Virus record (IMG/VR): IMGVR_UViG_3300020045_016833
Span: 1 to 51,308 of that record
Length of the DNA: 51,308 bases
Strand: one strand, 5' to 3'
Source: a virus
Taxonomy: Duplodnaviria; Caudoviricetes
Position numbers and translations under genes: made by a program. Under the pieces are notes generated by a model. The model was not told the origin of the DNA. It saw only the letters and a list, made by a program, of their open reading frames with translations, and made no database searches. Positions 1 through 51,308 of this stretch are shown piece by piece (positions within the stretch are counted from its first letter, which is position 1; the number at the start of each line of letters is the position of its first letter).

Positions 1-121
1 CTGCTTAGCTAAATTCACATCCTTTTTCTGAACTCTAAATAATTCAGCGCTTCTTGCTCCAGAGTGAAAAAAAATCATCCCGTATCTGTAGAACGTGTAA
101 TGATTAGTTTTTAAAATCTTA
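1..121. repeat. Terminal direct repeat (copy 1), circular-assembly overlap
   Basis: Bases 1-121 are identical to 51188-51308, and the integrase reading frame runs through the join. Confidence 0.95.
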
Positions 122-798
122 AATATTTTATTCAATTCGTCAACTTCTAGAGTTTCACGAATCTTTTTTACCGTTTTTTTCTTTTTGATATCCTTGATTG
201 GGTTGTGAAATACCATTCTTTTTTCCACCAAGTCAGAAAGTACAATTGATAAATGAGTGAGATATTTATTGTATTCGTTATTTGTCAAATCCAAAGGGTC
301 TAGCAAATCCCTGATGTGTCCGCTATGAATTTCACATATAGGAACCTCAATTCTTTGTTCTGCTGCCGACTTCTTTATTTTTGCTATTATTCTACGACAC
401 TCTTTTTTTATGCCTTCTGAAACCATTAATTTAGGGTAATTAATTTCTAAAGCTTCAACAAAATTGAGTTTTGGATGCAAAGTGCCTGGAACCGGTTTAG
501 CTTCAGGAAGCATGTATTTTTTGGTAATTGGATTCCAACCTTTCTCTTCAAATAGTTTTGGGATCTGAATTAAAAGCTCTTGAATAGCTGCTTTTCTTTC
601 TTCCAAACTGCGAAATTTATTCAGTTTCCTCCTGAACGGGAATCCTTTAGGGTATTTATCAATGAATAAAGGATCTGTAAATTTACATTCAACATACCAG
701 TTAAGTTCTAAACTTTTCTTAGATGTTAATGTTTTCCAGTTTTTAGGGTGTACCCATACCTCAGTGTATGAGCAGTCGAATAATAGTGATTTTGCCAT
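1..798 (-). CDS. int: Tyrosine integrase, N-terminal part (MAKSLLFDCSYTEVWVHPKNWK...), continues across the circular junction; ~401 aa in total
   Basis: Hand translation from ATG at 798 is open to base 1 and ends ...FHSGARSAELFRVQKKDVNLAKQ, in frame with ORF 50780-51265. Confidence 0.88.
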   Translation of the reverse strand, partial: MAKSLLFDCSYTEVWVHPKNWKTLTSKKSLELNWYVECKFTDPLFIDKYPKGFPFRRKLNKFRSLEERKAAIQELLIQIPKLFEEKGWNPITKKYMLPEAKPVPGTLHPKLNFVEALEINYPKLMVSEGIKKECRRIIAKIKKSAAEQRIEVPICEIHSGHIRDLLDPLDLTNNEYNKYLTHLSIVLSDLVEKRMVFHNPIKDIKKKKTVKKIRETLEVDELNKIFKILKTNHYTFYRYGMIFFHSGARSAELFRVQKKDVNLAKQ

Positions 799-874
799 TT
801 TGTTGTAATTACTAGGGTTGCCGTAAGGGTTGCCGTTTTAGTAATTACTAGCCGTAAGATTTTTTATTAAAAAG

Positions 875-905
875 TCTGAAACCCGTTTTGGGAGTGGGTT
901 TCAGA
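875..905 (-). terminator. Hairpin just downstream of the attP tRNA fragment, likely terminator for the reconstituted tRNA
   Basis: TCTGAAACCC...GGGTTTCAGA 10-bp stem; T-run follows on the minus strand. Confidence 0.65.
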
Positions 906-915
906 GCTTTTGCTT

Positions 916-960
916 TGGTAGCGAGACCGAGATTTGAACTCGGGACCTCAGGGTTATGAA
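916..960 (-). other. attP: attP core = 3' half of a tRNA with CAT anticodon (tRNA-Met or Ile2)
   Basis: Minus strand reads TTCATAACCCTGAGGTCCCGAGTTCAAATCTCGGTCTCGCTACCA: anticodon loop, T-arm, acceptor 3' strand and CCA, with no 5' half; next to integrase. Confidence 0.88.
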
Positions 961-1084
961 AATCAAACTCACCCTTTTTTATACTCTGTACGGCCAGTAA
1001 TTACGTTGCTTATTTTATCGTTTTAACAGTTTTTTTAATTGTTTGGGGTTGTCGGCATTGAATATGTGTGAAAGCCTGTATTTA

Positions 1085-1327
1085 TTATTGTTTAGGTGTT
1101 AAAAAAACGTTTTTTTCTATACCAAAAATCCAGTTCGCATTCACATTATATTTTTTACAAATAATTTCGATTTGGGAAGGAGTAAAATGATTTATTCCTT
1201 TTTTTATTTTTGAAATAGTTTGTCTAATAGTTTTAATGGCATCATAAAATTCAGTCTTTGAACTTATTTTGTTTTCAACAAGTAATATGTCAATGAGTGT
1301 AATAATATTTTTATCGTACTCGTACAT
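1085..1327 (-). CDS. Small XRE-type HTH protein
   Basis: RQTISKIKKG...FTPSQIEIICKKYNVNANWIFG resembles HTH_XRE. Confidence 0.65.
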   Translation of the reverse strand: MYEYDKNIITLIDILLVENKISSKTEFYDAIKTIRQTISKIKKGINHFTPSQIEIICKKYNVNANWIFGIEKNVFLTPKQ

Positions 1328-1337
1328 GATCGATTAA

Positions 1338-1787
1338 TTACAAAAGATTTGAAAATGAAATAACCTCTCCATTCTCATTAAAATTCCCAGAATTCAAACC
1401 GTCTTTAGTTGCTCCATATTCATTCTGAGCTACGTATTCAATAGTTAAATGCCATTGGTTAGTGTTAGGCATAGAAGACAACTTTATAACTTTAGTTACG
1501 TAAGTATATTTGTTTTTCACTAATTCTTTGGATCTTTCATTAGAAAACAAAATGATCTTATTGATTTTATTTAAATCTATGCTTGAATAAATATCTTCAG
1601 AACAAGAAATGGTTATTATAGCTTCATCTGGTTTGTTATTGCCATTTGTTAAATTAAACACTTTAGACTTAACCCGCCATCTATTATCTGATTCTAATTT
1701 AAAATCTTCTTTTTTGATCAAGATAGATTCCTGGCAAAAAGCTAATGAAGAAATCATTAACATTATTACTAATATTGCTTTTTTCAT
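1338..1787 (-). CDS. Secreted/periplasmic protein in the lysogeny operon
   Basis: N-terminal signal peptide MKKAILVIMLMISSLAFC-Q; directly downstream of repressor. Confidence 0.6.
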   Translation of the reverse strand: MKKAILVIMLMISSLAFCQESILIKKEDFKLESDNRWRVKSKVFNLTNGNNKPDEAIITISCSEDIYSSIDLNKINKIILFSNERSKELVKNKYTYVTKVIKLSSMPNTNQWHLTIEYVAQNEYGATKDGLNSGNFNENGEVISFSNLL

Positions 1788-1798
1788 AATACTTATTT

Positions 1799-2479
1799 TT
1801 AAAATGTTCGTTTAATAACTTTTAATATCTGCCTAACATCATTAAGACTGATAGTGAAATCAGAATGATTAGGTAATCCACTTCTTGAAGAACATACGAT
1901 ATCGCCAGTCTCATTATTTAAAGATTTTATATCCTTAAATAGTACCGTTTTTTTGTGAACAATTACCCAGCCATATTTACTTTCTCTAAATCCATCCTTC
2001 CAGTGTTGTCTGCCTAATTCCCTACATAGTAATTCAGCTCCGTCTGGAGCATCATCTATACCGCCACCATTCATGCTATCTCCCTCAACTTCGAAACACA
2101 TGTATTTTCCTCTTCCAATTTTATCTACCGTAAAACTTACTTCCTCAAGTTCTTCAAGAAAATTAACGTTTTGAAAATCGGACAAATAGGAACCGAAAGC
2201 TTTTACCGGCACTTTTTTTACTATTATTTTAAATTTTCCATTCTTCAATTCCAAAAACTTATTGCCATTAGTGTTTTCATAAACCGCACTAGGTTCATTT
2301 ACACTATGTGTGCCTTTTGCAGGTAGTTTTTGTAATAGCAATAACGTACTAGGTGATATATTCCTGCTTCCATCTTCCCATGTTTGGACCGCTCTAGCTG
2401 AAACTAAAAGCAATTCACTCAATTCTTTCTGAGTATAACCAAGGCTTTTGCGAAGTTTTTTAATATCTGGACCCTCCAT
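1799..2479 (-). CDS. cI: CI-like repressor (HTH + S24 peptidase-like domain)
   Basis: LRKSLGYTQKELSELL..RAVQTWE HTH; EVEGDSM S24 motif; divergent from Cro-like gene (start chosen at MEGPD; ORF track starts at 2506). Confidence 0.85.
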   Translation of the reverse strand: MEGPDIKKLRKSLGYTQKELSELLLVSARAVQTWEDGSRNISPSTLLLLQKLPAKGTHSVNEPSAVYENTNGNKFLELKNGKFKIIVKKVPVKAFGSYLSDFQNVNFLEELEEVSFTVDKIGRGKYMCFEVEGDSMNGGGIDDAPDGAELLCRELGRQHWKDGFRESKYGWVIVHKKTVLFKDIKSLNNETGDIVCSSRSGLPNHSDFTISLNDVRQILKVIKRTF

Positions 2480-2533
2480 TTTATTGATGTGTGATAAAAA
2501 ATACACACTTTTAAAAAAATAGTGTGTTATTAA

Positions 2534-2564
2534 TTTGCATTAACGAACTATGTGTGTATATTTG
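2534..2564 (+). promoter_or_regulatory. Rightward lytic promoter (Bacteroidota sigma70 consensus)
   Basis: TTTG (2534-2537), 19-nt spacer, TATATTTG (2557-2564), matching TTTG-N19-21-TAnnTTTG. Confidence 0.7.
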
Positions 2565-2578
2565 CATATATATACGAA

Positions 2579-2586
2579 CAAATATA
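2579..2586 (-). promoter_or_regulatory. Leftward -7 element for the repressor operon
   Basis: TATATTTG on the minus strand; no clear -33 TTTG. Confidence 0.45.
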
Positions 2587-2595
2587 CACTTATAG

Positions 2596-2805
2596 ATGAA
2601 CATATCATTATTAATAAAGGAAAAACTGCTAAACGACAAGGAATTCAGATTAAATACTGCTTTAGCTTTAAATGTTTCCGAACGTAATGTTCAAGAATTA
2701 GCCAAAAGAGGTAGTGATAATCTAACCAAAGCTGCAGCAGTAAAATACTTTAAAAGTACCGGATTAAAAGAATCCGAAATTTTTGAACTAGAAAATCAAA
2801 AATAA
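2596..2805 (+). CDS. Cro-like HTH protein
   Basis: TALALNVSERNVQELAKR HTH-like; divergent from cI. Confidence 0.65.
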   Translation: MNISLLIKEKLLNDKEFRLNTALALNVSERNVQELAKRGSDNLTKAAAVKYFKSTGLKESEIFELENQK

Positions 2806-2806
2806 C

Positions 2807-3031
2807 ATGAATCAAAAAGAGAAAAAATCATTTATAAAAAAAGAACTCGCTGCATTAGAAAATGAGAAGCAGCTCTTTGAACAGTGTTTAAGTTCAATTA
2901 CTAGCCGTAAGAGATACTTAGAATTGGAGTTGGCAAGTTTGGGAGCTTCCAACTCCACCCGAAAGGGCAAATATGATAACATACTTTCTGAAGACATGAA
3001 ATTAAAGCTACAAGCTAGTTTAACAAAATAA
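2807..3031 (+). CDS. Hypothetical coiled-coil protein
   Basis: ORF coupled to cro. Confidence 0.6.
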   Translation: MNQKEKKSFIKKELAALENEKQLFEQCLSSITSRKRYLELELASLGASNSTRKGKYDNILSEDMKLKLQASLTK

Positions 3032-3033
3032 AA

Positions 3034-3059
3034 AAACCAGTCCCGACAAGAACTGGTTT
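3034..3059 (+). terminator. Hairpin after the immediate-early genes
   Basis: AAACCAGT...ACTGGTTT. Confidence 0.45.
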
Positions 3060-3104
3060 AAATCAAATTTCAAATTACGAGTAATAATTTAAAACATTTT
3101 AGAG

Positions 3105-3374
3105 ATGTCAAACTTACAAAAAAAATCATTAGAAAATTTCGAAATCGAAGTGTGGTTTAGATTTCCATCAGCTGGAGAAATAGAAAAGGATTGCGAAACT
3201 CACAAAATCGAAGCAACCTCTCTTCAGGAAGCAGTTGATAAAGCAGAAAAAATTTATCGCGACAAAGTGGCTATTCCTTTCAAGTATTATTTCTGCAACA
3301 ACGAGTATAGGCCTACAGGTTTAACCAAGGCTGATTTGTTTCACCTAACTGCACCACATTATGAGTACCCTTGA
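3105..3374 (+). CDS. Hypothetical protein
   Basis: ORF with A-rich leader. Confidence 0.65.
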   Translation: MSNLQKKSLENFEIEVWFRFPSAGEIEKDCETHKIEATSLQEAVDKAEKIYRDKVAIPFKYYFCNNEYRPTGLTKADLFHLTAPHYEYP

Positions 3375-3546
3375 AATTTTTAGAAAATTCAATATTCAAT
3401 TACTCAATGAAATAATGGATAAGGATTTTGGAATAATCGAATGCGGTTCCATAATAGATCCTAAAGAAAGCATTTTTAATGAACCTATAAACCCAAAGCT
3501 ATGTTTGAAGAAGAAAGAGCCAACATCATATTTAGAACTGTATTAA
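3361..3546 (+). CDS. Hypothetical protein
   Basis: Overlapping small ORF in operon. Confidence 0.5.
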   Translation: MSTLEIFRKFNIQLLNEIMDKDFGIIECGSIIDPKESIFNEPINPKLCLKKKEPTSYLELY

Positions 3547-3623
3547 AAATTATAATTCTATCCTTTTCTATAGGATCACTACTCGGTGGATTATTAACCT
3601 ATTTAATGTTTCAGTTATGGTAA
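3501..3623 (+). CDS. 40-aa single-pass membrane peptide (MFEEERANIIFRTVLKIIILSFSIGSLLGGLLTYLMFQLW)
   Basis: Hand translation; overlaps the next start. Confidence 0.45.
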   Translation: MFEEERANIIFRTVLKIIILSFSIGSLLGGLLTYLMFQLW

Positions 3624-3778
3624 AGCAAACTAACGTAGAACGATTCAATCATTGGATGGCTGAAATTGTAAAATCAAAATGGGTTCATAACGATACAGCG
3701 ATGTGCCACGCAAGAGCAAAAGTAGCAAGCCATCATATAGTAACAGCAAGAAAGAAAATAAATGACAGAAGCAACTGA
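3617..3778 (+). CDS. 53-aa hypothetical protein (MVKQTNVERFNHWMAEIVKS...)
   Basis: Hand translation; fills operon gap. Confidence 0.5.
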   Translation: MVKQTNVERFNHWMAEIVKSKWVHNDTAMCHARAKVASHHIVTARKKINDRSN

Positions 3779-3941
3779 AGCAAAGCGATACGTAAAAGTT
3801 CACCGTAGTAAGGAAGAAGCAATATTTTTTTTAAAAAAAGTAATCGCGATGTATGAAAATCCTACTACACGAAAAACACCTAAAGTCCTTGCTAGAATAG
3901 AGAAATACAAAGAGCTGTTAACAGCAATAGAAAATTTATAA
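3762..3941 (+). CDS. 59-aa hypothetical protein (MTEATEAKRYVKVHRS...)
   Basis: Hand translation; fills operon gap. Confidence 0.5.
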   Translation: MTEATEAKRYVKVHRSKEEAIFFLKKVIAMYENPTTRKTPKVLARIEKYKELLTAIENL

Positions 3942-3959
3942 CAATCAAATTTTAGAGAA

Positions 3960-4853
3960 ATGAGTAAAGTAAACACATTAGAGTTAATCCAAAATACTGC
4001 ACCAGGAAAGATTGCAGAATTGGATATGGTAAAGGAGAAATTCATTAAGAATTACAATCTAGCCAACAGGTCCGAAAACGGAGATTTAATGTACCACCGA
4101 CAATTGGTATATTTTAATCAAAACATTGCAGCAAGTACACAATTGCAAAATGCCGACAAATTTTCATTGTATGCTTGTTTTATTACAGCTGCAGTAAAAG
4201 GATATTCTTTTGATCCTTTAGACAATGAAATCTATTTAGTTCCAAGAGGAGGAAAAGCATGTATGCAATTACAAGCTGGTGCTCACGTAAGAAGATTGAT
4301 TCAAACACAACAAAGTACTGGTTGTGAACAGGCAAAGTTAGTTTTCAAAGGAGATATTTTCGAAGTAGAAGATGGAGTAGTAAAAAGACACATTGAAAAA
4401 TTTGAAAGTGAAACCATCATAGCCGGTTATGTAAAATTCAATACTGCTGGAGGTGGATTTAAATATTTCATTTATCGAAAATCTGATTTTGAATCATGGA
4501 GAAAAAAATCTTCCAATCCTAATACTATTGAAAAAACAGCATCAAACGGGAATAAGTATTTGTCTGAGTCGCTTTGGGATAACGGAGTAGTTGGTGGAGA
4601 AAATCCTGAACCCGCTTTTCTTCGAACTAAAATCATTCTACACGCTGCCAAAGAGAAATGTTGGTTTACCGGTTCCACACCTATCGAACTGGAACAATTC
4701 AATGTAGAGATTGATGTTGAAGATGATAACCTGCCTACACCAGAACATGTGGTAGAACCAAAAACAGCAATTCCAGAATATGCTGCATTTGAAGAAGTTA
4801 CTGAAGGAGATAAAAAAACTCAGGAAGAACCAGTAGACGAGGAAGCTTTTTAA
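3960..4853 (+). CDS. recT: RecT-like single-strand annealing protein
   Basis: SLYACFITAAVKGYSFDP..EIYLVPRGG..GDIFEV pattern, acidic C-terminus; upstream of exonuclease. Confidence 0.75.
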   Translation: MSKVNTLELIQNTAPGKIAELDMVKEKFIKNYNLANRSENGDLMYHRQLVYFNQNIAASTQLQNADKFSLYACFITAAVKGYSFDPLDNEIYLVPRGGKACMQLQAGAHVRRLIQTQQSTGCEQAKLVFKGDIFEVEDGVVKRHIEKFESETIIAGYVKFNTAGGGFKYFIYRKSDFESWRKKSSNPNTIEKTASNGNKYLSESLWDNGVVGGENPEPAFLRTKIILHAAKEKCWFTGSTPIELEQFNVEIDVEDDNLPTPEHVVEPKTAIPEYAAFEEVTEGDKKTQEEPVDEEAF

Positions 4854-4880
4854 AAAACAACAATCAAAAATTTTAGAGAA

Positions 4881-6080
4881 ATGACAACAGATTTAGCCAC
4901 ACAGGACCAATTGCAAGAAGTAATCTTAAGCGGTTCAGAAATATTAAAAAATAGTGAACTACGAGTTTCTAAAGCAATAAGCATTGGAAATAAATTACTG
5001 GCAGAAATTCAAGAAAGCGGAATGAGTCCTGAACTTGATGAAAGAGCCAATAAATTTTTAGTGAATTGCAGAAATGCCAAAAATGATATTGAAAACCAAA
5101 GAAAGCCTATCACCGCTTTTTTTGATACCATCCGTAAACAGTTTACTGAAATAGAGGGAAAATTAGATCCTAAAAAAACAGAAGCATTACCTACTGCTAT
5201 TCAATACTACAGAGACCAATGGGTTAAGAAATTGAAAACAGATGAAGAAGCAAAACAAAAACTTGCTCAAGATAAAATCGATAAAGAAAAAGAAGTTATC
5301 GATATAAAAACAAGCTTAGAAGTGCAATTGTCAGCGCATGTAAACAATCACATTTCAGATCGTAAACAAAAACTGCAAGATTCATTCAATGGTATCACTT
5401 TGGCTAATTTTTCAGAAAAATCACAAGGATTAAAAGCATTAGCTATCTCTTACCAAAAGTCACATTTTGAGTCGTTCTCTCCTAATTGGCAAAGAAAAAT
5501 AGTTACTCAAGAAGAAACTACAGTATTACTAAATGAATTTATTGCTTCAAAAGATTTTGATTTAATAGCAGCTGTTGTAGTAAGTGAAATCAAAAAATTC
5601 AAAGAGGAATTGATTGAAAAACTACCAAGCTTGAAAACTAACCTTGAAGAAATGGCGAAAGCCGGAAAAGAAGAAAAAGAAAAACTCGAAGCTGAAAAAG
5701 CAAAGCGTGAAGCTGATGCAGCCAAAAAATTGCAAGATGATGCTGCTGCCAAAATCAAAGCAGATTCAGAAGCCGCTGAGGTCAAAAAAACCGCTGATCA
5801 AACGAACGCTATGATGAATAATCTAGAGTTGAATGATACGGTTGCTCCGGAAACGAGAGACGGTTTTAAAATAAAGTTATTGAACAAAACCGCAATTGCT
5901 GAAATCTTCACCTTCTGGTTCCAGCGCGAGGGAATCACCTTGACATTGGAAGAATTAGAAAAAAAATCAATTGCTCAGATGAAAGCCTATTGCGAGAAAG
6001 TAGGTCACAAATCAGGAGATCTAATTGTAAGCGAGAATTTGAAATACGAACCGGTTTATAAAGCTGTAAATAGAAAGTAA
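4881..6080 (+). CDS. Coiled-coil phage protein of the recombination module
   Basis: IENQRKPITAFFD motif; long charged helical regions. Confidence 0.6.
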   Translation: MTTDLATQDQLQEVILSGSEILKNSELRVSKAISIGNKLLAEIQESGMSPELDERANKFLVNCRNAKNDIENQRKPITAFFDTIRKQFTEIEGKLDPKKTEALPTAIQYYRDQWVKKLKTDEEAKQKLAQDKIDKEKEVIDIKTSLEVQLSAHVNNHISDRKQKLQDSFNGITLANFSEKSQGLKALAISYQKSHFESFSPNWQRKIVTQEETTVLLNEFIASKDFDLIAAVVVSEIKKFKEELIEKLPSLKTNLEEMAKAGKEEKEKLEAEKAKREADAAKKLQDDAAAKIKADSEAAEVKKTADQTNAMMNNLELNDTVAPETRDGFKIKLLNKTAIAEIFTFWFQREGITLTLEELEKKSIAQMKAYCEKVGHKSGDLIVSENLKYEPVYKAVNRK

Positions 6081-6081
6081 G

Positions 6082-6717
6082 ATGGATCCCTACTTTGGAA
6101 GAAACGAGGTTAGTAACTCTGATTTGAGTTGGCTTAAAGATTATTGGAGTGATAATAAAATGGATGAAGTCTCCAAAGAAAAAGCATACAAGTTTGGAAC
6201 TCTAATCGATGCTGTAATCACTGAACCTTTCAAAGTGGATTATTTCAAATTTCAAGTTGACGGAGTTCAGTATTCAGAAGAAGATTTTGAGAAAGCAGTC
6301 CAAATGAAAAAAGCTTTTATGAAAGATCCCCTGGCGCAAAACTTACTTAAACAAAGCGATACTCAAAAAGTGATGATTACCAATAGAACATTCACTTATG
6401 ATGAGGTTGAATTTGAATTACCGGTACGTTGCAAATGGGATTTATGGATGGATGGTTTGGGTTGGGGTGGCGACTTAAAAAGCACCACCGCCACCACTCA
6501 AAAGCAATTTGAAGAAGCAGTACGATATTTTGATTATGACAGACAACGAGCTTGGTACATGAACATAGCTGGAAGTAATCAAGATGTTTTAATTGGAGTT
6601 TCAAAAGAGAATTTCAAAGTATTCAAAGTTCCAATTCGTAGAGGAGACGAACTATTTAACTCAGGATTTAAAAAGTATAACGAGCTCGCATTTAAATGGT
6701 GGGCATTATTTGAATAA
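6082..6717 (+). CDS. PD-(D/E)XK exonuclease (RecE/ExoVIII-like)
   Basis: SNSDL, FGTLID, VRCKWD..DLKST, QRAWY motifs. Confidence 0.8.
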   Translation: MDPYFGRNEVSNSDLSWLKDYWSDNKMDEVSKEKAYKFGTLIDAVITEPFKVDYFKFQVDGVQYSEEDFEKAVQMKKAFMKDPLAQNLLKQSDTQKVMITNRTFTYDEVEFELPVRCKWDLWMDGLGWGGDLKSTTATTQKQFEEAVRYFDYDRQRAWYMNIAGSNQDVLIGVSKENFKVFKVPIRRGDELFNSGFKKYNELAFKWWALFE

Positions 6718-6720
6718 CAA

Positions 6721-7005
6721 ATGGAAAAATTTAAAGGAACAAATGAAGATTGGAGATTGACAAATGATTTTTCAGAAGTAACCACTTCTAGAGTAGGAAT
6801 TTTAGAGGGGAGTAAAAGTATTTGTGCAATTAATCAATACGGAAAACCGAGAGAAGAAATTGAAGCTAATGCAAAAGTTATTGTACAAGCAAAAAATCTC
6901 TTACAAGCATTAATAGATATACTTCCTTTTGCTGAAGAGTTCATAAACAGTAATCATCCAGCGCATATAAAAGCTATCGAAGTAATCAAAAAAGCAACTG
7001 AATAA
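6721..7005 (+). CDS. Hypothetical phage protein
   Basis: MEKFKGT..EANAKVIVQAKNLLQAL, common small phage protein pattern. Confidence 0.65.
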   Translation: MEKFKGTNEDWRLTNDFSEVTTSRVGILEGSKSICAINQYGKPREEIEANAKVIVQAKNLLQALIDILPFAEEFINSNHPAHIKAIEVIKKATE

Positions 7006-7286
7006 TGGCAAAACCAAAAACTAAGAAGAAGTCGAAACCGCTTCACGTTACTTACAATAAAAAAGGATTTTTAGCTCCAAACAGCATTCGTTCAATGGCG
7101 GTGGTTCATACCAAAATATTAAAGGATGGAACCGCAATAGTACGGATATCGGATTGCAATAACTCGATTAGAATCTGGAATGATTTTAATGATCCGGAGG
7201 AAAAAAAGGAAATGCTTTCCAAGGTAGATAACCTAATCGAGAACCTGCAAGCATTTAGAGTGAATATCAAATCAAGAATAGTTTAG
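7005..7286 (+). CDS. Hypothetical protein
   Basis: Coupled ORF. Confidence 0.65.
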   Translation: MAKPKTKKKSKPLHVTYNKKGFLAPNSIRSMAVVHTKILKDGTAIVRISDCNNSIRIWNDFNDPEEKKEMLSKVDNLIENLQAFRVNIKSRIV

Positions 7287-7676
7287 ATGAATAACCTAAT
7301 CACACCACAAGCGGATATTATCACAGAATTGACAACGATTCAATCCTTCCTTGAAATCACCATGAGTGAGGATGCGAACGAAGCAGTTGTACGTGGAAAT
7401 GATTTAGCAGTTTACATGGCCAGAACTGGAAAACTAATCGCAGATGCAAAAATACATCGCGAGCAAAAACTAAGAAGTGAAATGATACAGGAATATAAAA
7501 AACTAATAGAATTTCCTGCTAGTGTGGCTGTAAAATACACGGATACTTTGGTGGAAAACGAAACCTATTTATTGACTTGGTCCACAAGATTAAACGCAGC
7601 CTGCACACATCAATTGGATTGGTGCAGAACAATAATTTCAAAAGCAAAAGCGGAGATGTCCGCATTTAATGGATAA
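7287..7676 (+). CDS. Hypothetical helical protein
   Basis: Coupled ORF. Confidence 0.7.
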   Translation: MNNLITPQADIITELTTIQSFLEITMSEDANEAVVRGNDLAVYMARTGKLIADAKIHREQKLRSEMIQEYKKLIEFPASVAVKYTDTLVENETYLLTWSTRLNAACTHQLDWCRTIISKAKAEMSAFNG

Positions 7677-7697
7677 CAATTAAAACCTTTTTTACAC

Positions 7698-8261
7698 ATG
7701 AACATTACAATTAAAAATGCCAGTATCAAAAGCAGCCTATTCTTAAAATATGGCTACGATCATTTTGTTGGATCGACAAAATACAGTCATCCATCTACAA
7801 CAGGCGATGCTCCTATTCACGATGATTTGCGAGAAGCATTCTCAGCATTAACAGCTCATTTTGCTTTCATCTGTGAGGAAATAACAGAAAGCGTATGCCG
7901 TGAAGCTATTAATGATTTCAAACAAGGAGTTGTTCACATGGACGATGAAACAGATCCTTTGAGAAAATACACTGTGATAGGATTTACACTTGGCAAAGAT
8001 TCTGAAGGAGTAACCATCATTGGTTCTAAAAGGCTGGAAAGCGGTAAAAGTATCAACATTAATACTCCATTTCAAAAATGGGATGATTCTGATTATCCAT
8101 TTATGTCTGAATTACTTGAAACGGTCGATTTGTTGAAATCGGAGGTTTACGAATACATCGAAGGAAAACGAGCTCCTGCACAGCATAAAACTGGGAATAT
8201 GTTTGAACAAGATGAGGAGGAAGAAAAAGAAGCCTTTGCGGATGCCGAACAAGAAATGTAG
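7698..8261 (+). CDS. Hypothetical protein with acidic tail
   Basis: Long ORF in operon. Confidence 0.7.
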   Translation: MNITIKNASIKSSLFLKYGYDHFVGSTKYSHPSTTGDAPIHDDLREAFSALTAHFAFICEEITESVCREAINDFKQGVVHMDDETDPLRKYTVIGFTLGKDSEGVTIIGSKRLESGKSININTPFQKWDDSDYPFMSELLETVDLLKSEVYEYIEGKRAPAQHKTGNMFEQDEEEEKEAFADAEQEM

Positions 8262-8451
8262 TATCAGAGATAGAAAGCTTCAGCGCGATAAACGCAGGTA
8301 TTATTTGCACGCTAAAGTCAAGATTCTAGAACCGGCAGACTACCAATTATTAAATCCCCGAAAGAGAGCTTTTTCGGGGATTCCAAAAGGGAAATTCGCT
8401 AACAAGCTTTTAAAAGAGTTTGGATATACCCATCAATACCAAATAATATAA
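8242..8451 (+). CDS. Small basic hypothetical protein
   Basis: Likely start MPNKK within ORF 8203-8451. Confidence 0.5.
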   Translation: MPNKKCSIRDRKLQRDKRRYYLHAKVKILEPADYQLLNPRKRAFSGIPKGKFANKLLKEFGYTHQYQII

Positions 8452-8469
8452 AATCAAATTTCAGAGACA

Positions 8470-10863
8470 ATGAGTAAAAATGCAACATTAGAGATCGTAT
8501 CAATTAATCAAATTGAGATTTCAAAAACCAATCCAAGAAAATCATTTGATGAGAAAGCCTTAGCGGAACTTTCACAAAGCATCAAGGAACACGGAATATT
8601 ACAACCAATTTTGGTTAGACCATTAAACGATAAAGAAGAAGAGTTTGAACAGTTTGAATTAGTTTGTGGCGAAAGAAGATATCGTGCAGCTACGATGGCA
8701 GGAATTGAAGATATTCCAGTAAACATTAGAGTGCTTACTGATGATGAAGCTTTTGAACTGCAAATCATTGAAAATTTAGAACGTAAGGATGTTCATCCTA
8801 TGGATGAAGCAGATGCATTCAAAAAAATGATTGATTCAGGAAAATATACCATTGCTGATATTTCGGCTAAAATGGCAAAGACCGAAAGCTTTATTGCACA
8901 AAGATTAAAACTATCAGACCTTATCGATGAAGTAAGACAAGATTTTTTTAATGATCATTTAGGGATTGGTCATGCTATTTTAATTGCTAGATGTGACTGG
9001 ACTAAGCAGATTGATATTCACAAAAATGCTCAGCCGTACGGTGAAGGATTACCGGACTATGGTACGGTGAAGGATTTAAAAGAAGATATTGAAGATGATA
9101 CTGTAATTCTTGACAATGCCATTTTTGATCTAAAAGAGGATAATCTTGTTCCAGGAGTATGTGCTTGTGATGTTTGTCCAAAGCGTTCAGGAGCCAATCC
9201 TATTTTATTTTCAGACATGCAAGATGAAGACAGATGTTTTGATGAAAAATGTTTTGACAGTAAGAAAATAGCTTTCATAGAGAAAGAAGTCGCAAAAATC
9301 ATCAGTGAAGCTAAAGACGTGGTTATTTGTTCCGGTTATCCTAAACCAACAGATATGACACTCACTATTTGCAAGCAATATGATATTCAGATATTGAAAC
9401 AATATGATGACTATAATACGCATGAAAGAACAGACTGGAGCATTAGACAGGCATTTATTGTATCAGGATCAGATGGTGGGAAGTATATTGATGTTTATGT
9501 AAAATCAAAAAAAGAAGCCTCAACAATTTCAGAAGAAAGTTCTACTACTGGACCAAAAACTCCAATGTCAAACGAGGAGATTGAAGCTAAAGAGGAGATT
9601 GCTAAAATCGAAGCTAGACAAAAGCGTGCGCTTGAATTGGATGGAGAGAAAGTATGGGCTGAAATAAGAGCGATTGATACTTTGGAAATGCAGAAAGATG
9701 GTGATGCTCCTATTGACCAAGATGACAAACTAGCTTTGGCAGTAGCTTTAATATGGAAATTAAGTTGGAGCAAACAGAAAGAAGTTATGAAGTTTCTAGA
9801 CATAAACATTGGAAACATATACGAAGTTATTGTCACTGATGAAATGCTTAATCGATTGATAAGAATTTTTTATTTAGATGCGCTAAATGAATCTTTTGGA
9901 TCATGCGAAACAAATGTAAAAGCAGCAGCCTATAAAATTTCATTGGATGGGTATTATGCTTCTCAAATCGATACGATAGAACTTTTGCAAAAGGAAATTG
10001 CGGAAAAAAGAATAGATAAAGCTAATGCCAGAATTACAGAGTTAAAAGCCAAAATCGAAAAATTAAAACCTGCTGAAGAACAAAAAAAACAAGCTCCGGA
10101 AAGAACAGAAGATGTGGTGGAAATAAAACATTTTGCAAATGATGTGAAGGAATTTGATAAAGTGGATAAGAAGTATGCGCTCAATAATTCTTATTTCAAA
10201 AATAGAAAGAATAGTTATCCTGCCAATCCTTTAGAAGTTGCAATGTATCATGAACAGCACGGAACTCTTCCATTTGATTACACAGGCACTAACTGGTTGT
10301 ATGATACCTATATCGAATATCAAAAAAGAAATAGTGTTTATCATTCGCAGTTTTTTACACCTCCAGCAACAGCTGCAAGAATTGCATCATTGGCAGATAG
10401 ACATTTTATTGATCCAAAAGGAGAAGCAAATGGTAGACCTTGGGTAATGGATATGTGCTGCGGTTTCGGAATGTTATCTAAACCAATAAGAGATTTAGGA
10501 TTTATTGTAAGAGGTTTTGATTTCAGTGCGGAAATGGTTGACTTGTATAATTTCTCTCAAGATTGTATTGCGGAAAGATGTGATTATGAAAATGATGCAG
10601 TTGAACTTTATGACTGGGTTGTTGCTAATCCTCCATACGAAGTTCCAAAGCTTACGAAGTTCTTCGAACGTTTGCATTCTGATATTTTGGCCGATAATGG
10701 AAAAGCAATTATTCTATTGCCAAAAGGATTTATGATGAAAGAAAAGCCTAAAGCTTTAGTTGAAATACTTGAAAAATTCAACATCATTCATTCAGAAGAT
10801 ATGACGGAGGATTTTGCTCACACAAAAATCAAAGCCGAAATAGTAGTTATAGAAAAAGCCTAA
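8470..10863 (+). CDS. ParB/Spo0J-family protein fused to a C-terminal amino (N6/N4) methyltransferase
   Basis: NPRKSFD..GILQPILVR..LVCGERRYRA..IENLER (ParB); QFFTP, DMCCGFG, NPPY (MTase). Confidence 0.85.
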   Translation: MSKNATLEIVSINQIEISKTNPRKSFDEKALAELSQSIKEHGILQPILVRPLNDKEEEFEQFELVCGERRYRAATMAGIEDIPVNIRVLTDDEAFELQIIENLERKDVHPMDEADAFKKMIDSGKYTIADISAKMAKTESFIAQRLKLSDLIDEVRQDFFNDHLGIGHAILIARCDWTKQIDIHKNAQPYGEGLPDYGTVKDLKEDIEDDTVILDNAIFDLKEDNLVPGVCACDVCPKRSGANPILFSDMQDEDRCFDEKCFDSKKIAFIEKEVAKIISEAKDVVICSGYPKPTDMTLTICKQYDIQILKQYDDYNTHERTDWSIRQAFIVSGSDGGKYIDVYVKSKKEASTISEESSTTGPKTPMSNEEIEAKEEIAKIEARQKRALELDGEKVWAEIRAIDTLEMQKDGDAPIDQDDKLALAVALIWKLSWSKQKEVMKFLDINIGNIYEVIVTDEMLNRLIRIFYLDALNESFGSCETNVKAAAYKISLDGYYASQIDTIELLQKEIAEKRIDKANARITELKAKIEKLKPAEEQKKQAPERTEDVVEIKHFANDVKEFDKVDKKYALNNSYFKNRKNSYPANPLEVAMYHEQHGTLPFDYTGTNWLYDTYIEYQKRNSVYHSQFFTPPATAARIASLADRHFIDPKGEANGRPWVMDMCCGFGMLSKPIRDLGFIVRGFDFSAEMVDLYNFSQDCIAERCDYENDAVELYDWVVANPPYEVPKLTKFFERLHSDILADNGKAIILLPKGFMMKEKPKALVEILEKFNIIHSEDMTEDFAHTKIKAEIVVIEKA

Positions 10864-10867
10864 CGAT

Positions 10868-12697
10868 ATGCAAATAGTAGAATTTTTAAACGAGTTTCAT
10901 ATCGCTGTTGGTTTTGGCAGATTCAAGGATTACCAAACCCAAAGAATAAAATGTATTACTGCTGTACGACAATGGGAAACCAGTATTTTTTCAGGATCTT
11001 ATATTTCCTCTCCAGCAATTGTTGGTACCGCACTTTGTGATGATATCACCAAAATTAACATTCCGGTTCAGCATACTAAAGACAACGAAAAGATAACCTG
11101 GAGAAAGTACGAACCAGTGGCTAAATGGAGCTTTGAAAAAAAGGTGTATATCGTTCCCATCGACTATAAAACGGAAGTATATGCCATTGGAAAAAAATGC
11201 AAAGCTTCGCATGTGATAATCAAGGATAATTTACCCGAAAGGGTGGATGTTATCCCTGCACTTCCAAAATTGAAAATAAAACTAGGCATTGTCCATAAAA
11301 CAAAAGGATTTATACCTAGACCGTATCAAGATGAAGGAATGGCCAGAGGAATGGAATTAAAAAGATTCATCAACGGTGATCAACCAGGACTTGGAAAAAC
11401 ATTACAAAGTATTGGAACTTTAATTGGCGCTGAAAAAATGGATGAGGTAGTTTTTCCTTGCGTTGTTATTTGTCCTTCAGCTTTGAAAGAAAACTGGAAA
11501 AGAGAGTTTGAAATGTGGACCGATAAAAAGCCTATGATTTTGACTGATAGTGTAAAAACTAACTGGCACCGTTTCCACGAAATGGGATTAGCTGATGTAT
11601 TCATTGTAAATTTTGAATCACTAGAAAAATTCTTCGTCACATCAAAGCCGGCAACAAAGGATTTACAACATTCAACGCAAATAATTATGGATCCACGCAT
11701 TGGATTGTTTAAGTCTGCAATTATCGATGAAATCCACAAACTAAAAAATCCTAAATCAATTCGTGCTAAGATTTGTATCAACATCACCAAGCATAAGAAA
11801 TACATCATAGGATTAACAGGAACACCCGTTGTGAACCTCCCAATTGATTTATTCAGCCAATTGGCTATCATATTCAAGTTAAACCATTTTGGTGGCGCAA
11901 ATGGGTTCAAGGAACGCTATTGCGAAGGAGGAAGAGGGAAGTCTAATTTGAAAGAGTTGAACTATCTGATGAATGTGAATTGCTATTTCATGCGTAAAAA
12001 AGAGGATGTACTGAAAGATTTACCGCCTTTATCACGCCAAACTTTGATTTGTTCCATCACCAATAAATCAGAATTCGATAGGGTTAAAAACGACTTTCAA
12101 GCCTTCTTAACCAGCAGTGATTTGACTGATGCCGAAATCAAGAAAAAGATTAATGGCCAAGTGATTGTTCAAATTACCATGTTGCTGCAATTATCAGCAA
12201 TTGGAAAGATTGAAGCAGCCAAGGAGTACATCGATGAAATAATAGAATCCGATCAAAAGATAGTGGTGTTCTGCAAGCATAAGGCAGTAGTGGATTTACT
12301 CAAAAAAGAATATCCAAAAGCCGTAACGGTAACTGGCCAAGACAATGAACACCAAAAACAAGCCGCTGTAGATAGTTTTCAACGAGCTGGAGGTGCTAAT
12401 ATCATTATCCTAAACCATAAAGCAGGAGGAGTAGGATTGACATTAACAGCCAGTAGTGAGGTTTTAATGATGGAATTGCCATGGACACAAGCGGATTGCG
12501 AACAATGCGAAGCACGCTGTCACCGTATGGGACAACCAAGTAATGTAAGAGCCACTTATCTATTGGGAGAAAATACATTAGACCAATGGTTGTATGATAT
12601 CATTCAGGAGAAAAAAGCCATTGCAAACGAAATTACAGGAGCTGAAGATAATGTTCCGGTAAGCATCTTAAATAGAGTAATTGATTTATTCAAATAA
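10868..12697 (+). CDS. SNF2/SF2 helicase (HARP/SMARCAL1-like)
   Basis: RPYQ, DQPGLGKT, DEIH, LTGTP, GVGLTL, QCEARCHRMGQ. Confidence 0.9.
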   Translation: MQIVEFLNEFHIAVGFGRFKDYQTQRIKCITAVRQWETSIFSGSYISSPAIVGTALCDDITKINIPVQHTKDNEKITWRKYEPVAKWSFEKKVYIVPIDYKTEVYAIGKKCKASHVIIKDNLPERVDVIPALPKLKIKLGIVHKTKGFIPRPYQDEGMARGMELKRFINGDQPGLGKTLQSIGTLIGAEKMDEVVFPCVVICPSALKENWKREFEMWTDKKPMILTDSVKTNWHRFHEMGLADVFIVNFESLEKFFVTSKPATKDLQHSTQIIMDPRIGLFKSAIIDEIHKLKNPKSIRAKICINITKHKKYIIGLTGTPVVNLPIDLFSQLAIIFKLNHFGGANGFKERYCEGGRGKSNLKELNYLMNVNCYFMRKKEDVLKDLPPLSRQTLICSITNKSEFDRVKNDFQAFLTSSDLTDAEIKKKINGQVIVQITMLLQLSAIGKIEAAKEYIDEIIESDQKIVVFCKHKAVVDLLKKEYPKAVTVTGQDNEHQKQAAVDSFQRAGGANIIILNHKAGGVGLTLTASSEVLMMELPWTQADCEQCEARCHRMGQPSNVRATYLLGENTLDQWLYDIIQEKKAIANEITGAEDNVPVSILNRVIDLFK

Positions 12698-12721
12698 TTT
12701 TTATAAAAGAAAGCAACCTAA

Positions 12722-13498
12722 ATGAATGGATACGATTTAACAAGAGCGTGGTATAATTACAAATTTCAAAATCCTAAAAAGGTAAAAGCGGCACATTCAG
12801 ACATGTTTTTTTATATCGTGGACCTGTGGAATCGATTAGGTCAAAAAAAAGAATTTGGATTACCAACAACGGTTACAATGGAAGCTTTAGGGGTAGGTTC
12901 GTACAACACTTATAAAAAAACGCTGGATGATTTGTTTGAAATTGGTTTTATAAAATTGGTTTCAGATAGTAAAAATCAACATCAAAGTAAAATAATTGCT
13001 TTGTCAAAAATTGACAAAGCAACTGACGAAGCACTTGACAAAGCAACTATAAAAGCAACTGACGAAGCACTTGACAAAGCAACTGATACCATAGTTAAAC
13101 AACTAAACAATACAACAACTAAACAATTAAACAATAATACTCTTTTAGAAAAAGAGACAAAAGAACATTTTTCTTTTAGAAAGGTATTGATTCAAAATGG
13201 CGGTTTAGAAACTTTAGTTGACGATTGGTTAAAAGTTAGAAAAACAAAAAAAGCAACTAATAGCGGAACTGCTTTGTCAGGATTTTTGAAACAAGTTGAA
13301 ATATCAAAATTATCCATTGATGAGGTTTTAATAATCTGCATCGAAAAAGATTGGAAAGGCTTTAATGCTTCCTGGATAAAAAATTTACAAAATCAAAATT
13401 CGCAAAATGGAAAACAACAATTTACAAACCCAGTCAAAACAGCCTACGAGTTTAGCGTTGATCGGGTTATCGAGACCCACGCTAGCAATTCTGAATGA
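12722..13498 (+). CDS. Phage replication initiator
   Basis: wHTH-like N-terminus, internal iterons (DKAT/DEAL repeats), C-terminal DWLKVRK..WKGFNASW. Confidence 0.75.
   Translation: MNGYDLTRAWYNYKFQNPKKVKAAHSDMFFYIVDLWNRLGQKKEFGLPTTVTMEALGVGSYNTYKKTLDDLFEIGFIKLVSDSKNQHQSKIIALSKIDKATDEALDKATIKATDEALDKATDTIVKQLNNTTTKQLNNNTLLEKETKEHFSFRKVLIQNGGLETLVDDWLKVRKTKKATNSGTALSGFLKQVEISKLSIDEVLIICIEKDWKGFNASWIKNLQNQNSQNGKQQFTNPVKTAYEFSVDRVIETHASNSE
13011..13140. repeat. Iteron array and AT-rich tract, probable replication origin
   Basis: 33-bp AAAGCAACTGACGAAGCACTTGACAAAGCAACT at 13016-13048 and 13052-13084 (12-bp periodicity), then TAAACAA repeats. Confidence 0.75.
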
Positions 13499-14234
13499 AG
13501 ATTATCCAAAAGTGAAAACTATTGAATCAAAACAGGAAATAAATGGCTTGCTGAATTTCTTAATCACAATTATAAACATCAAAGTTTCAAGTGAAGAAGA
13601 AAAACTGCAGCTCGACAAGCAAATGGTTTTAATTTTTGATCTGATAAAAACAAAATTCGGCAGCCTTACGGTTCCGGAAATAAAAGAAGCTTTCAAAATG
13701 TTCATCGCTAAAGAATTTCCAGAGCTCAAAGTATTTAGAATTTTAGATTGTGTCGTTGTGGCTGATGTATTAAATGCTTATAAAGAATTTAGAAATGAAA
13801 GTCTTCGAGCGTATGACATCAAGAAACAAACCCTTTTACAACAACCAAAACCAATGACTGAGGAAGACATTAAAAAAAACCAAGAAGAGTTATTAAAAAT
13901 TGTTTTTACTGATTTAAAAGAAACCGGTCTAAGTTTAGACGCTTGGTTGCTGTATGAAAATTTAGAAGCCAATGGAATGATCACCATCTCCAATAAACAA
14001 AAAAAAGAGATGTATGCACAGCAAGCTCAAATTTATTTAGTAGAGCTGGTTCAAGAAACAACCAAACGATATTTCCATTCTGCAAAAATAGTAATTGAAG
14101 ATGCTAGGAATAAAATTGAAAAAGGAAAAGTCATTGGATCAGTGGCCAATAAATGCAAAAGCATTGTAGTGTCGAACATTTTGAAGAATTACCTAACGGA
14201 CTTTGAAGAGTTCAAAAATCAGATTGAAAGATGA
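13407..14234 (+). CDS. Replication-associated protein (possible helicase loader)
   Basis: Overlaps initiator; LTVPEIKEAF motif; call is positional. Confidence 0.5.
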   Translation: MENNNLQTQSKQPTSLALIGLSRPTLAILNEDYPKVKTIESKQEINGLLNFLITIINIKVSSEEEKLQLDKQMVLIFDLIKTKFGSLTVPEIKEAFKMFIAKEFPELKVFRILDCVVVADVLNAYKEFRNESLRAYDIKKQTLLQQPKPMTEEDIKKNQEELLKIVFTDLKETGLSLDAWLLYENLEANGMITISNKQKKEMYAQQAQIYLVELVQETTKRYFHSAKIVIEDARNKIEKGKVIGSVANKCKSIVVSNILKNYLTDFEEFKNQIER

Positions 14235-14662
14235 AAAATTTAATATCAAATACTGCATTTGGAAAATTATTGCTGACAAAACATTTGTCTGATAAACAAG
14301 TTCGCGACTTAAGAGATAATTACGATGAATTTTTATCTCTGTTACTTGAAATGTGGATGTTTTTCCCTTGTAAATTAGTTGACGGGATTTGGACTATTAT
14401 GAACGATCCCGATTTACCAAGAGGAATGTGTAGAGATTGTGCTGATGAATTTGGAAGATGTCCGAACGGGGACAAACATTTGTGCGATCCAGATGAAGCA
14501 AGGAAAGAATACCAACAAGCAAAACAAAGATGTTTGTTTGAAGGATACGACGGAACAATTGAACATTTACAAAACTTACTTAAACTTAAAATTACCGTTG
14601 AGAACATGGTAAAATATTATTTAGACCTAACGCCAACAGCAGTAAAACAAATCGGTTTATGA
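14231..14662 (+). CDS. Hypothetical protein
   Basis: ATGA-coupled; Cys-rich segment. Confidence 0.6.
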   Translation: MKNLISNTAFGKLLLTKHLSDKQVRDLRDNYDEFLSLLLEMWMFFPCKLVDGIWTIMNDPDLPRGMCRDCADEFGRCPNGDKHLCDPDEARKEYQQAKQRCLFEGYDGTIEHLQNLLKLKITVENMVKYYLDLTPTAVKQIGL

Positions 14663-15090
14663 AGTGGACCGAAAACGATTTGCAAAAAGCAAAAGACAAA
14701 GGTTTGAAAGTCGATGATTCAAAAGCTGGTATCGCTAATACCGATAGTATAAAACCCAAAATCAAGATTGAAAAAATTTCGATTGAAAAAAACACCATCG
14801 AATTTGTTTTGATGAGTTTGAAGCAACAAGGAATCATAAACTACTTTGTAACTGAGCATAAGTTTGATGCTGTACGGAATTACCGATTTGATTGGGCGCT
14901 GTTGGATTTAAAAATAGGAATTGAATACGAAGGCATCTTTTCCAAAAAAAGCCGACATACCACCGCAAAAGGTTTTTCTGAGGATTGCAACAAATACAAC
15001 TTAGCAATTCACAACGGATGGCGCGTGCTTCGATACACGGCTTTAAATTACCAGAATTTAGAAAACGATTTAATAAAACTTATAAAATAA
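14659..15090 (+). CDS. Vsr/DUF559-like endonuclease
   Basis: EHKF..YRFDWA..IGIEYEG..KYN..GWRVLRY. Confidence 0.75.
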   Translation: MKWTENDLQKAKDKGLKVDDSKAGIANTDSIKPKIKIEKISIEKNTIEFVLMSLKQQGIINYFVTEHKFDAVRNYRFDWALLDLKIGIEYEGIFSKKSRHTTAKGFSEDCNKYNLAIHNGWRVLRYTALNYQNLENDLIKLIK

Positions 15091-15092
15091 TC

Positions 15093-15260
15093 ATGGCCAC
15101 ACTCAAAGAAATTGAAGATAGAATTCAGGAGCATGAAAAACGATTAGCTGAATTGCATCAAGAAGGAAATAAAAAAATAATTGAAGTAATGATAAAAATT
15201 ATTGCTTTTTGGAATAATCAAAAAGAAAAAGCAATGAAAAGTAAAACTAAAACAGCATGA
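15093..15260 (+). CDS. Small hypothetical protein
   Basis: Likely start MATLKE within ORF 14985-15260. Confidence 0.5.
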   Translation: MATLKEIEDRIQEHEKRLAELHQEGNKKIIEVMIKIIAFWNNQKEKAMKSKTKTA

Positions 15261-15739
15261 AAATAATACTATTAATTCTTCTTTTTCCTTTGCTACTTAT
15301 GGCTCAAGGATTAAAATTAAAAGACACGGAAGATTTTACTGTTTCAATCATAGCGGATCCCAGAGCATCATTCAAAGAAGGTGGTTTGTTCATAGGTGGA
15401 GAAATTGAATATTCAGGAGCTATCTACACTAGAGTTGGAGTATCCAATTTTGCTGTTCTAAAAGATGGATATACGGAATTAATCGGAGGTATAGGACTCA
15501 ATTTTTCGAGTGGTTATTTTGAGAAATTTAGGTATTACACCGGAATTAGATTAGGAATCATAAAGCGACAATCCGCAAACGCCACTGCAGGGATTGAAGC
15601 AGGAATGGATTTAATGATTAATGATAATTTATTTATCGGAATGCGTGCCACTTATGACTATCGCTCTGATTTTAAATTTTACGATTACCCAAATGAAATG
15701 AGAGGAAGTGGCTTTATTCGAATAGGAACTAAATTTTAA
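15257..15739 (+). CDS. Outer-membrane beta-barrel protein
   Basis: Signal peptide, alternating amphipathic strands, C-terminal GFIRIGTKF. Confidence 0.7.
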   Translation: MKIILLILLFPLLLMAQGLKLKDTEDFTVSIIADPRASFKEGGLFIGGEIEYSGAIYTRVGVSNFAVLKDGYTELIGGIGLNFSSGYFEKFRYYTGIRLGIIKRQSANATAGIEAGMDLMINDNLFIGMRATYDYRSDFKFYDYPNEMRGSGFIRIGTKF

Positions 15740-15744
15740 AGGAA

Positions 15745-15954
15745 ATGGCAAACGGAACCAGAACAAAAGTTTCTCCTTATCCGGGAGTAGGTTGGAACAA
15801 ATCCAATCAAAAATGGAAAGCTACAGTTACAGCGGATAATGTGACTTATGAATGCGGTCATTTTGATGATGATAGAGCAGCAGCCAAAGCAAGGGATATG
15901 AAAATTATTGCTTTGAAATTGAATAAACCTTTACAAATTTTAAAACCAGTATAA
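15745..15954 (+). CDS. AP2-domain DNA-binding protein
   Basis: YPGVGW..KWKA..GHFDDDRAAAKARD. Confidence 0.8.
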   Translation: MANGTRTKVSPYPGVGWNKSNQKWKATVTADNVTYECGHFDDDRAAAKARDMKIIALKLNKPLQILKPV

Positions 15955-16268
15955 TGAATTCCGAAGAAGAAGCGATCAAGGAAATGATGGCTATGTCCGA
16001 TGAAGAAATTTTGATGGTACCATTTGATACTGTGAAATGGATTTGCCAGGCTAAAGGATGTAACCGGCATACTAAAGTTAGGGATTATGGAATTTCACCA
16101 ATTTATTTTCATCCGAAAATGAAAGGCCGATGGAGAAATGTTTCAGAAGGTTTCTTCTTATGTGCTAAGCACTGGAAGTTACACGAGCGATTGCTGAAAG
16201 GTTTCAGTTGGGAGAGAATAAGAAATAAAATACTGGATTTAGAAAAACAAAATATAATTAAATTATGA
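15954..16268 (+). CDS. Hypothetical Cys/His-containing protein
   Basis: CQAKGC...LCAKH. Confidence 0.6.
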   Translation: MNSEEEAIKEMMAMSDEEILMVPFDTVKWICQAKGCNRHTKVRDYGISPIYFHPKMKGRWRNVSEGFFLCAKHWKLHERLLKGFSWERIRNKILDLEKQNIIKL

Positions 16269-16903
16269 ATGAAAAATTAATACAAAAAGCTCTTTTTGAT
16301 AGCTTCAGTTCTCATAAGTATCGATTTACAAACGCTTACTATTTTGAAAATGAAAGTGATTTTTTAAGTTTTATGCCAAATGGGTATTGCTATGAAATTG
16401 AAATTAAGATCAGTCGTTCTGATTTTAAAGCTGATTTTAAAAAAGTAAAACATAATATTCATTCAAGCAATCAGAACGGGAATTTGTATTATTTAGAAAA
16501 ATTTGGTTTTGGTAGAGTGCTAAGTCCATCATGGGAATTATGCAGACTATTTCCAGAATTAATAGAATCGCAGGAAAGAGATACATATAGACATGGAATT
16601 GAGGTTACAACATGGCTGAACGCAAGCTGTAAAATTGAAATTAAAGAAGTTAAAAACACAAAGCTTCCAAATAAGTTCTTTTATGCAGTACCAACAGGTT
16701 TAATTTCAAAAGAAGAGGTTCCTGATTATGCAGGGCTTTTATACATTGATGAAAATTTAAAAGTTACTAAAATCAAGGATGGGAAATTTATTCATAAAGA
16801 TACATTGCCGCCTGAGCGTATTTTCAACAAAACATATTTTGGATATGAAACATTATTAAGGGAACAATTTAGAAAAATTCCACAATCAAAAACTAAACTA
16901 TGA
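16265..16903 (+). CDS. MmcB-like PD-(D/E)XK nuclease
   Basis: ESD..YEIEIKISRSDFKADFKK..KFFYAVP..YAGL. Confidence 0.7.
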   Translation: MNEKLIQKALFDSFSSHKYRFTNAYYFENESDFLSFMPNGYCYEIEIKISRSDFKADFKKVKHNIHSSNQNGNLYYLEKFGFGRVLSPSWELCRLFPELIESQERDTYRHGIEVTTWLNASCKIEIKEVKNTKLPNKFFYAVPTGLISKEEVPDYAGLLYIDENLKVTKIKDGKFIHKDTLPPERIFNKTYFGYETLLREQFRKIPQSKTKL

Positions 16904-17688
16904 AAGCACTATCAATAAAACAGCCTTGGGCATCATTAATCGCTCATGGAATAAAACCAATTGAAAATAGAAATTGGAGAACGCATTTTAGAGGTAAAAT
17001 TTATATTCATGCTTCAGGACAAATTTACCCACTTTTTAAAGGAAATAATTTAGCTTTTCCACCGGACCAATGGAACGATATTAATAAAAAAGTTGATGTT
17101 TTTAAAAAGGAAGAACATGATAAATTTTTCTTAACATCAGCCATCATCGGTGAAGTTGAAATAATTGATTGTGTTCAAGATCATCCGAGTATTTGGGCTG
17201 AAAAGCATAACGATATTATGGGAGAATTTATTAATAAACCTATTTGGAACTGGGTACTTGCTAATCCGGTTCTTTATGACAAACCAATTCTAAACGTAAA
17301 AGGGAAGCTTTCTTTCTGGTACCCAGATAATGATATTGTTGAATGCATCGGTTGCTCGAAAAAATTTGATTCTGAATTTATGGAAGAAGATGAGAGCGGT
17401 GAAAAGTTTTGCAGCGAGTGTTGGGAGGAACTATCTCCGGTTATGATTAAGGAAACCAAAGAATGCAATGATCATTACAAACTATCAGAATTTGGAAAAG
17501 TAGTCACTATTTGCCAATCAGTTTACAATTATGAATTTCTTATTACTGATGGATTCTCCCAAAAAGCTAAAAATACATTTTCCTGTATGGAAGTCTGTAT
17601 GGAAATAGCAGAAGGTTATCCCTATGTTAAAAAATGCATTACTGAAGATAATAAATTTCATTTGATACTAACCAAAGAGAAAAAGTAA
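16900..17688 (+). CDS. ASCH-domain protein with C-terminal Zn-ribbon extension
   Basis: MKALSIKQPWASLIAHGIKPIENRNWRT..RGKIYIHAS; CIGC..FCSEC. Confidence 0.85.
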   Translation: MKALSIKQPWASLIAHGIKPIENRNWRTHFRGKIYIHASGQIYPLFKGNNLAFPPDQWNDINKKVDVFKKEEHDKFFLTSAIIGEVEIIDCVQDHPSIWAEKHNDIMGEFINKPIWNWVLANPVLYDKPILNVKGKLSFWYPDNDIVECIGCSKKFDSEFMEEDESGEKFCSECWEELSPVMIKETKECNDHYKLSEFGKVVTICQSVYNYEFLITDGFSQKAKNTFSCMEVCMEIAEGYPYVKKCITEDNKFHLILTKEKK

Positions 17689-17692
17689 AATT

Positions 17693-18079
17693 ATGGCTTA
17701 CGACATTTACGGAAACGATTTAAGACGTGGATACTGTGAAGTTCACCCACACGTACATCAAGAATATCCTTGTGATATTTGTTGTAGAGATATAGAACAA
17801 AGTAACCGTCAAAATCAACAAAATCAACAAGGCGAGCAAATTCAGCAAAGTAATGATCTGGAAACAGTACGGGTTGTAATTGATATGCTTATAATCAGAA
17901 TTCCAAAATCTGATTTAGATGCTGGTTCAATTGACGTTGATTTTAATGGACAATATATGGTTCAAATTCAAAAAGAAGAAAGTTCTAATTCATGGATTGT
18001 CACAAATGCAATGAATGGATATGGGCATAATTGTTTTGAAGAATTTAAACGCTCAGAAGTTTCAATTTTAAATAACTAG
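17693..18079 (+). CDS. Hypothetical protein
   Basis: Cys/His N-terminus, Gln-rich linker. Confidence 0.65.
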   Translation: MAYDIYGNDLRRGYCEVHPHVHQEYPCDICCRDIEQSNRQNQQNQQGEQIQQSNDLETVRVVIDMLIIRIPKSDLDAGSIDVDFNGQYMVQIQKEESSNSWIVTNAMNGYGHNCFEEFKRSEVSILNN

Positions 18080-18156
18080 ATAAAAAAATAAACCTAGTAA
18101 AAACAGTACTTGAATTAACATTGCTCCTACGGTGGAGACAACTAAACGAAAATCAC

Positions 18157-18552
18157 ATGAACAACAAAAAATTAAATCAAGGTCAGGAAGTTTATTTCAT
18201 TGGAGAAAAAGCGCCAATGATTGTAAACGAAATCAATGAAAATTTTGCAATATGCACAAGAGATCTGCATCGATGGTATGATGCCGATTTGATAAGATAT
18301 GAGGCAAAAGAAAATTTTTCATCCTTTACAGAAACTTATAATAATCTAAAAAATAGTATCGTTTATTCGATTTTAGATTTTAAAAACAACGTAAAAGGAA
18401 CTCATAATTCTTGGGGTTACGGAATTGAAAAGAAAACTTTAAAAAATGATGCTAAAGAAATTTTAAAAGCATTAGAATCAAATGAGATTGAAATTTCAAG
18501 AAGAAACAGCTGTCAATTAAATATCGATTGGGAAATGACTCTAAATCCATAA
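18157..18552 (+). CDS. Hypothetical protein
   Basis: Likely start MNNKK within ORF 18121-18552. Confidence 0.6.
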   Translation: MNNKKLNQGQEVYFIGEKAPMIVNEINENFAICTRDLHRWYDADLIRYEAKENFSSFTETYNNLKNSIVYSILDFKNNVKGTHNSWGYGIEKKTLKNDAKEILKALESNEIEISRRNSCQLNIDWEMTLNP

Positions 18553-18561
18553 ATTAAAAAT

Positions 18562-18744
18562 ATGCAAGCAGATATTCAAGGAGCATTAGCTCAAATAGAC
18601 AAAAGTTGGAAAGCATTTACTCATAAAGGAATACCAATGACTAAAGAGCAAGTCACAAAGGTTTTGATTTATGCAAATAATAAAGGCTATAAATCAACTT
18701 CAGAATTAAGCGATAATGAGGTAGATGAAATTATAAATAAATAA
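18562..18744 (+). CDS. Hypothetical protein
   Basis: ORF with A-rich leader. Confidence 0.55.
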   Translation: MQADIQGALAQIDKSWKAFTHKGIPMTKEQVTKVLIYANNKGYKSTSELSDNEVDEIINK

Positions 18745-18811
18745 TTATCAAAGAAACATAGCAGCTATAGCGAATGGTACCCGATTACATAAAAACATAA
18801 ACCCTTTATTT

Positions 18812-19039
18812 ATGGGAGAAAAAAGAAAACCAACAGTAACTATGTTGCTTAATATTCACGGCAAGCGTTCTAAAATAGAATTGTTTCCTAAAAAATTATT
18901 TGAAACCGAGGTATTACCAAGGGAAAGCGCTGACAGGTTTAGATTGCGAGTAGATGGTAAATGGTTTCCTAAAAATAAAAAAGAATATTATACTAAATGG
19001 GAATTTAGAGATCTTTTCTTTCGGAGTATTAGGCTTTAA
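18812..19039 (+). CDS. Hypothetical basic protein
   Basis: RFRLRVDGKW. Confidence 0.6.
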   Translation: MGEKRKPTVTMLLNIHGKRSKIELFPKKLFETEVLPRESADRFRLRVDGKWFPKNKKEYYTKWEFRDLFFRSIRL

Positions 19040-19054
19040 TTATCGTACTAAAGC

Positions 19055-19088
19055 CTTGATACTTCCAAATTGTCAACCCAATATTGCT
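19055..19088 (+). promoter_or_regulatory. Repeated promoter-like element CTTG-N14-TCAACCCAATATTGCT (copy 1)
   Basis: 16-bp exact match with identical CTTG spacing at 21868-21901. Confidence 0.5.
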
Positions 19089-19116
19089 TAACGATAAACA
19101 CTAAAAAAGCAATACC

Positions 19117-19326
19117 ATGGCACTATTATTATTTACTCCACGCACAACGATTGATGCAAACCTATTTCAATTTAGATTAGACAATTCCTGCTATCATGCT
19201 GAATGGAACATGCAAACAGGATCATACGAATTTGAAGAAGAAGAGGAAAACATCGACCAGCTGGAAGAAGACCTATCAATGTCAATTACCTATGACATTA
19301 ACGGATATTATGAACTTCAAAACTAA
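19117..19326 (+). CDS. Small acidic protein
   Basis: EFEEEEENIDQLEED. Confidence 0.65.
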   Translation: MALLLFTPRTTIDANLFQFRLDNSCYHAEWNMQTGSYEFEEEEENIDQLEEDLSMSITYDINGYYELQN

Positions 19327-19332
19327 AACCGG

Positions 19333-19407
19333 ATGTTTAAATACTGCAAAAAATGCTTCACAATGACATTATTCAAACAAGGGAAATGTATAATCTGTAA
19401 AAACTAA
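19333..19407 (+). CDS. 24-aa CxxC-x10-CxxC micro-protein
   Basis: Hand translation MFKYCKKCFTMTLFKQGKCIICKN. Confidence 0.4.
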   Translation: MFKYCKKCFTMTLFKQGKCIICKN

Positions 19408-19412
19408 AAATT

Positions 19413-20057
19413 ATGAATACCTATTCAAAATATTGCCCAAACGTTTTTGTTGCAAAATGCACCGAAAGACACGAAAAAGGAGAAACAATTATCCTGGAAA
19501 CAAAATATGGAAAAGAACACGAATGCATTGTGTTTAATCTTGTGGCCCGAAAAGACGATTGCTATTATTACTCCATCGTAAGAGCTGATGGTTTCAACGT
19601 TCAGGAATGGGCAAAAAGAAAAGCAGAACGTCTACAAAGCGCTGGAAGTACTGCCGAAAAGAAAAGCGATCAGTATTATGAAGCTTCAAAGGAAGGAAAA
19701 GACTTCTTAGCTTTGGCAGAACCAATAAAGATTGGGCACCATAGCGAAAAGCGACATAGGGCTTTGATTGAAAGGAATCACAACAGGATGAAGAATTCAT
19801 TTGAATACTCACAAAAGGCAGCAGACTATCAAAGTAGAGCGGAGTATTGGGAAGGGAAAGCAAATACAATAAATCTATCAATGCCTGAAAGCTTAGAATA
19901 CTATGAGTTCAAGCTTGAAGAAGCAAAAGAAAAACATGAAGGCTTGAAATCCGGAAAGTATGAACGTAGACATTCGTATTCTCTCACTTATGCAAAGAAA
20001 GCAGTCAATGAAGCTGAAAAGAATGTAACTGCAGCATTAAAACTTTGGGGAGAATGA
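19413..20057 (+). CDS. DUF3560-family protein
   Basis: EPIKIGHHSEKRHRALIER signature. Confidence 0.8.
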   Translation: MNTYSKYCPNVFVAKCTERHEKGETIILETKYGKEHECIVFNLVARKDDCYYYSIVRADGFNVQEWAKRKAERLQSAGSTAEKKSDQYYEASKEGKDFLALAEPIKIGHHSEKRHRALIERNHNRMKNSFEYSQKAADYQSRAEYWEGKANTINLSMPESLEYYEFKLEEAKEKHEGLKSGKYERRHSYSLTYAKKAVNEAEKNVTAALKLWGE

Positions 20058-20269
20058 AAATAGAATTTAAAAACTCAAATCTACAATCTACAATAAATGC
20101 ATCAAATAGCATAGAAGGCTTGAAGCGTTATAAAAATGCTGCTGAAGGTGCAATTGTATATTGGGAGAAGCAAAAAGAAGAAAACCATCCACAAGCAGAT
20201 GATAATATTCAATTTTTTAAAGATGCTTTACACCTTTGTGAAGCTAAATTACAAGTAAAAGCGAAGTAG
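20054..20269 (+). CDS. Hypothetical protein
   Basis: ATGA-coupled. Confidence 0.55.
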   Translation: MKIEFKNSNLQSTINASNSIEGLKRYKNAAEGAIVYWEKQKEENHPQADDNIQFFKDALHLCEAKLQVKAK

Positions 20270-20344
20270 TTAATCAGTTTATAACCTTAAAATCATCTTA
20301 TTGGTAATATTTAATTAAAGTTTATTGCAGCATTATGAAGTTTG

Positions 20345-20388
20345 ATGTAGTATAATATGCTACTAACACATAATATTTTTTACATTTG
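20345..20388 (+). promoter_or_regulatory. Palindromic operator (ATGTAGTATAATATGCTAC) plus -7 box TACATTTG
   Basis: 17/19 match to 22895-22913; TAnnTTTG at 20381-20388. Confidence 0.55.
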
Positions 20389-20422
20389 TTTCATAATGTT
20401 GCCAAATAAAAAATAATAATTT

Positions 20423-21907
20423 ATGAATGATCAAATAATTGAATCTAGAATTGATAAAACAGAGTTGATAAAATGGAAAGAGTTGCAATTCATCCAGCAG
20501 GACAATTTCAAGGAATGGATAAATAACGGCTCCGAAAAACTGATTGAATCCATTATCAAATATCAATTTATTGATCCGTTCAAAGTTTGGAAGCACAACG
20601 GTATAAACTATTGCTTGGATGGTAGACACCGTTATTTGGATTTAGAAAAGGTCATTGCATCTGGTAAAATAGTTCCGGATGAATTGCCGGCTACTTTTAT
20701 CAATTGTGCTAGCATGAAAGAAGCTGCTGAATTAGTATTAGTATATTCTTCTTCTTATGCAAAAATCACACAACAGGGATTATATGATTTCGTTCAAAAC
20801 TTTGATTTAGATTTTCCGGATTTACAAACTATGATGAATATTCCGGACTTTGATAACATTGCTTTTGAGGGAATGTTAAACCAAAGCGAAAATAATAATG
20901 AGCCTATCATTCCAGGTTCATTGAAAGACAGTTTTATATTTCCTCCATTCTCCATTTTAGATACACGCTCCGGACCATGGCAAGAACGAAAAAGAAAATG
21001 GTTAGCGCTTGGTTTCAATTCTCAAGAAACCAGAGAAGATGTTGAGCTTATTGCAAAAAGCGGTCAATCGACAGCAATCTACGAACTTAGAAATAAAATG
21101 CGAGACAGTTTAAATCGCGAGCCATCATGGGATGAAATCATTGATTATGCAAAACAAAAGGGAATGCACGTTTATGAAGGTGCAAGTATATTCGACCCGG
21201 TATTATGCGAGCTTCTGTACAAGTGGTTCTGTACTAACGGAGGTTCTGTACTTGATCCATTCGCTGGCGGTTCTGTTCGTGGTGTTGTAGCTGGAATACT
21301 TGGATATCCTTATGCCGGAATTGATTTAAGGCTGGACCAGGTAGAAGCCAATAGAAAGCAAGGCGCTTTATTGAACCTGAAGGATGTAAATTGGTTTGAT
21401 GGTGACAGTAACGAAGTTTTGGATTCATATAAACCACTTGAAGGCTTTGATTTTCTTATGAGCTGTCCTCCTTACGCTGACCTTGAGAAATACAGCGACG
21501 ACCCAAAAGACTTATCAAATATGGATTATGCCGACTTCAAAGAGGTTTACTTCAGCATCATCAAGAAATCAGTTGCACAATTGAAAGATGATCGCTTTGC
21601 GTGTTTTGTTGTGGGTGATGTTCGCGACAAAAAAGGATTCTATTACAACTTTGTCAGCGATACAATTCAGGCTTTTAAAGATGCAGGAATGGAATATTAC
21701 AATGAAATAATTTTGGTAAACGTGGTCGGTTCTTTGGCTGTTCGTGTTCGTAGACAATTCAATGGAGGGCGTAAAGTTGGTAAAATGCATCAGAATGTTT
21801 TAGTTTTCTACAAAGGAGATCCAAAGAAAATAAAAGAAAATTATCCGGAGTTAAATCTAGGTGAAGACTTGGAAGAGTTGAATAATCAACCCAATATTGC
21901 TCTGTAA
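20423..21907 (+). CDS. ParB/Srx-like domain fused to a DNA amino-methyltransferase
   Basis: CLDGRHR (ParB-like); SIFDPVL, VLDPFAGGS and SCPPY (MTase). Confidence 0.85.
   Translation: MNDQIIESRIDKTELIKWKELQFIQQDNFKEWINNGSEKLIESIIKYQFIDPFKVWKHNGINYCLDGRHRYLDLEKVIASGKIVPDELPATFINCASMKEAAELVLVYSSSYAKITQQGLYDFVQNFDLDFPDLQTMMNIPDFDNIAFEGMLNQSENNNEPIIPGSLKDSFIFPPFSILDTRSGPWQERKRKWLALGFNSQETREDVELIAKSGQSTAIYELRNKMRDSLNREPSWDEIIDYAKQKGMHVYEGASIFDPVLCELLYKWFCTNGGSVLDPFAGGSVRGVVAGILGYPYAGIDLRLDQVEANRKQGALLNLKDVNWFDGDSNEVLDSYKPLEGFDFLMSCPPYADLEKYSDDPKDLSNMDYADFKEVYFSIIKKSVAQLKDDRFACFVVGDVRDKKGFYYNFVSDTIQAFKDAGMEYYNEIILVNVVGSLAVRVRRQFNGGRKVGKMHQNVLVFYKGDPKKIKENYPELNLGEDLEELNNQPNIAL
21868..21901 (+). promoter_or_regulatory. 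Repeated promoter-like element (copy 2)
   Basis: CTTG-N14-TCAACCCAATATTGCT. Confidence 0.5.
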
Positions 21908-21925
21908 TAATAAAACAAGCAAGCC

Positions 21926-22075
21926 ATGTATTTACTAGAAAAGATTAAAAAAGGAGCAGATTTCACTTATACAATTGAAGATAGAGGAGAAACAATCGCA
22001 ATCAAAACCAAAGTATTTGCAATAGTTGGTAACAGGGTTTTACTCTTAGATGGACATACAGTTTACGCTTTTTAA
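21926..22075 (+). CDS. 49-aa hypothetical protein (MYLLEKIKKGADFTYTIEDRG...)
   Basis: Hand translation. Confidence 0.55.
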   Translation: MYLLEKIKKGADFTYTIEDRGETIAIKTKVFAIVGNRVLLLDGHTVYAF

Positions 22076-22102
22076 ACTTAAATTAAAATAAATATAAATT
22101 AC

Positions 22103-22122
22103 ACGGTGGCTTCGGTCACTGT
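22103..22122 (+). terminator. cUUCGg tetraloop hairpin
   Basis: ACGGTGGC-TTCG-GTCACTGT; weak U tail. Confidence 0.4.
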
Positions 22123-22180
22123 TGAGGTTTGCTCAAAGTTTGCTTACATTTATGCCATCGTAACAAAACTAAGTAAATAA

Positions 22181-22417
22181 ATGGCAAAAACTAACTACCA
22201 AATATTAATCGAAATGAGAAATTCAATTGTCGAGTATTTAGAAGAAGAAAAAACGATAAACGAAAAAGCATTGTTAGCTTATGAGCCAAAACCAATTGCT
22301 GAACAAGATGCGGAAATACGTATTTTAAGAGAAAAAGAAGCTATCAAACTTCGGGATAGAATTACAGAATTAAGCCGACATATTGCGGTTATTAAACGAA
22401 TGTATCCAACTAATTAA
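22181..22417 (+). CDS. Hypothetical helical protein upstream of terS
   Basis: ORF. Confidence 0.65.
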   Translation: MAKTNYQILIEMRNSIVEYLEEEKTINEKALLAYEPKPIAEQDAEIRILREKEAIKLRDRITELSRHIAVIKRMYPTN

Positions 22418-22419
22418 TT

Positions 22420-22872
22420 ATGGCCGGTATCAGATCTACTAAATTAGAAACCGAAAAACGAGTATTCACCATCCAAGGGTGGGTAATTAATGGCGTACAA
22501 GATTATTTGATTTTAAAGAATATTGAGCAAGAATGGGGCGTTTCTCGAAGACAATCTAAAAATCTACTTCAAAAGGCTTATAAGATTTGGCACGAGGACC
22601 AAGAAGCAACTGTTGAACAAAAGCGAGCACTTAGAATAGCTGAACTAAAACAGAACATTCGCTCTATGAAAGATCAGTATAAAGGTACACCTCAGGGTAT
22701 GACCGCAGTCAATCAAATTCAAAAAGAAATAAATAAGCTTGAAGGTATTTATCCAGTTCGAAAAGTTATGATACAAGGAGATAAAGATAACCCAATTTCA
22801 TTTGTAGATAATTCAGATCCAATTTCCCGTGAAAAAAGAATTGCAGAATTAATAGCAAAGGCCCAAAAATAG
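22420..22872 (+). CDS. terS: Probable terminase small subunit
   Basis: HTH (EQEWGVSRRQ), INKLEGIY..QGDKDNPI tail typical of terS. Confidence 0.65.
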   Translation: MAGIRSTKLETEKRVFTIQGWVINGVQDYLILKNIEQEWGVSRRQSKNLLQKAYKIWHEDQEATVEQKRALRIAELKQNIRSMKDQYKGTPQGMTAVNQIQKEINKLEGIYPVRKVMIQGDKDNPISFVDNSDPISREKRIAELIAKAQK

Positions 22873-22893
22873 AAAACTGTTTTTTTTATTTAG

Positions 22894-22930
22894 AATGTAG
22901 CATATTATGCTACATTTTTTATTATATTTG
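22894..22930 (+). promoter_or_regulatory. Perfect 23-bp palindrome plus -7 box of a near-leaderless gene
   Basis: AATGTAGCATA-T-TATGCTACATT at 22894-22916; TATATTTG at 22923-22930; ATG at 22936. Confidence 0.6.
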
Positions 22931-22935
22931 AAATC

Positions 22936-23310
22936 ATGAAATTAAAATCACTGCTCTCAATTATGCTAATCGGGATGATTAGTCTAACAGCATTTGCAAC
23001 TACAAGCAAACTGGAGCAAAAACAAAAAACAGAATTCAAAATGGAACCCTCGTTTCAAATTGAAGCTGTAAACGTAGCAAATGATTTTCAGGTTGTTTTT
23101 GTATTGACAAATTCAGCAATTTTAAAAAACAGTGAAGTGGAAGTCTTTACAATTTTTATCAATCCTGTAGCCATTTTAAATGACGTTGGATGGAAAAGAA
23201 AAAAGCAATCTTATCAATCTATATCATACCAAGATAAGTTGCTGGAGAATTATACTTTAAACTTCAAAAACCATTTTAATTCAGTCCCCAATATGCGGAG
23301 CAACTGTTAA
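22936..23310 (+). CDS. Signal-peptide-bearing hypothetical protein
   Basis: MKLKSLLSIMLIGMISLTAFA. Confidence 0.6.
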   Translation: MKLKSLLSIMLIGMISLTAFATTSKLEQKQKTEFKMEPSFQIEAVNVANDFQVVFVLTNSAILKNSEVEVFTIFINPVAILNDVGWKRKKQSYQSISYQDKLLENYTLNFKNHFNSVPNMRSNC

Positions 23311-23331
23311 AAAGGTTCGATTCAATATATC

Positions 23332-23360
23332 AAAATCCATTCATTAAATGAATGGATTTT
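23332..23360 (+). terminator. 13-bp hairpin immediately before the tRNA-like element
   Basis: AAAATCCATTCAT-TAA-ATGAATGGATTTT. Confidence 0.55.
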
Positions 23361-23365
23361 TAAAT

Positions 23366-23499
23366 GGGGAAGTAGCTCAGGCGAAAGCAAAGGTTAGAGC
23401 ACTAATATTAGGTCGGTAACGGTAGTCTTGAAAAGCCTAGAAAAGTAGAGACAGTGTAAAGCCTTGAAGAGGTCAGCGGTTCGATTCCGTTCTTCTCCA
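23366..23499 (+). ncRNA. tRNA-like RNA with expanded D loop and a 68-nt insert replacing the anticodon arm
   Basis: Acceptor GGGGAAG/CTTCTCC, TA, D stem GCTC/GAGC, variable AGGTC, T arm AGCGG-TTCGATT-CCGTT; no canonical anticodon arm. Confidence 0.75.
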
Positions 23500-23565
23500 C
23501 AACAACCACGAAGATCGAAAACATAGCTGAAGGAGTTTCAATAGGACGTTATTTTAAAGTTCAGC

Positions 23566-23780
23566 AAAAAAAGTCATTCACCCCGATAAGTCGGGACATG
23601 AAACCATTCGGGTTGGAAAGGCTCGTCAAATCATTACATGATACGTGAATTAATGGGATTTTGTCGAGTACATAATCAATAGAACGTAGAAAATCTGAAT
23701 CGTATAGCGTTGAGTTAAGTAGGTGTTTACAATTTCATGAGCTTATCTCTATAAAAAATCAGATGTGAATGACTTTTTTT
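23566..23780 (+). ncRNA. Candidate structured ncRNA closed by a 16-bp stem
   Basis: AAAAAAAGTCATTCAC / GTGAATGACTTTTTTT, several internal stems, no ORF in the track. Confidence 0.55.
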
Positions 23781-23852
23781 TAATTTTTAAAAAACCAGTA
23801 AAATCAATACCTCAGTCAACTTACTACACAGGCCAGAGACAAAAAAATAAAC

Positions 23853-24077
23853 ATGAATATAAAAGAAGAAATTCAATCTACTCCAACTTTCAAAAAGCTA
23901 ATTAAAAGCACACCTTTTTTACAAAAGACTCTTTTGAAATGTACGACAACCGAAAGCATCGAGAGAATTATTTATCAGATACAAAAATTTGGGGAAGATT
24001 ATGTTGCTGACAAAAATTACATGGATCGCGAAGTTCAAATAGCCAAAGAAATAATTGAAAATTTAAATAATAATTAA
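23853..24077 (+). CDS. Hypothetical protein
   Basis: ORF. Confidence 0.6.
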   Translation: MNIKEEIQSTPTFKKLIKSTPFLQKTLLKCTTTESIERIIYQIQKFGEDYVADKNYMDREVQIAKEIIENLNNN

Positions 24078-24079
24078 GA

Positions 24080-24418
24080 ATGAAAATAGAAATCGAAAAA
24101 GGGCGTGTTTTTGTCGACGGTAAAGAAACAGTAGATCCGGTTCTTATTGGTTATGCGGTTTTAGATTATGCCGAAAATTGCAATGTGGATTTATCTACAT
24201 TAAAACAGAAATACCATAATTACATCAAGGACCGAAATCATAGAAAGACTTTCGAGCGTGAAACTCTTATTGATTTGATTGTTTTAAAAAAACTTATTAC
24301 ACCTCAGGAATTAGCAATTGAGGCCAAAAAAATAAATATCTCTCAAGCTACCTGTTATAATGTTTTCTCTTTTCTAAAGGAGGCAGGAATCGCAGACTTT
24401 TCTAACAAATGGAATTAA
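24080..24418 (+). CDS. Truncated Fur-like winged-helix protein with extra N-terminal domain
   Basis: HRKTFERETLIDLI and ISQATCYNVFSFLKEAGI parallel the Fur RKTxER and SRATxYN..L.E.G motifs; ends before the dimerisation domain. Confidence 0.65.
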   Translation: MKIEIEKGRVFVDGKETVDPVLIGYAVLDYAENCNVDLSTLKQKYHNYIKDRNHRKTFERETLIDLIVLKKLITPQELAIEAKKINISQATCYNVFSFLKEAGIADFSNKWN

Positions 24419-24954
24419 AAAATATGAAACCAATAAATTTTAAGGAATCGACTATTGAATTAAAAAAGCCAAAATCAATGACAGATGAAGAATGTTCTAG
24501 TCTGTTTATTCATCAATCAGATACAGGAGAATGTATATCGTGCTGGACAGTTCCTTTTTGGAAACGACTGCAATTTCTATTTCATGGTAAAATATGGCTT
24601 GGAGTTGTTTCCGGTAAAACTCAACCTCCAATTTGGTTAGACTGTAAAAAAACAGTTTTTAAGCCTAAAGTAGATCAAAGACTATTATGGTTAGGTATCA
24701 TGAATCAATGGTTTATTCAATGGTTTTTTATCAGGATTTTTAGTAACCGGGAAGAAGGTTCTCATACGCATTATGGGATTTTATATTGGGTATGGCCGGT
24801 AACTGGATGGATTACAAATTATAAAATTATAGGCGAAAAAATTAAATACAAGCACTTCAAAAAACAAGAAAAATCCAAAGAATCCAAAAAACAAGAGTGT
24901 TATAAAGGACATGGGTTATGTGATTGTACTGGATTGTGTAGAGAAAATTGTTAA
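24409..24954 (+). CDS. Hypothetical phage protein
   Basis: KPKSMTDEECSSL..CISCW..GKIWLGV; Cys-rich tail. Confidence 0.6.
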   Translation: MELKNMKPINFKESTIELKKPKSMTDEECSSLFIHQSDTGECISCWTVPFWKRLQFLFHGKIWLGVVSGKTQPPIWLDCKKTVFKPKVDQRLLWLGIMNQWFIQWFFIRIFSNREEGSHTHYGILYWVWPVTGWITNYKIIGEKIKYKHFKKQEKSKESKKQECYKGHGLCDCTGLCRENC

Positions 24955-24970
24955 ACTTAAATAAAAATAA

Positions 24971-25510
24971 ATGAAAGGATTCTTAGACATTGAAACAGGC
25001 GGTTTCTCCATTACCAAAAATGGAATATGTGAAATTGCATTAATTGCGGTTAATCATCAAAATGAAATTTTTGCAACATTCCATACATTCATAAAACCTT
25101 ACACCAGAGAAGAAGGTTCTGAAGAGTTGGTATCATACAAAGATGATGCAATGGCAATCAATGGCCTTACTGTTGAAAAGCTAATCGAGGAAGGTACAGA
25201 TGTTGAAATAGCAGCTGAGCAATTATACAACTTCATTATACAACATGATATAATTGAAATCATAGGACATAATTCCAAAGTATTTGATGTTCCTAGAATA
25301 AAATATTTACTTCAAAGATTCATGTCAGTGGATTTGACTCCATTAATAAATGAAGATGATACTATGCTCATCGCCAAACAAAAACTAAACCTGCCATCGT
25401 ATAAATTGGAGGTATTATGTGCTCATTTTGGCATTATAAATACAGACTCTCATACTGCCAAAGGCGATGCAAAAGCAACGTTTGAATTATACAAAAAATT
25501 AATCTTGTAA
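24971..25510 (+). CDS. DEDDh 3'-5' exonuclease (DnaQ-like)
   Basis: LDIETGG, GHNSKVFD, HTAKGDA. Confidence 0.9.
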   Translation: MKGFLDIETGGFSITKNGICEIALIAVNHQNEIFATFHTFIKPYTREEGSEELVSYKDDAMAINGLTVEKLIEEGTDVEIAAEQLYNFIIQHDIIEIIGHNSKVFDVPRIKYLLQRFMSVDLTPLINEDDTMLIAKQKLNLPSYKLEVLCAHFGIINTDSHTAKGDAKATFELYKKLIL

Positions 25511-25512
25511 GG

Positions 25513-25827
25513 ATGAAAGGTAAATATTTAATCACTACGGATAATTGGTTTTATGCTCCAGACGGAAAACAATATCGTGGAGTTTGGGGTAATGTAGAAA
25601 TAGTAGGCGATGCTATCTTAGGAATTAAAACAAACGTCAGAAGTTCGAATTGGTTTGCAAAGGTAGGAAGTGAAGATAATCACGTAATAATTGCTGGATG
25701 CCAAATACATTATGCTGTAAAATGTGAAAATGAACCAAATAATGAACCGGTAGAGGATTATAATATTGAGGGAGGTAAGATTTCAAAATTTACACGCCCT
25801 ACAATGTCTTACTATATTGTTAAATAA
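25513..25827 (+). CDS. Hypothetical phage protein
   Basis: ITTDNWFYAPDGKQY..IAGCQIHYA. Confidence 0.7.
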   Translation: MKGKYLITTDNWFYAPDGKQYRGVWGNVEIVGDAILGIKTNVRSSNWFAKVGSEDNHVIIAGCQIHYAVKCENEPNNEPVEDYNIEGGKISKFTRPTMSYYIVK

Positions 25828-25832
25828 TATAA

Positions 25833-27353
25833 ATGGCAAAACTTACAGATGATGAAATAAATGAACTAGATCTACTTTTAACTCAACGACGAGCCGATGA
25901 GTTAAAAGCTAGTTTATTCGAATTTGTAAAAGAGTTTTGGGATGTAATTATTACAGATGAATATGTTCATAACTGGCATATTGAATTTATGTGTGATGAA
26001 ATTCAGTTAGTCGTTGATAAATATGTTCTGGAAAGATCGCCGCATATTTCAAATGACAAATGGTACGAAGGAATAACCAGTAATATTCAAAAAAACTTAT
26101 TATTTAATATTCCTCCAGGAACTTCCAAATCTACAATTACATCTAGGATTTTGCCTGCTTGGATTTGGGCGGTTGACGATTCCAAAACCGTAATGACCAA
26201 CACGGTTTCACAAACCAACGCAAATGAATTTTCCTCAAAATCTAGAGATATTATTCAAAACGAAAAGTATAAAAATTATTTTCCTCATGTAAATATTAGG
26301 TATGATGTAAGTGCTAAAACGTTCTACCAAACCAAAAAAGGAGGAGTTAGGTTTTCATTTTCAACCAATGGATCAGTTACAGGGAAGCACGCCAGTATTT
26401 TAATTGATGATGATAGAATGGATGTGAAAATAGCAGATAGTCCAGCCGAAAGATTAAGAGCTATAAATCAATTCAAGGCATTTCAGACAAGAAAAAAGGA
26501 CAAGGCAAAAACCCCCTATATTTTGATGGAGCAGCGGCTTTCTAATAAAGATACAACTGCACACTGTTTGAATGTATTCAAGGATGAATGCAGACATATT
26601 TGCTTACCAGCAGAAAATGTCTATAAAAACATTGAGCCAAAAGAAATTGAAAAATTTTACATTGATGGTTTGCTGGATCCGGTTAGACTAAACAGAGATA
26701 TTCTTAAATCAACCCGTATGGGATTGAGTGATGAATCGAAGCCAATATCTGAAATCGCCTATAACATCCAATTCAATCAAGTATCTGAAACAGTTGAAGG
26801 ATTACTTTATGGAAAGTTAAATTTTGTAAAATCATTACCAGAAAGTAGAGATGGTTCAATTCGATATTCCTTCACTGATGTTGCTGACACTGGAAGTGAT
26901 TATTTTGCTACTCCATTTATGGAAATCAATAAGAATAAAATATACGTTTTTGATGCGATTTACACACAAGAACCAAGCGGCATCACTTCTCAAAAAATGA
27001 AATCAAAGATTGAACAGCATGGTAGTGTAGTGAATAAAATTGAAACCAATAATCAAGGAAGCGTGTTTGTTACATTACTTCAAATGATGGGTGTAAATGT
27101 TTCAGGCTATTATTCCTCTGGAAATAAAGAAGAGCGCATAAGCGCATGGGCGCAATTCATATCATTCATCTATTTTGTAGAACCGGACGAAAACAGCTCA
27201 ACGGAATACCGCCAATTTATCAAGCATTTACAGTCATACCCAAAAATAGGAAAACATGATGATGGCCACGATGATGCTGAAGATGCAATTACCGAAATGC
27301 TAAGGTATATCTGGACCAATTTAAGACACTTATTTATGAATCAAAATCAATAA
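25833..27353 (+). CDS. terL: Terminase large subunit
   Basis: NWHI, NIPPGTSKS (Walker A), ILIDDD (Walker B), MEQRL, DVAD..HDDAED nuclease motifs. Confidence 0.9.
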   Translation: MAKLTDDEINELDLLLTQRRADELKASLFEFVKEFWDVIITDEYVHNWHIEFMCDEIQLVVDKYVLERSPHISNDKWYEGITSNIQKNLLFNIPPGTSKSTITSRILPAWIWAVDDSKTVMTNTVSQTNANEFSSKSRDIIQNEKYKNYFPHVNIRYDVSAKTFYQTKKGGVRFSFSTNGSVTGKHASILIDDDRMDVKIADSPAERLRAINQFKAFQTRKKDKAKTPYILMEQRLSNKDTTAHCLNVFKDECRHICLPAENVYKNIEPKEIEKFYIDGLLDPVRLNRDILKSTRMGLSDESKPISEIAYNIQFNQVSETVEGLLYGKLNFVKSLPESRDGSIRYSFTDVADTGSDYFATPFMEINKNKIYVFDAIYTQEPSGITSQKMKSKIEQHGSVVNKIETNNQGSVFVTLLQMMGVNVSGYYSSGNKEERISAWAQFISFIYFVEPDENSSTEYRQFIKHLQSYPKIGKHDDGHDDAEDAITEMLRYIWTNLRHLFMNQNQ

Positions 27354-27381
27354 ATGATTATCCATATAAAAACTAAAAAAG

Positions 27382-27645
27382 ATGAAAAAAGTAATAATTA
27401 TTGGTTCTGGACTATATCCTATTCATTTAAAACACTGTATCGATATTATAATCAATGATGAAAAAAATAATAAGGAGAAAACATTAAAAATGTCTTTTGA
27501 GTATTTAGCTTCTAATGCAGAAAGTACCAAAGAGGCGATTAATAAGTTTGTTGAATCCATGAAACAAGCAAATTTTAAGAAATCATTCGAACCAGAGCCA
27601 AGTAAGTTCATCAGTAAACCTAAAAACAATTTTAAAAAACGATAA
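27382..27645 (+). CDS. Hypothetical protein
   Basis: ORF. Confidence 0.55.
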   Translation: MKKVIIIGSGLYPIHLKHCIDIIINDEKNNKEKTLKMSFEYLASNAESTKEAINKFVESMKQANFKKSFEPEPSKFISKPKNNFKKR

Positions 27646-27646
27646 A

Positions 27647-27784
27647 ATGACAGCAGAGGAAAAAGAAAAAATTGATTATAAAATTCAAGCAAAAATAAAG
27701 GCCAGGAATAAAGATATAGGAGATTGGGGATGTGCTGGATTATTAGCCATACTATTTTTTTTGTTTTTACTAATTATCGGATAA
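27647..27784 (+). CDS. 45-aa membrane peptide (MTAEEKEKIDYK...WGCAGLLAILFFLFLLIIG)
   Basis: Hand translation. Confidence 0.5.
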   Translation: MTAEEKEKIDYKIQAKIKARNKDIGDWGCAGLLAILFFLFLLIIG

Positions 27785-27814
27785 ACTTCAATCAATTAAA
27801 ATAAAAAAGCGGAA

Positions 27815-27836
27815 CCTGAAAAGCTAATGAGTAGGG
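27815..27836 (+). promoter_or_regulatory. GAA/AGUA hairpin RNA motif (second copy)
   Basis: CCT-GAA-AAGC-TAATG-AGTA-GGG, same pattern as 23425-23452. Confidence 0.45.
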
Positions 27837-27858
27837 AAAATAAATAATAATAAATATT

Positions 27859-28083
27859 ATGCCACAAGTAAGAGCAAAATTTGTTTGTGAATCTGTCACA
27901 AACTAGGAACACAGTAAAACTGCAAAATTAAGAGCGGTGTATGGAACTGCGGAAGAAAACGCAGATTTCACAAAATATACTCCAAATGGAAGCATTGAAG
28001 TATCAATTACTAATGATGCTCCGGCCGATGGAGTGTTTGTTCCTGGTAAAAGCTATTTTGTAGATTTTACAGAAGTAGAGTAA
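27859..28083 (+). pseudogene. 74-codon phage gene interrupted by an in-frame TAG at 27904-27906
   Basis: MPQVRAKFVCESVTN*EHSKTAKLRAVYGTAEENADFTKYTPNGSIEVSITNDAPADGVFVPGKSYFVDFTEVE. Confidence 0.75.
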
Positions 28084-28100
28084 TTAATCTCAATTATTGC

Positions 28101-28132
28101 AAAAAACCACATTAGAAATAGTGTGGTTTTTT
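28101..28132 (+). terminator. Intrinsic terminator before the portal operon
   Basis: AAAAAACCACA...TGTGGTTTTTT. Confidence 0.65.
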
Positions 28133-28146
28133 TATGTAATCGCTTC

Positions 28147-28189
28147 TTATTTTTATTTAGACTAAATAAAAATAATTTCATTACATTTG
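28147..28189 (+). promoter_or_regulatory. 29-bp palindrome (Fur-box-like) plus -7 box of the structural operon
   Basis: TTATTTTTATTTAG-A-CTAAATAAAAATAA at 28147-28175; TACATTTG at 28182-28189. Confidence 0.65.
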
Positions 28190-28207
28190 TTGAAACAAAA
28201 TTCATAT

Positions 28208-29401
28208 ATGGGCTTCTGGGAATCTTTAAGGACATTTAGATATGGGATAGAAACTAAAAATGATTCTGTCAACGGCCAGCCTGTACAGATGGAAATTGAT
28301 GTTTTTGGCATCGGAAGTAATGACAAAAAAACATTCTACTCCGATTCTACAAAATTCGTAAAGCTTCAAAAAGAAACATTTGTCCTAAACAATGTGTTCA
28401 ATAAAATTGCCAGTAAACTATCCAGTGCGCAATTTATAAGCGAGTCAGATAATAGTGAAATATTAGATAAAATCAATAATCCCAATGATTCGCAGTCTAA
28501 AGAAGAATTTTTAAAAGAGTTCGCTGTCTTTTTATTGTCTTCAGGTTGGACAGCTATCTGGAAAAAATATAAATCATTTGGGAATTTCAAAACTTTAGAG
28601 CTGATCAATTTAAATCCGGATAATACCGATATAGGTAAAATCAATCTAACAACTGAAATAGATGGAAAGTCAGAAACGATATTGTTGACCGATGTCATTT
28701 TATTTTATGACAGTGTTCGAAACAACAAAAATAAAAAGGGCTATTCAAGAATTACGCCTTTAAGAACGCAGATAAATAACATTAAAGATGCGCAATTAGC
28801 TAAAGGTATTCAAATTGAGAATTCAGGAACTACCATAGTTTCACCAAAACAAACAGCTGCCGGAAATAATATAGATGAAGGTTTAAATGCACCGGTTCCA
28901 GTTATGGGAGGTGGTTTAAAAACTCAAAGAGAGGAAATGGAAGATCGATTTAGCAGTCGAGGCCTAATAAATAGAATCATTGTTTCATCAAAGGGATTGG
29001 ATGCCAAAAACCTTTCTGCTGAATTAAATACAGTTAAGTTTCATGAGATAGTTGAAACTGATATTCTCGCAGTTTATGATGCTTATAACTTCCCAGTTGA
29101 ATTAAGTCCATACGGTAAGAATGCGACTTTTGAGAATAAAGAAGTTGCTGAAGTTGGCTTAATAGAAAATGAAGTATCTCCATTAGCTGAAAATCTAGTC
29201 AATTCACTTAATGCCGAATTTCCGAACAAGAAACCAATCGATGTTGATTTTAATCATTTGAATTCAATGTCAGTAATTCAAGAAAGAATTCAAAAAACAA
29301 ACGGAACCACGATTGATCAATATGGAACTTTATTTGACAAAAAAATTATAACTGAATCAGAGTACAAAGAAATATTAAAATCTAAAAAAATATTACTATG
29401 A
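28208..29401 (+). CDS. Portal protein
   Basis: Position after terL; INNPNDSQSKEEF, KGYSRI, ATFENKEVAE, ENEVSPLA patterns of HK97-like portals. Confidence 0.8.
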   Translation: MGFWESLRTFRYGIETKNDSVNGQPVQMEIDVFGIGSNDKKTFYSDSTKFVKLQKETFVLNNVFNKIASKLSSAQFISESDNSEILDKINNPNDSQSKEEFLKEFAVFLLSSGWTAIWKKYKSFGNFKTLELINLNPDNTDIGKINLTTEIDGKSETILLTDVILFYDSVRNNKNKKGYSRITPLRTQINNIKDAQLAKGIQIENSGTTIVSPKQTAAGNNIDEGLNAPVPVMGGGLKTQREEMEDRFSSRGLINRIIVSSKGLDAKNLSAELNTVKFHEIVETDILAVYDAYNFPVELSPYGKNATFENKEVAEVGLIENEVSPLAENLVNSLNAEFPNKKPIDVDFNHLNSMSVIQERIQKTNGTTIDQYGTLFDKKIITESEYKEILKSKKILL

Positions 29402-29535
29402 GTTTAGATAAAAAGTTGCCAACTGATGCTGACAAACTGAAAGAAGTTGCAGCTAAAACAGATAATCCTCAAATGAAAAGAGCGATTGAAAATAGATTAA
29501 AAACAGTCGGAAACGGCCAAACAATAAGAAAATGA
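29398..29535 (+). CDS. 45-aa hypothetical protein (MSLDKKLPTDADK...)
   Basis: ATGA overlaps on both sides. Confidence 0.55.
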   Translation: MSLDKKLPTDADKLKEVAAKTDNPQMKRAIENRLKTVGNGQTIRK

Positions 29536-30347
29536 GACATACTATAAAACAGTTTCCAGATAAATCTTTTACAGATAAAATGGATATGATCCGTTTCATG
29601 CAAAAAAACAAAGAAGAATTATTTGCTGTTAAAAAAGCTGAATACAAAACAAAATCAGAACCTATCTTGAAAGGAAGTGTTTTTGTAAAAGAGTTTCAGC
29701 CTATTATAGAGGATATTACAGGAGATTTTATACAAGTTAAAACTATCATTAATACTACAAATATTATTGATAGTCACTTGGATTTACACATGCAAAAAAT
29801 GTGGAATAAAACCGTAAAAGACAATCCTTTTAGCCATCATTTAAAATCACATAAAGCAGATTTTGAATTTGTTATTTCGGATAAAGCAAAATCTTATAAC
29901 GAAGTAATGAATTTTCTTGATTTGGGATTGTCCGTTGACATGGAAATGGATGCTAATATCAATGAGTTTATAATGGAAAGGAAAAAACTTCCTTTAATGT
30001 TTGATGCTTACCGAAATGGAGAAGTTAAGCAACACAGTATAGGAATGACCTATGTTAATTATGATTTAGCTTATTTCGATGAAGATTCGCAAAAAGAAAT
30101 GGATTTCTTTAATGAAATGAAAGCAAAGGCTATAAATCCAGAAGTAGCAGACGAAAACGGATATTTTTGGGTTGTTTACGAAGGAAAAAAACGGGAAGGT
30201 AGCGCAGTTGTATTTGGAAGTAATTCAATAACTCCAACGTTATCAGTAAAAAATTATGAGCCGCCCACAAGCACTCAGAAGCACGAGCCGCCCACAAGCA
30301 CTCAAACCGAGAAACAAGAAACATTTATTAACTCAAACATTTACTAA
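29532..30347 (+). CDS. Probable prohead protease
   Basis: IIDSHLD, QHSIG, REGSAVVFGSN; between portal and capsid. Confidence 0.7.
   Translation: MRHTIKQFPDKSFTDKMDMIRFMQKNKEELFAVKKAEYKTKSEPILKGSVFVKEFQPIIEDITGDFIQVKTIINTTNIIDSHLDLHMQKMWNKTVKDNPFSHHLKSHKADFEFVISDKAKSYNEVMNFLDLGLSVDMEMDANINEFIMERKKLPLMFDAYRNGEVKQHSIGMTYVNYDLAYFDEDSQKEMDFFNEMKAKAINPEVADENGYFWVVYEGKKREGSAVVFGSNSITPTLSVKNYEPPTSTQKHEPPTSTQTEKQETFINSNIY
30258..30304 (+). repeat. 20-bp direct repeat GAGCCGCCCACAAGCACTCA x2
   Basis: 30258-30277 and 30285-30304 (EPPTSTQ x2). Confidence 0.85.
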
Positions 30348-30349
30348 TT

Positions 30350-31666
30350 ATGTTTAAGTACAAAAACGAAGCCGAATTAAAGGCGATGACAGAAGCTGAA
30401 AGAGATCAGTATTCTACAGAAAAAAGAGAGCATGAATCAAAACTTGCTAAAGAAGCAGCTAAAGAAGCAGCTAAAACAGCTGTAGAAGAAGCTACAAAAA
30501 CTTTGAAAGAAACTGTTGAAACTCAAAAATCAACAATCGACACTTTAAAAGAAACTGTCGAAGCTCAAGGAACTAAGATTGTTGAATTGTCAAAATCAAC
30601 TTCTGAAGGTAAAATGGATTCTTTGGAAAACATTTTCAAAGAGAAGTATGATGAAGCCGTTTCGGGTGAATCCCACACGGTAAAAGAAGGATTCTCAATT
30701 GATACTTCAAAAGCAATTGCATCTACGGATGTTATGTCAGTAAATACAATTAACAGTACTGATTTTCCTGCTGCAGGATCTACTGGAGTTGTTGGAGCAG
30801 GAGTTCAAACTCTTATGGGTAGATTGTTAGGATATTTTGGTTACAGAAGTCCAGCATCTAAAATTCTTGATTTGGTTGATGTTCAACCAATGGATTCAGC
30901 TACTTTGATTGTTATCAATGAAACCGTAACAGGTACTGCTGAAATCACATCAGAATGTAAATTGAAACCAATTGTAAAAGAAACTTTTGCAACTCAAGAG
31001 AAATCAGCAGAAGCAGTTGCTGTTATGTGGTTTACTACAACAAAATTGAGAAGATTCTTTCCGGCATTGGTTAACCGTATGGTTCAGAAATTCTCAGAAT
31101 TGGTTAATGATAAATTGCCAAATGTTGTTTTGGATGCAGTTAAAGCCGGAGCATCTGCGTTTACGCCAGTTGCTGCTTTAGCAATCAATACCAATCCAAA
31201 CAATTATGATGCTATGGGAGCTGTGATTGCAACTATTGAAAACTTAGGTTTCAATGTAACTGCTTTTATGATGAATCCAATTGCATGGAGAAACATGAAA
31301 CAAGAAAAGAATGCTGACGGTGTTTACACTCTTTCAAACGGCCAGTCTGTGAACATTCTTCAAAACGGTTTAGACTGGGGTGGTGTTTATATTCCAATAA
31401 TTAAAGACTCAACATTAGGAGTTGATGAATTTGTAACTGGTGATATTTTCTCAACAGTAAAGGTTGGAGTTGATAGCATGTTGATGTACATGGAAACTGA
31501 TGGACGTACTGATGCTGTTGCATCAAATGCAGCTACTGGACTTTCAAGAAACATCAGAACCCACGTATTGGAGAAATTCTTTGCGGTGATCATTCCGGAT
31601 GCAACTAAAATCGGATTAGTTAAAGATACTTTCACAAATGTGAAAACTTTAATCACAGCAGTTTAA
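30350..31666 (+). CDS. Major capsid protein (HK97-like, coiled-coil delta domain)
   Basis: Position, coiled-coil N-terminus, TSECKLKP, MMNPIAWRNMKQEKNADGVY. Confidence 0.85.
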   Translation: MFKYKNEAELKAMTEAERDQYSTEKREHESKLAKEAAKEAAKTAVEEATKTLKETVETQKSTIDTLKETVEAQGTKIVELSKSTSEGKMDSLENIFKEKYDEAVSGESHTVKEGFSIDTSKAIASTDVMSVNTINSTDFPAAGSTGVVGAGVQTLMGRLLGYFGYRSPASKILDLVDVQPMDSATLIVINETVTGTAEITSECKLKPIVKETFATQEKSAEAVAVMWFTTTKLRRFFPALVNRMVQKFSELVNDKLPNVVLDAVKAGASAFTPVAALAINTNPNNYDAMGAVIATIENLGFNVTAFMMNPIAWRNMKQEKNADGVYTLSNGQSVNILQNGLDWGGVYIPIIKDSTLGVDEFVTGDIFSTVKVGVDSMLMYMETDGRTDAVASNAATGLSRNIRTHVLEKFFAVIIPDATKIGLVKDTFTNVKTLITAV

Positions 31667-31674
31667 ATAAATCT

Positions 31675-31703
31675 AATCCTACCCTTTAATGGGTAGGATT
31701 TTT
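31675..31703 (+). terminator. Intrinsic terminator after capsid gene
   Basis: AATCCTACCC...GGGTAGGATT + T run. Confidence 0.75.
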
Positions 31704-31726
31704 ATCCATCTAATAATTTAGAAATT

Positions 31727-32065
31727 ATGTTCAAAGAAAAAACACAAGAAGAAATTGCAGCATTGAGTCCTGAAGAATTGAAAGCCTACAATGCTGAAAA
31801 GAAAGCACACGATGCTAAAGTTGCAAAAGATGCTAAAAATGCAGATAAAAGCGCCGGAGCTGTAAAAGAGTTTTATGACAAAAAAGGAGCTGAAACTCTT
31901 GAAAATTATAAAAAAGGAGGTTCTGCTACAACTGTAAATTTAACTAACAAAACGTCGGTTGAGTTCACGGAAGACTTTGGTTTCTTCAAAAAAGGTCAAT
32001 CTCAAGAAGTTTCAGATGTGGCGTTAGCCATTTATGAAGGCAAAGGAGTAATCAAAAAACTTTAA
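31727..32065 (+). CDS. Hypothetical head-associated protein
   Basis: Position; N-terminus resembles capsid N-terminus. Confidence 0.6.
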   Translation: MFKEKTQEEIAALSPEELKAYNAEKKAHDAKVAKDAKNADKSAGAVKEFYDKKGAETLENYKKGGSATTVNLTNKTSVEFTEDFGFFKKGQSQEVSDVALAIYEGKGVIKKL

Positions 32066-32078
32066 AAAAAACTAATCC

Positions 32079-32684
32079 ATGTTCACGAGACTATCTAATT
32101 TTTCTTATGGCAATTATCAAATTGCAAATCTAACTGCAACAGAAATGAATGTAGACACTCAGCTCTTGATTCAAATTCAAAAGTATGAGACAGAATGTTT
32201 ACAATTATTACTTGGAGCAAGTTTGTATGATCAATTCATGTCACAATTAGATTTAGATGGTCTGTATTGGAAGTTGAAAGATGGCGTTGATGCAAAATGG
32301 GGATGGCTTTTAAACGGCAGAACCTACGAAAGCGACAGTATATCAACTTCTAAAAAATGGAATGGATTGGTTAAAAAAGTAGCAGTTATCCAAGAAAAAG
32401 AAGTATTTGAATCATTAATGGCTTCCTATATTTTCTTTCAATATTCTCTAAATACTAGAACTTTAAACACTGGTGCTGGAGAAGCTAAATTAAAAACAGA
32501 TAACACTACTCAGGAAAATTCAAAAAACAAAAGAGTTGATGCCTGGAATGAATTTGTACAATGGTCTTATTATGGAATTTCAGAAACTAACGTTTCACTA
32601 TATGAATTTCTAAATACTCATACAACTGAATTTGGAGAAATACATTTTCCTGCTTTAAACACAATGACCTACTATGATATTTAG
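32079..32684 (+). CDS. Putative head-tail adaptor
   Basis: Position; LLGASLYDQF. Confidence 0.55.
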   Translation: MFTRLSNFSYGNYQIANLTATEMNVDTQLLIQIQKYETECLQLLLGASLYDQFMSQLDLDGLYWKLKDGVDAKWGWLLNGRTYESDSISTSKKWNGLVKKVAVIQEKEVFESLMASYIFFQYSLNTRTLNTGAGEAKLKTDNTTQENSKNKRVDAWNEFVQWSYYGISETNVSLYEFLNTHTTEFGEIHFPALNTMTYYDI

Positions 32685-33171
32685 CCTACCTCCTGCTTTA
32701 ATAAAAACCGCTAACATGGTATCGCACAATCAAAAGCAAGTTGCTTATAGTTGGGGTAACACCAATGCTTTGAATAAGTGGATTGAAGCAATGAACAAAA
32801 AGCAAGTAGAGAGCATTTTAGGAATTCAAGGGAAAACAAAATACCCTTTGATTTGGTTAGTGGAGGGCTGGGAAAGTTCAGAGATCATCTCAGGTTACAA
32901 GTTTGAGAGAGTTGTTTTTTGGATTTCATGCAATTCTGATGTTTCAACATTAAACGAAAACAGAGATTTCTCTATTCAGTACAAAGTTGCAAATGACTTT
33001 ATTGAAAAATTAAAATTAATAGCGAGAATTGGGGAAGATAGTATTAAGTGGTCAGAACAGTCGAATGTATCTACCAATAAAGAATCTAAACAATCTGATA
33101 TTTGGGATAGTGTAATTCTAACCTTAGATATTGTCATCTTTAAAGAAAGCATTAAAAACTTATATTATTAA
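32674..33171 (+). CDS. Putative tail terminator/neck protein
   Basis: Position; KYPLIWL. Confidence 0.5.
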   Translation: MIFSLPPALIKTANMVSHNQKQVAYSWGNTNALNKWIEAMNKKQVESILGIQGKTKYPLIWLVEGWESSEIISGYKFERVVFWISCNSDVSTLNENRDFSIQYKVANDFIEKLKLIARIGEDSIKWSEQSNVSTNKESKQSDIWDSVILTLDIVIFKESIKNLYY

Positions 33172-33187
33172 TTAAAAATTTTAGATC

Positions 33188-34051
33188 ATGCCAATATTAG
33201 TAGAATCAAATAAAGCTACCGCTACAGCAAGAAATACGGGTGCCAACGGTCAAGTGTTGGAAGGTCCTGTGATTAAGTATGCAGTAGCAACTACAGAACA
33301 AGAGTTTGCGAGTGTATCTGCTGCAAAAACATTAGCTACATGGAAAGCAGATGTAGCATTAAAGAAAATATTCCCTTTCTTCGAATTAGAAGAGTTAGCG
33401 ATTGGAGATACAGCCGATACTAAATTTGAAGGAAACAAAAGCTACACCACAGCCTTTGGAGAGAAAATTAGAACTTTCAATATGATGATTGGTTTACCTT
33501 CTCATAATGCGGTGAGTTCTTACAATGGTAAAACCATGCGCCTGTATGAGTTTACCGATAAACAAGAGATCAAAGCGATATCTCCTGATGGTATCAAGGT
33601 AAAAGGTCAGTTGGTAACAATTGAAGTAGGTAAACGTATTGATGCCTTGAAAGACAAACCAGCCTACACTCCTGTAATTTTAAAATACAAGGATTTTAGA
33701 GAGTTTGAAAACGATGGACATATTTTAAAACCAGAATGGAGTCCGGTTGTTGAAGTAAAAGGTATTATTGATGCAGTGATTGAAGTAGTATCACACTCAG
33801 CAACTTCTGTTAAATTCAAAGTGTTGGAAAATGACACTAAAGATCCTATCACTTCATTGGAAGATGGAGATATCTTGTACAAAACAGCAGCTGGAGTAGC
33901 TATCGAAACTTCATTCGTAATCCCTGATGCAAATGGGGTGTATGAATTAACCGGTACTGGTTTTGTAACTGGAGACGTGTTGAGTGGTAACGGTGTATTG
34001 GCTAAAGTGGAAGACTCTTATGAGGTACTTGATGAAATAGCAACTGTATAA
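33188..34051 (+). CDS. Putative major tail tube protein
   Basis: Position, size, beta-rich C-terminal extension. Confidence 0.65.
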   Translation: MPILVESNKATATARNTGANGQVLEGPVIKYAVATTEQEFASVSAAKTLATWKADVALKKIFPFFELEELAIGDTADTKFEGNKSYTTAFGEKIRTFNMMIGLPSHNAVSSYNGKTMRLYEFTDKQEIKAISPDGIKVKGQLVTIEVGKRIDALKDKPAYTPVILKYKDFREFENDGHILKPEWSPVVEVKGIIDAVIEVVSHSATSVKFKVLENDTKDPITSLEDGDILYKTAAGVAIETSFVIPDANGVYELTGTGFVTGDVLSGNGVLAKVEDSYEVLDEIATV

Positions 34052-34055
34052 CATT

Positions 34056-34262
34056 ATGCAAAAGTTAACCTATGACGGAATTACATTCCGTGAAAATTAC
34101 GACAGCACTTTTGAAGTGTTCAAGGCCGAATTTGAAAACACACATGTGTTTAAGAAATTCCCAGACAAAGAAAGATTGGTAAAACTAAAAGAAGCATTTA
34201 AAGTGGCGACATCTAGAACTGCAGATATTAAAGTCAAAGATGCGAAAGTAGTTACCAAATAA
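34056..34262 (+). CDS. Hypothetical tail-region protein
   Basis: ORF. Confidence 0.6.
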   Translation: MQKLTYDGITFRENYDSTFEVFKAEFENTHVFKKFPDKERLVKLKEAFKVATSRTADIKVKDAKVVTK

Positions 34263-34286
34263 AAATATAATAACACCGTATTGAAT

Positions 34287-34325
34287 AAGAGGTCAAAATC
34301 AGCAATGGTTTGACCTCTTTTTTTT
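34287..34325 (+). terminator. Intrinsic terminator
   Basis: AAGAGGTCAAA...TTTGACCTCTT + T run. Confidence 0.7.
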
Positions 34326-34334
34326 ATAAAACAC

Positions 34335-34784
34335 ATGGCAAACTTTGAGCAACAGATAGAAAAAGCAAAGCAACTGAATCCGGATAAGATTTCTAAAGCC
34401 TTATTTAAGTTCATAAGAAGCATTGAAAAGCAAATTCTGGATAAAAACAAGGAGCAGCTTTTTGAAAATAGTCAGGACATACATGGTCAGGCGATTGGAT
34501 TTTATTCGTATGCCACTGAGCTAATCACCAAAGGAAGAAAGAAAAAAGGAGAGCCTTTTGACGGTAAAGAATCAGGGGATTTGTTTAAGCAAATGTACAT
34601 GCAGGAAGTATCCGGAGTAATTCGTTTTGGTTCAAGATCTCCACACTATGCTGATATCCTAAAGTCAAAAAGCTGGTTGTCTAAAGACATTTTAGGACTT
34701 ACAGATAAAAACCTTAAAGAATTAATCAAAACAGAACTTTTACCCTTCATAATTACTCACTACCGAAAAATATTAGAAATATGA
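34335..34784 (+). CDS. Putative tail completion/morphogenesis protein
   Basis: NKEQL..ESGDLF..ILGLT pattern, position. Confidence 0.55.
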   Translation: MANFEQQIEKAKQLNPDKISKALFKFIRSIEKQILDKNKEQLFENSQDIHGQAIGFYSYATELITKGRKKKGEPFDGKESGDLFKQMYMQEVSGVIRFGSRSPHYADILKSKSWLSKDILGLTDKNLKELIKTELLPFIITHYRKILEI

Positions 34785-35371
34785 CCTACAAAACCTTAGA
34801 AACTACGCCATACAAAGTGATTTTGAAAATAGTCAATGATCCTGTTTCAAATCTTCATTTGCTCACAGATGATGAGAATCCTGATATGGAAAAATTAGGC
34901 GGTATTTGGATCAATATTTTCGAAGAACTGATTGAATTAGACAGCAATAATACTTCAGAAGAAATACTGCATATAGAGCGTGAAATTTCAGCCTTAAAAT
35001 GCAAACATGACTTTATACAATTATCTCTATTGGCTTTAGAATTTGATTATGATGAGGAACTGGCCAACATACTCCGAGGATATGGTTATACCATTACAAT
35101 TGAAAATTATTACCCTGATTTGGAAAAGGTAAGACGAGAGAGTAAAGCCATATTAACCACCGTCAAGAAATACGAAAATAAACTACCAAAACAAGAAGAA
35201 GGAGAGGATTTTACAAAAGTAAATATTGATGAAGTATTGGCTTTTTACTGTACTGTTTTGGGAGGTTTAGACTTTGATTACAATACCGTTTCCTACACCA
35301 AAGTAATGGCATTGCAAAAACAAGTTTCTGAAAAGATAAAAGCAATCGAAGAAAGTAACCAAAAAAATTAA
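34781..35371 (+). CDS. Putative tail assembly chaperone
   Basis: Immediately upstream of tape measure. Confidence 0.5.
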   Translation: MTYKTLETTPYKVILKIVNDPVSNLHLLTDDENPDMEKLGGIWINIFEELIELDSNNTSEEILHIEREISALKCKHDFIQLSLLALEFDYDEELANILRGYGYTITIENYYPDLEKVRRESKAILTTVKKYENKLPKQEEGEDFTKVNIDEVLAFYCTVLGGLDFDYNTVSYTKVMALQKQVSEKIKAIEESNQKN

Positions 35372-35374
35372 GCG

Positions 35375-38300
35375 ATGGCAAACGGATTAATTACAAGAAA
35401 AGATATTATTGAGGACCAGGCTTTGACTATTGGTACCGAATATGCTAAAAATATGCAACCGGCTATTGAAGCTAATAGGCAATTAGTGGCTTCCCTTAAA
35501 GAGATGGCGCCATTGATTAATGCTTTTAGAAAAACAGACAGCCAGCAGGCATATACTGCACTAAAACAGCAAGAAAATTTAACAACCCTTCAGGCAATCA
35601 ATGCTAATAAATTATTGGAAGCTTCGGAACTTTCTTTGGAAAAAATAAAACAATCCAAACTTAAAACTGATAAAGAAGCTTTAAACGTTCAGGCTAAAAT
35701 AGAGACTGCAAAAAAAATAAATACAAAACTTACAATTGAAGAACGGGTACAAAACGAAGTAAACAACCGTCTTTTAAAACAGGAAGCAAGGGAACGTTTA
35801 GGACTGGTTACAGCTTATGAAAAATTAAATAGAGAAAGGCTTGAAGCACAAAAAAGGTTGGCAAATTTGCTTTCTGCAGAAGTTAAAAACAATGCAGAAA
35901 TAAGAATAGCACAACGCGAGTATGAAAAGCTTGATGTTAGAGTAAAAGCAGTTGATGCTGCCGTAAAAAATTACTCAAAAAACATTGGTAACTACGGTTC
36001 AGCATTTGAAGGTCTAAATGGCACAATGCGGGAATTAATAGCAACTTTCGGGTTAGTTACCGGTTTAGCTTTATTTGGAACCATCGTCAAAGATATTTTT
36101 AGTATCGTTAAGGATTTTGACCGTCAATTAATAGCTGTTGGTAAAACTACGAACATCACCGGTGATGATTTAAAACAATTCGGTCGTGAAGTTGTAGAAC
36201 TTGGTGATAAACTAGATGGTATTACTGTTGATGGATTAATTCAATCTGCTGAGGTTGCAGGACAATTAGGCGTTACCGGAACATCTAATATTTTAAAGTT
36301 CTCAACAGCTATAGAAAAGTTAAAACTAACATCGAATATCATATCAGATGAACAGGTTGGCCAGTTTGCTAAATTTATCGAGGTTTCTTCAGACAGTTTT
36401 GAAAATGCCGATAAATTGGCATCTGTAATAACTCAATTGGGTAATTCATTTGCTACTACTGAAGCTGAGGTTTTGGCTAATGCTACCGAAATTCAAAAAG
36501 GTATCGCAGTCTATAACACATCTGCTCAAGGCGTTTTGGCTCTTGGTTCTGCCACATCTACGTTAGGTAATGAGGCTGAAAGTTCAAGAAGTGCCATCCA
36601 GTCCACATTTGCAGTAATCAACAATGCAATTGCTACTGGTGCAAATCTCGAAAAAGTATTAAAACTTACCGGACTGACTCAAAAAGAACTTTCTAAACAA
36701 TTCAATCAGGATGCAACAGGTGTATTCGTGAAATTCGTCAAAGGATTGAGTGATGCAAAAAAAGAAGGTCAAAATTTAGCTCTTGTTTTAAATGATGTTG
36801 AAATAACAGAAAAAAGAGCATTTACAGTTATTGGTTCTTTGGCTGCTAATTATGGAATTTTGGAAAGTTCCATTGCTCAAGCAAACAAAGAATACATTGA
36901 CAATGCAGCTTTGAATAAAGAAGTTTTGGCAGCTTCAGAGAGCATTGCATCAATTATTGGTGATTTAAGAGACAAATGGGAAGCTTACGTTTTACAAACG
37001 AATGATGCCAATTCCGGATCAGAGGCGCTTACCAAAACATTGAAATTTCTAAGAGACAATTTCAAGGAAATTATAAATTTTGTATTGAAAGCCGGAACCG
37101 TTCTTTTTACATATTTAGGAATAGTTAAAGCTGTAAATTTCATTATGGCAATATCAGCAGGACTACAAACTGCATGGACCGCAGCTCAAATTCGTTTTGC
37201 ATTGGCTACTGGATTAGGTACTCAATCAATATTAGCTCAAGCAGCTGCTGCAAGAACCGCTATGGTTGCACAAGAAGGATTGAATGTTGCTGTTAAAGCA
37301 ACTCCTTGGGGTTTAATTCTTGGTTTTTTATCTGCTGCAGTAGTTGCATACATGGTTTTCAATGATGAGATGAGCCAAGCCGAAAAGAACATTCAAAATA
37401 TTGTGGATGCTAATAAAGCACTTCAAGAATCAGAAAAAGGATATGCTGATCAAAGGGATAAAGCCAATGCTGAAAGATTCAAAAGTATAGAAGATGAAAT
37501 TAAACTAAAAAAAGCACAAGGAGGAAATTCTGAGACACTGGATAAAGAGGAAATTGCCAGAAAAAAAGAAGTTGTAGCAGCTCAGATTAAAGTTTTTTCA
37601 GATTTAAAGGCCGTTGAATTAGAAAGAACGCAAACAGAAATAAGCAATTCTAGACAGCGTATTGCTCAAATGGAAATAGAGCGTACAGCTTTAGTAAAAA
37701 GTGGATTTAGAGTGAGTAAGCAAGGAAATACTGAAGAAGATCTTACCGATCAAATTTCGGCTGAAAAAAACAAGCTTAACGCCAAAAAAGCAATACTTAC
37801 TGAGAATTCAAGATTGACTATCGAGGAAAGAAACAGGCTATCAAAACAGCTACAGGATTTAGAGCAGAATTCAGCGGTTAAAGATGCTGAAATTAAAGCC
37901 GAAGCCGATAAAAAAGCAATTGCAGCCAGAAAAAAATATCTAAAAGAATTGTATGATGCCAGGAAAAAAGCAATTGATGATGAATTCAAGTTGTCGCAAT
38001 TCAGGCTTCAAGTCGCTATTGATATGGATGAAGAAATATTGAAAAACGACAAAGGTTCATTAAATGATCGTGTAGATGCTTTATCGGAATACCAACAGTT
38101 AGTTACTGCTAAAACTAAAGCAGCTGCTGAATACGAATTACAACAATTAGGCATTTACAATGAGAAAACCGGTAAGCTAGTTCGTGAATTGTCTAATAAT
38201 GAAATCAAAATACTATTGGATGAAGGGACTATAAAGAAAAAATTGACATCAGAGCAATTATTAATCCTGGAGAAGTACCAAAACGAGCAAACCAAATTAA

Positions 38301-39568
38301 AGCAAAAAGGAGTTGAGGAGCGTCAGAAAATAATTGACAGTCAAGTTGAAACTATAATCAAGGATTCATCTTCAAAAACACAAGATCAGGATACTGAGTT
38401 AAGCAAAGCTTTAGAAGCGGAAAACATCAAGTTTAAAGCGACAATTGAAGGTCAAAAAAATATTAAGAATGCCACCGAAGAACACGAACGCCAAATATTA
38501 GCTATCAAAGAAATTTATGCTAAAAAAGGATTGCAGGTTCAAATTGACGCCATTCAAACATTATTAGATGCTCAGGATGAATTACCAAAAGAAGAACAAA
38601 TTTCGGCTGATAAAAGAGCCAAAATTGAAAATGATTTAGCCAAGTATAAACTGCAACTTTCCGAAGTTAGTTTAGATGTTTTTAAAGCACAAGCTGAAAA
38701 AAGAGTTGAATTAGAGAAAGAAGCAGTCGAAACAATCAAAGAACTTTCTATTGCATTAAAAGACACTTTGGTTGATTTAACCAATACTATTTTTGATGCT
38801 AGAATTCAAAATATTGACAACGATATTACAGCATCTAATGATTATTACGATCAACAAATAGAGCTTGCAGGTAATGATGAGAGACAAAAATCACTTTTAG
38901 AAAAAGAACGAGCCAAAAAAGAAAAAGAACTTCAAAAAGAAAAACAAAAGGAAATTGTAAAACAGGCAGTATTCAACAAAGTTATTGCTCTAGCTGAGAT
39001 TGGACTAAACTTAGCCAAAACTGTTTCTGCTTTGAATTTAGCGGCTGCCGAATTAGACGCAATATCATTTGGAATAGCAGGAACTCCTTATCGCGCTATT
39101 CAAATTCCTTTAGCAATTGGATTAGCTGCAGCACAAGCAGCTGTTGTATTGGCCACTCCAATACCTAAATATAAAATGGGTCGTAAAGGAGGTCCTGCTG
39201 AGGTTGCCGAAGTGGGTGACGGTGGAGTTCATGAAGTTATTTCCCGTCCTGATGGTTCCGGTGCAAGAATTACACCTAACAAACCTACATTGACTTTCTT
39301 ACAACAGGATGATGTTGTACACAAATCAATGGCTGATTTTTATGAATATAAAAGACGTTCTGTATTGAAAGGATTTTACAAAGAAAAAGAATTGGCCAGT
39401 AGTTTTCATCTGATTGGTAATGGTCAAAATAATAGTCCTGAATTACTAAATGAATTAAGAAGAAATACTGAAGCTATTAAAAAACAAAAGACAAATGTTC
39501 ACGTAACAAATAAAATTGATTTTGGTTACGAAAATTACAGAAGGTCTAATATAAACTGGAGAGCATAA
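35375..39568 (+). CDS. Tail tape measure protein
   Basis: 1397 aa, Ala-rich helical; NIGNY, FDRQLIAVGKTT, AGQLG, TPWG motifs. Confidence 0.92.
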   Translation: MANGLITRKDIIEDQALTIGTEYAKNMQPAIEANRQLVASLKEMAPLINAFRKTDSQQAYTALKQQENLTTLQAINANKLLEASELSLEKIKQSKLKTDKEALNVQAKIETAKKINTKLTIEERVQNEVNNRLLKQEARERLGLVTAYEKLNRERLEAQKRLANLLSAEVKNNAEIRIAQREYEKLDVRVKAVDAAVKNYSKNIGNYGSAFEGLNGTMRELIATFGLVTGLALFGTIVKDIFSIVKDFDRQLIAVGKTTNITGDDLKQFGREVVELGDKLDGITVDGLIQSAEVAGQLGVTGTSNILKFSTAIEKLKLTSNIISDEQVGQFAKFIEVSSDSFENADKLASVITQLGNSFATTEAEVLANATEIQKGIAVYNTSAQGVLALGSATSTLGNEAESSRSAIQSTFAVINNAIATGANLEKVLKLTGLTQKELSKQFNQDATGVFVKFVKGLSDAKKEGQNLALVLNDVEITEKRAFTVIGSLAANYGILESSIAQANKEYIDNAALNKEVLAASESIASIIGDLRDKWEAYVLQTNDANSGSEALTKTLKFLRDNFKEIINFVLKAGTVLFTYLGIVKAVNFIMAISAGLQTAWTAAQIRFALATGLGTQSILAQAAAARTAMVAQEGLNVAVKATPWGLILGFLSAAVVAYMVFNDEMSQAEKNIQNIVDANKALQESEKGYADQRDKANAERFKSIEDEIKLKKAQGGNSETLDKEEIARKKEVVAAQIKVFSDLKAVELERTQTEISNSRQRIAQMEIERTALVKSGFRVSKQGNTEEDLTDQISAEKNKLNAKKAILTENSRLTIEERNRLSKQLQDLEQNSAVKDAEIKAEADKKAIAARKKYLKELYDARKKAIDDEFKLSQFRLQVAIDMDEEILKNDKGSLNDRVDALSEYQQLVTAKTKAAAEYELQQLGIYNEKTGKLVRELSNNEIKILLDEGTIKKKLTSEQLLILEKYQNEQTKLKQKGVEERQKIIDSQVETIIKDSSSKTQDQDTELSKALEAENIKFKATIEGQKNIKNATEEHERQILAIKEIYAKKGLQVQIDAIQTLLDAQDELPKEEQISADKRAKIENDLAKYKLQLSEVSLDVFKAQAEKRVELEKEAVETIKELSIALKDTLVDLTNTIFDARIQNIDNDITASNDYYDQQIELAGNDERQKSLLEKERAKKEKELQKEKQKEIVKQAVFNKVIALAEIGLNLAKTVSALNLAAAELDAISFGIAGTPYRAIQIPLAIGLAAAQAAVVLATPIPKYKMGRKGGPAEVAEVGDGGVHEVISRPDGSGARITPNKPTLTFLQQDDVVHKSMADFYEYKRRSVLKGFYKEKELASSFHLIGNGQNNSPELLNELRRNTEAIKKQKTNVHVTNKIDFGYENYRRSNINWRA

Positions 39569-41805
39569 TGGGAACAATTAATTATGGATATATTGACAGA
39601 GTAAAATACGAATTGGAATGCAAAAAGCTCGGATATTCGATAAATATTACTGCACCTATCGGATGGAATAACGATGACAAAGAGTTTGCCAGAAATACAG
39701 AATATGACGGTATAGTGGCTAAGTTTTCCAATTCTCTAAAATTCATTGATGATGGAGCCGATTATATTAATTTAGCTTATGAACTCTACGATGTCATGGC
39801 CGAAATAAAACTGACCAAATTCGAACGCCATCCCAAAACTGACAAATGGGTAAGAAGCTATTGGGGTTATTTGGATTTAATGACTCGAAAAATGGAAGAC
39901 AACCAACTTTCAGTTAAATTTAATTCCGGTGGATTGCAGGAAGATATTAAATCTAGGGAAGATGAAAGCGTCGAAATTGACAGGCTAACTACTATAAGCG
40001 GTTCTGCCATAGATCCCATTGCTGAAAAGGAAGTTTTTCTGGGAGGAAGAAGAATATTCTTAAAATCAAAATGGGAAGTTAAGCCCTTGGAAAATGAAGC
40101 CTTTTTAACGGTATTCTCTAACGATGGTAACACTAGATCGGAAACACAAGGAATTCCTATTTCTTTAACATCTCGATCTCATGAACAAGCCCAATATATC
40201 CTTTCTGATTCGAGAGGAGATGAAAGTGTGGGATCAAGCGGAATGATGTTTTTGGCTAATTTTGATAGAACCCGGGAACTAAATATAAGAGGTGTTGGAT
40301 TTTCATTTAAACCAAAAATAACAGAAAGTGACTGGCAGTGGGCATTCTTTAAAGTTTGTTTAACTACTTATCAGAATGGAACTGATTACAATTTGAAGTC
40401 AAGAGTTAATCTTTTTCATGCTGGAGAAAACTCAACGACAATGTCAAATTTATGGGATATCAACAATAAAACAATAACAATACCTAATTTCAATATTCCT
40501 ATTGTGGTCAACGAGGGAGAAAGTGTGGCTTTGGAATTTTTTATAAAAGCCGATTTAAAAAATTATATTGCTTCAAGAGCTCGTTACTATGTTGAGGTTA
40601 AAGATATACAAGGCACTTTATTCGCTGAAGAGGATTCTCATTTTGATACATCTACAGCCAAATGTTACTTGGCTCATGACTTATTAAACCAGCTTACGAC
40701 TATTTGTGCCAATAAAAAGAAAGTGTTTTATTCTGATTATTTTGGAAGAACTGATTTAGGTTACACACAAAATGGACCAGGTGCTTACATTGGAATGACG
40801 CATGGTTTTGCAGTAAGAGGATTTACGAAGTTACCCATTCCGGATGCTGATAATGGTATAGAAAATTTATACAAACCCATGACTACTTCTTTAAGAGATG
40901 CTTTTTCGTCTTTAAAAAGTGTCTTGAATGTTGGAGTAGGAATAGAAGAGGTAAACGGTAAAGAACGTGTGAGAGTAGAGGATTTGAGTTTTTTTTACAA
41001 TAATAACATCACTATCAAATTACCTAATCAGGTTAAAAAATTAACGCGTGTTACAGCAACTGATTATTACTGGCCATCTATTGAAGTAGGTTTTGAAAAT
41101 GGAGGAAATAACGAAGAAGCGCAAGGATTAGACGAGCCAAATGGCAAATCCAATTTTACGACATTTATAAACAAGGGAAAAAATGTTTATTCGCAAATTT
41201 CAAAATATATTGGTGGAGCGTACCCTATGGAATTTACCAGAAGAAAACCTTTATCTCTATATCCTACAGAAGATACTAAATATGATACCGATGTTTTCTT
41301 GCTTGATTTAAAACCAGGTAACAATATATTAGAACAAAGAAAATGGCAGGATGATTTAGAAAAAGCGCCTACTGGTATATTTTCGCCTGAAACAGCTACC
41401 AATTTACGTTTTTCTCCATTCAATATGTTATTACGACATGGTTGGGTAATAGCTGCAGGATTGACAAAATTTGCTACAGAGAAAATTCGTTATGGATCTT
41501 CTACTGCAAATAGTCAGATGAAAACTCAATTAATTGGAGGGAATGAGTATTCTGAAAATGGCGAAATTATTAATGGCGAACTTAAAAAAGCTCGTTTTGT
41601 CGCCGAATGGATAGAATTTGAGCACGATTGTACTTTTGATATCATGCAAATGGTACAAGGAACTACCAAAATAAACGGAAAAGTAATTCAAAATTTCTAT
41701 GGTACAATCCAGTTTATCAATGATAAAAATCAAATTGAAAAAGGGTTTCTTTTCAATCTGAAACCAAACGACGGAAAATGGAAGCTTTTAAAATCAAACA
41801 GATAA
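39568..41805 (+). CDS. Tail tip/baseplate protein
   Basis: Position after tape measure. Confidence 0.65.
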   Translation: MGTINYGYIDRVKYELECKKLGYSINITAPIGWNNDDKEFARNTEYDGIVAKFSNSLKFIDDGADYINLAYELYDVMAEIKLTKFERHPKTDKWVRSYWGYLDLMTRKMEDNQLSVKFNSGGLQEDIKSREDESVEIDRLTTISGSAIDPIAEKEVFLGGRRIFLKSKWEVKPLENEAFLTVFSNDGNTRSETQGIPISLTSRSHEQAQYILSDSRGDESVGSSGMMFLANFDRTRELNIRGVGFSFKPKITESDWQWAFFKVCLTTYQNGTDYNLKSRVNLFHAGENSTTMSNLWDINNKTITIPNFNIPIVVNEGESVALEFFIKADLKNYIASRARYYVEVKDIQGTLFAEEDSHFDTSTAKCYLAHDLLNQLTTICANKKKVFYSDYFGRTDLGYTQNGPGAYIGMTHGFAVRGFTKLPIPDADNGIENLYKPMTTSLRDAFSSLKSVLNVGVGIEEVNGKERVRVEDLSFFYNNNITIKLPNQVKKLTRVTATDYYWPSIEVGFENGGNNEEAQGLDEPNGKSNFTTFINKGKNVYSQISKYIGGAYPMEFTRRKPLSLYPTEDTKYDTDVFLLDLKPGNNILEQRKWQDDLEKAPTGIFSPETATNLRFSPFNMLLRHGWVIAAGLTKFATEKIRYGSSTANSQMKTQLIGGNEYSENGEIINGELKKARFVAEWIEFEHDCTFDIMQMVQGTTKINGKVIQNFYGTIQFINDKNQIEKGFLFNLKPNDGKWKLLKSNR

Positions 41806-41809
41806 GACT

Positions 41810-43834
41810 ATGGCAAATTCTAAAATAACAATAAATTTTGTAATAGTTCCTGGAGAAGGAACTGTACTAAACATTACTGAAACTAATTTAAATATTTCAT
41901 TATTTGAAACTTTTAGAGAAAGTAGATTGGGTAGTAATCAAGTAGAACTTCCTATTTTTGAACCGGATGATGGTTTTCATCCTGATAGGTATTTTGGTTT
42001 TATATCTACAAATTATAAAAATGCATTTAATTTAGACCATAATGCAGGTGGATTATTTACCGTCACAAGCGTAAGCGGTCCAGTTAATTCTGGCATCGGA
42101 ACTGTAGTTATAACTGCAAATTACCCAAATGCTAATTTTGTAATAAATGGATCTACAGCTGGAGCCACAATAATTACTGATAATCAAGAAGTGGTACCTG
42201 ATTTTAATATTTCAAGTGTAAGTTTTTCAAAGGCTACAACAGATCAATCTCAAAAAGTAAAAGTAAATGCAACTACTTCTGAGTTGGCCACTAAGATTAT
42301 TTCTCCTTTTGCATTAAACGGCAATGCAGACAATCCATTTAGTTTTGATTGGTTAAGAGGTCAAACTATTAATTTAACTGTAGAAAATGAAGCTGGAATT
42401 CAATCCACACAATCAATTGTATTGCCGGCTTTATTAAACGAGTTAAACTTTTCTTCACAAATAAGTAATAGTCCAAACGGAGCCACTGTAGTAATTGAGA
42501 ATACATCTAGCAACGGATTAGTATTGCAATATTCATTAGATAACGTAACATTTCAATCTTCTAATATATTTCCAGGATTAGAAACAGGGAATTACACTTT
42601 TTATGTGATAGATCAGTTTGGAGGTGCAATTTCAAAAACATTTGAAATCACAGAAAACGGAATTTACACGCCTTACTTTTACATATCCAAAAGTAACTCC
42701 ATTCGTTTAGCTAATAGAATTAATTGGGGGGATGCTGCCAACTATAAAAATGATGAAAATACTTTAGGATCTGAGGTTGATGTTCAATTAGCATATTCCG
42801 GTTGTCAAAACTTTAAATCAGCGAATGTAATTACAACACAATTCAAATCGAATTATGCCAATAATTTGGCTACAATTCTAAAATCAGATTTAAGTGAAAT
42901 AAATGTTCCGGTTGTAAAAAAAACTAATAACATTGGAATAAGAGATAAACGGGATGCAGTCATGTACAATCTTGGAAATGGGAAAACAGGAGTTTATTTC
43001 CTGTCTGGAAACATTTATGATTATGTGACGAATGTGGTTTTAGATTCTTTCGCATTGAATGGATTGGTTCCAGAATGGGCAATTATTGGAAATTACATTC
43101 AGTTAGGTACCGCTTGGTTTTTGATTGAAGAAGTTATTTTTGATGAAGCTAAAGAAGCAGACGTTATCGTTTTTTCATACAATTATACCGGAATAGATTC
43201 TGCAGTTGTTGTGGGATCTATTTACAATGACTTCAATTATGAAGTGTACGAGTTTACCATTGATATGGTAAATTATTTAAACCAAACAATTCAGGTTAAA
43301 ATTGAAAATACCGATACTAATTTTGAGTCCATTACCCATCTAAGCGAAAAAATAGATATAGCAGTTAACTTCGATAAGAATGTTGAAATCTACTACTGGA
43401 ATGATGACAACACTGATATTTTTTATGCAACCGGAATTCGTCATTTAATAAATGTAGAGCTAACAAAACAAGAAGGGGTTAGCGAAGAAGAAAGCGACAC
43501 TCACAAAACAGATACAACAGCGATATTATTGAGCGCTCAATTGTATGAACTTAAGAAATTTATTTTTGAGCCTGTGAGTGAGGAAATTTGGAGAAAGATG
43601 ATGATCGCTTTATCGCACAAAAATGTTTTTATTAACGGTGTGCAATATGTGAAAAACGGAAATTTCGAGTCAGAAGGTCCATTGGATAAATCTAATTTAT
43701 ATGTGCTCAAAGCTACGATGCTCAAAACAGGAATAGTGTATAATGCAGATAGCGCTTCAGGTGATGATTTCAATACAGGAAGCATTGAGATTCCGGGATT
43801 AATCCAAACAGAAATTGGGTTTTTGAGGTACTAA
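41810..43834 (+). CDS. Structural tail protein with Ig-like segment
   Basis: LQYSLDNVTFQSSNIFPGLETGNYTFYV SprB/Ig-like motif. Confidence 0.65.
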   Translation: MANSKITINFVIVPGEGTVLNITETNLNISLFETFRESRLGSNQVELPIFEPDDGFHPDRYFGFISTNYKNAFNLDHNAGGLFTVTSVSGPVNSGIGTVVITANYPNANFVINGSTAGATIITDNQEVVPDFNISSVSFSKATTDQSQKVKVNATTSELATKIISPFALNGNADNPFSFDWLRGQTINLTVENEAGIQSTQSIVLPALLNELNFSSQISNSPNGATVVIENTSSNGLVLQYSLDNVTFQSSNIFPGLETGNYTFYVIDQFGGAISKTFEITENGIYTPYFYISKSNSIRLANRINWGDAANYKNDENTLGSEVDVQLAYSGCQNFKSANVITTQFKSNYANNLATILKSDLSEINVPVVKKTNNIGIRDKRDAVMYNLGNGKTGVYFLSGNIYDYVTNVVLDSFALNGLVPEWAIIGNYIQLGTAWFLIEEVIFDEAKEADVIVFSYNYTGIDSAVVVGSIYNDFNYEVYEFTIDMVNYLNQTIQVKIENTDTNFESITHLSEKIDIAVNFDKNVEIYYWNDDNTDIFYATGIRHLINVELTKQEGVSEEESDTHKTDTTAILLSAQLYELKKFIFEPVSEEIWRKMMIALSHKNVFINGVQYVKNGNFESEGPLDKSNLYVLKATMLKTGIVYNADSASGDDFNTGSIEIPGLIQTEIGFLRY

Positions 43835-43857
43835 TCTAATTGTGGCGAATTCGCCTT

Positions 43858-43899
43858 AATTAAAAATGCCACTAATTAAGTTTAGTGGCATTTTTAATT
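43858..43899. terminator. Bidirectional terminator between convergent genes
   Basis: 18-bp stem AATTAAAAATGCCACTAA/TTAGTGGCATTTTTAATT. Confidence 0.7.
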
Positions 43900-44063
43900 T
43901 TATCTGTTATTTCTTTGTATTTCCCAATATGTTTAGGATACTTATTTGATTGATTAAGCTCTTTCAATTTATCAGCTAATAAAATGACTTCTTCTATATC
44001 TCCAAGTTCGCAAGCTTTACGAATATCATCTAATAAAAAATCTATTGCATTATTTTCCATCAA
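43872..44063 (-). CDS. Small hypothetical protein (moron)
   Basis: Coupled to 44060-44272. Confidence 0.55.
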   Translation of the reverse strand: MMENNAIDFLLDDIRKACELGDIEEVILLADKLKELNQSNKYPKHIGKYKEITDKIKNATKLN

Positions 44064-44272
44064 TTCTTATCTTTTAGTTCAAAGATCTTCTTCTTCGTAA
44101 CATCATCAATAATCGAAATATTACGGTGGTTATGATGGTGGTGGTGGTGGTGCACGGAACGATCAATAAATGTTGGTCCCTTATCTTTTTTGCCAAACAA
44201 AGCTTCGCCTATGACTTTGAACACAAGCCAGCAACCACCTACGCAAATAATAAATAAAAATAATATTCCCAT
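44060..44272 (-). CDS. Small membrane protein with poly-His tract (moron)
   Basis: N-terminal TM helix, HHHHHHHNH; TAATTTTG -7 box on the minus strand at 44277-44284. Confidence 0.65.
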   Translation of the reverse strand: MGILFLFIICVGGCWLVFKVIGEALFGKKDKGPTFIDRSVHHHHHHHNHRNISIIDDVTKKKIFELKDKN

Positions 44273-44339
44273 ATTCCAAAATTACGAAGAAATCAAATCC
44301 TATTGTTTCTTTATTAAGACTTTATGTATCAATAAATAC

Positions 44340-44387
44340 TATTTTTATTTAGACTAAATTAAAATAAGATAAAATTGTTTACATTTG
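44340..44387 (+). promoter_or_regulatory. Second Fur-box-like element plus -7 box for the tail-fibre/lysis unit
   Basis: 44340-44367 is 27/28 identical to 28148-28175; TACATTTG at 44380-44387. Confidence 0.65.
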
Positions 44388-44410
44388 TTTGTATAAAAAC
44401 TTCAACACTA

Positions 44411-47400
44411 ATGAGCCAATTACAACAAATACTCAATTATGTAAAAAACATCAACGAGAGATTGAATCTTTGGTCGTCTAATGCCAAAAAAACAGAAGAA
44501 TTGCCAGTGATGGAAACTATGGATCCTGAAGGGCTATTGATTGTTTCTGAATTAGTAGATGGTATTTGGACTTCTAAACAATTAGAAATTCAAAAAATAA
44601 TTGAAGGTATTTCACTTAGTGGCCAAGACAACAAAATTAGAGAGGTATTATTAGGCACCATTACTGCAGATCAAGATTTCAATTATTTATTAGATAATAC
44701 TGGAATTACTGTTACTGAGAATGAAATAATACTTGTAACAGCTTTAACAACTATAAATGCAACTTTAGTTCAAAAGCAATATTTGTGGAAACTTGGAAAA
44801 GGAGCTTTCAATCCGATAGGTTCTGAAAATGTAAACAGCAAGCTTATTGAATTACAACCAAGATTCCTAAACGAAATTACATCTGACGAACTTACTTCTT
44901 CTCCAAGTGCTATTGTTTATGATTTTGGAGAAATCACCGATTCTATTTTAGAGGTTATTAATACTGCTAATCCTGCCTATAATTATACAGATGATGAAAA
45001 GATATATTACATCCGAGCTATAAAAGATGGAGTTAAATTACTATATAACTTTATAGGAATTAATGGCACTTATGGTAATGGCGAAAGTCAAATGCTTGAA
45101 TCGGATTTAGTTTTAGTATACTCGAGTGCTAATACAGATATTACTGAACTTAATGACTTTGTTTTAAAACGTGAATCACAAGATTATCTTATAAACTATT
45201 TTGACGCTGTAGTTGAGGAAGTATATTTAAGTGACGAAAGGGCTTCTTTAAGTTTTACAGGCTCAAATACTGATGTAAAATCCATTCGATTAAGTGAAGA
45301 ATTCATGCGTTTAGGGAAGTTGTTTACTTTCAAAAATCGTCAAACTATTCCAGTAACATTTTGGCATAATTCCGGAACTGGAAATGTAAAATTGTTATTC
45401 CCAAATGAAGAAAACTTTGTTTTAAATCCAAATGAGATTATCCAATTTTCATTAAACATAAATGATTCCAGCACGCCAAAATTAGAATACATAGGCGTTG
45501 CTAGTGGCGTCGAGTTACCTATTGCAATAACTGATGTAACTGGGTTAACGGAAGAATTAGCTGATAAAGCATCCACCACTTATGTTGATAGCCAAGACAC
45601 AGCAAAATTATTGGAAGCGAAAGCCTATTCTGATGGATTAATCACTCAATTAATTGATGGTGCTCCGGCAGACGCTAACACGCTAAAAGAACTAAACGAT
45701 AAGATAATTGCTGTTCAGGCAATCATTGGCGGTACAACTGCTGATGGTGATGCTTTAGTAAATACGGTAAATGAATTATTACAAGTTTTTGCCACATTCC
45801 CTGAAGGAGTTGATTTGGTTACGTTATTAGCGGGAAAAGTAAATACTACAGATGTATATAATGCTTTGGATTGCATTGTTGCCGGAAAAGTAGCCGATGC
45901 ACGACAGTTGAAAGTATTGAATGATTTGATTGTAGCTCTGACAACTGTTGTAGCAGGAAAAGAAGATACTTCTAACAAATCAACGGATGTTGAAGTGGAC
46001 AAGACTTCACATTTGAAGTATTCATCCGTGAAGTCAATTTATGATTGGGCGGTCGGAAAGTTTCAAAATATTTTGGTTTCGGGAACAAATATTAAGACAT
46101 TGAATGGTCAAAGTTTATTAGGTTCCGGAAATATAGCAACGACTTCTGAAATTTCAATTCAAAATAATGCAGGCGTTGAACAATTTAAAGTAACAGATAT
46201 TTTTAAATTTGATAATGTTACATTTGATTCAGCCAATAAAAAAATTACAATTGATGCTTTAGCTAATTTATCAGCTTACTACGATGCAACTAATGGAGTA
46301 GATGCTACAGCTGTTCTAGATAATTCCAAAAAACCATTTAAAACTATACACGCTTTATTATCTGCTTTACCTGCGACAACAGGGGAAACATATACTATTT
46401 ATATACTTTCTGGAAATGTTACTTTTACAAGAAAAACAACTAGAAGAAACTTAAAATTTATATCATATGTTGATACAACTTTTATATTTGATTCAGTAAA
46501 AGAAAATGATGGAACAACAGTAGCTACTTTTTTATTTAGTGATGCAGGCGGAACGGATAGAACTTGGACATTTGAAAATGCCAACATCAGTTTCCAATGC
46601 AGTGTTAATTTTAAATTTGGTAGAGAATATAATACAGGAGTAATTTTTAAAGGAAATATAAATAATTTCACTTGGGCAAGTAACGAAGTCTATGTCCAGC
46701 CAAATTCAAATTTAAAAATAAATAATGTAACAGGATTTGGAGCTAAGTTTGTTGGTAGTGGTAATGCTGCGGATAAATTACCATCATATATAGAAATTGA
46801 TTTTTTTAATGTAACTACAAATGCTAATATTTTAGGTTCATACAAAGGTACATTAAGAGTAAATAATTTAGTAAAAACTAATATAGGAACGGTTAATAAT
46901 ATTGAATTTTCAGCATCTAATTCATCAACAGATGAAATTACTTTAGAGTTTAAAAATGTAACATTTAACGGTAGAATAACAACGTATGTCAATCAATTAA
47001 ACTTTTTAAATTGCATTGTAAACAATCTAACAACTTTTGAGTTTGGAAAAAGAGGCGGTTTTTCTCCTGGTTTTGTATCTGGTAATTTGATTGGAACAGT
47101 ATTTAATGACTCTGGTTTTTTTACAAATGGTGCATATTTTAAAAATTTTACTGGAAGAATAGGCGGTGCTACTTTAGCTAACGGAGTTTACACATTTGAA
47201 AATTGTGATATTACTTGCAATACTACATTGACAAGCCGTTGGAGTTCCGCAACTTTAAAAGAAGCAATATTTTTTAAAGGATATAATACAATCACACAAT
47301 TAACCACAGGCGGAGGTCTGATAGGTTCTGAAGCAGATACAACTGTAGAGTTTGGAGGTATTGTAAAGACAAATGCTATAAGTTTTGGATTAAAAGTAAA

Positions 47401-48313
47401 AAGCGTGTTTAGTAATTCTACTTTTAAAGAAAAATTATACGAAGTAGTTATAAGATCCAAAAATGATTTAATAAATAGAGTTTTAAGTTCCGGAACAACT
47501 TATATAATTGATGGTAATATTATTCTTTTAACGGGAGAGTATATTGAAATACCATCTGGAGGTTTAACTCTTTCTGGATATGGTTTCGACGTGTCGATAA
47601 TTACTAAAAATGTATCAGGACAAAGTATATTTAAAAGTCCTGCAGGAGGTTCTGGTAATTTTGTGACTAATAATATTCAGTACAATTCTGGATTAAGTTC
47701 TGTTTTTGATTTAATTGATAGTGATGGAAGTCACGCAATTGAAATAAATGACGTTAACTTTCAAAGTTGTTCATCTTTAGGGACGTTAAATCATTATAGA
47801 CAATTTACCGGAACAACTATTGGAATTTACGGTTGTTCGGATGGCTTTACACTGGAAGGGTCTTGGAACGGATTTAAATTGGTGAATACGAATGCTTTTG
47901 GATTCGGAGCGTCTGGAACACTTATAAAAAAGGGGACGACCACTTCATTTGCGAATCGTTTATATTTAGATTTAAATTTAAGTTTGCCGACCGGCGCAAA
48001 GATTTGTGATTTTCAAGATTCTAACTTTGCAAGCGACAAACTTTTGCAAATTGTAAATTGTTTAGTGAAGGTTAACGGTGTAATTGATCCGACGACAACT
48101 TCGGCAACTTTTCCAAATATAACGCCATTTTCATCCAAGGCATATTTCACTAATAACATAGGAGTAAAAAACAGTTTCAATGAACCTTACGGATTAAAAA
48201 CAACTAATCTTTCAACGTATTCCGATGATGTTTCAGCGTCTTCCGGTGGGATCCAAGTCGGTGAAGTTTACATCGAAACAATAACGGGATATTTCAAAAC
48301 CCGATTAACTTAA
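44411..48313 (+). CDS. Tail fibre/spike (receptor-binding protein)
   Basis: ~1300 aa; APADANTLKEL, LVSGTNIKTLNGQSLLGSG, KPFKTI fibre motifs; Asn/Gly/Thr-rich beta-helix-like C-terminal half. Confidence 0.8.
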   Translation: MSQLQQILNYVKNINERLNLWSSNAKKTEELPVMETMDPEGLLIVSELVDGIWTSKQLEIQKIIEGISLSGQDNKIREVLLGTITADQDFNYLLDNTGITVTENEIILVTALTTINATLVQKQYLWKLGKGAFNPIGSENVNSKLIELQPRFLNEITSDELTSSPSAIVYDFGEITDSILEVINTANPAYNYTDDEKIYYIRAIKDGVKLLYNFIGINGTYGNGESQMLESDLVLVYSSANTDITELNDFVLKRESQDYLINYFDAVVEEVYLSDERASLSFTGSNTDVKSIRLSEEFMRLGKLFTFKNRQTIPVTFWHNSGTGNVKLLFPNEENFVLNPNEIIQFSLNINDSSTPKLEYIGVASGVELPIAITDVTGLTEELADKASTTYVDSQDTAKLLEAKAYSDGLITQLIDGAPADANTLKELNDKIIAVQAIIGGTTADGDALVNTVNELLQVFATFPEGVDLVTLLAGKVNTTDVYNALDCIVAGKVADARQLKVLNDLIVALTTVVAGKEDTSNKSTDVEVDKTSHLKYSSVKSIYDWAVGKFQNILVSGTNIKTLNGQSLLGSGNIATTSEISIQNNAGVEQFKVTDIFKFDNVTFDSANKKITIDALANLSAYYDATNGVDATAVLDNSKKPFKTIHALLSALPATTGETYTIYILSGNVTFTRKTTRRNLKFISYVDTTFIFDSVKENDGTTVATFLFSDAGGTDRTWTFENANISFQCSVNFKFGREYNTGVIFKGNINNFTWASNEVYVQPNSNLKINNVTGFGAKFVGSGNAADKLPSYIEIDFFNVTTNANILGSYKGTLRVNNLVKTNIGTVNNIEFSASNSSTDEITLEFKNVTFNGRITTYVNQLNFLNCIVNNLTTFEFGKRGGFSPGFVSGNLIGTVFNDSGFFTNGAYFKNFTGRIGGATLANGVYTFENCDITCNTTLTSRWSSATLKEAIFFKGYNTITQLTTGGGLIGSEADTTVEFGGIVKTNAISFGLKVKSVFSNSTFKEKLYEVVIRSKNDLINRVLSSGTTYIIDGNIILLTGEYIEIPSGGLTLSGYGFDVSIITKNVSGQSIFKSPAGGSGNFVTNNIQYNSGLSSVFDLIDSDGSHAIEINDVNFQSCSSLGTLNHYRQFTGTTIGIYGCSDGFTLEGSWNGFKLVNTNAFGFGASGTLIKKGTTTSFANRLYLDLNLSLPTGAKICDFQDSNFASDKLLQIVNCLVKVNGVIDPTTTSATFPNITPFSSKAYFTNNIGVKNSFNEPYGLKTTNLSTYSDDVSASSGGIQVGEVYIETITGYFKTRLT

Positions 48314-48370
48314 TTCACCACAACAAAAAACAGAATTTCAAAAAGAGTATAAAATTTTAATAAAATAAGC

Positions 48371-48907
48371 ATGGAAAAACTACTGGCATTTGCCTTACCA
48401 AAATTCACATTACTATCATTATTTATAAAAAAACCTATCCTATTATTGGTAAGTGTTCCAGCTATTGCAGCGGTTTCACAAGTAGTGAGTTATGAAGGTG
48501 TTTGGTTTATATTCTGTTGGTTTTTCATAGGTGACTTGTTAACTGGTCTTTTGGCTTCTTTTTATGAATGGAAAAAAAGCGATCATAAAGAGCGTTGGTT
48601 TTTTGGTAAAGGCGAAGGATTCTCCAGCGACAAAGCCAAGAAAATGGGAATCAAGTTAGCGGTATATCTTTTGGTTCCGCAATTGTTGGTAAATCTTCAA
48701 AAAACGCTTTTGCTTAAAAACTTCAAATATTCCACAATATCCGATGCTGAATTTGAACTAGCCACAATTGTAGTATTGTTTTTTTGTGCTATCGAAGGCT
48801 TTTCCATCTTTCACGAAAACCTACCAAAATGCGGTTTTGATTTATGGAAATCTATAAAAAAAATGATCGGCTTTTATAAGGAAGCTAAAAAAGAAATAAC
48901 AGAGTAA
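48371..48907 (+). CDS. Holin
   Basis: Several TM helices, DLLTG, IEGFSIFHEN; precedes endolysin. Confidence 0.75.
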   Translation: MEKLLAFALPKFTLLSLFIKKPILLLVSVPAIAAVSQVVSYEGVWFIFCWFFIGDLLTGLLASFYEWKKSDHKERWFFGKGEGFSSDKAKKMGIKLAVYLLVPQLLVNLQKTLLLKNFKYSTISDAEFELATIVVLFFCAIEGFSIFHENLPKCGFDLWKSIKKMIGFYKEAKKEITE

Positions 48908-48909
48908 TT

Positions 48910-49323
48910 ATGGCAAATTTTAAAATAGCAAATAAATTAACAAGAATATCAGAAGGCGGATACTCTGATGTTTATGAAGACAACGGAAACTGGACAGGTG
49001 GAAAAATTGGTAACGGTATTTTAATCGGTACCAAATACGGAATTAGTGCTCCTGTATTGATGGCTTATTTAGGGCGTGTCCCAAAGGTGTCTGAAATGGA
49101 AAATCTTTCTGAAGATGTCGCTTCTAAAATTTATATTAAAAATTATTGGAATGTAATTCGAGGTGATGAAATAGCCAACCAAGATATAGCTAATAAAATA
49201 TATGACATGGCTGTTACTTCAGGAAACGGAACTGCAATTAAGTTAGCAAAAAGAGCAAGGAACTATCCAGAAAGCACAAAAATGGATGATGAATTTTTAA
49301 ACCATTTAAATCAAGTAAAATGA
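48910..49323 (+). CDS. Endolysin, glycoside hydrolase family 108
   Basis: EGGY..D.GNWTGG..GTKYGIS..IYIKNYW..YDMAVTSG. Confidence 0.85.
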   Translation: MANFKIANKLTRISEGGYSDVYEDNGNWTGGKIGNGILIGTKYGISAPVLMAYLGRVPKVSEMENLSEDVASKIYIKNYWNVIRGDEIANQDIANKIYDMAVTSGNGTAIKLAKRARNYPESTKMDDEFLNHLNQVK

Positions 49324-49622
49324 AGTATTTAATTTTATTACTATTTTTTAGCTGCAATACTAAAATCAGCAAAGTTACTCCCGTAATCCCCAATGAATCT
49401 ATTGTGGAATTGCATAAATGCCCGGATCCAATAATTATAAAGGATACTGTTTTTTTGACGAAAGAATATGACAGTTTGCAAATTGTCATTAAGAAAAAGA
49501 ACGACAGCCTTTTTGTGGAAAGATTCCGTTTAGAAAGAGTAAAGTATTATAACAAAATCGCTCAAAATAATTCCTCTCAAAGAAAGTTCTTAGTGGGTTG
49601 GATTAATAGAGCCGTAAAATAA
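49320..49622 (+). CDS. Lipoprotein, candidate spanin component
   Basis: Lipobox LFFSC in lysis cassette. Confidence 0.55.
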   Translation: MKYLILLLFFSCNTKISKVTPVIPNESIVELHKCPDPIIIKDTVFLTKEYDSLQIVIKKKNDSLFVERFRLERVKYYNKIAQNNSSQRKFLVGWINRAVK

Positions 49623-49629
49623 AAAAATC

Positions 49630-50313
49630 ATGCAAATCAATTTACAAAGTCCATTTTGGAAGACGTTTTTGAAGTACCTAGCTGTTTTTTCACTTGGTTG
49701 TTTTGTTGCATTTTGGTTTCGTGGATGCTCAGGAAGTACGCCAAAGCCACAAATTGCAAAAGTGATAGTGCCAGAAGTAAAAGGAGTTTTTGAATCTAAA
49801 AAGCCAGCTCATGAGCCAATTGTCATAAATGCAAATAATACCGCAAATATGCAAAAAGGTAAAACGGTTTTTGTTGAAAATCCAATCGATAAAAAATTGA
49901 TTGCTGAAAATGAAAAATTAAAAAAGGATTTCGCAAAAGCTGATAGTGCAACAAAGGATGTGATTTTTGAAAAAGTAGCTCAACTCAATAAATTCTCATC
50001 CAATTTTGAAGATGAAAACATCATTATAAACATTGAAGGAATAGTCCAGGGCGAAGTAAAAGAAATCACTCCAAGCTACATTCGAAAAAAGATTGAAACG
50101 GAAGTTACGGTAAAAGTGAAAGAAAGTGTTTTCCGGGTTTTGGCCGGTGGAGCAGTTGGCTTGAATAAAGAATTGAATCAAGCAGCCTATCAATTAGATC
50201 TAAATTTTCAAAACAGAAAAGGGAATATAATCTCCGCTGAATACTTGAAAATTGGCGGTCAAGAGTTTGGGATGGTTGGTTATAAGCATTCGATAATTAA
50301 TATAAAAAGGTAG
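49630..50313 (+). CDS. Membrane-anchored protein, candidate spanin
   Basis: N-terminal TM ending FRGC, coiled-coil middle, beta-rich C-terminus. Confidence 0.55.
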   Translation: MQINLQSPFWKTFLKYLAVFSLGCFVAFWFRGCSGSTPKPQIAKVIVPEVKGVFESKKPAHEPIVINANNTANMQKGKTVFVENPIDKKLIAENEKLKKDFAKADSATKDVIFEKVAQLNKFSSNFEDENIIINIEGIVQGEVKEITPSYIRKKIETEVTVKVKESVFRVLAGGAVGLNKELNQAAYQLDLNFQNRKGNIISAEYLKIGGQEFGMVGYKHSIINIKR

Positions 50314-50358
50314 TTTTATTTCTATATCATTTATAATTATATTTGGTAAAAAAAAAAC

Positions 50359-50565
50359 ATGGAGCCAAGAATAATTAAAATTGAATTCAAGGAACGTATT
50401 GATTTAGATTTGAATGATCCAAATGAAATGGTATTTAAAACTAAGTTAGTTAACAAAATAAAGGAAATATTAAACGCAACAGATATTGAAGATTTTCACG
50501 TTCATGATTCGGGAGATATTCAAGCAGTAATTCTACAAATAGATAATACTAAAAGCGGCCATTAA
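50359..50565 (+). CDS. Small hypothetical protein with own -7 box
   Basis: TATATTTG at 50338-50345. Confidence 0.55.
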   Translation: MEPRIIKIEFKERIDLDLNDPNEMVFKTKLVNKIKEILNATDIEDFHVHDSGDIQAVILQIDNTKSGH

Positions 50566-50578
50566 CGACCGCTTTTTT
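50551..50578. terminator. Bidirectional terminator
   Basis: AAAAGCGG...CCGCTTTT between convergent units. Confidence 0.6.
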
Positions 50579-50640
50579 GCATTATATAATTTTTGAAGTT
50601 TATTGTAGAATTTCATATATAATTTTCAATTAAATATGTA

Positions 50641-50769
50641 TTATTTTTTTCTATTTCTCCAGCTGTCATTATGATATTTGTCTGATGGATGGCTTTTAAA
50701 TTTTACCCAAAGCAATCTAAGAACCAAAGCTAATCCAGCAACTGAAATAATAATATCGATAATTGTCAT
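50641..50769 (-). CDS. 42-aa membrane peptide downstream of integrase
   Basis: Hand translation MTIIDIIISVAGLALVLRLLWVKFKSHPSDKYHNDSWRNRKK. Confidence 0.45.
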   Translation of the reverse strand: MTIIDIIISVAGLALVLRLLWVKFKSHPSDKYHNDSWRNRKK

Positions 50770-50779
50770 AGATTCAAAT

Positions 50780-51308
50780 TTAAGCGGTTATAATATTTAT
50801 TTTTATATTCTTCAAAGCTTCGTTTTTTCGGACATTCCTTCCTATTAAATAAACTTTTTCAGTTACATTAGTTTCATGGCTGGCCATACCTTTTGATAAC
50901 ATTGAACTTTCACTGGTAGCTTTATCTAGTTCATCCAGGAACAAATGTTTTAAAGCATAAAAATCAGCAGTAACATTATATTTATCCTTTACTAATCGTT
51001 TCCATCTTTTGGTTATCTGATATGGTTGTGTGGCTTTTAGTGAAGGTTGCAAGTTTCTTGTAAATAAAAAATCATCTGCAGTACTACATTCATTTATGAT
51101 TTCAGTCCAAAACGGCATAGCGTTTGGCAAAATCACCTTAATTACTTCCTTGCTGACAGATCCTTTCAATATTGTAATTTTATATTCCTGCTTAGCTAAA
51201 TTCACATCCTTTTTCTGAACTCTAAATAATTCAGCGCTTCTTGCTCCAGAGTGAAAAAAAATCATCCCGTATCTGTAGAACGTGTAATGATTAGTTTTTA
51301 AAATCTTA
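50780..51308 (-). CDS. int: Tyrosine integrase, C-terminal catalytic part
   Basis: SGAR (catalytic Arg), YALKH (variant HxxR box), MASH and TEKVY (Tyr nucleophile); adjacent to attP. Confidence 0.88.
   Translation of the reverse strand, partial: KILKTNHYTFYRYGMIFFHSGARSAELFRVQKKDVNLAKQEYKITILKGSVSKEVIKVILPNAMPFWTEIINECSTADDFLFTRNLQPSLKATQPYQITKRWKRLVKDKYNVTADFYALKHLFLDELDKATSESSMLSKGMASHETNVTEKVYLIGRNVRKNEALKNIKINIITA
51188..51308. repeat. Terminal direct repeat (copy 2), circular-assembly overlap
   Basis: Identical to 1-121. Confidence 0.95.

Follow-up and report, generated by a model that had tools for sequence, protein, structure and literature searches.

Several described systems resemble parts of the locus studied here. 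In engineered tRNA scaffolds an aptamer cargo replaces the anticodon arm, and the acceptor, T and D arms are left for processing and stability. In the thrS operator of E. coli an mRNA operator mimics a tRNA arm. The bulged-G signature of the sarcin-ricin/loop E type is a 5'-AGUA-3' facing a 5'-GAA-3', with the helix lying 3' of AGUA and 5' of GAA. DUF805b (Rfam RF02914, clan CL00115) is a candidate cis-regulatory motif from comparative genomics; DUF805 is not named in the main text of the paper describing the motif. Mycobacteriophage DS6A encodes a relative of tmRNA that consists of hardly more than a tRNA-like domain, and a molecule similar to it inhibits tmRNA, perhaps via titration of SmpB, according to the passages cited here (PMC4131195, PMC11915505).

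How does the present locus compare? The window, that is the whole stretch of 51,308 nucleotides analysed, carries two hairpins (copy 1 and copy 2), which an earlier note on this DNA had taken for the same hairpin occurring twice. Direct reading of the sequence gives GTCTT-GAAAA-GCCTAGAAA-AGTA-GAGAC at 23425-23452, within a tRNA-like gene, and CCT-GAAAA-GCTAATG-AGTA-GGG at 27815-27836, in an intergenic gap; positions and contexts are those the note had given. Its finer details are also present: a U-G pair next to GAA ends the closing stem in both copies, the pair adjoining it changes from U-A in copy 1 to C-G in copy 2, and each copy has a CGG on its 5' side. Is the resemblance beyond chance? 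The pattern TGAAAAGC-N4-8-AGTAG, picked after both copies had been seen, has 2 matches in the window, and at least 2 were found in 0/100 dinucleotide shuffles (mean 0.00). Looser descriptors derived from the family are far less exclusive, and their enrichment is modest. A stem of at least 3 bp with GAAAA, N4-12, AGTA and the returning stem has 3 matches against a shuffle mean of 0.78, with at least 2 in 33/200 shuffles; with the pseudoknot stem added there are 3 matches against a mean of 0.31, and at least 2 in 11/300 shuffles. The third match, at about 1759-1803 on the minus strand, looks like chance. In thermodynamic folding neither hairpin stands out against shuffles (z = +0.59 for 27803-27842 and +1.02 for 23405-23457); when the whole tRNA-like gene is folded, the minimum-energy and the centroid structure both contain the 5-bp stem of copy 1.

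Copy 2 is a member of DUF805b, a leader RNA of Bacteroidota that has been described but not characterised. An Rfam scan, which the earlier note had proposed, matched it to RF02914 with 36.7 bits (gathering score 35.6, E = 7.7e-07), and our own covariance model R1 gave 53.6 bits. It is like the family in that the whole model is matched, in its position before a start codon and in the range of Bacteroidota and phages. Its parts and neighbours are as follows.

27806..27837, plus strand: copy 2, DUF805b RNA (Rfam RF02914)
27808-10 and 27823-25: AGC and GCT, S1 of copy 2
27811-14: GGAA, L1 of copy 2
27815-17 and 27834-36: CCT and GGG, S2 of copy 2
27818-22: GAAAA of copy 2
27826-33: AATGAGTA of copy 2
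27859..28083, plus strand: small ORF of 74 codons behind copy 2 (PHROG phrog_6978, function unknown)
28098..28140, plus strand: strong terminator-type hairpin, 3' of the small ORF and 5' of the portal gene
28187-29401: portal gene (Pfam PF04860)

The gap that holds copy 2 runs from a stop codon at 27782-27784 to the ATG at 27859, with 24 nt between the GAGTAG of the copy and this ATG. The small ORF has an in-frame TAG at codon 16, and the pairing of a copy 2-type motif with a phrog_6978-type gene is also found in L013, L016, L027, L028, L048 and L063. The terminator-type hairpin folds with -16.1 kcal/mol (z = -5.32, 0/200 shuffles as stable).

What kind of element is DUF805b? All 50 of the 50 IMG/VR records chosen by pattern and GC anchor score above the Rfam cut-off, and the motif is a single match in 44 of them. 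Among 49 phage sequences the S1 pair is AU in 43, CG in 3, GC in 2 and another combination in 1, and the outer pair of S2 is GC in 31, CG in 9, UA in 5, UG in 1 and another in 3; pairing holds in 98.6% of cells against 88.8% in shuffles, a level reached by 0/500 shuffles. Among 107 bacterial sequences 103 have S1 paired and 101 have S2 paired, with four Watson-Crick types in each helix; the outer pair of S2 is U-A in 32, G-C in 29, A-U in 24 and C-G in 10. Pattern matches without the GC anchor have S1 paired in 7/13 and S2 in 4/13. The closing stem seen by the earlier note, which is S2, is thus real, its outer pair covarying in both sets. The apical loop is not free as that note had it; it pairs with the 5' flank in what is the covarying Rfam hairpin (S1), and the element is therefore a pseudoknot and not a plain hairpin. 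The two helices together make an H-type pseudoknot supported by covariation, the second of them not being in the model as printed in Rfam. The GAAAA and AGUA blocks stand in capitals in the printed Rfam consensus; they were preset by our search patterns, and their invariance in the collected sequences is not independent evidence. Their layout fits the bulged-G signature, as the earlier note had it, and judged by sequence the GAAAA/AAGUA internal loop would be of this type. Unlike sarcin-ricin/loop E, it has no canonical far-side helix; in DUF805b the bases that follow are paired to the 5' flank instead.

The earlier description as a phage RNA motif proves too narrow, since DUF805b is widespread in Bacteroidota: in prokaryote genomes 111 of the 124 pattern matches listed have the GC anchor, most of them Bacteroidota by title. 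An ATG follows GAGTAG at 20-25 nt in 53/68 phage cases, the modal distance in the bacterial sequences is 21-26, and the spacer to the start region (20-25 nt) is A/U/C-rich. The stop codon of the preceding gene is often within about 10 nt of the motif, and no fixed promoter-like word was found upstream of it. Phage genes headed by DUF805b are varied, small and accessory (ParB-like, methyltransferase-like, HU-like, several without a family match). As for the bacterial products downstream, 72/100 begin with M-K/R or M-x-K/R, and these are likely exported.

Copy 1 stands on a tRNA scaffold, with the following features.

23332..23360, plus strand: terminator-type hairpin, stopping 5 nt short of the tRNA-like gene
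23366..23499, plus strand: tRNA-Ala-derived tRNA-like gene, 134 nt (Rfam tRNA and sequence reading)
23366-72 and 23492-98: acceptor stem, 7 bp, with G3 (23368):U70 (23496)
23375-78 and 23397-400: D stem, with a D loop of 18 nt
23381..23388, plus strand: extra GC-GAAA-GC mini-hairpin in the D loop (sequence reading)
23410..23452, plus strand: copy 1, DUF805b-like core replacing the anticodon stem-loop
23410-13 and 23435-38: AGGT and GCCT, possible S1 of copy 1
23414-24: L1 of copy 1, containing CG-GTAA-CG
23425-29 and 23448-52: GTCTT and GAGAC, S2 of copy 1
23430-34: GAAAA of copy 1
23439-47: AGAAAAGTA of copy 1
23470-74: variable loop AGGTC
23475-91: T arm
23499: discriminator A (A73)

The gene scores 33.2 bits against Rfam tRNA (cut-off 29), with an extra 16 nt in the D loop and 64 nt in the anticodon arm, and 23.1 bits against Rfam tmRNA, below the cut-off of 47; ARAGORN makes no call on it. 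As read, it has neither a 7-nt anticodon loop nor an Ala anticodon. The scaffold retains all that is needed for tRNA-type maturation, namely the acceptor stem, T arm, D stem, variable loop and the G18-G19 of the D loop that contacts the T loop. It also has the identity set of AlaRS (G3:U70, A73), and it has lost the ability to decode. With acceptor, T and D arms kept, the scaffold on which the earlier note had placed copy 1 is apparently made for processing. The terminator-type hairpin in front folds with -13.4 kcal/mol (23328-23365; z = -4.10, 0/200 shuffles as stable), and related tRNA-like genes are preceded by a similar ..gcttttttaaat junction. In a close relative's contig from run X4, C23382>A with G23387>T makes a compensatory pair in the D-loop mini-hairpin, A23389>C creates one more pair, to G23380, and A23384>T turns the loop from GAAA to GUAA, still GNRA. 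Short high-depth contigs match only 23465-23500, their upstream part being an ordinary tRNA with its anticodon read as CGC. One RNA-library contig matches the gene; it may be DNA.

This design is shared by engineered tRNA scaffolds, with cargo at the anticodon stem-loop and the other arms kept; unlike them, the gene would be natural, and it has the added GNRA mini-hairpin in its D loop. Like the DS6A RNA of the passages cited, it is phage-encoded and non-decoding, with an alanine-type acceptor/T arm and a proposed titration of a host factor. It differs in its normal D stem and its low tmRNA score, and nothing similar to its 64-nt leader-like cargo is reported for the DS6A RNA in those passages. 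The logic of thrS is also alike: an element just 5' of a start codon resembles the cargo that a tRNA-shaped RNA carries where its anticodon arm would be, and a single factor could therefore recognise both. Unlike thrS, the leader here resembles a non-decoding tRNA-like RNA, and no synthetase or other partner is known.

How far does the likeness between copy 1 and DUF805b go? What copy 1 keeps is the closing stem, the GAAAA and AGUA blocks, and an apical loop with the potential to pair to the 5' flank. It is without the family-invariant GGAA loop, having the 11-nt CGGTAACGGTA in its place, and a family-invariant G is A (AAGTAG vs GAGTAG). Rfam searches of 5.3-kb and 71-nt stretches gave no DUF805b match for it at E <= 10, and R1 also missed it with filters off. 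Since copy 1 fails the covariance models, "same hairpin" overstates the likeness; the shared core holds and full identity does not. The U-G closing pair common to both window copies is rare in the family (1/49 phage and 5/107 bacterial members). Copy 1 thus differs from DUF805b in having the core only, and is, by its letters, a diverged version of that core.

Is the cargo kept in relatives? Contigs of three runs from three studies span 23402-23484 with no substitution or indel listed there, and differ elsewhere at 19, 12 and 12 listed places. A syntenic relative, G019, has the same flanks and the same order, its DUF805b lying about 5 kb 3' of its tRNA-like gene. Its orthologous cargo is TCAAAC-GAAAA-N8-AGTA-GTTTGA; aligned with the copy 1 stem from the loop, 4/5 pairs are altered on both sides, which is compensatory, and leader and cargo of G019 both close on C-G. 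The sequence signature of sarcin-ricin/loop E is present in copy 1, copy 2 and the G019 cargo. The cargo hairpin is conserved, which speaks for selection on it; in G019 it is without the GC that makes S1 in DUF805b, so the cargo version may have lost the pseudoknot. A strict acceptor and T-loop pattern found 25 loci in IMG/VR, which are 23 further distinct genes with varied inserts. All 20 of the 20 loci scanned match Rfam tRNA or tmRNA across the long gene, and cargo is carried either by the anticodon arm or by the D loop. Discriminator A is present in 22/24 distinct genes, the window's included, and a DUF805b-like core in only 2/24 (the window's and G019's, both of one lineage). A DUF805b leader scores above the cut-off in 2/25 other scaffold-bearing records; note that the two core-carrying genomes are kin, so the co-occurrence of core and leader is a weak association. 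No further tRNA-borne copy of the core was found in IMG/VR or among the first 120 metagenome matches listed, and neither copy is in the closest TerL relatives (77-94% identity).

Then what is the tRNA-like RNA for? The most likely reading, which we hold tentatively, is that a leader-type module is shown in trans on the tRNA scaffold. It is possible, with a clearly smaller probability, that the RNA has a function separate from DUF805b, as a decoy for a factor handling tRNA or tmRNA (for example AlaRS, SmpB, a tRNA-cleaving defence nuclease or a modification enzyme), the shared hairpin being a common building block used twice. Bulged-G modules do turn up repeatedly in unrelated RNAs. Many cargoes in the scaffold family are unrelated and the core is absent from 22/24 distinct genes, so what stays constant is not the cargo but an acceptor and T arm of alanine type; one member, L261 of 106 nt, exceeds the Rfam tmRNA cut-off, the DUF805b models fail on copy 1, and the tRNA-like domain of DS6A, in the passages cited, is a precedent for titration. 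However, the shared-word match exceeds shuffles, the rare U-G closing pair is common to both copies, and the full D stem is unlike tmRNA tRNA-like domains (23.1 bits vs 47). Both core cargoes, moreover, are in genomes with a DUF805b leader, against 2/25 of the other scaffold records, a weak point with genomes that are kin. An improbable alternative is decay: the gene would be a tRNA-Ala pseudogene degenerating in a tRNA slot prone to recombination, and its insert would be functionless debris, perhaps from a DUF805b-bearing cassette. The slot does vary among relatives: L004 has an ordinary tRNA there (anticodon read as CAU), L005 has nothing, and L279 has a chimera made from two tRNA-like units. 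The genes behind DUF805b are small, accessory and of several kinds; in two provirus records, G007 and G048, the motif begins 6 nt downstream of a tRNA, and in the window it sits in a stretch absent from the closest relatives. Against decay, the tertiary-contact positions of the tRNA core are all intact with the replacement confined to the anticodon arm, no cargo change is listed in three related contigs, and changes in the cargo stem and D-loop hairpin are compensatory. The acceptor and T arm are also perfect in 24 distinct genes, though the search pattern demanded that.

Two further explanations concern the leader itself, and both have little probability. DUF805b could be a small riboswitch aptamer, with the copy on the tRNA scaffold sequestering or sensing the same small ligand. 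At about 35 nt, with two helices of 3 bp and invariant purine-rich loops, DUF805b resembles the smallest pseudoknot riboswitches in size and form, and its Rfam class is Cis-reg, but the downstream genes are very diverse with no common metabolic theme, no expression platform overlapping the start region was found, and invariant loop positions are altered in copy 1. Slightly less probable still is a processive antitermination site, offered in the earlier note, by which RNA polymerase would read through the 28101 terminator into the portal gene. Genomes have few put-type sites, most phage records likewise have the motif once, and a strong terminator does lie 264 nt downstream, between cassette and portal gene. 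Nevertheless the motif keeps a constant distance from the start codon rather than from a terminator, and because that spacing is tight, antitermination is less likely than translational control; the bacterial motif heads many ordinary monocistronic-looking genes, and the terminator stretch is matched in L004, L006 and L007, all without the motif.

Under the preferred reading of a leader-type module shown in trans, the two copies are different things with one RNA module in common. Copy 2 most likely controls translation in cis and is read by a host-supplied factor acting in trans; candidates are a protein, the 30S subunit or protein S1, and a small ligand is less likely as the reader. DUF805b is a pseudoknot of roughly 35 nt that fills a short intergenic gap, with 20-25 nt between its end and the start codon of the small gene that follows. 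In the tRNA-Ala-derived gene the closing helix, the purine-rich internal loop and the apical loop would be grafted in place of the anticodon stem-loop. The gene would be transcribed, RNase P and 3' end enzymes would trim the transcript, and CCA would then be added. We infer expression, processing, charging, the shared partner and the direction of the effect. The product may build up as a stable small RNA that presents the diverged, leader-like core in trans. It would then act as a decoy or sponge, vying with phage and host DUF805b leaders for their partner; alternatively, the tRNA-like RNA would be the true ligand of a factor, and the leader its mimic.

The second copy of the hairpin, at 27806-27837, belongs to a family that is already known. 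It matches the Rfam family DUF805b (RF02914; Cis-reg, clan CL00115) over model positions 1-35, scoring 36.7 bits where the gathering score is 35.6 (E = 7.7e-07), so the Rfam comparison proposed in the earlier note does return a family above its threshold. Is it then a motif of phages, as that note held? A pattern scan of IMG/VR gave 101 loci, of which those with GC directly 5' of GGAA make up the clean family: all 50 GC-anchored records tested pass the Rfam cut-off. Exactly one match is present in 44, and the remaining ones have an extra match, mostly well under the cut-off. The same pattern was found at no fewer than 124 loci (at least this number) in prokaryote genomes; among the matches listed, 111 have the GC anchor, and by title most records belong to Flavobacteriia, Bacteroidales, Cytophagales, Chitinophagales and Saprospiraceae. 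One DUF805b member (L354) comes from a genome of Flavobacterium johnsoniae. Thus DUF805b is a Bacteroidota motif that is also used by phages, and not a phage invention. The window phage itself, a complete genome of 51,308 bp with direct terminal repeats, a GC content of 33% and the standard code, is likely to have a host among the Flavobacteriia/Bacteroidota, because, among named phages, its large terminase (25833-27353) comes nearest to that of a Riemerella-type phage (40% identity) and then to those of Cellulophaga phages (35-36%). Copy 2 lies in a segment, 27353-28100, that is missing from the phage's closest terminase relatives overall (77-94% identity). The accession RF02913, considered for the sister family DUF805, is pemK. 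Full-text searches for the motif names DUF805b and DUF805 returned nothing or one unrelated methods paper, and PMC5737381, the paper reported to describe DUF805b, never names the family in its main text.

How is the element folded? The Rfam model pairs AGC 5' of GGAA with GCU 3' of GAAAA, and copy 2 has this 5' hairpin, which encloses GGAA-NCC-GAAAA (AGC at 27808-27810, GCT at 27823-27825; helix S1). The earlier note had proposed a simple hairpin with another closing stem, NCC before GAAAA paired with GGN after AGUA (helix S2). Covariation was judged at the positions left free by our own search pattern. Of 49 distinct phage sequences, 43 have AU as the free S1 pair, 3 have CG, 2 have GC and 1 has another combination; as the free S2 pair, 31 have GC, 9 have CG, 5 have UA, 1 has UG and 3 have another combination. 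In the phage set 98.6% of cells are paired, compared with 88.8% after shuffling (0 of 500 shuffles as high), and pairing falls to 6-46% when the partners are slid out of register. Among 107 distinct bacterial sequences, S1 is paired in 103 (GC 45, AU 34, UA 13, CG 10) and S2 in 101 (UA 32, GC 29, AU 24, CG 10, GU 4, UG 2); bacterial pattern matches without the GC anchor have S1 paired in 7 of 13 and S2 in 4 of 13. The closing stem is thus backed by covariation, while the simple hairpin has to be given up, since the Rfam stem also covaries and crosses it. As S1 and S2 cross, the predicted fold is therefore an H-type pseudoknot, S1-GGAA-S2-GAAAA-S1'-AAnAGAGUA-S2'. GAA and AGUA blocks abutting S2 are the arrangement of the bulged-G (sarcin-ricin / loop E) module. 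This signature, AGUA opposite GAA beside a Watson-Crick helix, is present in copy 1, in copy 2 and in the corresponding hairpin of G019, a syntenic relative of the window phage; the S-turn geometry is putative.

Where does the pseudoknot stand? In 53 of 68 phage cases the first ATG, counted from 8 nt past GAGTAG onward, begins 20-25 nt after GAGTAG, and in bacteria the modal distance between the two is 21-26 nt. Copy 2 lies in such a 5' leader, with 24 nt between GAGTAG and ATG; copy 1 is not in a leader. This tight spacing argues for a role in translation and not for antitermination, which had been suggested for the terminator 264 nt 3' of copy 2. A search of 63 upstream regions for promoters just 5' of DUF805b found neither TAnnTTTG nor TTTG at a constant spacing, and sigma-70-type sites are in no excess in 23000-28400 (21, against 26.0 in shuffles). 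The gene 5' of the motif often ends with its stop codon no more than about 10 nt away; as no promoter-like word recurs there at a set position either, the motif occupies a short intergenic gap. Covariation and spacing argue for DUF805b as a pseudoknot set at a constant distance 5' of start codons.

The phage genes led by the motif are small and varied, and include phrog_6978 (as in the window), phrog_717, an HU-like DNA-binding protein, ParB-like proteins, a DNA methyltransferase and several without family match. Among 100 bacterial products led, 72 begin with M-K/R or M-x-K/R, and these starts are likely signal peptides. The phrog_6978 gene led by copy 2 (ORF 27859-28083) has an in-frame TAG at 27904-27906, its codon 16, near which homologues have D, Y, S or N. 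This is most likely a nonsense mutation, or alternatively a site of low-level read-through. Recoding of TAG by a suppressor tRNA was considered and rejected: over the whole genome, TAG as sense barely raises the sequence total in ORFs of at least 100 aa (from 44,178 to 47,625 nt; 60,018 nt with TGA and 72,726 nt with TAA as sense), and no loop of the tRNA-like gene could plausibly present CUA. In two provirus records, G007 (locus L254, 61-170) and G048, DUF805b starts 6 nt past the 3' end of an ordinary tRNA, and the 5' end of the motif RNA could thus be set by tRNA processing. At about ten phage loci (L019, L041, L066, L071, L079, L110, L112, L020, L045 and L107) a conserved hairpin, ACCATG...ATGGT or ACCATT...AATGGT, follows the motif in place of a normal gene; in some of them it overlaps a 10-codon mini-ORF, MKHKENGNLF.

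What, then, is copy 1? The positions and details given for both hairpins in the earlier note are correct when the sequence is read directly, and the core of copy 1 (23410-23452) does lie within an insert of a tRNA-like gene, whose cloverleaf core (acceptor stem, D stem and T arm with a GTTCGA-type loop) is present.

Features of the tRNA-like gene at 23366-23499
Acceptor stem: 7 bp, with G3:U70 (G 23368 / T 23496) and discriminator A73 at 23499; read directly
Core positions: U8, A14 and G15, D stem GCTC/GAGC, GG in the D loop; read directly
Variable loop AGGTC and T loop GGTTCGATTCC; read directly
Extra element in the D loop: GC-GAAA-GC mini-hairpin

G3:U70 and A73 form the alanine identity set, which is also used by tmRNA, and the gene has the sequence that tRNA-Ala identity would require. 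With the Rfam tRNA model (RF00005) it scores 33.2 bits against a cut-off of 29, with 16 extra nt in the D loop and 64 in the anticodon arm; ARAGORN called neither a tRNA nor a tmRNA in it. There is no 7-nt anticodon loop, the model pairing 2 bp only and skipping 64 nt, and none of the alanine anticodon triplets TGC, GGC and CGC occurs in 23402-23469. The anticodon arm is replaced by AGGT-(11 nt)-GTCTT-GAAAA-GCCT-AGAAAAGTA-GAGAC. A mini-tmRNA was rejected as well: the tmRNA model (RF00023) gives 23.1 bits against a cut-off of 47, matched through the tRNA-like ends only, and no resume frame is found where the leader spacing would place one, which leaves a remote analogy at most. Short, very deep environmental contigs match 23465-23500 only and continue 5' as an ordinary tRNA with the anticodon read as CGC, which fits a descent of the scaffold from cellular tRNA-Ala.

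Several observations concern the locus of this gene. By blastn, 23300-23620 gave 0 matches to named phages. The non-coding stretch 23500-23784, 3' of the gene, contains a CCCGATAAGTCGGG hairpin, is 65-74% identical to stretches of three relatives (L004, L005, L006) and has near-identical starts in two others (L263, L279). In L004, from a terminase relative, a tRNA of ordinary length (933-1001; anticodon read as CAU; 46.1 bits in Rfam, no ARAGORN call) lies upstream of the stretch matching window 23566-23781, and so roughly at the place of the tRNA-like gene. In L279 (phage record G073) the same locus holds a 141-nt gene resembling two tRNA-like units fused within one shared acceptor stem, so that the slot appears variable. 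A relative's contig from sequencing run X1 has about 189 extra letters just 5' of the gene (window ~23360-23366), where two pieces of that one contig overlap.

Is it really the same hairpin twice, as had been claimed? Copy 1 has the layout of DUF805b, with a longer first loop and an S2 of 5 bp; AGGT/GCCT pairing is possible around the 11-nt segment that replaces GGAA. It gives no match at E <= 10 to the Rfam model (23000-28300, and 23400-23470 alone) or to our own covariance model built from 49 DUF805b members (filters off), and it is without the invariant GGAA and one invariant G of the family. Therefore the two copies have a core in common, as claimed, and copy 1 is not a member of DUF805b. 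Could the likeness arise by chance? The words TGAAAAGC-N4-8-AGTAG, a pattern picked after both copies were known, occur twice in the window, and 0 of 100 shuffles have even one match. For descriptors limited to family-level features the excess over shuffled sequence is weaker: stem, GAAAA, N4-12, AGTA and stem give 3 matches against 0.78 expected (at least 2 in 33 of 200 shuffles), and addition of the pseudoknot stem gives 3 against 0.31 (at least 2 in 11 of 300). The third match of the loose descriptor, at 1759-1803 on the minus strand, has an 8-bp AT-rich stem around GAAAA...AGTA, overlaps ATGAAAAAAGC resembling a start codon region, and is probably due to chance. AGCGGAA as a separate repeated word, prompted by weak matches of our model, is at chance level (6 seen, 4.48 expected). 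Nearest-neighbour folding against shuffles favours neither hairpin (z = +0.59 and +1.02); no such signal is expected because stems of 3-5 bp enclose non-canonical loops, and no support is gained from it either.

Is the insert, or cargo, maintained by selection? When 50 phage records with DUF805b were scanned for tRNAs, two over-long matches appeared, both at the orthologous locus and both with the terminator-aaat junction and downstream sequence of the window. G019, a complete genome of 51.6 kb, has the gene order of the window and a DUF805b leader about 5 kb downstream. Its cargo is TCAAAC-GAAAA-TGTACATA-AGTA-GTTTGA, in which GAAAA and AAGTAG persist; with the two stems lined up from the loop, 4 of 5 pairs differ on both sides, and the stem of G019 has one pair more. 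The cargo hairpin is conserved in structure. Contigs of close relatives spanning the gene (three runs, three studies) have 0 listed differences in 23402-23484, a hint and not proof because some differences in the piece totals are not itemised; in one of them the D-loop mini-hairpin has a compensatory pair change and one gained pair, with the GNRA loop kept. Could the gene be a pseudogene? The compensatory changes count against this explanation, which is therefore unlikely. An RNA-library contig, which spans 593 nt and includes coding flanks, may be DNA, and the run contigs show relatives, not transcription.

Further tRNA-borne copies were sought in IMG/VR. The 2 loci from one scan are a tRNA of ordinary type, read as tRNA-Ser, and a locus that is unrelated; another scan gave 12, all apparently coding; of the 11 from a third, 7 seem to be coding, 3 are tRNAs whose 57-nt insert is unrelated, and the last is the G019 locus already described. 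The matches listed from a metagenome scan are dominated by ordinary tRNA 5' ends (..AGTAGCTCA..) and have no bearing on absence. DUF805b-like cargo on a tRNA appears so far to be confined to one phage lineage. As a separate observation, tRNA genes on IMG/VR contigs of 107-156 kb (L410, L411, L414) and in metagenomes (L147, L158) have a conserved anticodon-loop insert of ~57 nt, far below group I intron size, which contains GAAAAGC-N6-AAGTAG in a different predicted fold.

Is the scaffold found with other cargo? A single strict pattern (GGGGAAGT, 70-130 nt, T loop, CTTCTCC) gave 25 loci in IMG/VR, making 24 distinct genes with that of the window. The discriminator is A in 22 of the 24. In all 20 loci scanned with Rfam a tRNA or tmRNA match runs across the long gene, and no cargo in these 20 matches any family. 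In some genes the cargo separates the D arm from the T arm (55-91 nt, compared with 22 normally); in others it occupies the D loop (46-51 nt), and the anticodon arm is then only 14-21 nt; the window's own D loop was read by eye, the script parse of cargo sites being wrong there. Many of the genes lie directly 3' of a terminator. An RNA of 106 nt on a viral contig (L261, 251-356) scores 53.7 bits with the tmRNA model of 374 positions (cut-off 47), its form limited to the tRNA-like domain as reported for phage DS6A. The 24 distinct alanine-type genes with swapped-in cargo suggest an undescribed class of phage small RNAs; full-text searches on phage tRNA-like scaffolds and decoys found the DS6A RNA as the only precedent.

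What might such a gene do in the window phage? As its sequence is read here, it is shown to be tRNA-shaped and predicted to be unable to decode, apparently keeping every feature used in tRNA maturation together with alanine identity, and its cargo is shown to resemble, in predicted fold, the core of a leader element of which this genome has a single copy. On the likeliest reading, the RNA would be processed like a tRNA and be stable, and the module would be presented in trans to a reader of DUF805b leaders, probably a host component because the leader family is host-wide. The nearest precedent, the DS6A mycobacteriophage RNA, consists of the tRNA-like domain only, and a similar molecule strongly inhibits tmRNA, perhaps via SmpB titration, according to passages of PMC4131195 and PMC11915505. 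The main rival explanation takes the constant alanine-type scaffold as the working part and the DUF805b likeness of one cargo as a common building block. A DUF805b-like core occurs in 2 of the 24 scaffold genes, those of the window and G019 only, and a DUF805b leader above the cut-off in 2 of 25 other scaffold-bearing records (G019 and G010, each related to the window phage). Leader and cargo agree in closing pair within each genome, U-G in the window and C-G in G019; U-G is rare in DUF805b (1 of 49 phage and 5 of 107 bacterial sequences). We regard it as possible, though rather doubtful, that Bacteroidota phages have a natural family of host-matured tRNA scaffolds with varied cargo, in which the DUF805b mimic here is a decoy taking over or relieving the host reader of the leader.

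If scaffolds of this kind exist, they would be genes derived from tRNA-Ala whose anticodon arm or D loop was exchanged for cargo, stabilised by the tRNA machinery of the host. If the cargo is a decoy, it would act as an RNA sponge directed against an element of translational control, and a tRNA-borne copy that works as a mimic would be the equivalent in nature of the engineered tRNA scaffold and a case of RNA-based phage interference with host gene control. Bacteroidota are known to make little use of Shine-Dalgarno pairing, and a pseudoknot at a fixed distance from the start codon in such a phylum makes a translational role testable for DUF805b, a widespread motif of Bacteroidota.

Follow-up and report, generated by a model that had tools for sequence, protein, structure and literature searches.

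A phage protein with a Fur-type DNA-binding domain and a conserved phage module, and Fur-type boxes at phage late promoters

We describe a phage gene in which a Fur-type DNA-binding domain without its metal-sensing half is joined to a conserved phage module. The window, i.e., the whole stretch of DNA analysed, spans 51,308 nt; it represents a complete virus record and is bounded by direct terminal repeats of 121 nt. It carries at 24080..24418 (+ strand, ATG start) the gene for a 112-aa two-module protein, and two Fur-type boxes (28147-28175 and 44340-44367) overlap the −33 region of both late promoters, which is new here. On the sequence evidence, we see an even chance that the protein would be a metal-independent Fur-box binder that takes the place of host Fur, or competes with it, at the phage late promoters and perhaps at promoters of the host as well.

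The phage of the window is temperate and siphovirus-like. Its integrase (1-798) and cI-like repressor (1799-2506) are encoded on the minus strand, and the genes for RecT, an exonuclease, a ParB-like protein, a helicase and replication come next in gene order. A methyltransferase gene (20423) is followed by a block of small genes, and further along lie the large terminase (25833), the portal (28187, TTG start as listed), the tape measure (35375) with two virion proteins behind it, a fibre-like ORF of 1312 aa (44375, TTG start as listed) and the endolysin (48910). The two-module gene belongs to the pre-late lytic operon, away from the immunity region; three other genes lie between it and the terminase gene, and its 3′ end shares 10 nt with the next ORF, which starts at 24409. 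The ORF of the initial annotation is real, and its 112-residue sequence was found exactly as quoted there. Homologues of the full 112 aa numbered 12, with 76-97% identity to the window protein, and the close homologues came from Flavobacterium genomes and from freshwater-type viral contigs. When the window gene was searched against a phage collection, no DNA match and a sole protein match of 30 residues (E 0.2) were obtained.

Several further features were noted in the window. At 23366-23499 (+), a 134-nt Rfam tRNA match covers the full model (1-71) with 33.2 bits against a gathering score of 29; its D-loop has 16 nt (5 in the model) and its anticodon region 64 nt (13 in the model). ARAGORN did not find a tRNA at this place, and the anticodon could not be read confidently. 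A DUF805b RNA motif (36.7 bits) at 27806-27837 (+) lies directly 5′ of a small ORF at 27870-28083 (+), in which an in-frame TAG was seen by eye about 15 codons in, the frame running on to a TAA at about 28081. Inside a replication-initiator-like gene, the region 12996-13084 contains four direct repeats at a spacing of 12 nt together with a perfect inverted repeat of 12 nt, and it may be an origin with iterons. The ORF 22420-22872 was considered as the small terminase subunit, and no support for this assignment was obtained.

The Fur-type winged-helix DNA-binding domain, with a shortened wing, was placed at residues 41-112 (24200..24415, + strand), and its similarity to Fur is firm at the level of the protein family only, not for the window protein alone. 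When the window protein was searched by itself, Pfam FUR (PF01475) matched residues 53-109 at profile positions 3-63 of 121 with an E-value of 0.0017 and a score of 19 bits, which is below the gathering score of 23.1, and the Fur matches obtained with phmmer against the PDB were not significant. As the host reference we used the 169-aa Fur encoded at L035:1417-1926 by Flavobacterium sp. UMI-01, whose genome also contains a prophage relative; pairwise BLASTP of the window protein against it gave an E-value of 0.34. A scan of 1.84 billion representatives returned 69 proteins at E ≤ 0.001, about 32 of which (manual count of the table) match through their C-terminal part. A family alignment of 38 two-module relatives of the window protein gave a much clearer picture: 25 of the 38 match PF01475 at E ≤ 0.01 (best 1.1e-11), the top 18 PDB sequences matched by the family profile all belong to the Fur family (best PerR 4i7h, 1.8e-8), and hhalign of the profile with the Flavobacterium host Fur gave a probability of 99.1% and an E-value of 1.4e-18 over 89 columns.

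Among individual relatives, P0064 was 43% identical to host Fur over 94 residues, from helix 1 through the wing (E 3e-26), and this identity includes the recognition helix. Over the domain, identity to host Fur was 37/78 for P0064, 30/77 for P0069 and 18/74 for the window protein, whose recognition helix departs from that of host Fur at several positions. Residues T57, E59, R60 and Y93 are nearly invariant across the family, and R55, K56, T91 and N94, at the RKT..ER and T.YN positions of Fur, are also kept in the window protein. The AF2 model of the 112-aa protein (pLDDT 86.1) contained helices at 41-52, 58-70, 75-83 and 89-101, and in the Foldseek ranking for this model, the places to about rank 34 were taken by chains of Fur, PerR, Zur, Mur and Nur, whose probabilities reached 0.97; the E-values of these Fur-family matches were all at least 0.16, because only a small domain aligns. 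The prediction of a homodimer scored 0.06, which gives no verdict either way. Subfamilies that have diverged to as little as about 30% identity still show the two-module form. P0017, a protein of 5973 aa (E 2e-16), was rejected as a relative, its score being a repeat artefact of many weak ~30% matches to a repeated unit.

The initial annotation had recognised a Fur-type pattern in residues ~40-107 and had proposed to look for Fur or winged-helix similarity by profile search and monomer modelling. Such similarity was found by both routes, and the family profile, hhalign and AF2/Foldseek agree on residues ~41-112. At the level of sequence and predicted fold, these comparisons show that residues 41-112 have their origin in the DNA-binding domain of Fur from Bacteroidota. 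The window domain itself is a diverged branch, and its DNA specificity may have drifted.

The other half of Fur is missing. The window protein stops at residue 112, after helix 4 and the shortened wing, and together with the end of the Pfam match at position 63 of 121 this bears out the earlier claim that it terminates before the dimerisation domain. In the longest true relatives (146-151 aa), the wing hairpin is complete and the protein likewise ends after it, and a Fur C-domain was carried by no relative among the representatives scanned. In Fur and PerR, the DNA-binding domain gives a sensor His, located before helix 3, to the regulatory metal site. This His, likewise said earlier to be absent, is indeed replaced: the column of the host ‘EHF’ His is occupied by L72 in the window protein, and His was present there in none of the 18 phage sequences aligned with host Fur. 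The window protein contains two Cys residues (C34 and C92) and no CxxC motif. With no C-domain, no sensor His and no CxxC, the protein is by these family-defining features no Fur metalloregulator, and we read its sequence as that of a Fur DNA-binding domain in a new setting; the usual build of the Fur family, as given in a passage of a review, is one of two domains (PMC11353095). The next ORF (24409-24954) was considered as a split-off Fur C-domain and showed no Fur similarity; its homologue occurs independently in relatives without the Fur domain.

The N-terminal part had been described as an extension of about 35 aa. It is real and proved to be more than an extension, namely an independently conserved module (residues 1-35; 24080..24184, + strand) of three short strands and one helix, in which AF2 assigned E3-6, E9-12 and H20-33. 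Many proteins match it at 60-80% identity and have nothing else in common with the window protein. In a comparison set of 32 loci from viral contigs and Flavobacterium genomes, the N-module HMM detected one gene per locus in 32/32 loci, always in the interval from a conserved 150-aa ORF to the large terminase; the gene itself or an N-module homologue stands directly 5′ of the large terminase gene in L001, L026, L027 and L005. The Fur-part HMM matched in 6/32 loci only (L001, L002, L003, L004, L026 and L027), and the remaining 26 carry at least seven different C-termini behind the N-module, one type being minimal N-module proteins of 53-59 aa in which the hairpin is repeated internally. Mean pairwise identity of the N-module at the three codon positions was 0.83/0.90/0.52 (11 sequences, 96 nt), a pattern of conservation at the protein level and not of a DNA signal. 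On this sequence measure, residues 1-35 are shown to be a phage module under protein-level selection.

No match to the N-module at E ≤ 10 was found among PDB sequences, and Protein Atlas returned no usable match for residues 1-38. A fold search against 48,161 chains gave a best Z of 2.6, to an unrelated protein. The N-module was also compared with the AbrB/MazE-type swapped-hairpin domain, an intertwined dimer with two hairpins about a helix; the minimal 53-59-aa relatives have the hairpin repeat mentioned above, and the second hairpin was not built in the AF2 model (pLDDT 78.8). The borders of the two modules could be followed in the relatives: homology of L005 to the window gene ends right after residue ~32, P0014 has 32 of the first 33 residues of the window N-module in front of another C-terminus, and P0025 has the last 43 residues of the window protein behind a different N-terminus. 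By such alignments, the N-module gene is a recombination hot spot. In L020:8001-8402, the N-module is joined to the C-terminal half of the ORF that comes next in the window, and in L005:8001-8204, the N-module gene is shortened to 67 aa at the point from which another terminase module follows.

We then consider the DNA sites. The sequence 28147..28175 is a 29-bp perfect palindrome (14-1-14) and forms a Fur-type box with short spacing that covers the −33 region of the promoter for the portal, head and tail genes; a second copy, 96% identical, is located at 44340..44367, between a leftward ORF with a seven-His run and the fibre-like gene. Both are followed by TACATTTG (TAnnTTTG), which we take to be the −7-type promoter motif of the phylum, at 28182..28189 (+), 14 nt after the first box, and at 44380..44387 (+), 20 nt after the second. 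The −7/−33 promoter arrangement is mentioned in a part of PMC5609570. The listed TTG starts of the portal (28187) and fibre (44375) genes fall inside or before the −7 element; the likely starts are the in-frame ATG codons at 28208 and 44411, respectively. The leftward ORF (44060-44272, − strand) encodes 70 aa with a hydrophobic N-terminus and the run HHHHHHHNH, has no PHROG match, and is divergent from the 44340-44367 box, which separates it from the fibre gene.

According to PMC5609570, regulated promoters of Riemerella led to the prediction of a Fur box ATTTAGAATTATTCTAAAT, and four promoter fragments in which it occurs were shifted by purified Fur; the abstract of that paper and a passage of PMC7976709 quote the E. 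coli consensus instead of the Flavobacteriales box. We used ATTTAGAATnATTCTAAAT as the canonical Flavobacteriales Fur box and TTATTTAGAATnATTCTAAATAA as the extended box. The extended box reached its top score (18/22) at only 4 of ~102,600 window positions, all of them in the two palindromes and in registers offset by 6 bp, so that each palindrome reads as two overlapping Fur boxes. An overlapping-box arrangement was reportedly proposed by Baichoo and Helmann for classical Fur operators. The outer hexamers of the palindromes, ATTTAG/CTAAAT, are those of the Fur box, with 1 bp between them and 7 in the canonical box, and the strong half-sites of this short box lie 6 bp apart centre to centre. 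At up to 3 mismatches, neither the canonical Flavobacteriales box nor the E. coli Fur consensus was found in the window; only the extended-box score reveals the palindromes. Three sites had initially been named as phage Fur boxes. Two of them, 28147-28175 and 44340-44367, hold as top extended-box matches situated where relatives have the canonical box; the third, 22894-22916, belongs to another class of palindrome.

In order to judge the Fur-box motif, we counted it in three Flavobacterium genomes, where it occurred at up to 2 mismatches at 5, 12 and 9 sites (26 in all) against 0, 3 and 4 (7) for the reversed control. The genes beside these sites included three TonB-dependent receptors, hemA with an AraC-type gene (twice), a PLP decarboxylase, a class-V aminotransferase, a DUF4198 protein, an Fe-S nitrite reductase and cytochromes. 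The iron-gene neighbours and the excess over the control make the motif a credible Fur box in Flavobacterium. The best matches in the host genomes were located inside prophages. In the L040 prophage, the box lies between the portal/HNH genes and a scaffold-like gene, and two prophages have a canonical box that is flanked by a phrog_26672 virion gene and the fibre gene. The N-terminus of the fibre gene in those two matches window ORF 44375 (E 3e-6), and judged from this gene order the canonical box occupies the slot of the window's 44340-44367. A canonical box with one mismatch was also seen at L042:1501-1519, on a contig of Flavobacterium sp. UMI-01, some 20 kb upstream of the L026 gene; it lies in the immunity region, 8 nt 5′ of the start codon of a phrog_4 repressor gene, and this region and the L026 gene probably belong to the same prophage.

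In the 32 loci (432,646 nt), the exact canonical box was found 13 times in 13 loci and its reversed control not at all; with up to 1 mismatch, the counts were 16 versus 0, and the shuffle mean was 0.02. The short form occurred exactly 6 times against 0 in the control, and in 8 loci at up to 1 mismatch; the loci with neither form mostly end too early or hold a 2-mismatch version. In 26 aligned promoters of both forms, the proximal half-site ends 13-17 nt before TAnnTTTG for the canonical form and 14-15 nt before it for the short form, with 20 nt in two cases. Furthermore, the exact box followed by 12-18 nt and TAnnTTTG was present in 93 stretches of IMG/VR. The 79 loci that were read (L072-L150) gave 81 such promoters, 66 of them with an ORF of at least 60 aa within 200 nt, and these ORFs were 27 scaffold-like, 15 fibre-like, 2 portal and 22 unassigned; several contigs hold two or three copies of box plus TAnnTTTG. 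With such conservation, a Fur-type box covering the −33 region is a hallmark of the late promoters of this group of phages.

The boxes were not confined to phages with the Fur domain. Short boxes accompany a non-Fur C-terminus in L016, L023/L031 and L025, and canonical boxes do likewise in many loci. In the records behind L016, L023 and L025 (57%, 83% and 34% complete), an exhaustive HMM search with all filters off gave no Fur domain, the best E-value being 0.2; PF01475 as a probe had missed the positive control (the L003 record), and the family alignment and HMM were used instead. Both box forms occur together in one of these three records, the short one preceding the portal gene and the canonical one the fibre gene. 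The Fur-type loci comprise two with canonical boxes and four, the window included, with short ones, and their recognition helices do not sort likewise; no correlation of box form or middle palindrome with the Fur domain survived the relatedness of the loci. Since boxes are present without the Fur domain, the phage protein is not their obligatory ligand, and host Fur probably also uses the phage boxes. From their distribution, host Fur is presumably the default, common ligand of the phage late boxes.

The probable promoter of the operon with the two-module gene is located at 22886..22930 (+) and consists of a half Fur box, a palindrome and TATATTTG. The half box TTATTTAGAAT (22886-22896) is a perfect left half and abuts the middle-class palindrome (22894-22916), and the TATATTTG element occupies 22923-22930 on the + strand. 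From 22923 to 28182, no other TAnnTTTG was found on the + strand outside + strand genes, so the gene is probably transcribed from the 22923 promoter, before the two Fur-box promoters fire. The palindrome, which follows the 150-aa ORF, has a twin at 20347-20365, before the methyltransferase gene, and TAACAT..ATGTTA-type repeats stand at both promoters in relatives with or without the Fur domain (slots in L001, L002, L005, L018, L022 and L025), the exact sequence differing between phage lineages. The exact form GTAGYATAWTATGCTAC was confined to the window, L001 and L026, each of which carries a member of the 112-aa subfamily, and the same three have TTATTTAGAAT abutting the palindrome; this half box is absent in L005, a locus that lost the domain. 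We calculate that a genome as large as this one would contain the 11-mer, in exact form, about 0.3 times by chance alone. The distribution of the half box is suggestive of autoregulation by the phage protein; the window, L001 and L026 are close relatives, and for this reason the co-occurrence of half box and palindrome with the domain is not independent evidence. The stretch 22892-22918 also scores as a terminator-like hairpin.

The explanation that we favour treats the 112-aa protein as what would be a small phage DNA-binding regulator built from two modules. Its targets would be Fur-type boxes, in the first place 28147-28175 (portal/head/tail) and 44340-44367 (fibre/lysis), and its DNA binding would not be gateable by iron. 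The N-module may provide the oligomerisation or partner contact that otherwise comes from the Fur C-domain. As the operon from 22923 lies upstream of the late promoters, the protein would be made first and would then occupy the boxes whatever the iron status. The phage-borne domain would thereby be an optional, metal-independent substitute for, or competitor of, host Fur. Counting against this explanation are the boxes in relatives with a non-Fur C-terminus, the lack of agreement between box form and recognition helix, the divergence and sub-threshold Pfam score of the window domain, its shortened wing, and the spacing of only 6 bp between the strong half-sites of the short box. Because the box stands in place of the −33 element, an activator is as plausible as an occluding repressor; in the activation variant, the protein would be a box reader that recruits polymerase. 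The same specificity would let it sit on host Fur boxes, and an action on the host iron regulon is plausible.

The host could even be the main target. The protein would then be a constitutive Fur stand-in on host Fur boxes and, at any level of iron, would shut down TonB-dependent receptors and other iron genes; this could serve, for instance, to prevent superinfection or adsorption to lysing cells. The phage boxes would in that case have host Fur as their only ligand. The 43% identity of P0064 to the host Fur domain, recognition helix included, speaks for a host target, as do the host boxes before three TonB-dependent receptors and other iron genes, and the relatives that carry phage boxes without the protein. 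The recognition helix of the window protein is, however, unlike that of the host at several positions, the gene lies in the pre-late lytic operon and not near the immunity region, and the canonical half-site spacing would need a putative oligomerisation. We consider a primarily host-directed role unlikely; it is compatible with the favoured explanation. Divergence of the window domain may alternatively have carried it to a phage-specific operator, e.g., 20347-20365 and 22894-22916, the late boxes being left to host Fur or another phage factor. Such a drift would suit the restriction of GTAGYATAWTATGCTAC to the window, L001 and L026, and the half Fur box (22886-22896) that these three share and the domain-less L005 lacks. 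Yet equivalent repeats occur at the same promoters in L005, L018, L025 and L010, all without the Fur domain, the carriers are merely close relatives whose co-occurrence is not independent, and the palindrome region 22892-22918 doubles as a terminator-like hairpin, so that we rate a drifted operator as quite unlikely.

The position of the gene, or of its N-module homologue, directly before the large terminase in L001, L026, L027 and L005 might also suggest a packaging accessory, i.e., a DNA-recognition protein like the small terminase subunit and not a transcription factor. Most homologues in that slot, however, have no DNA-binding domain and some have only 53-59 aa, three genes lie between the window gene and the terminase, and there was no terminase-family match in Pfam or PHROGs; a packaging role is very improbable. 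A functionless by-product of recombination at a mosaic junction would account for the end of homology after residue ~32 in L005, for the near-identical N-module with another C-terminus in P0014, and for the last 43 residues behind another N-terminus in P0025. This is highly unlikely in view of the 12 homologues in which the full 112 aa are kept at 76-97% identity, the occurrence of the two-module form in diverged subfamilies down to ~30% identity, and the conserved Fur-like RKT..ER and T.YN positions.

Returning to the metal-independent Fur-box binder, Fur is the central iron switch of bacteria, and a natural phage Fur domain without the sensor would be a ready-made, metal-blind competitor of this switch and a clear case of a phage taking half a host regulator. 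The perfect host-type Fur boxes on many Flavobacterium phage late promoters may matter more than the protein. If host Fur binds the phage boxes, virion production would be coupled to iron supply, which, if true, bears on phage-host dynamics in iron-limited waters and on the phages of fish-pathogenic flavobacteria. A broader and, in our estimate, improbable reading is that a large group of Flavobacterium phages gates virion production on the host iron sensor. The N-module would then be a handle that docks on RNA polymerase or on box-bound Fur, with interchangeable C-termini, and the Fur fusion would be self-sufficient, carrying its own box reader and making late transcription independent of iron.

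In the literature outside subscription journals, no paper was found on a phage-borne Fur domain or on Fur boxes at phage late genes, and nothing relevant on Fur-like proteins of Flavobacterium phages. Among known systems, host Fur of Flavobacterium and the Flavobacteriales is the closest, with a homologous winged-helix domain and the same RKTxER and TxYN motifs. The phage protein differs from it in having no dimerisation/metal domain and no sensor His, in its unrelated N-module, in being phage-encoded, and, in the subfamily of the window, in its shortened wing. The best profile and fold matches over residues ~41-110 (PerR 4i7h and 2fe3, Fur 4ets, 6d57 and 2xig, Zur 4mtd) are solved Fur-family regulators; in contrast to the 112-aa phage protein, each of these has two domains, senses metal as a dimer and is 130-170 aa long. 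The matches also included 2fu4 (83 aa), the isolated DNA-binding domain of E. coli Fur, which likewise is a Fur domain without the C-terminal half; it is an engineered laboratory fragment, whereas the phage gene is natural and has an added N-module. A phage-borne gene under the control of host Fur is known in stx1, which has a prophage promoter. That case concerns a single cargo gene, whereas here the boxes are found at structural late promoters and the phage has a Fur-derived domain of its own. Finally, MotA of phage T4 is a two-module factor, one half of which binds DNA at a box that replaces the upstream promoter element while the other half contacts the host polymerase. The resemblance of the phage protein to MotA is one of functional analogy only, as the domain order and the origin of the DNA-binding domain differ.
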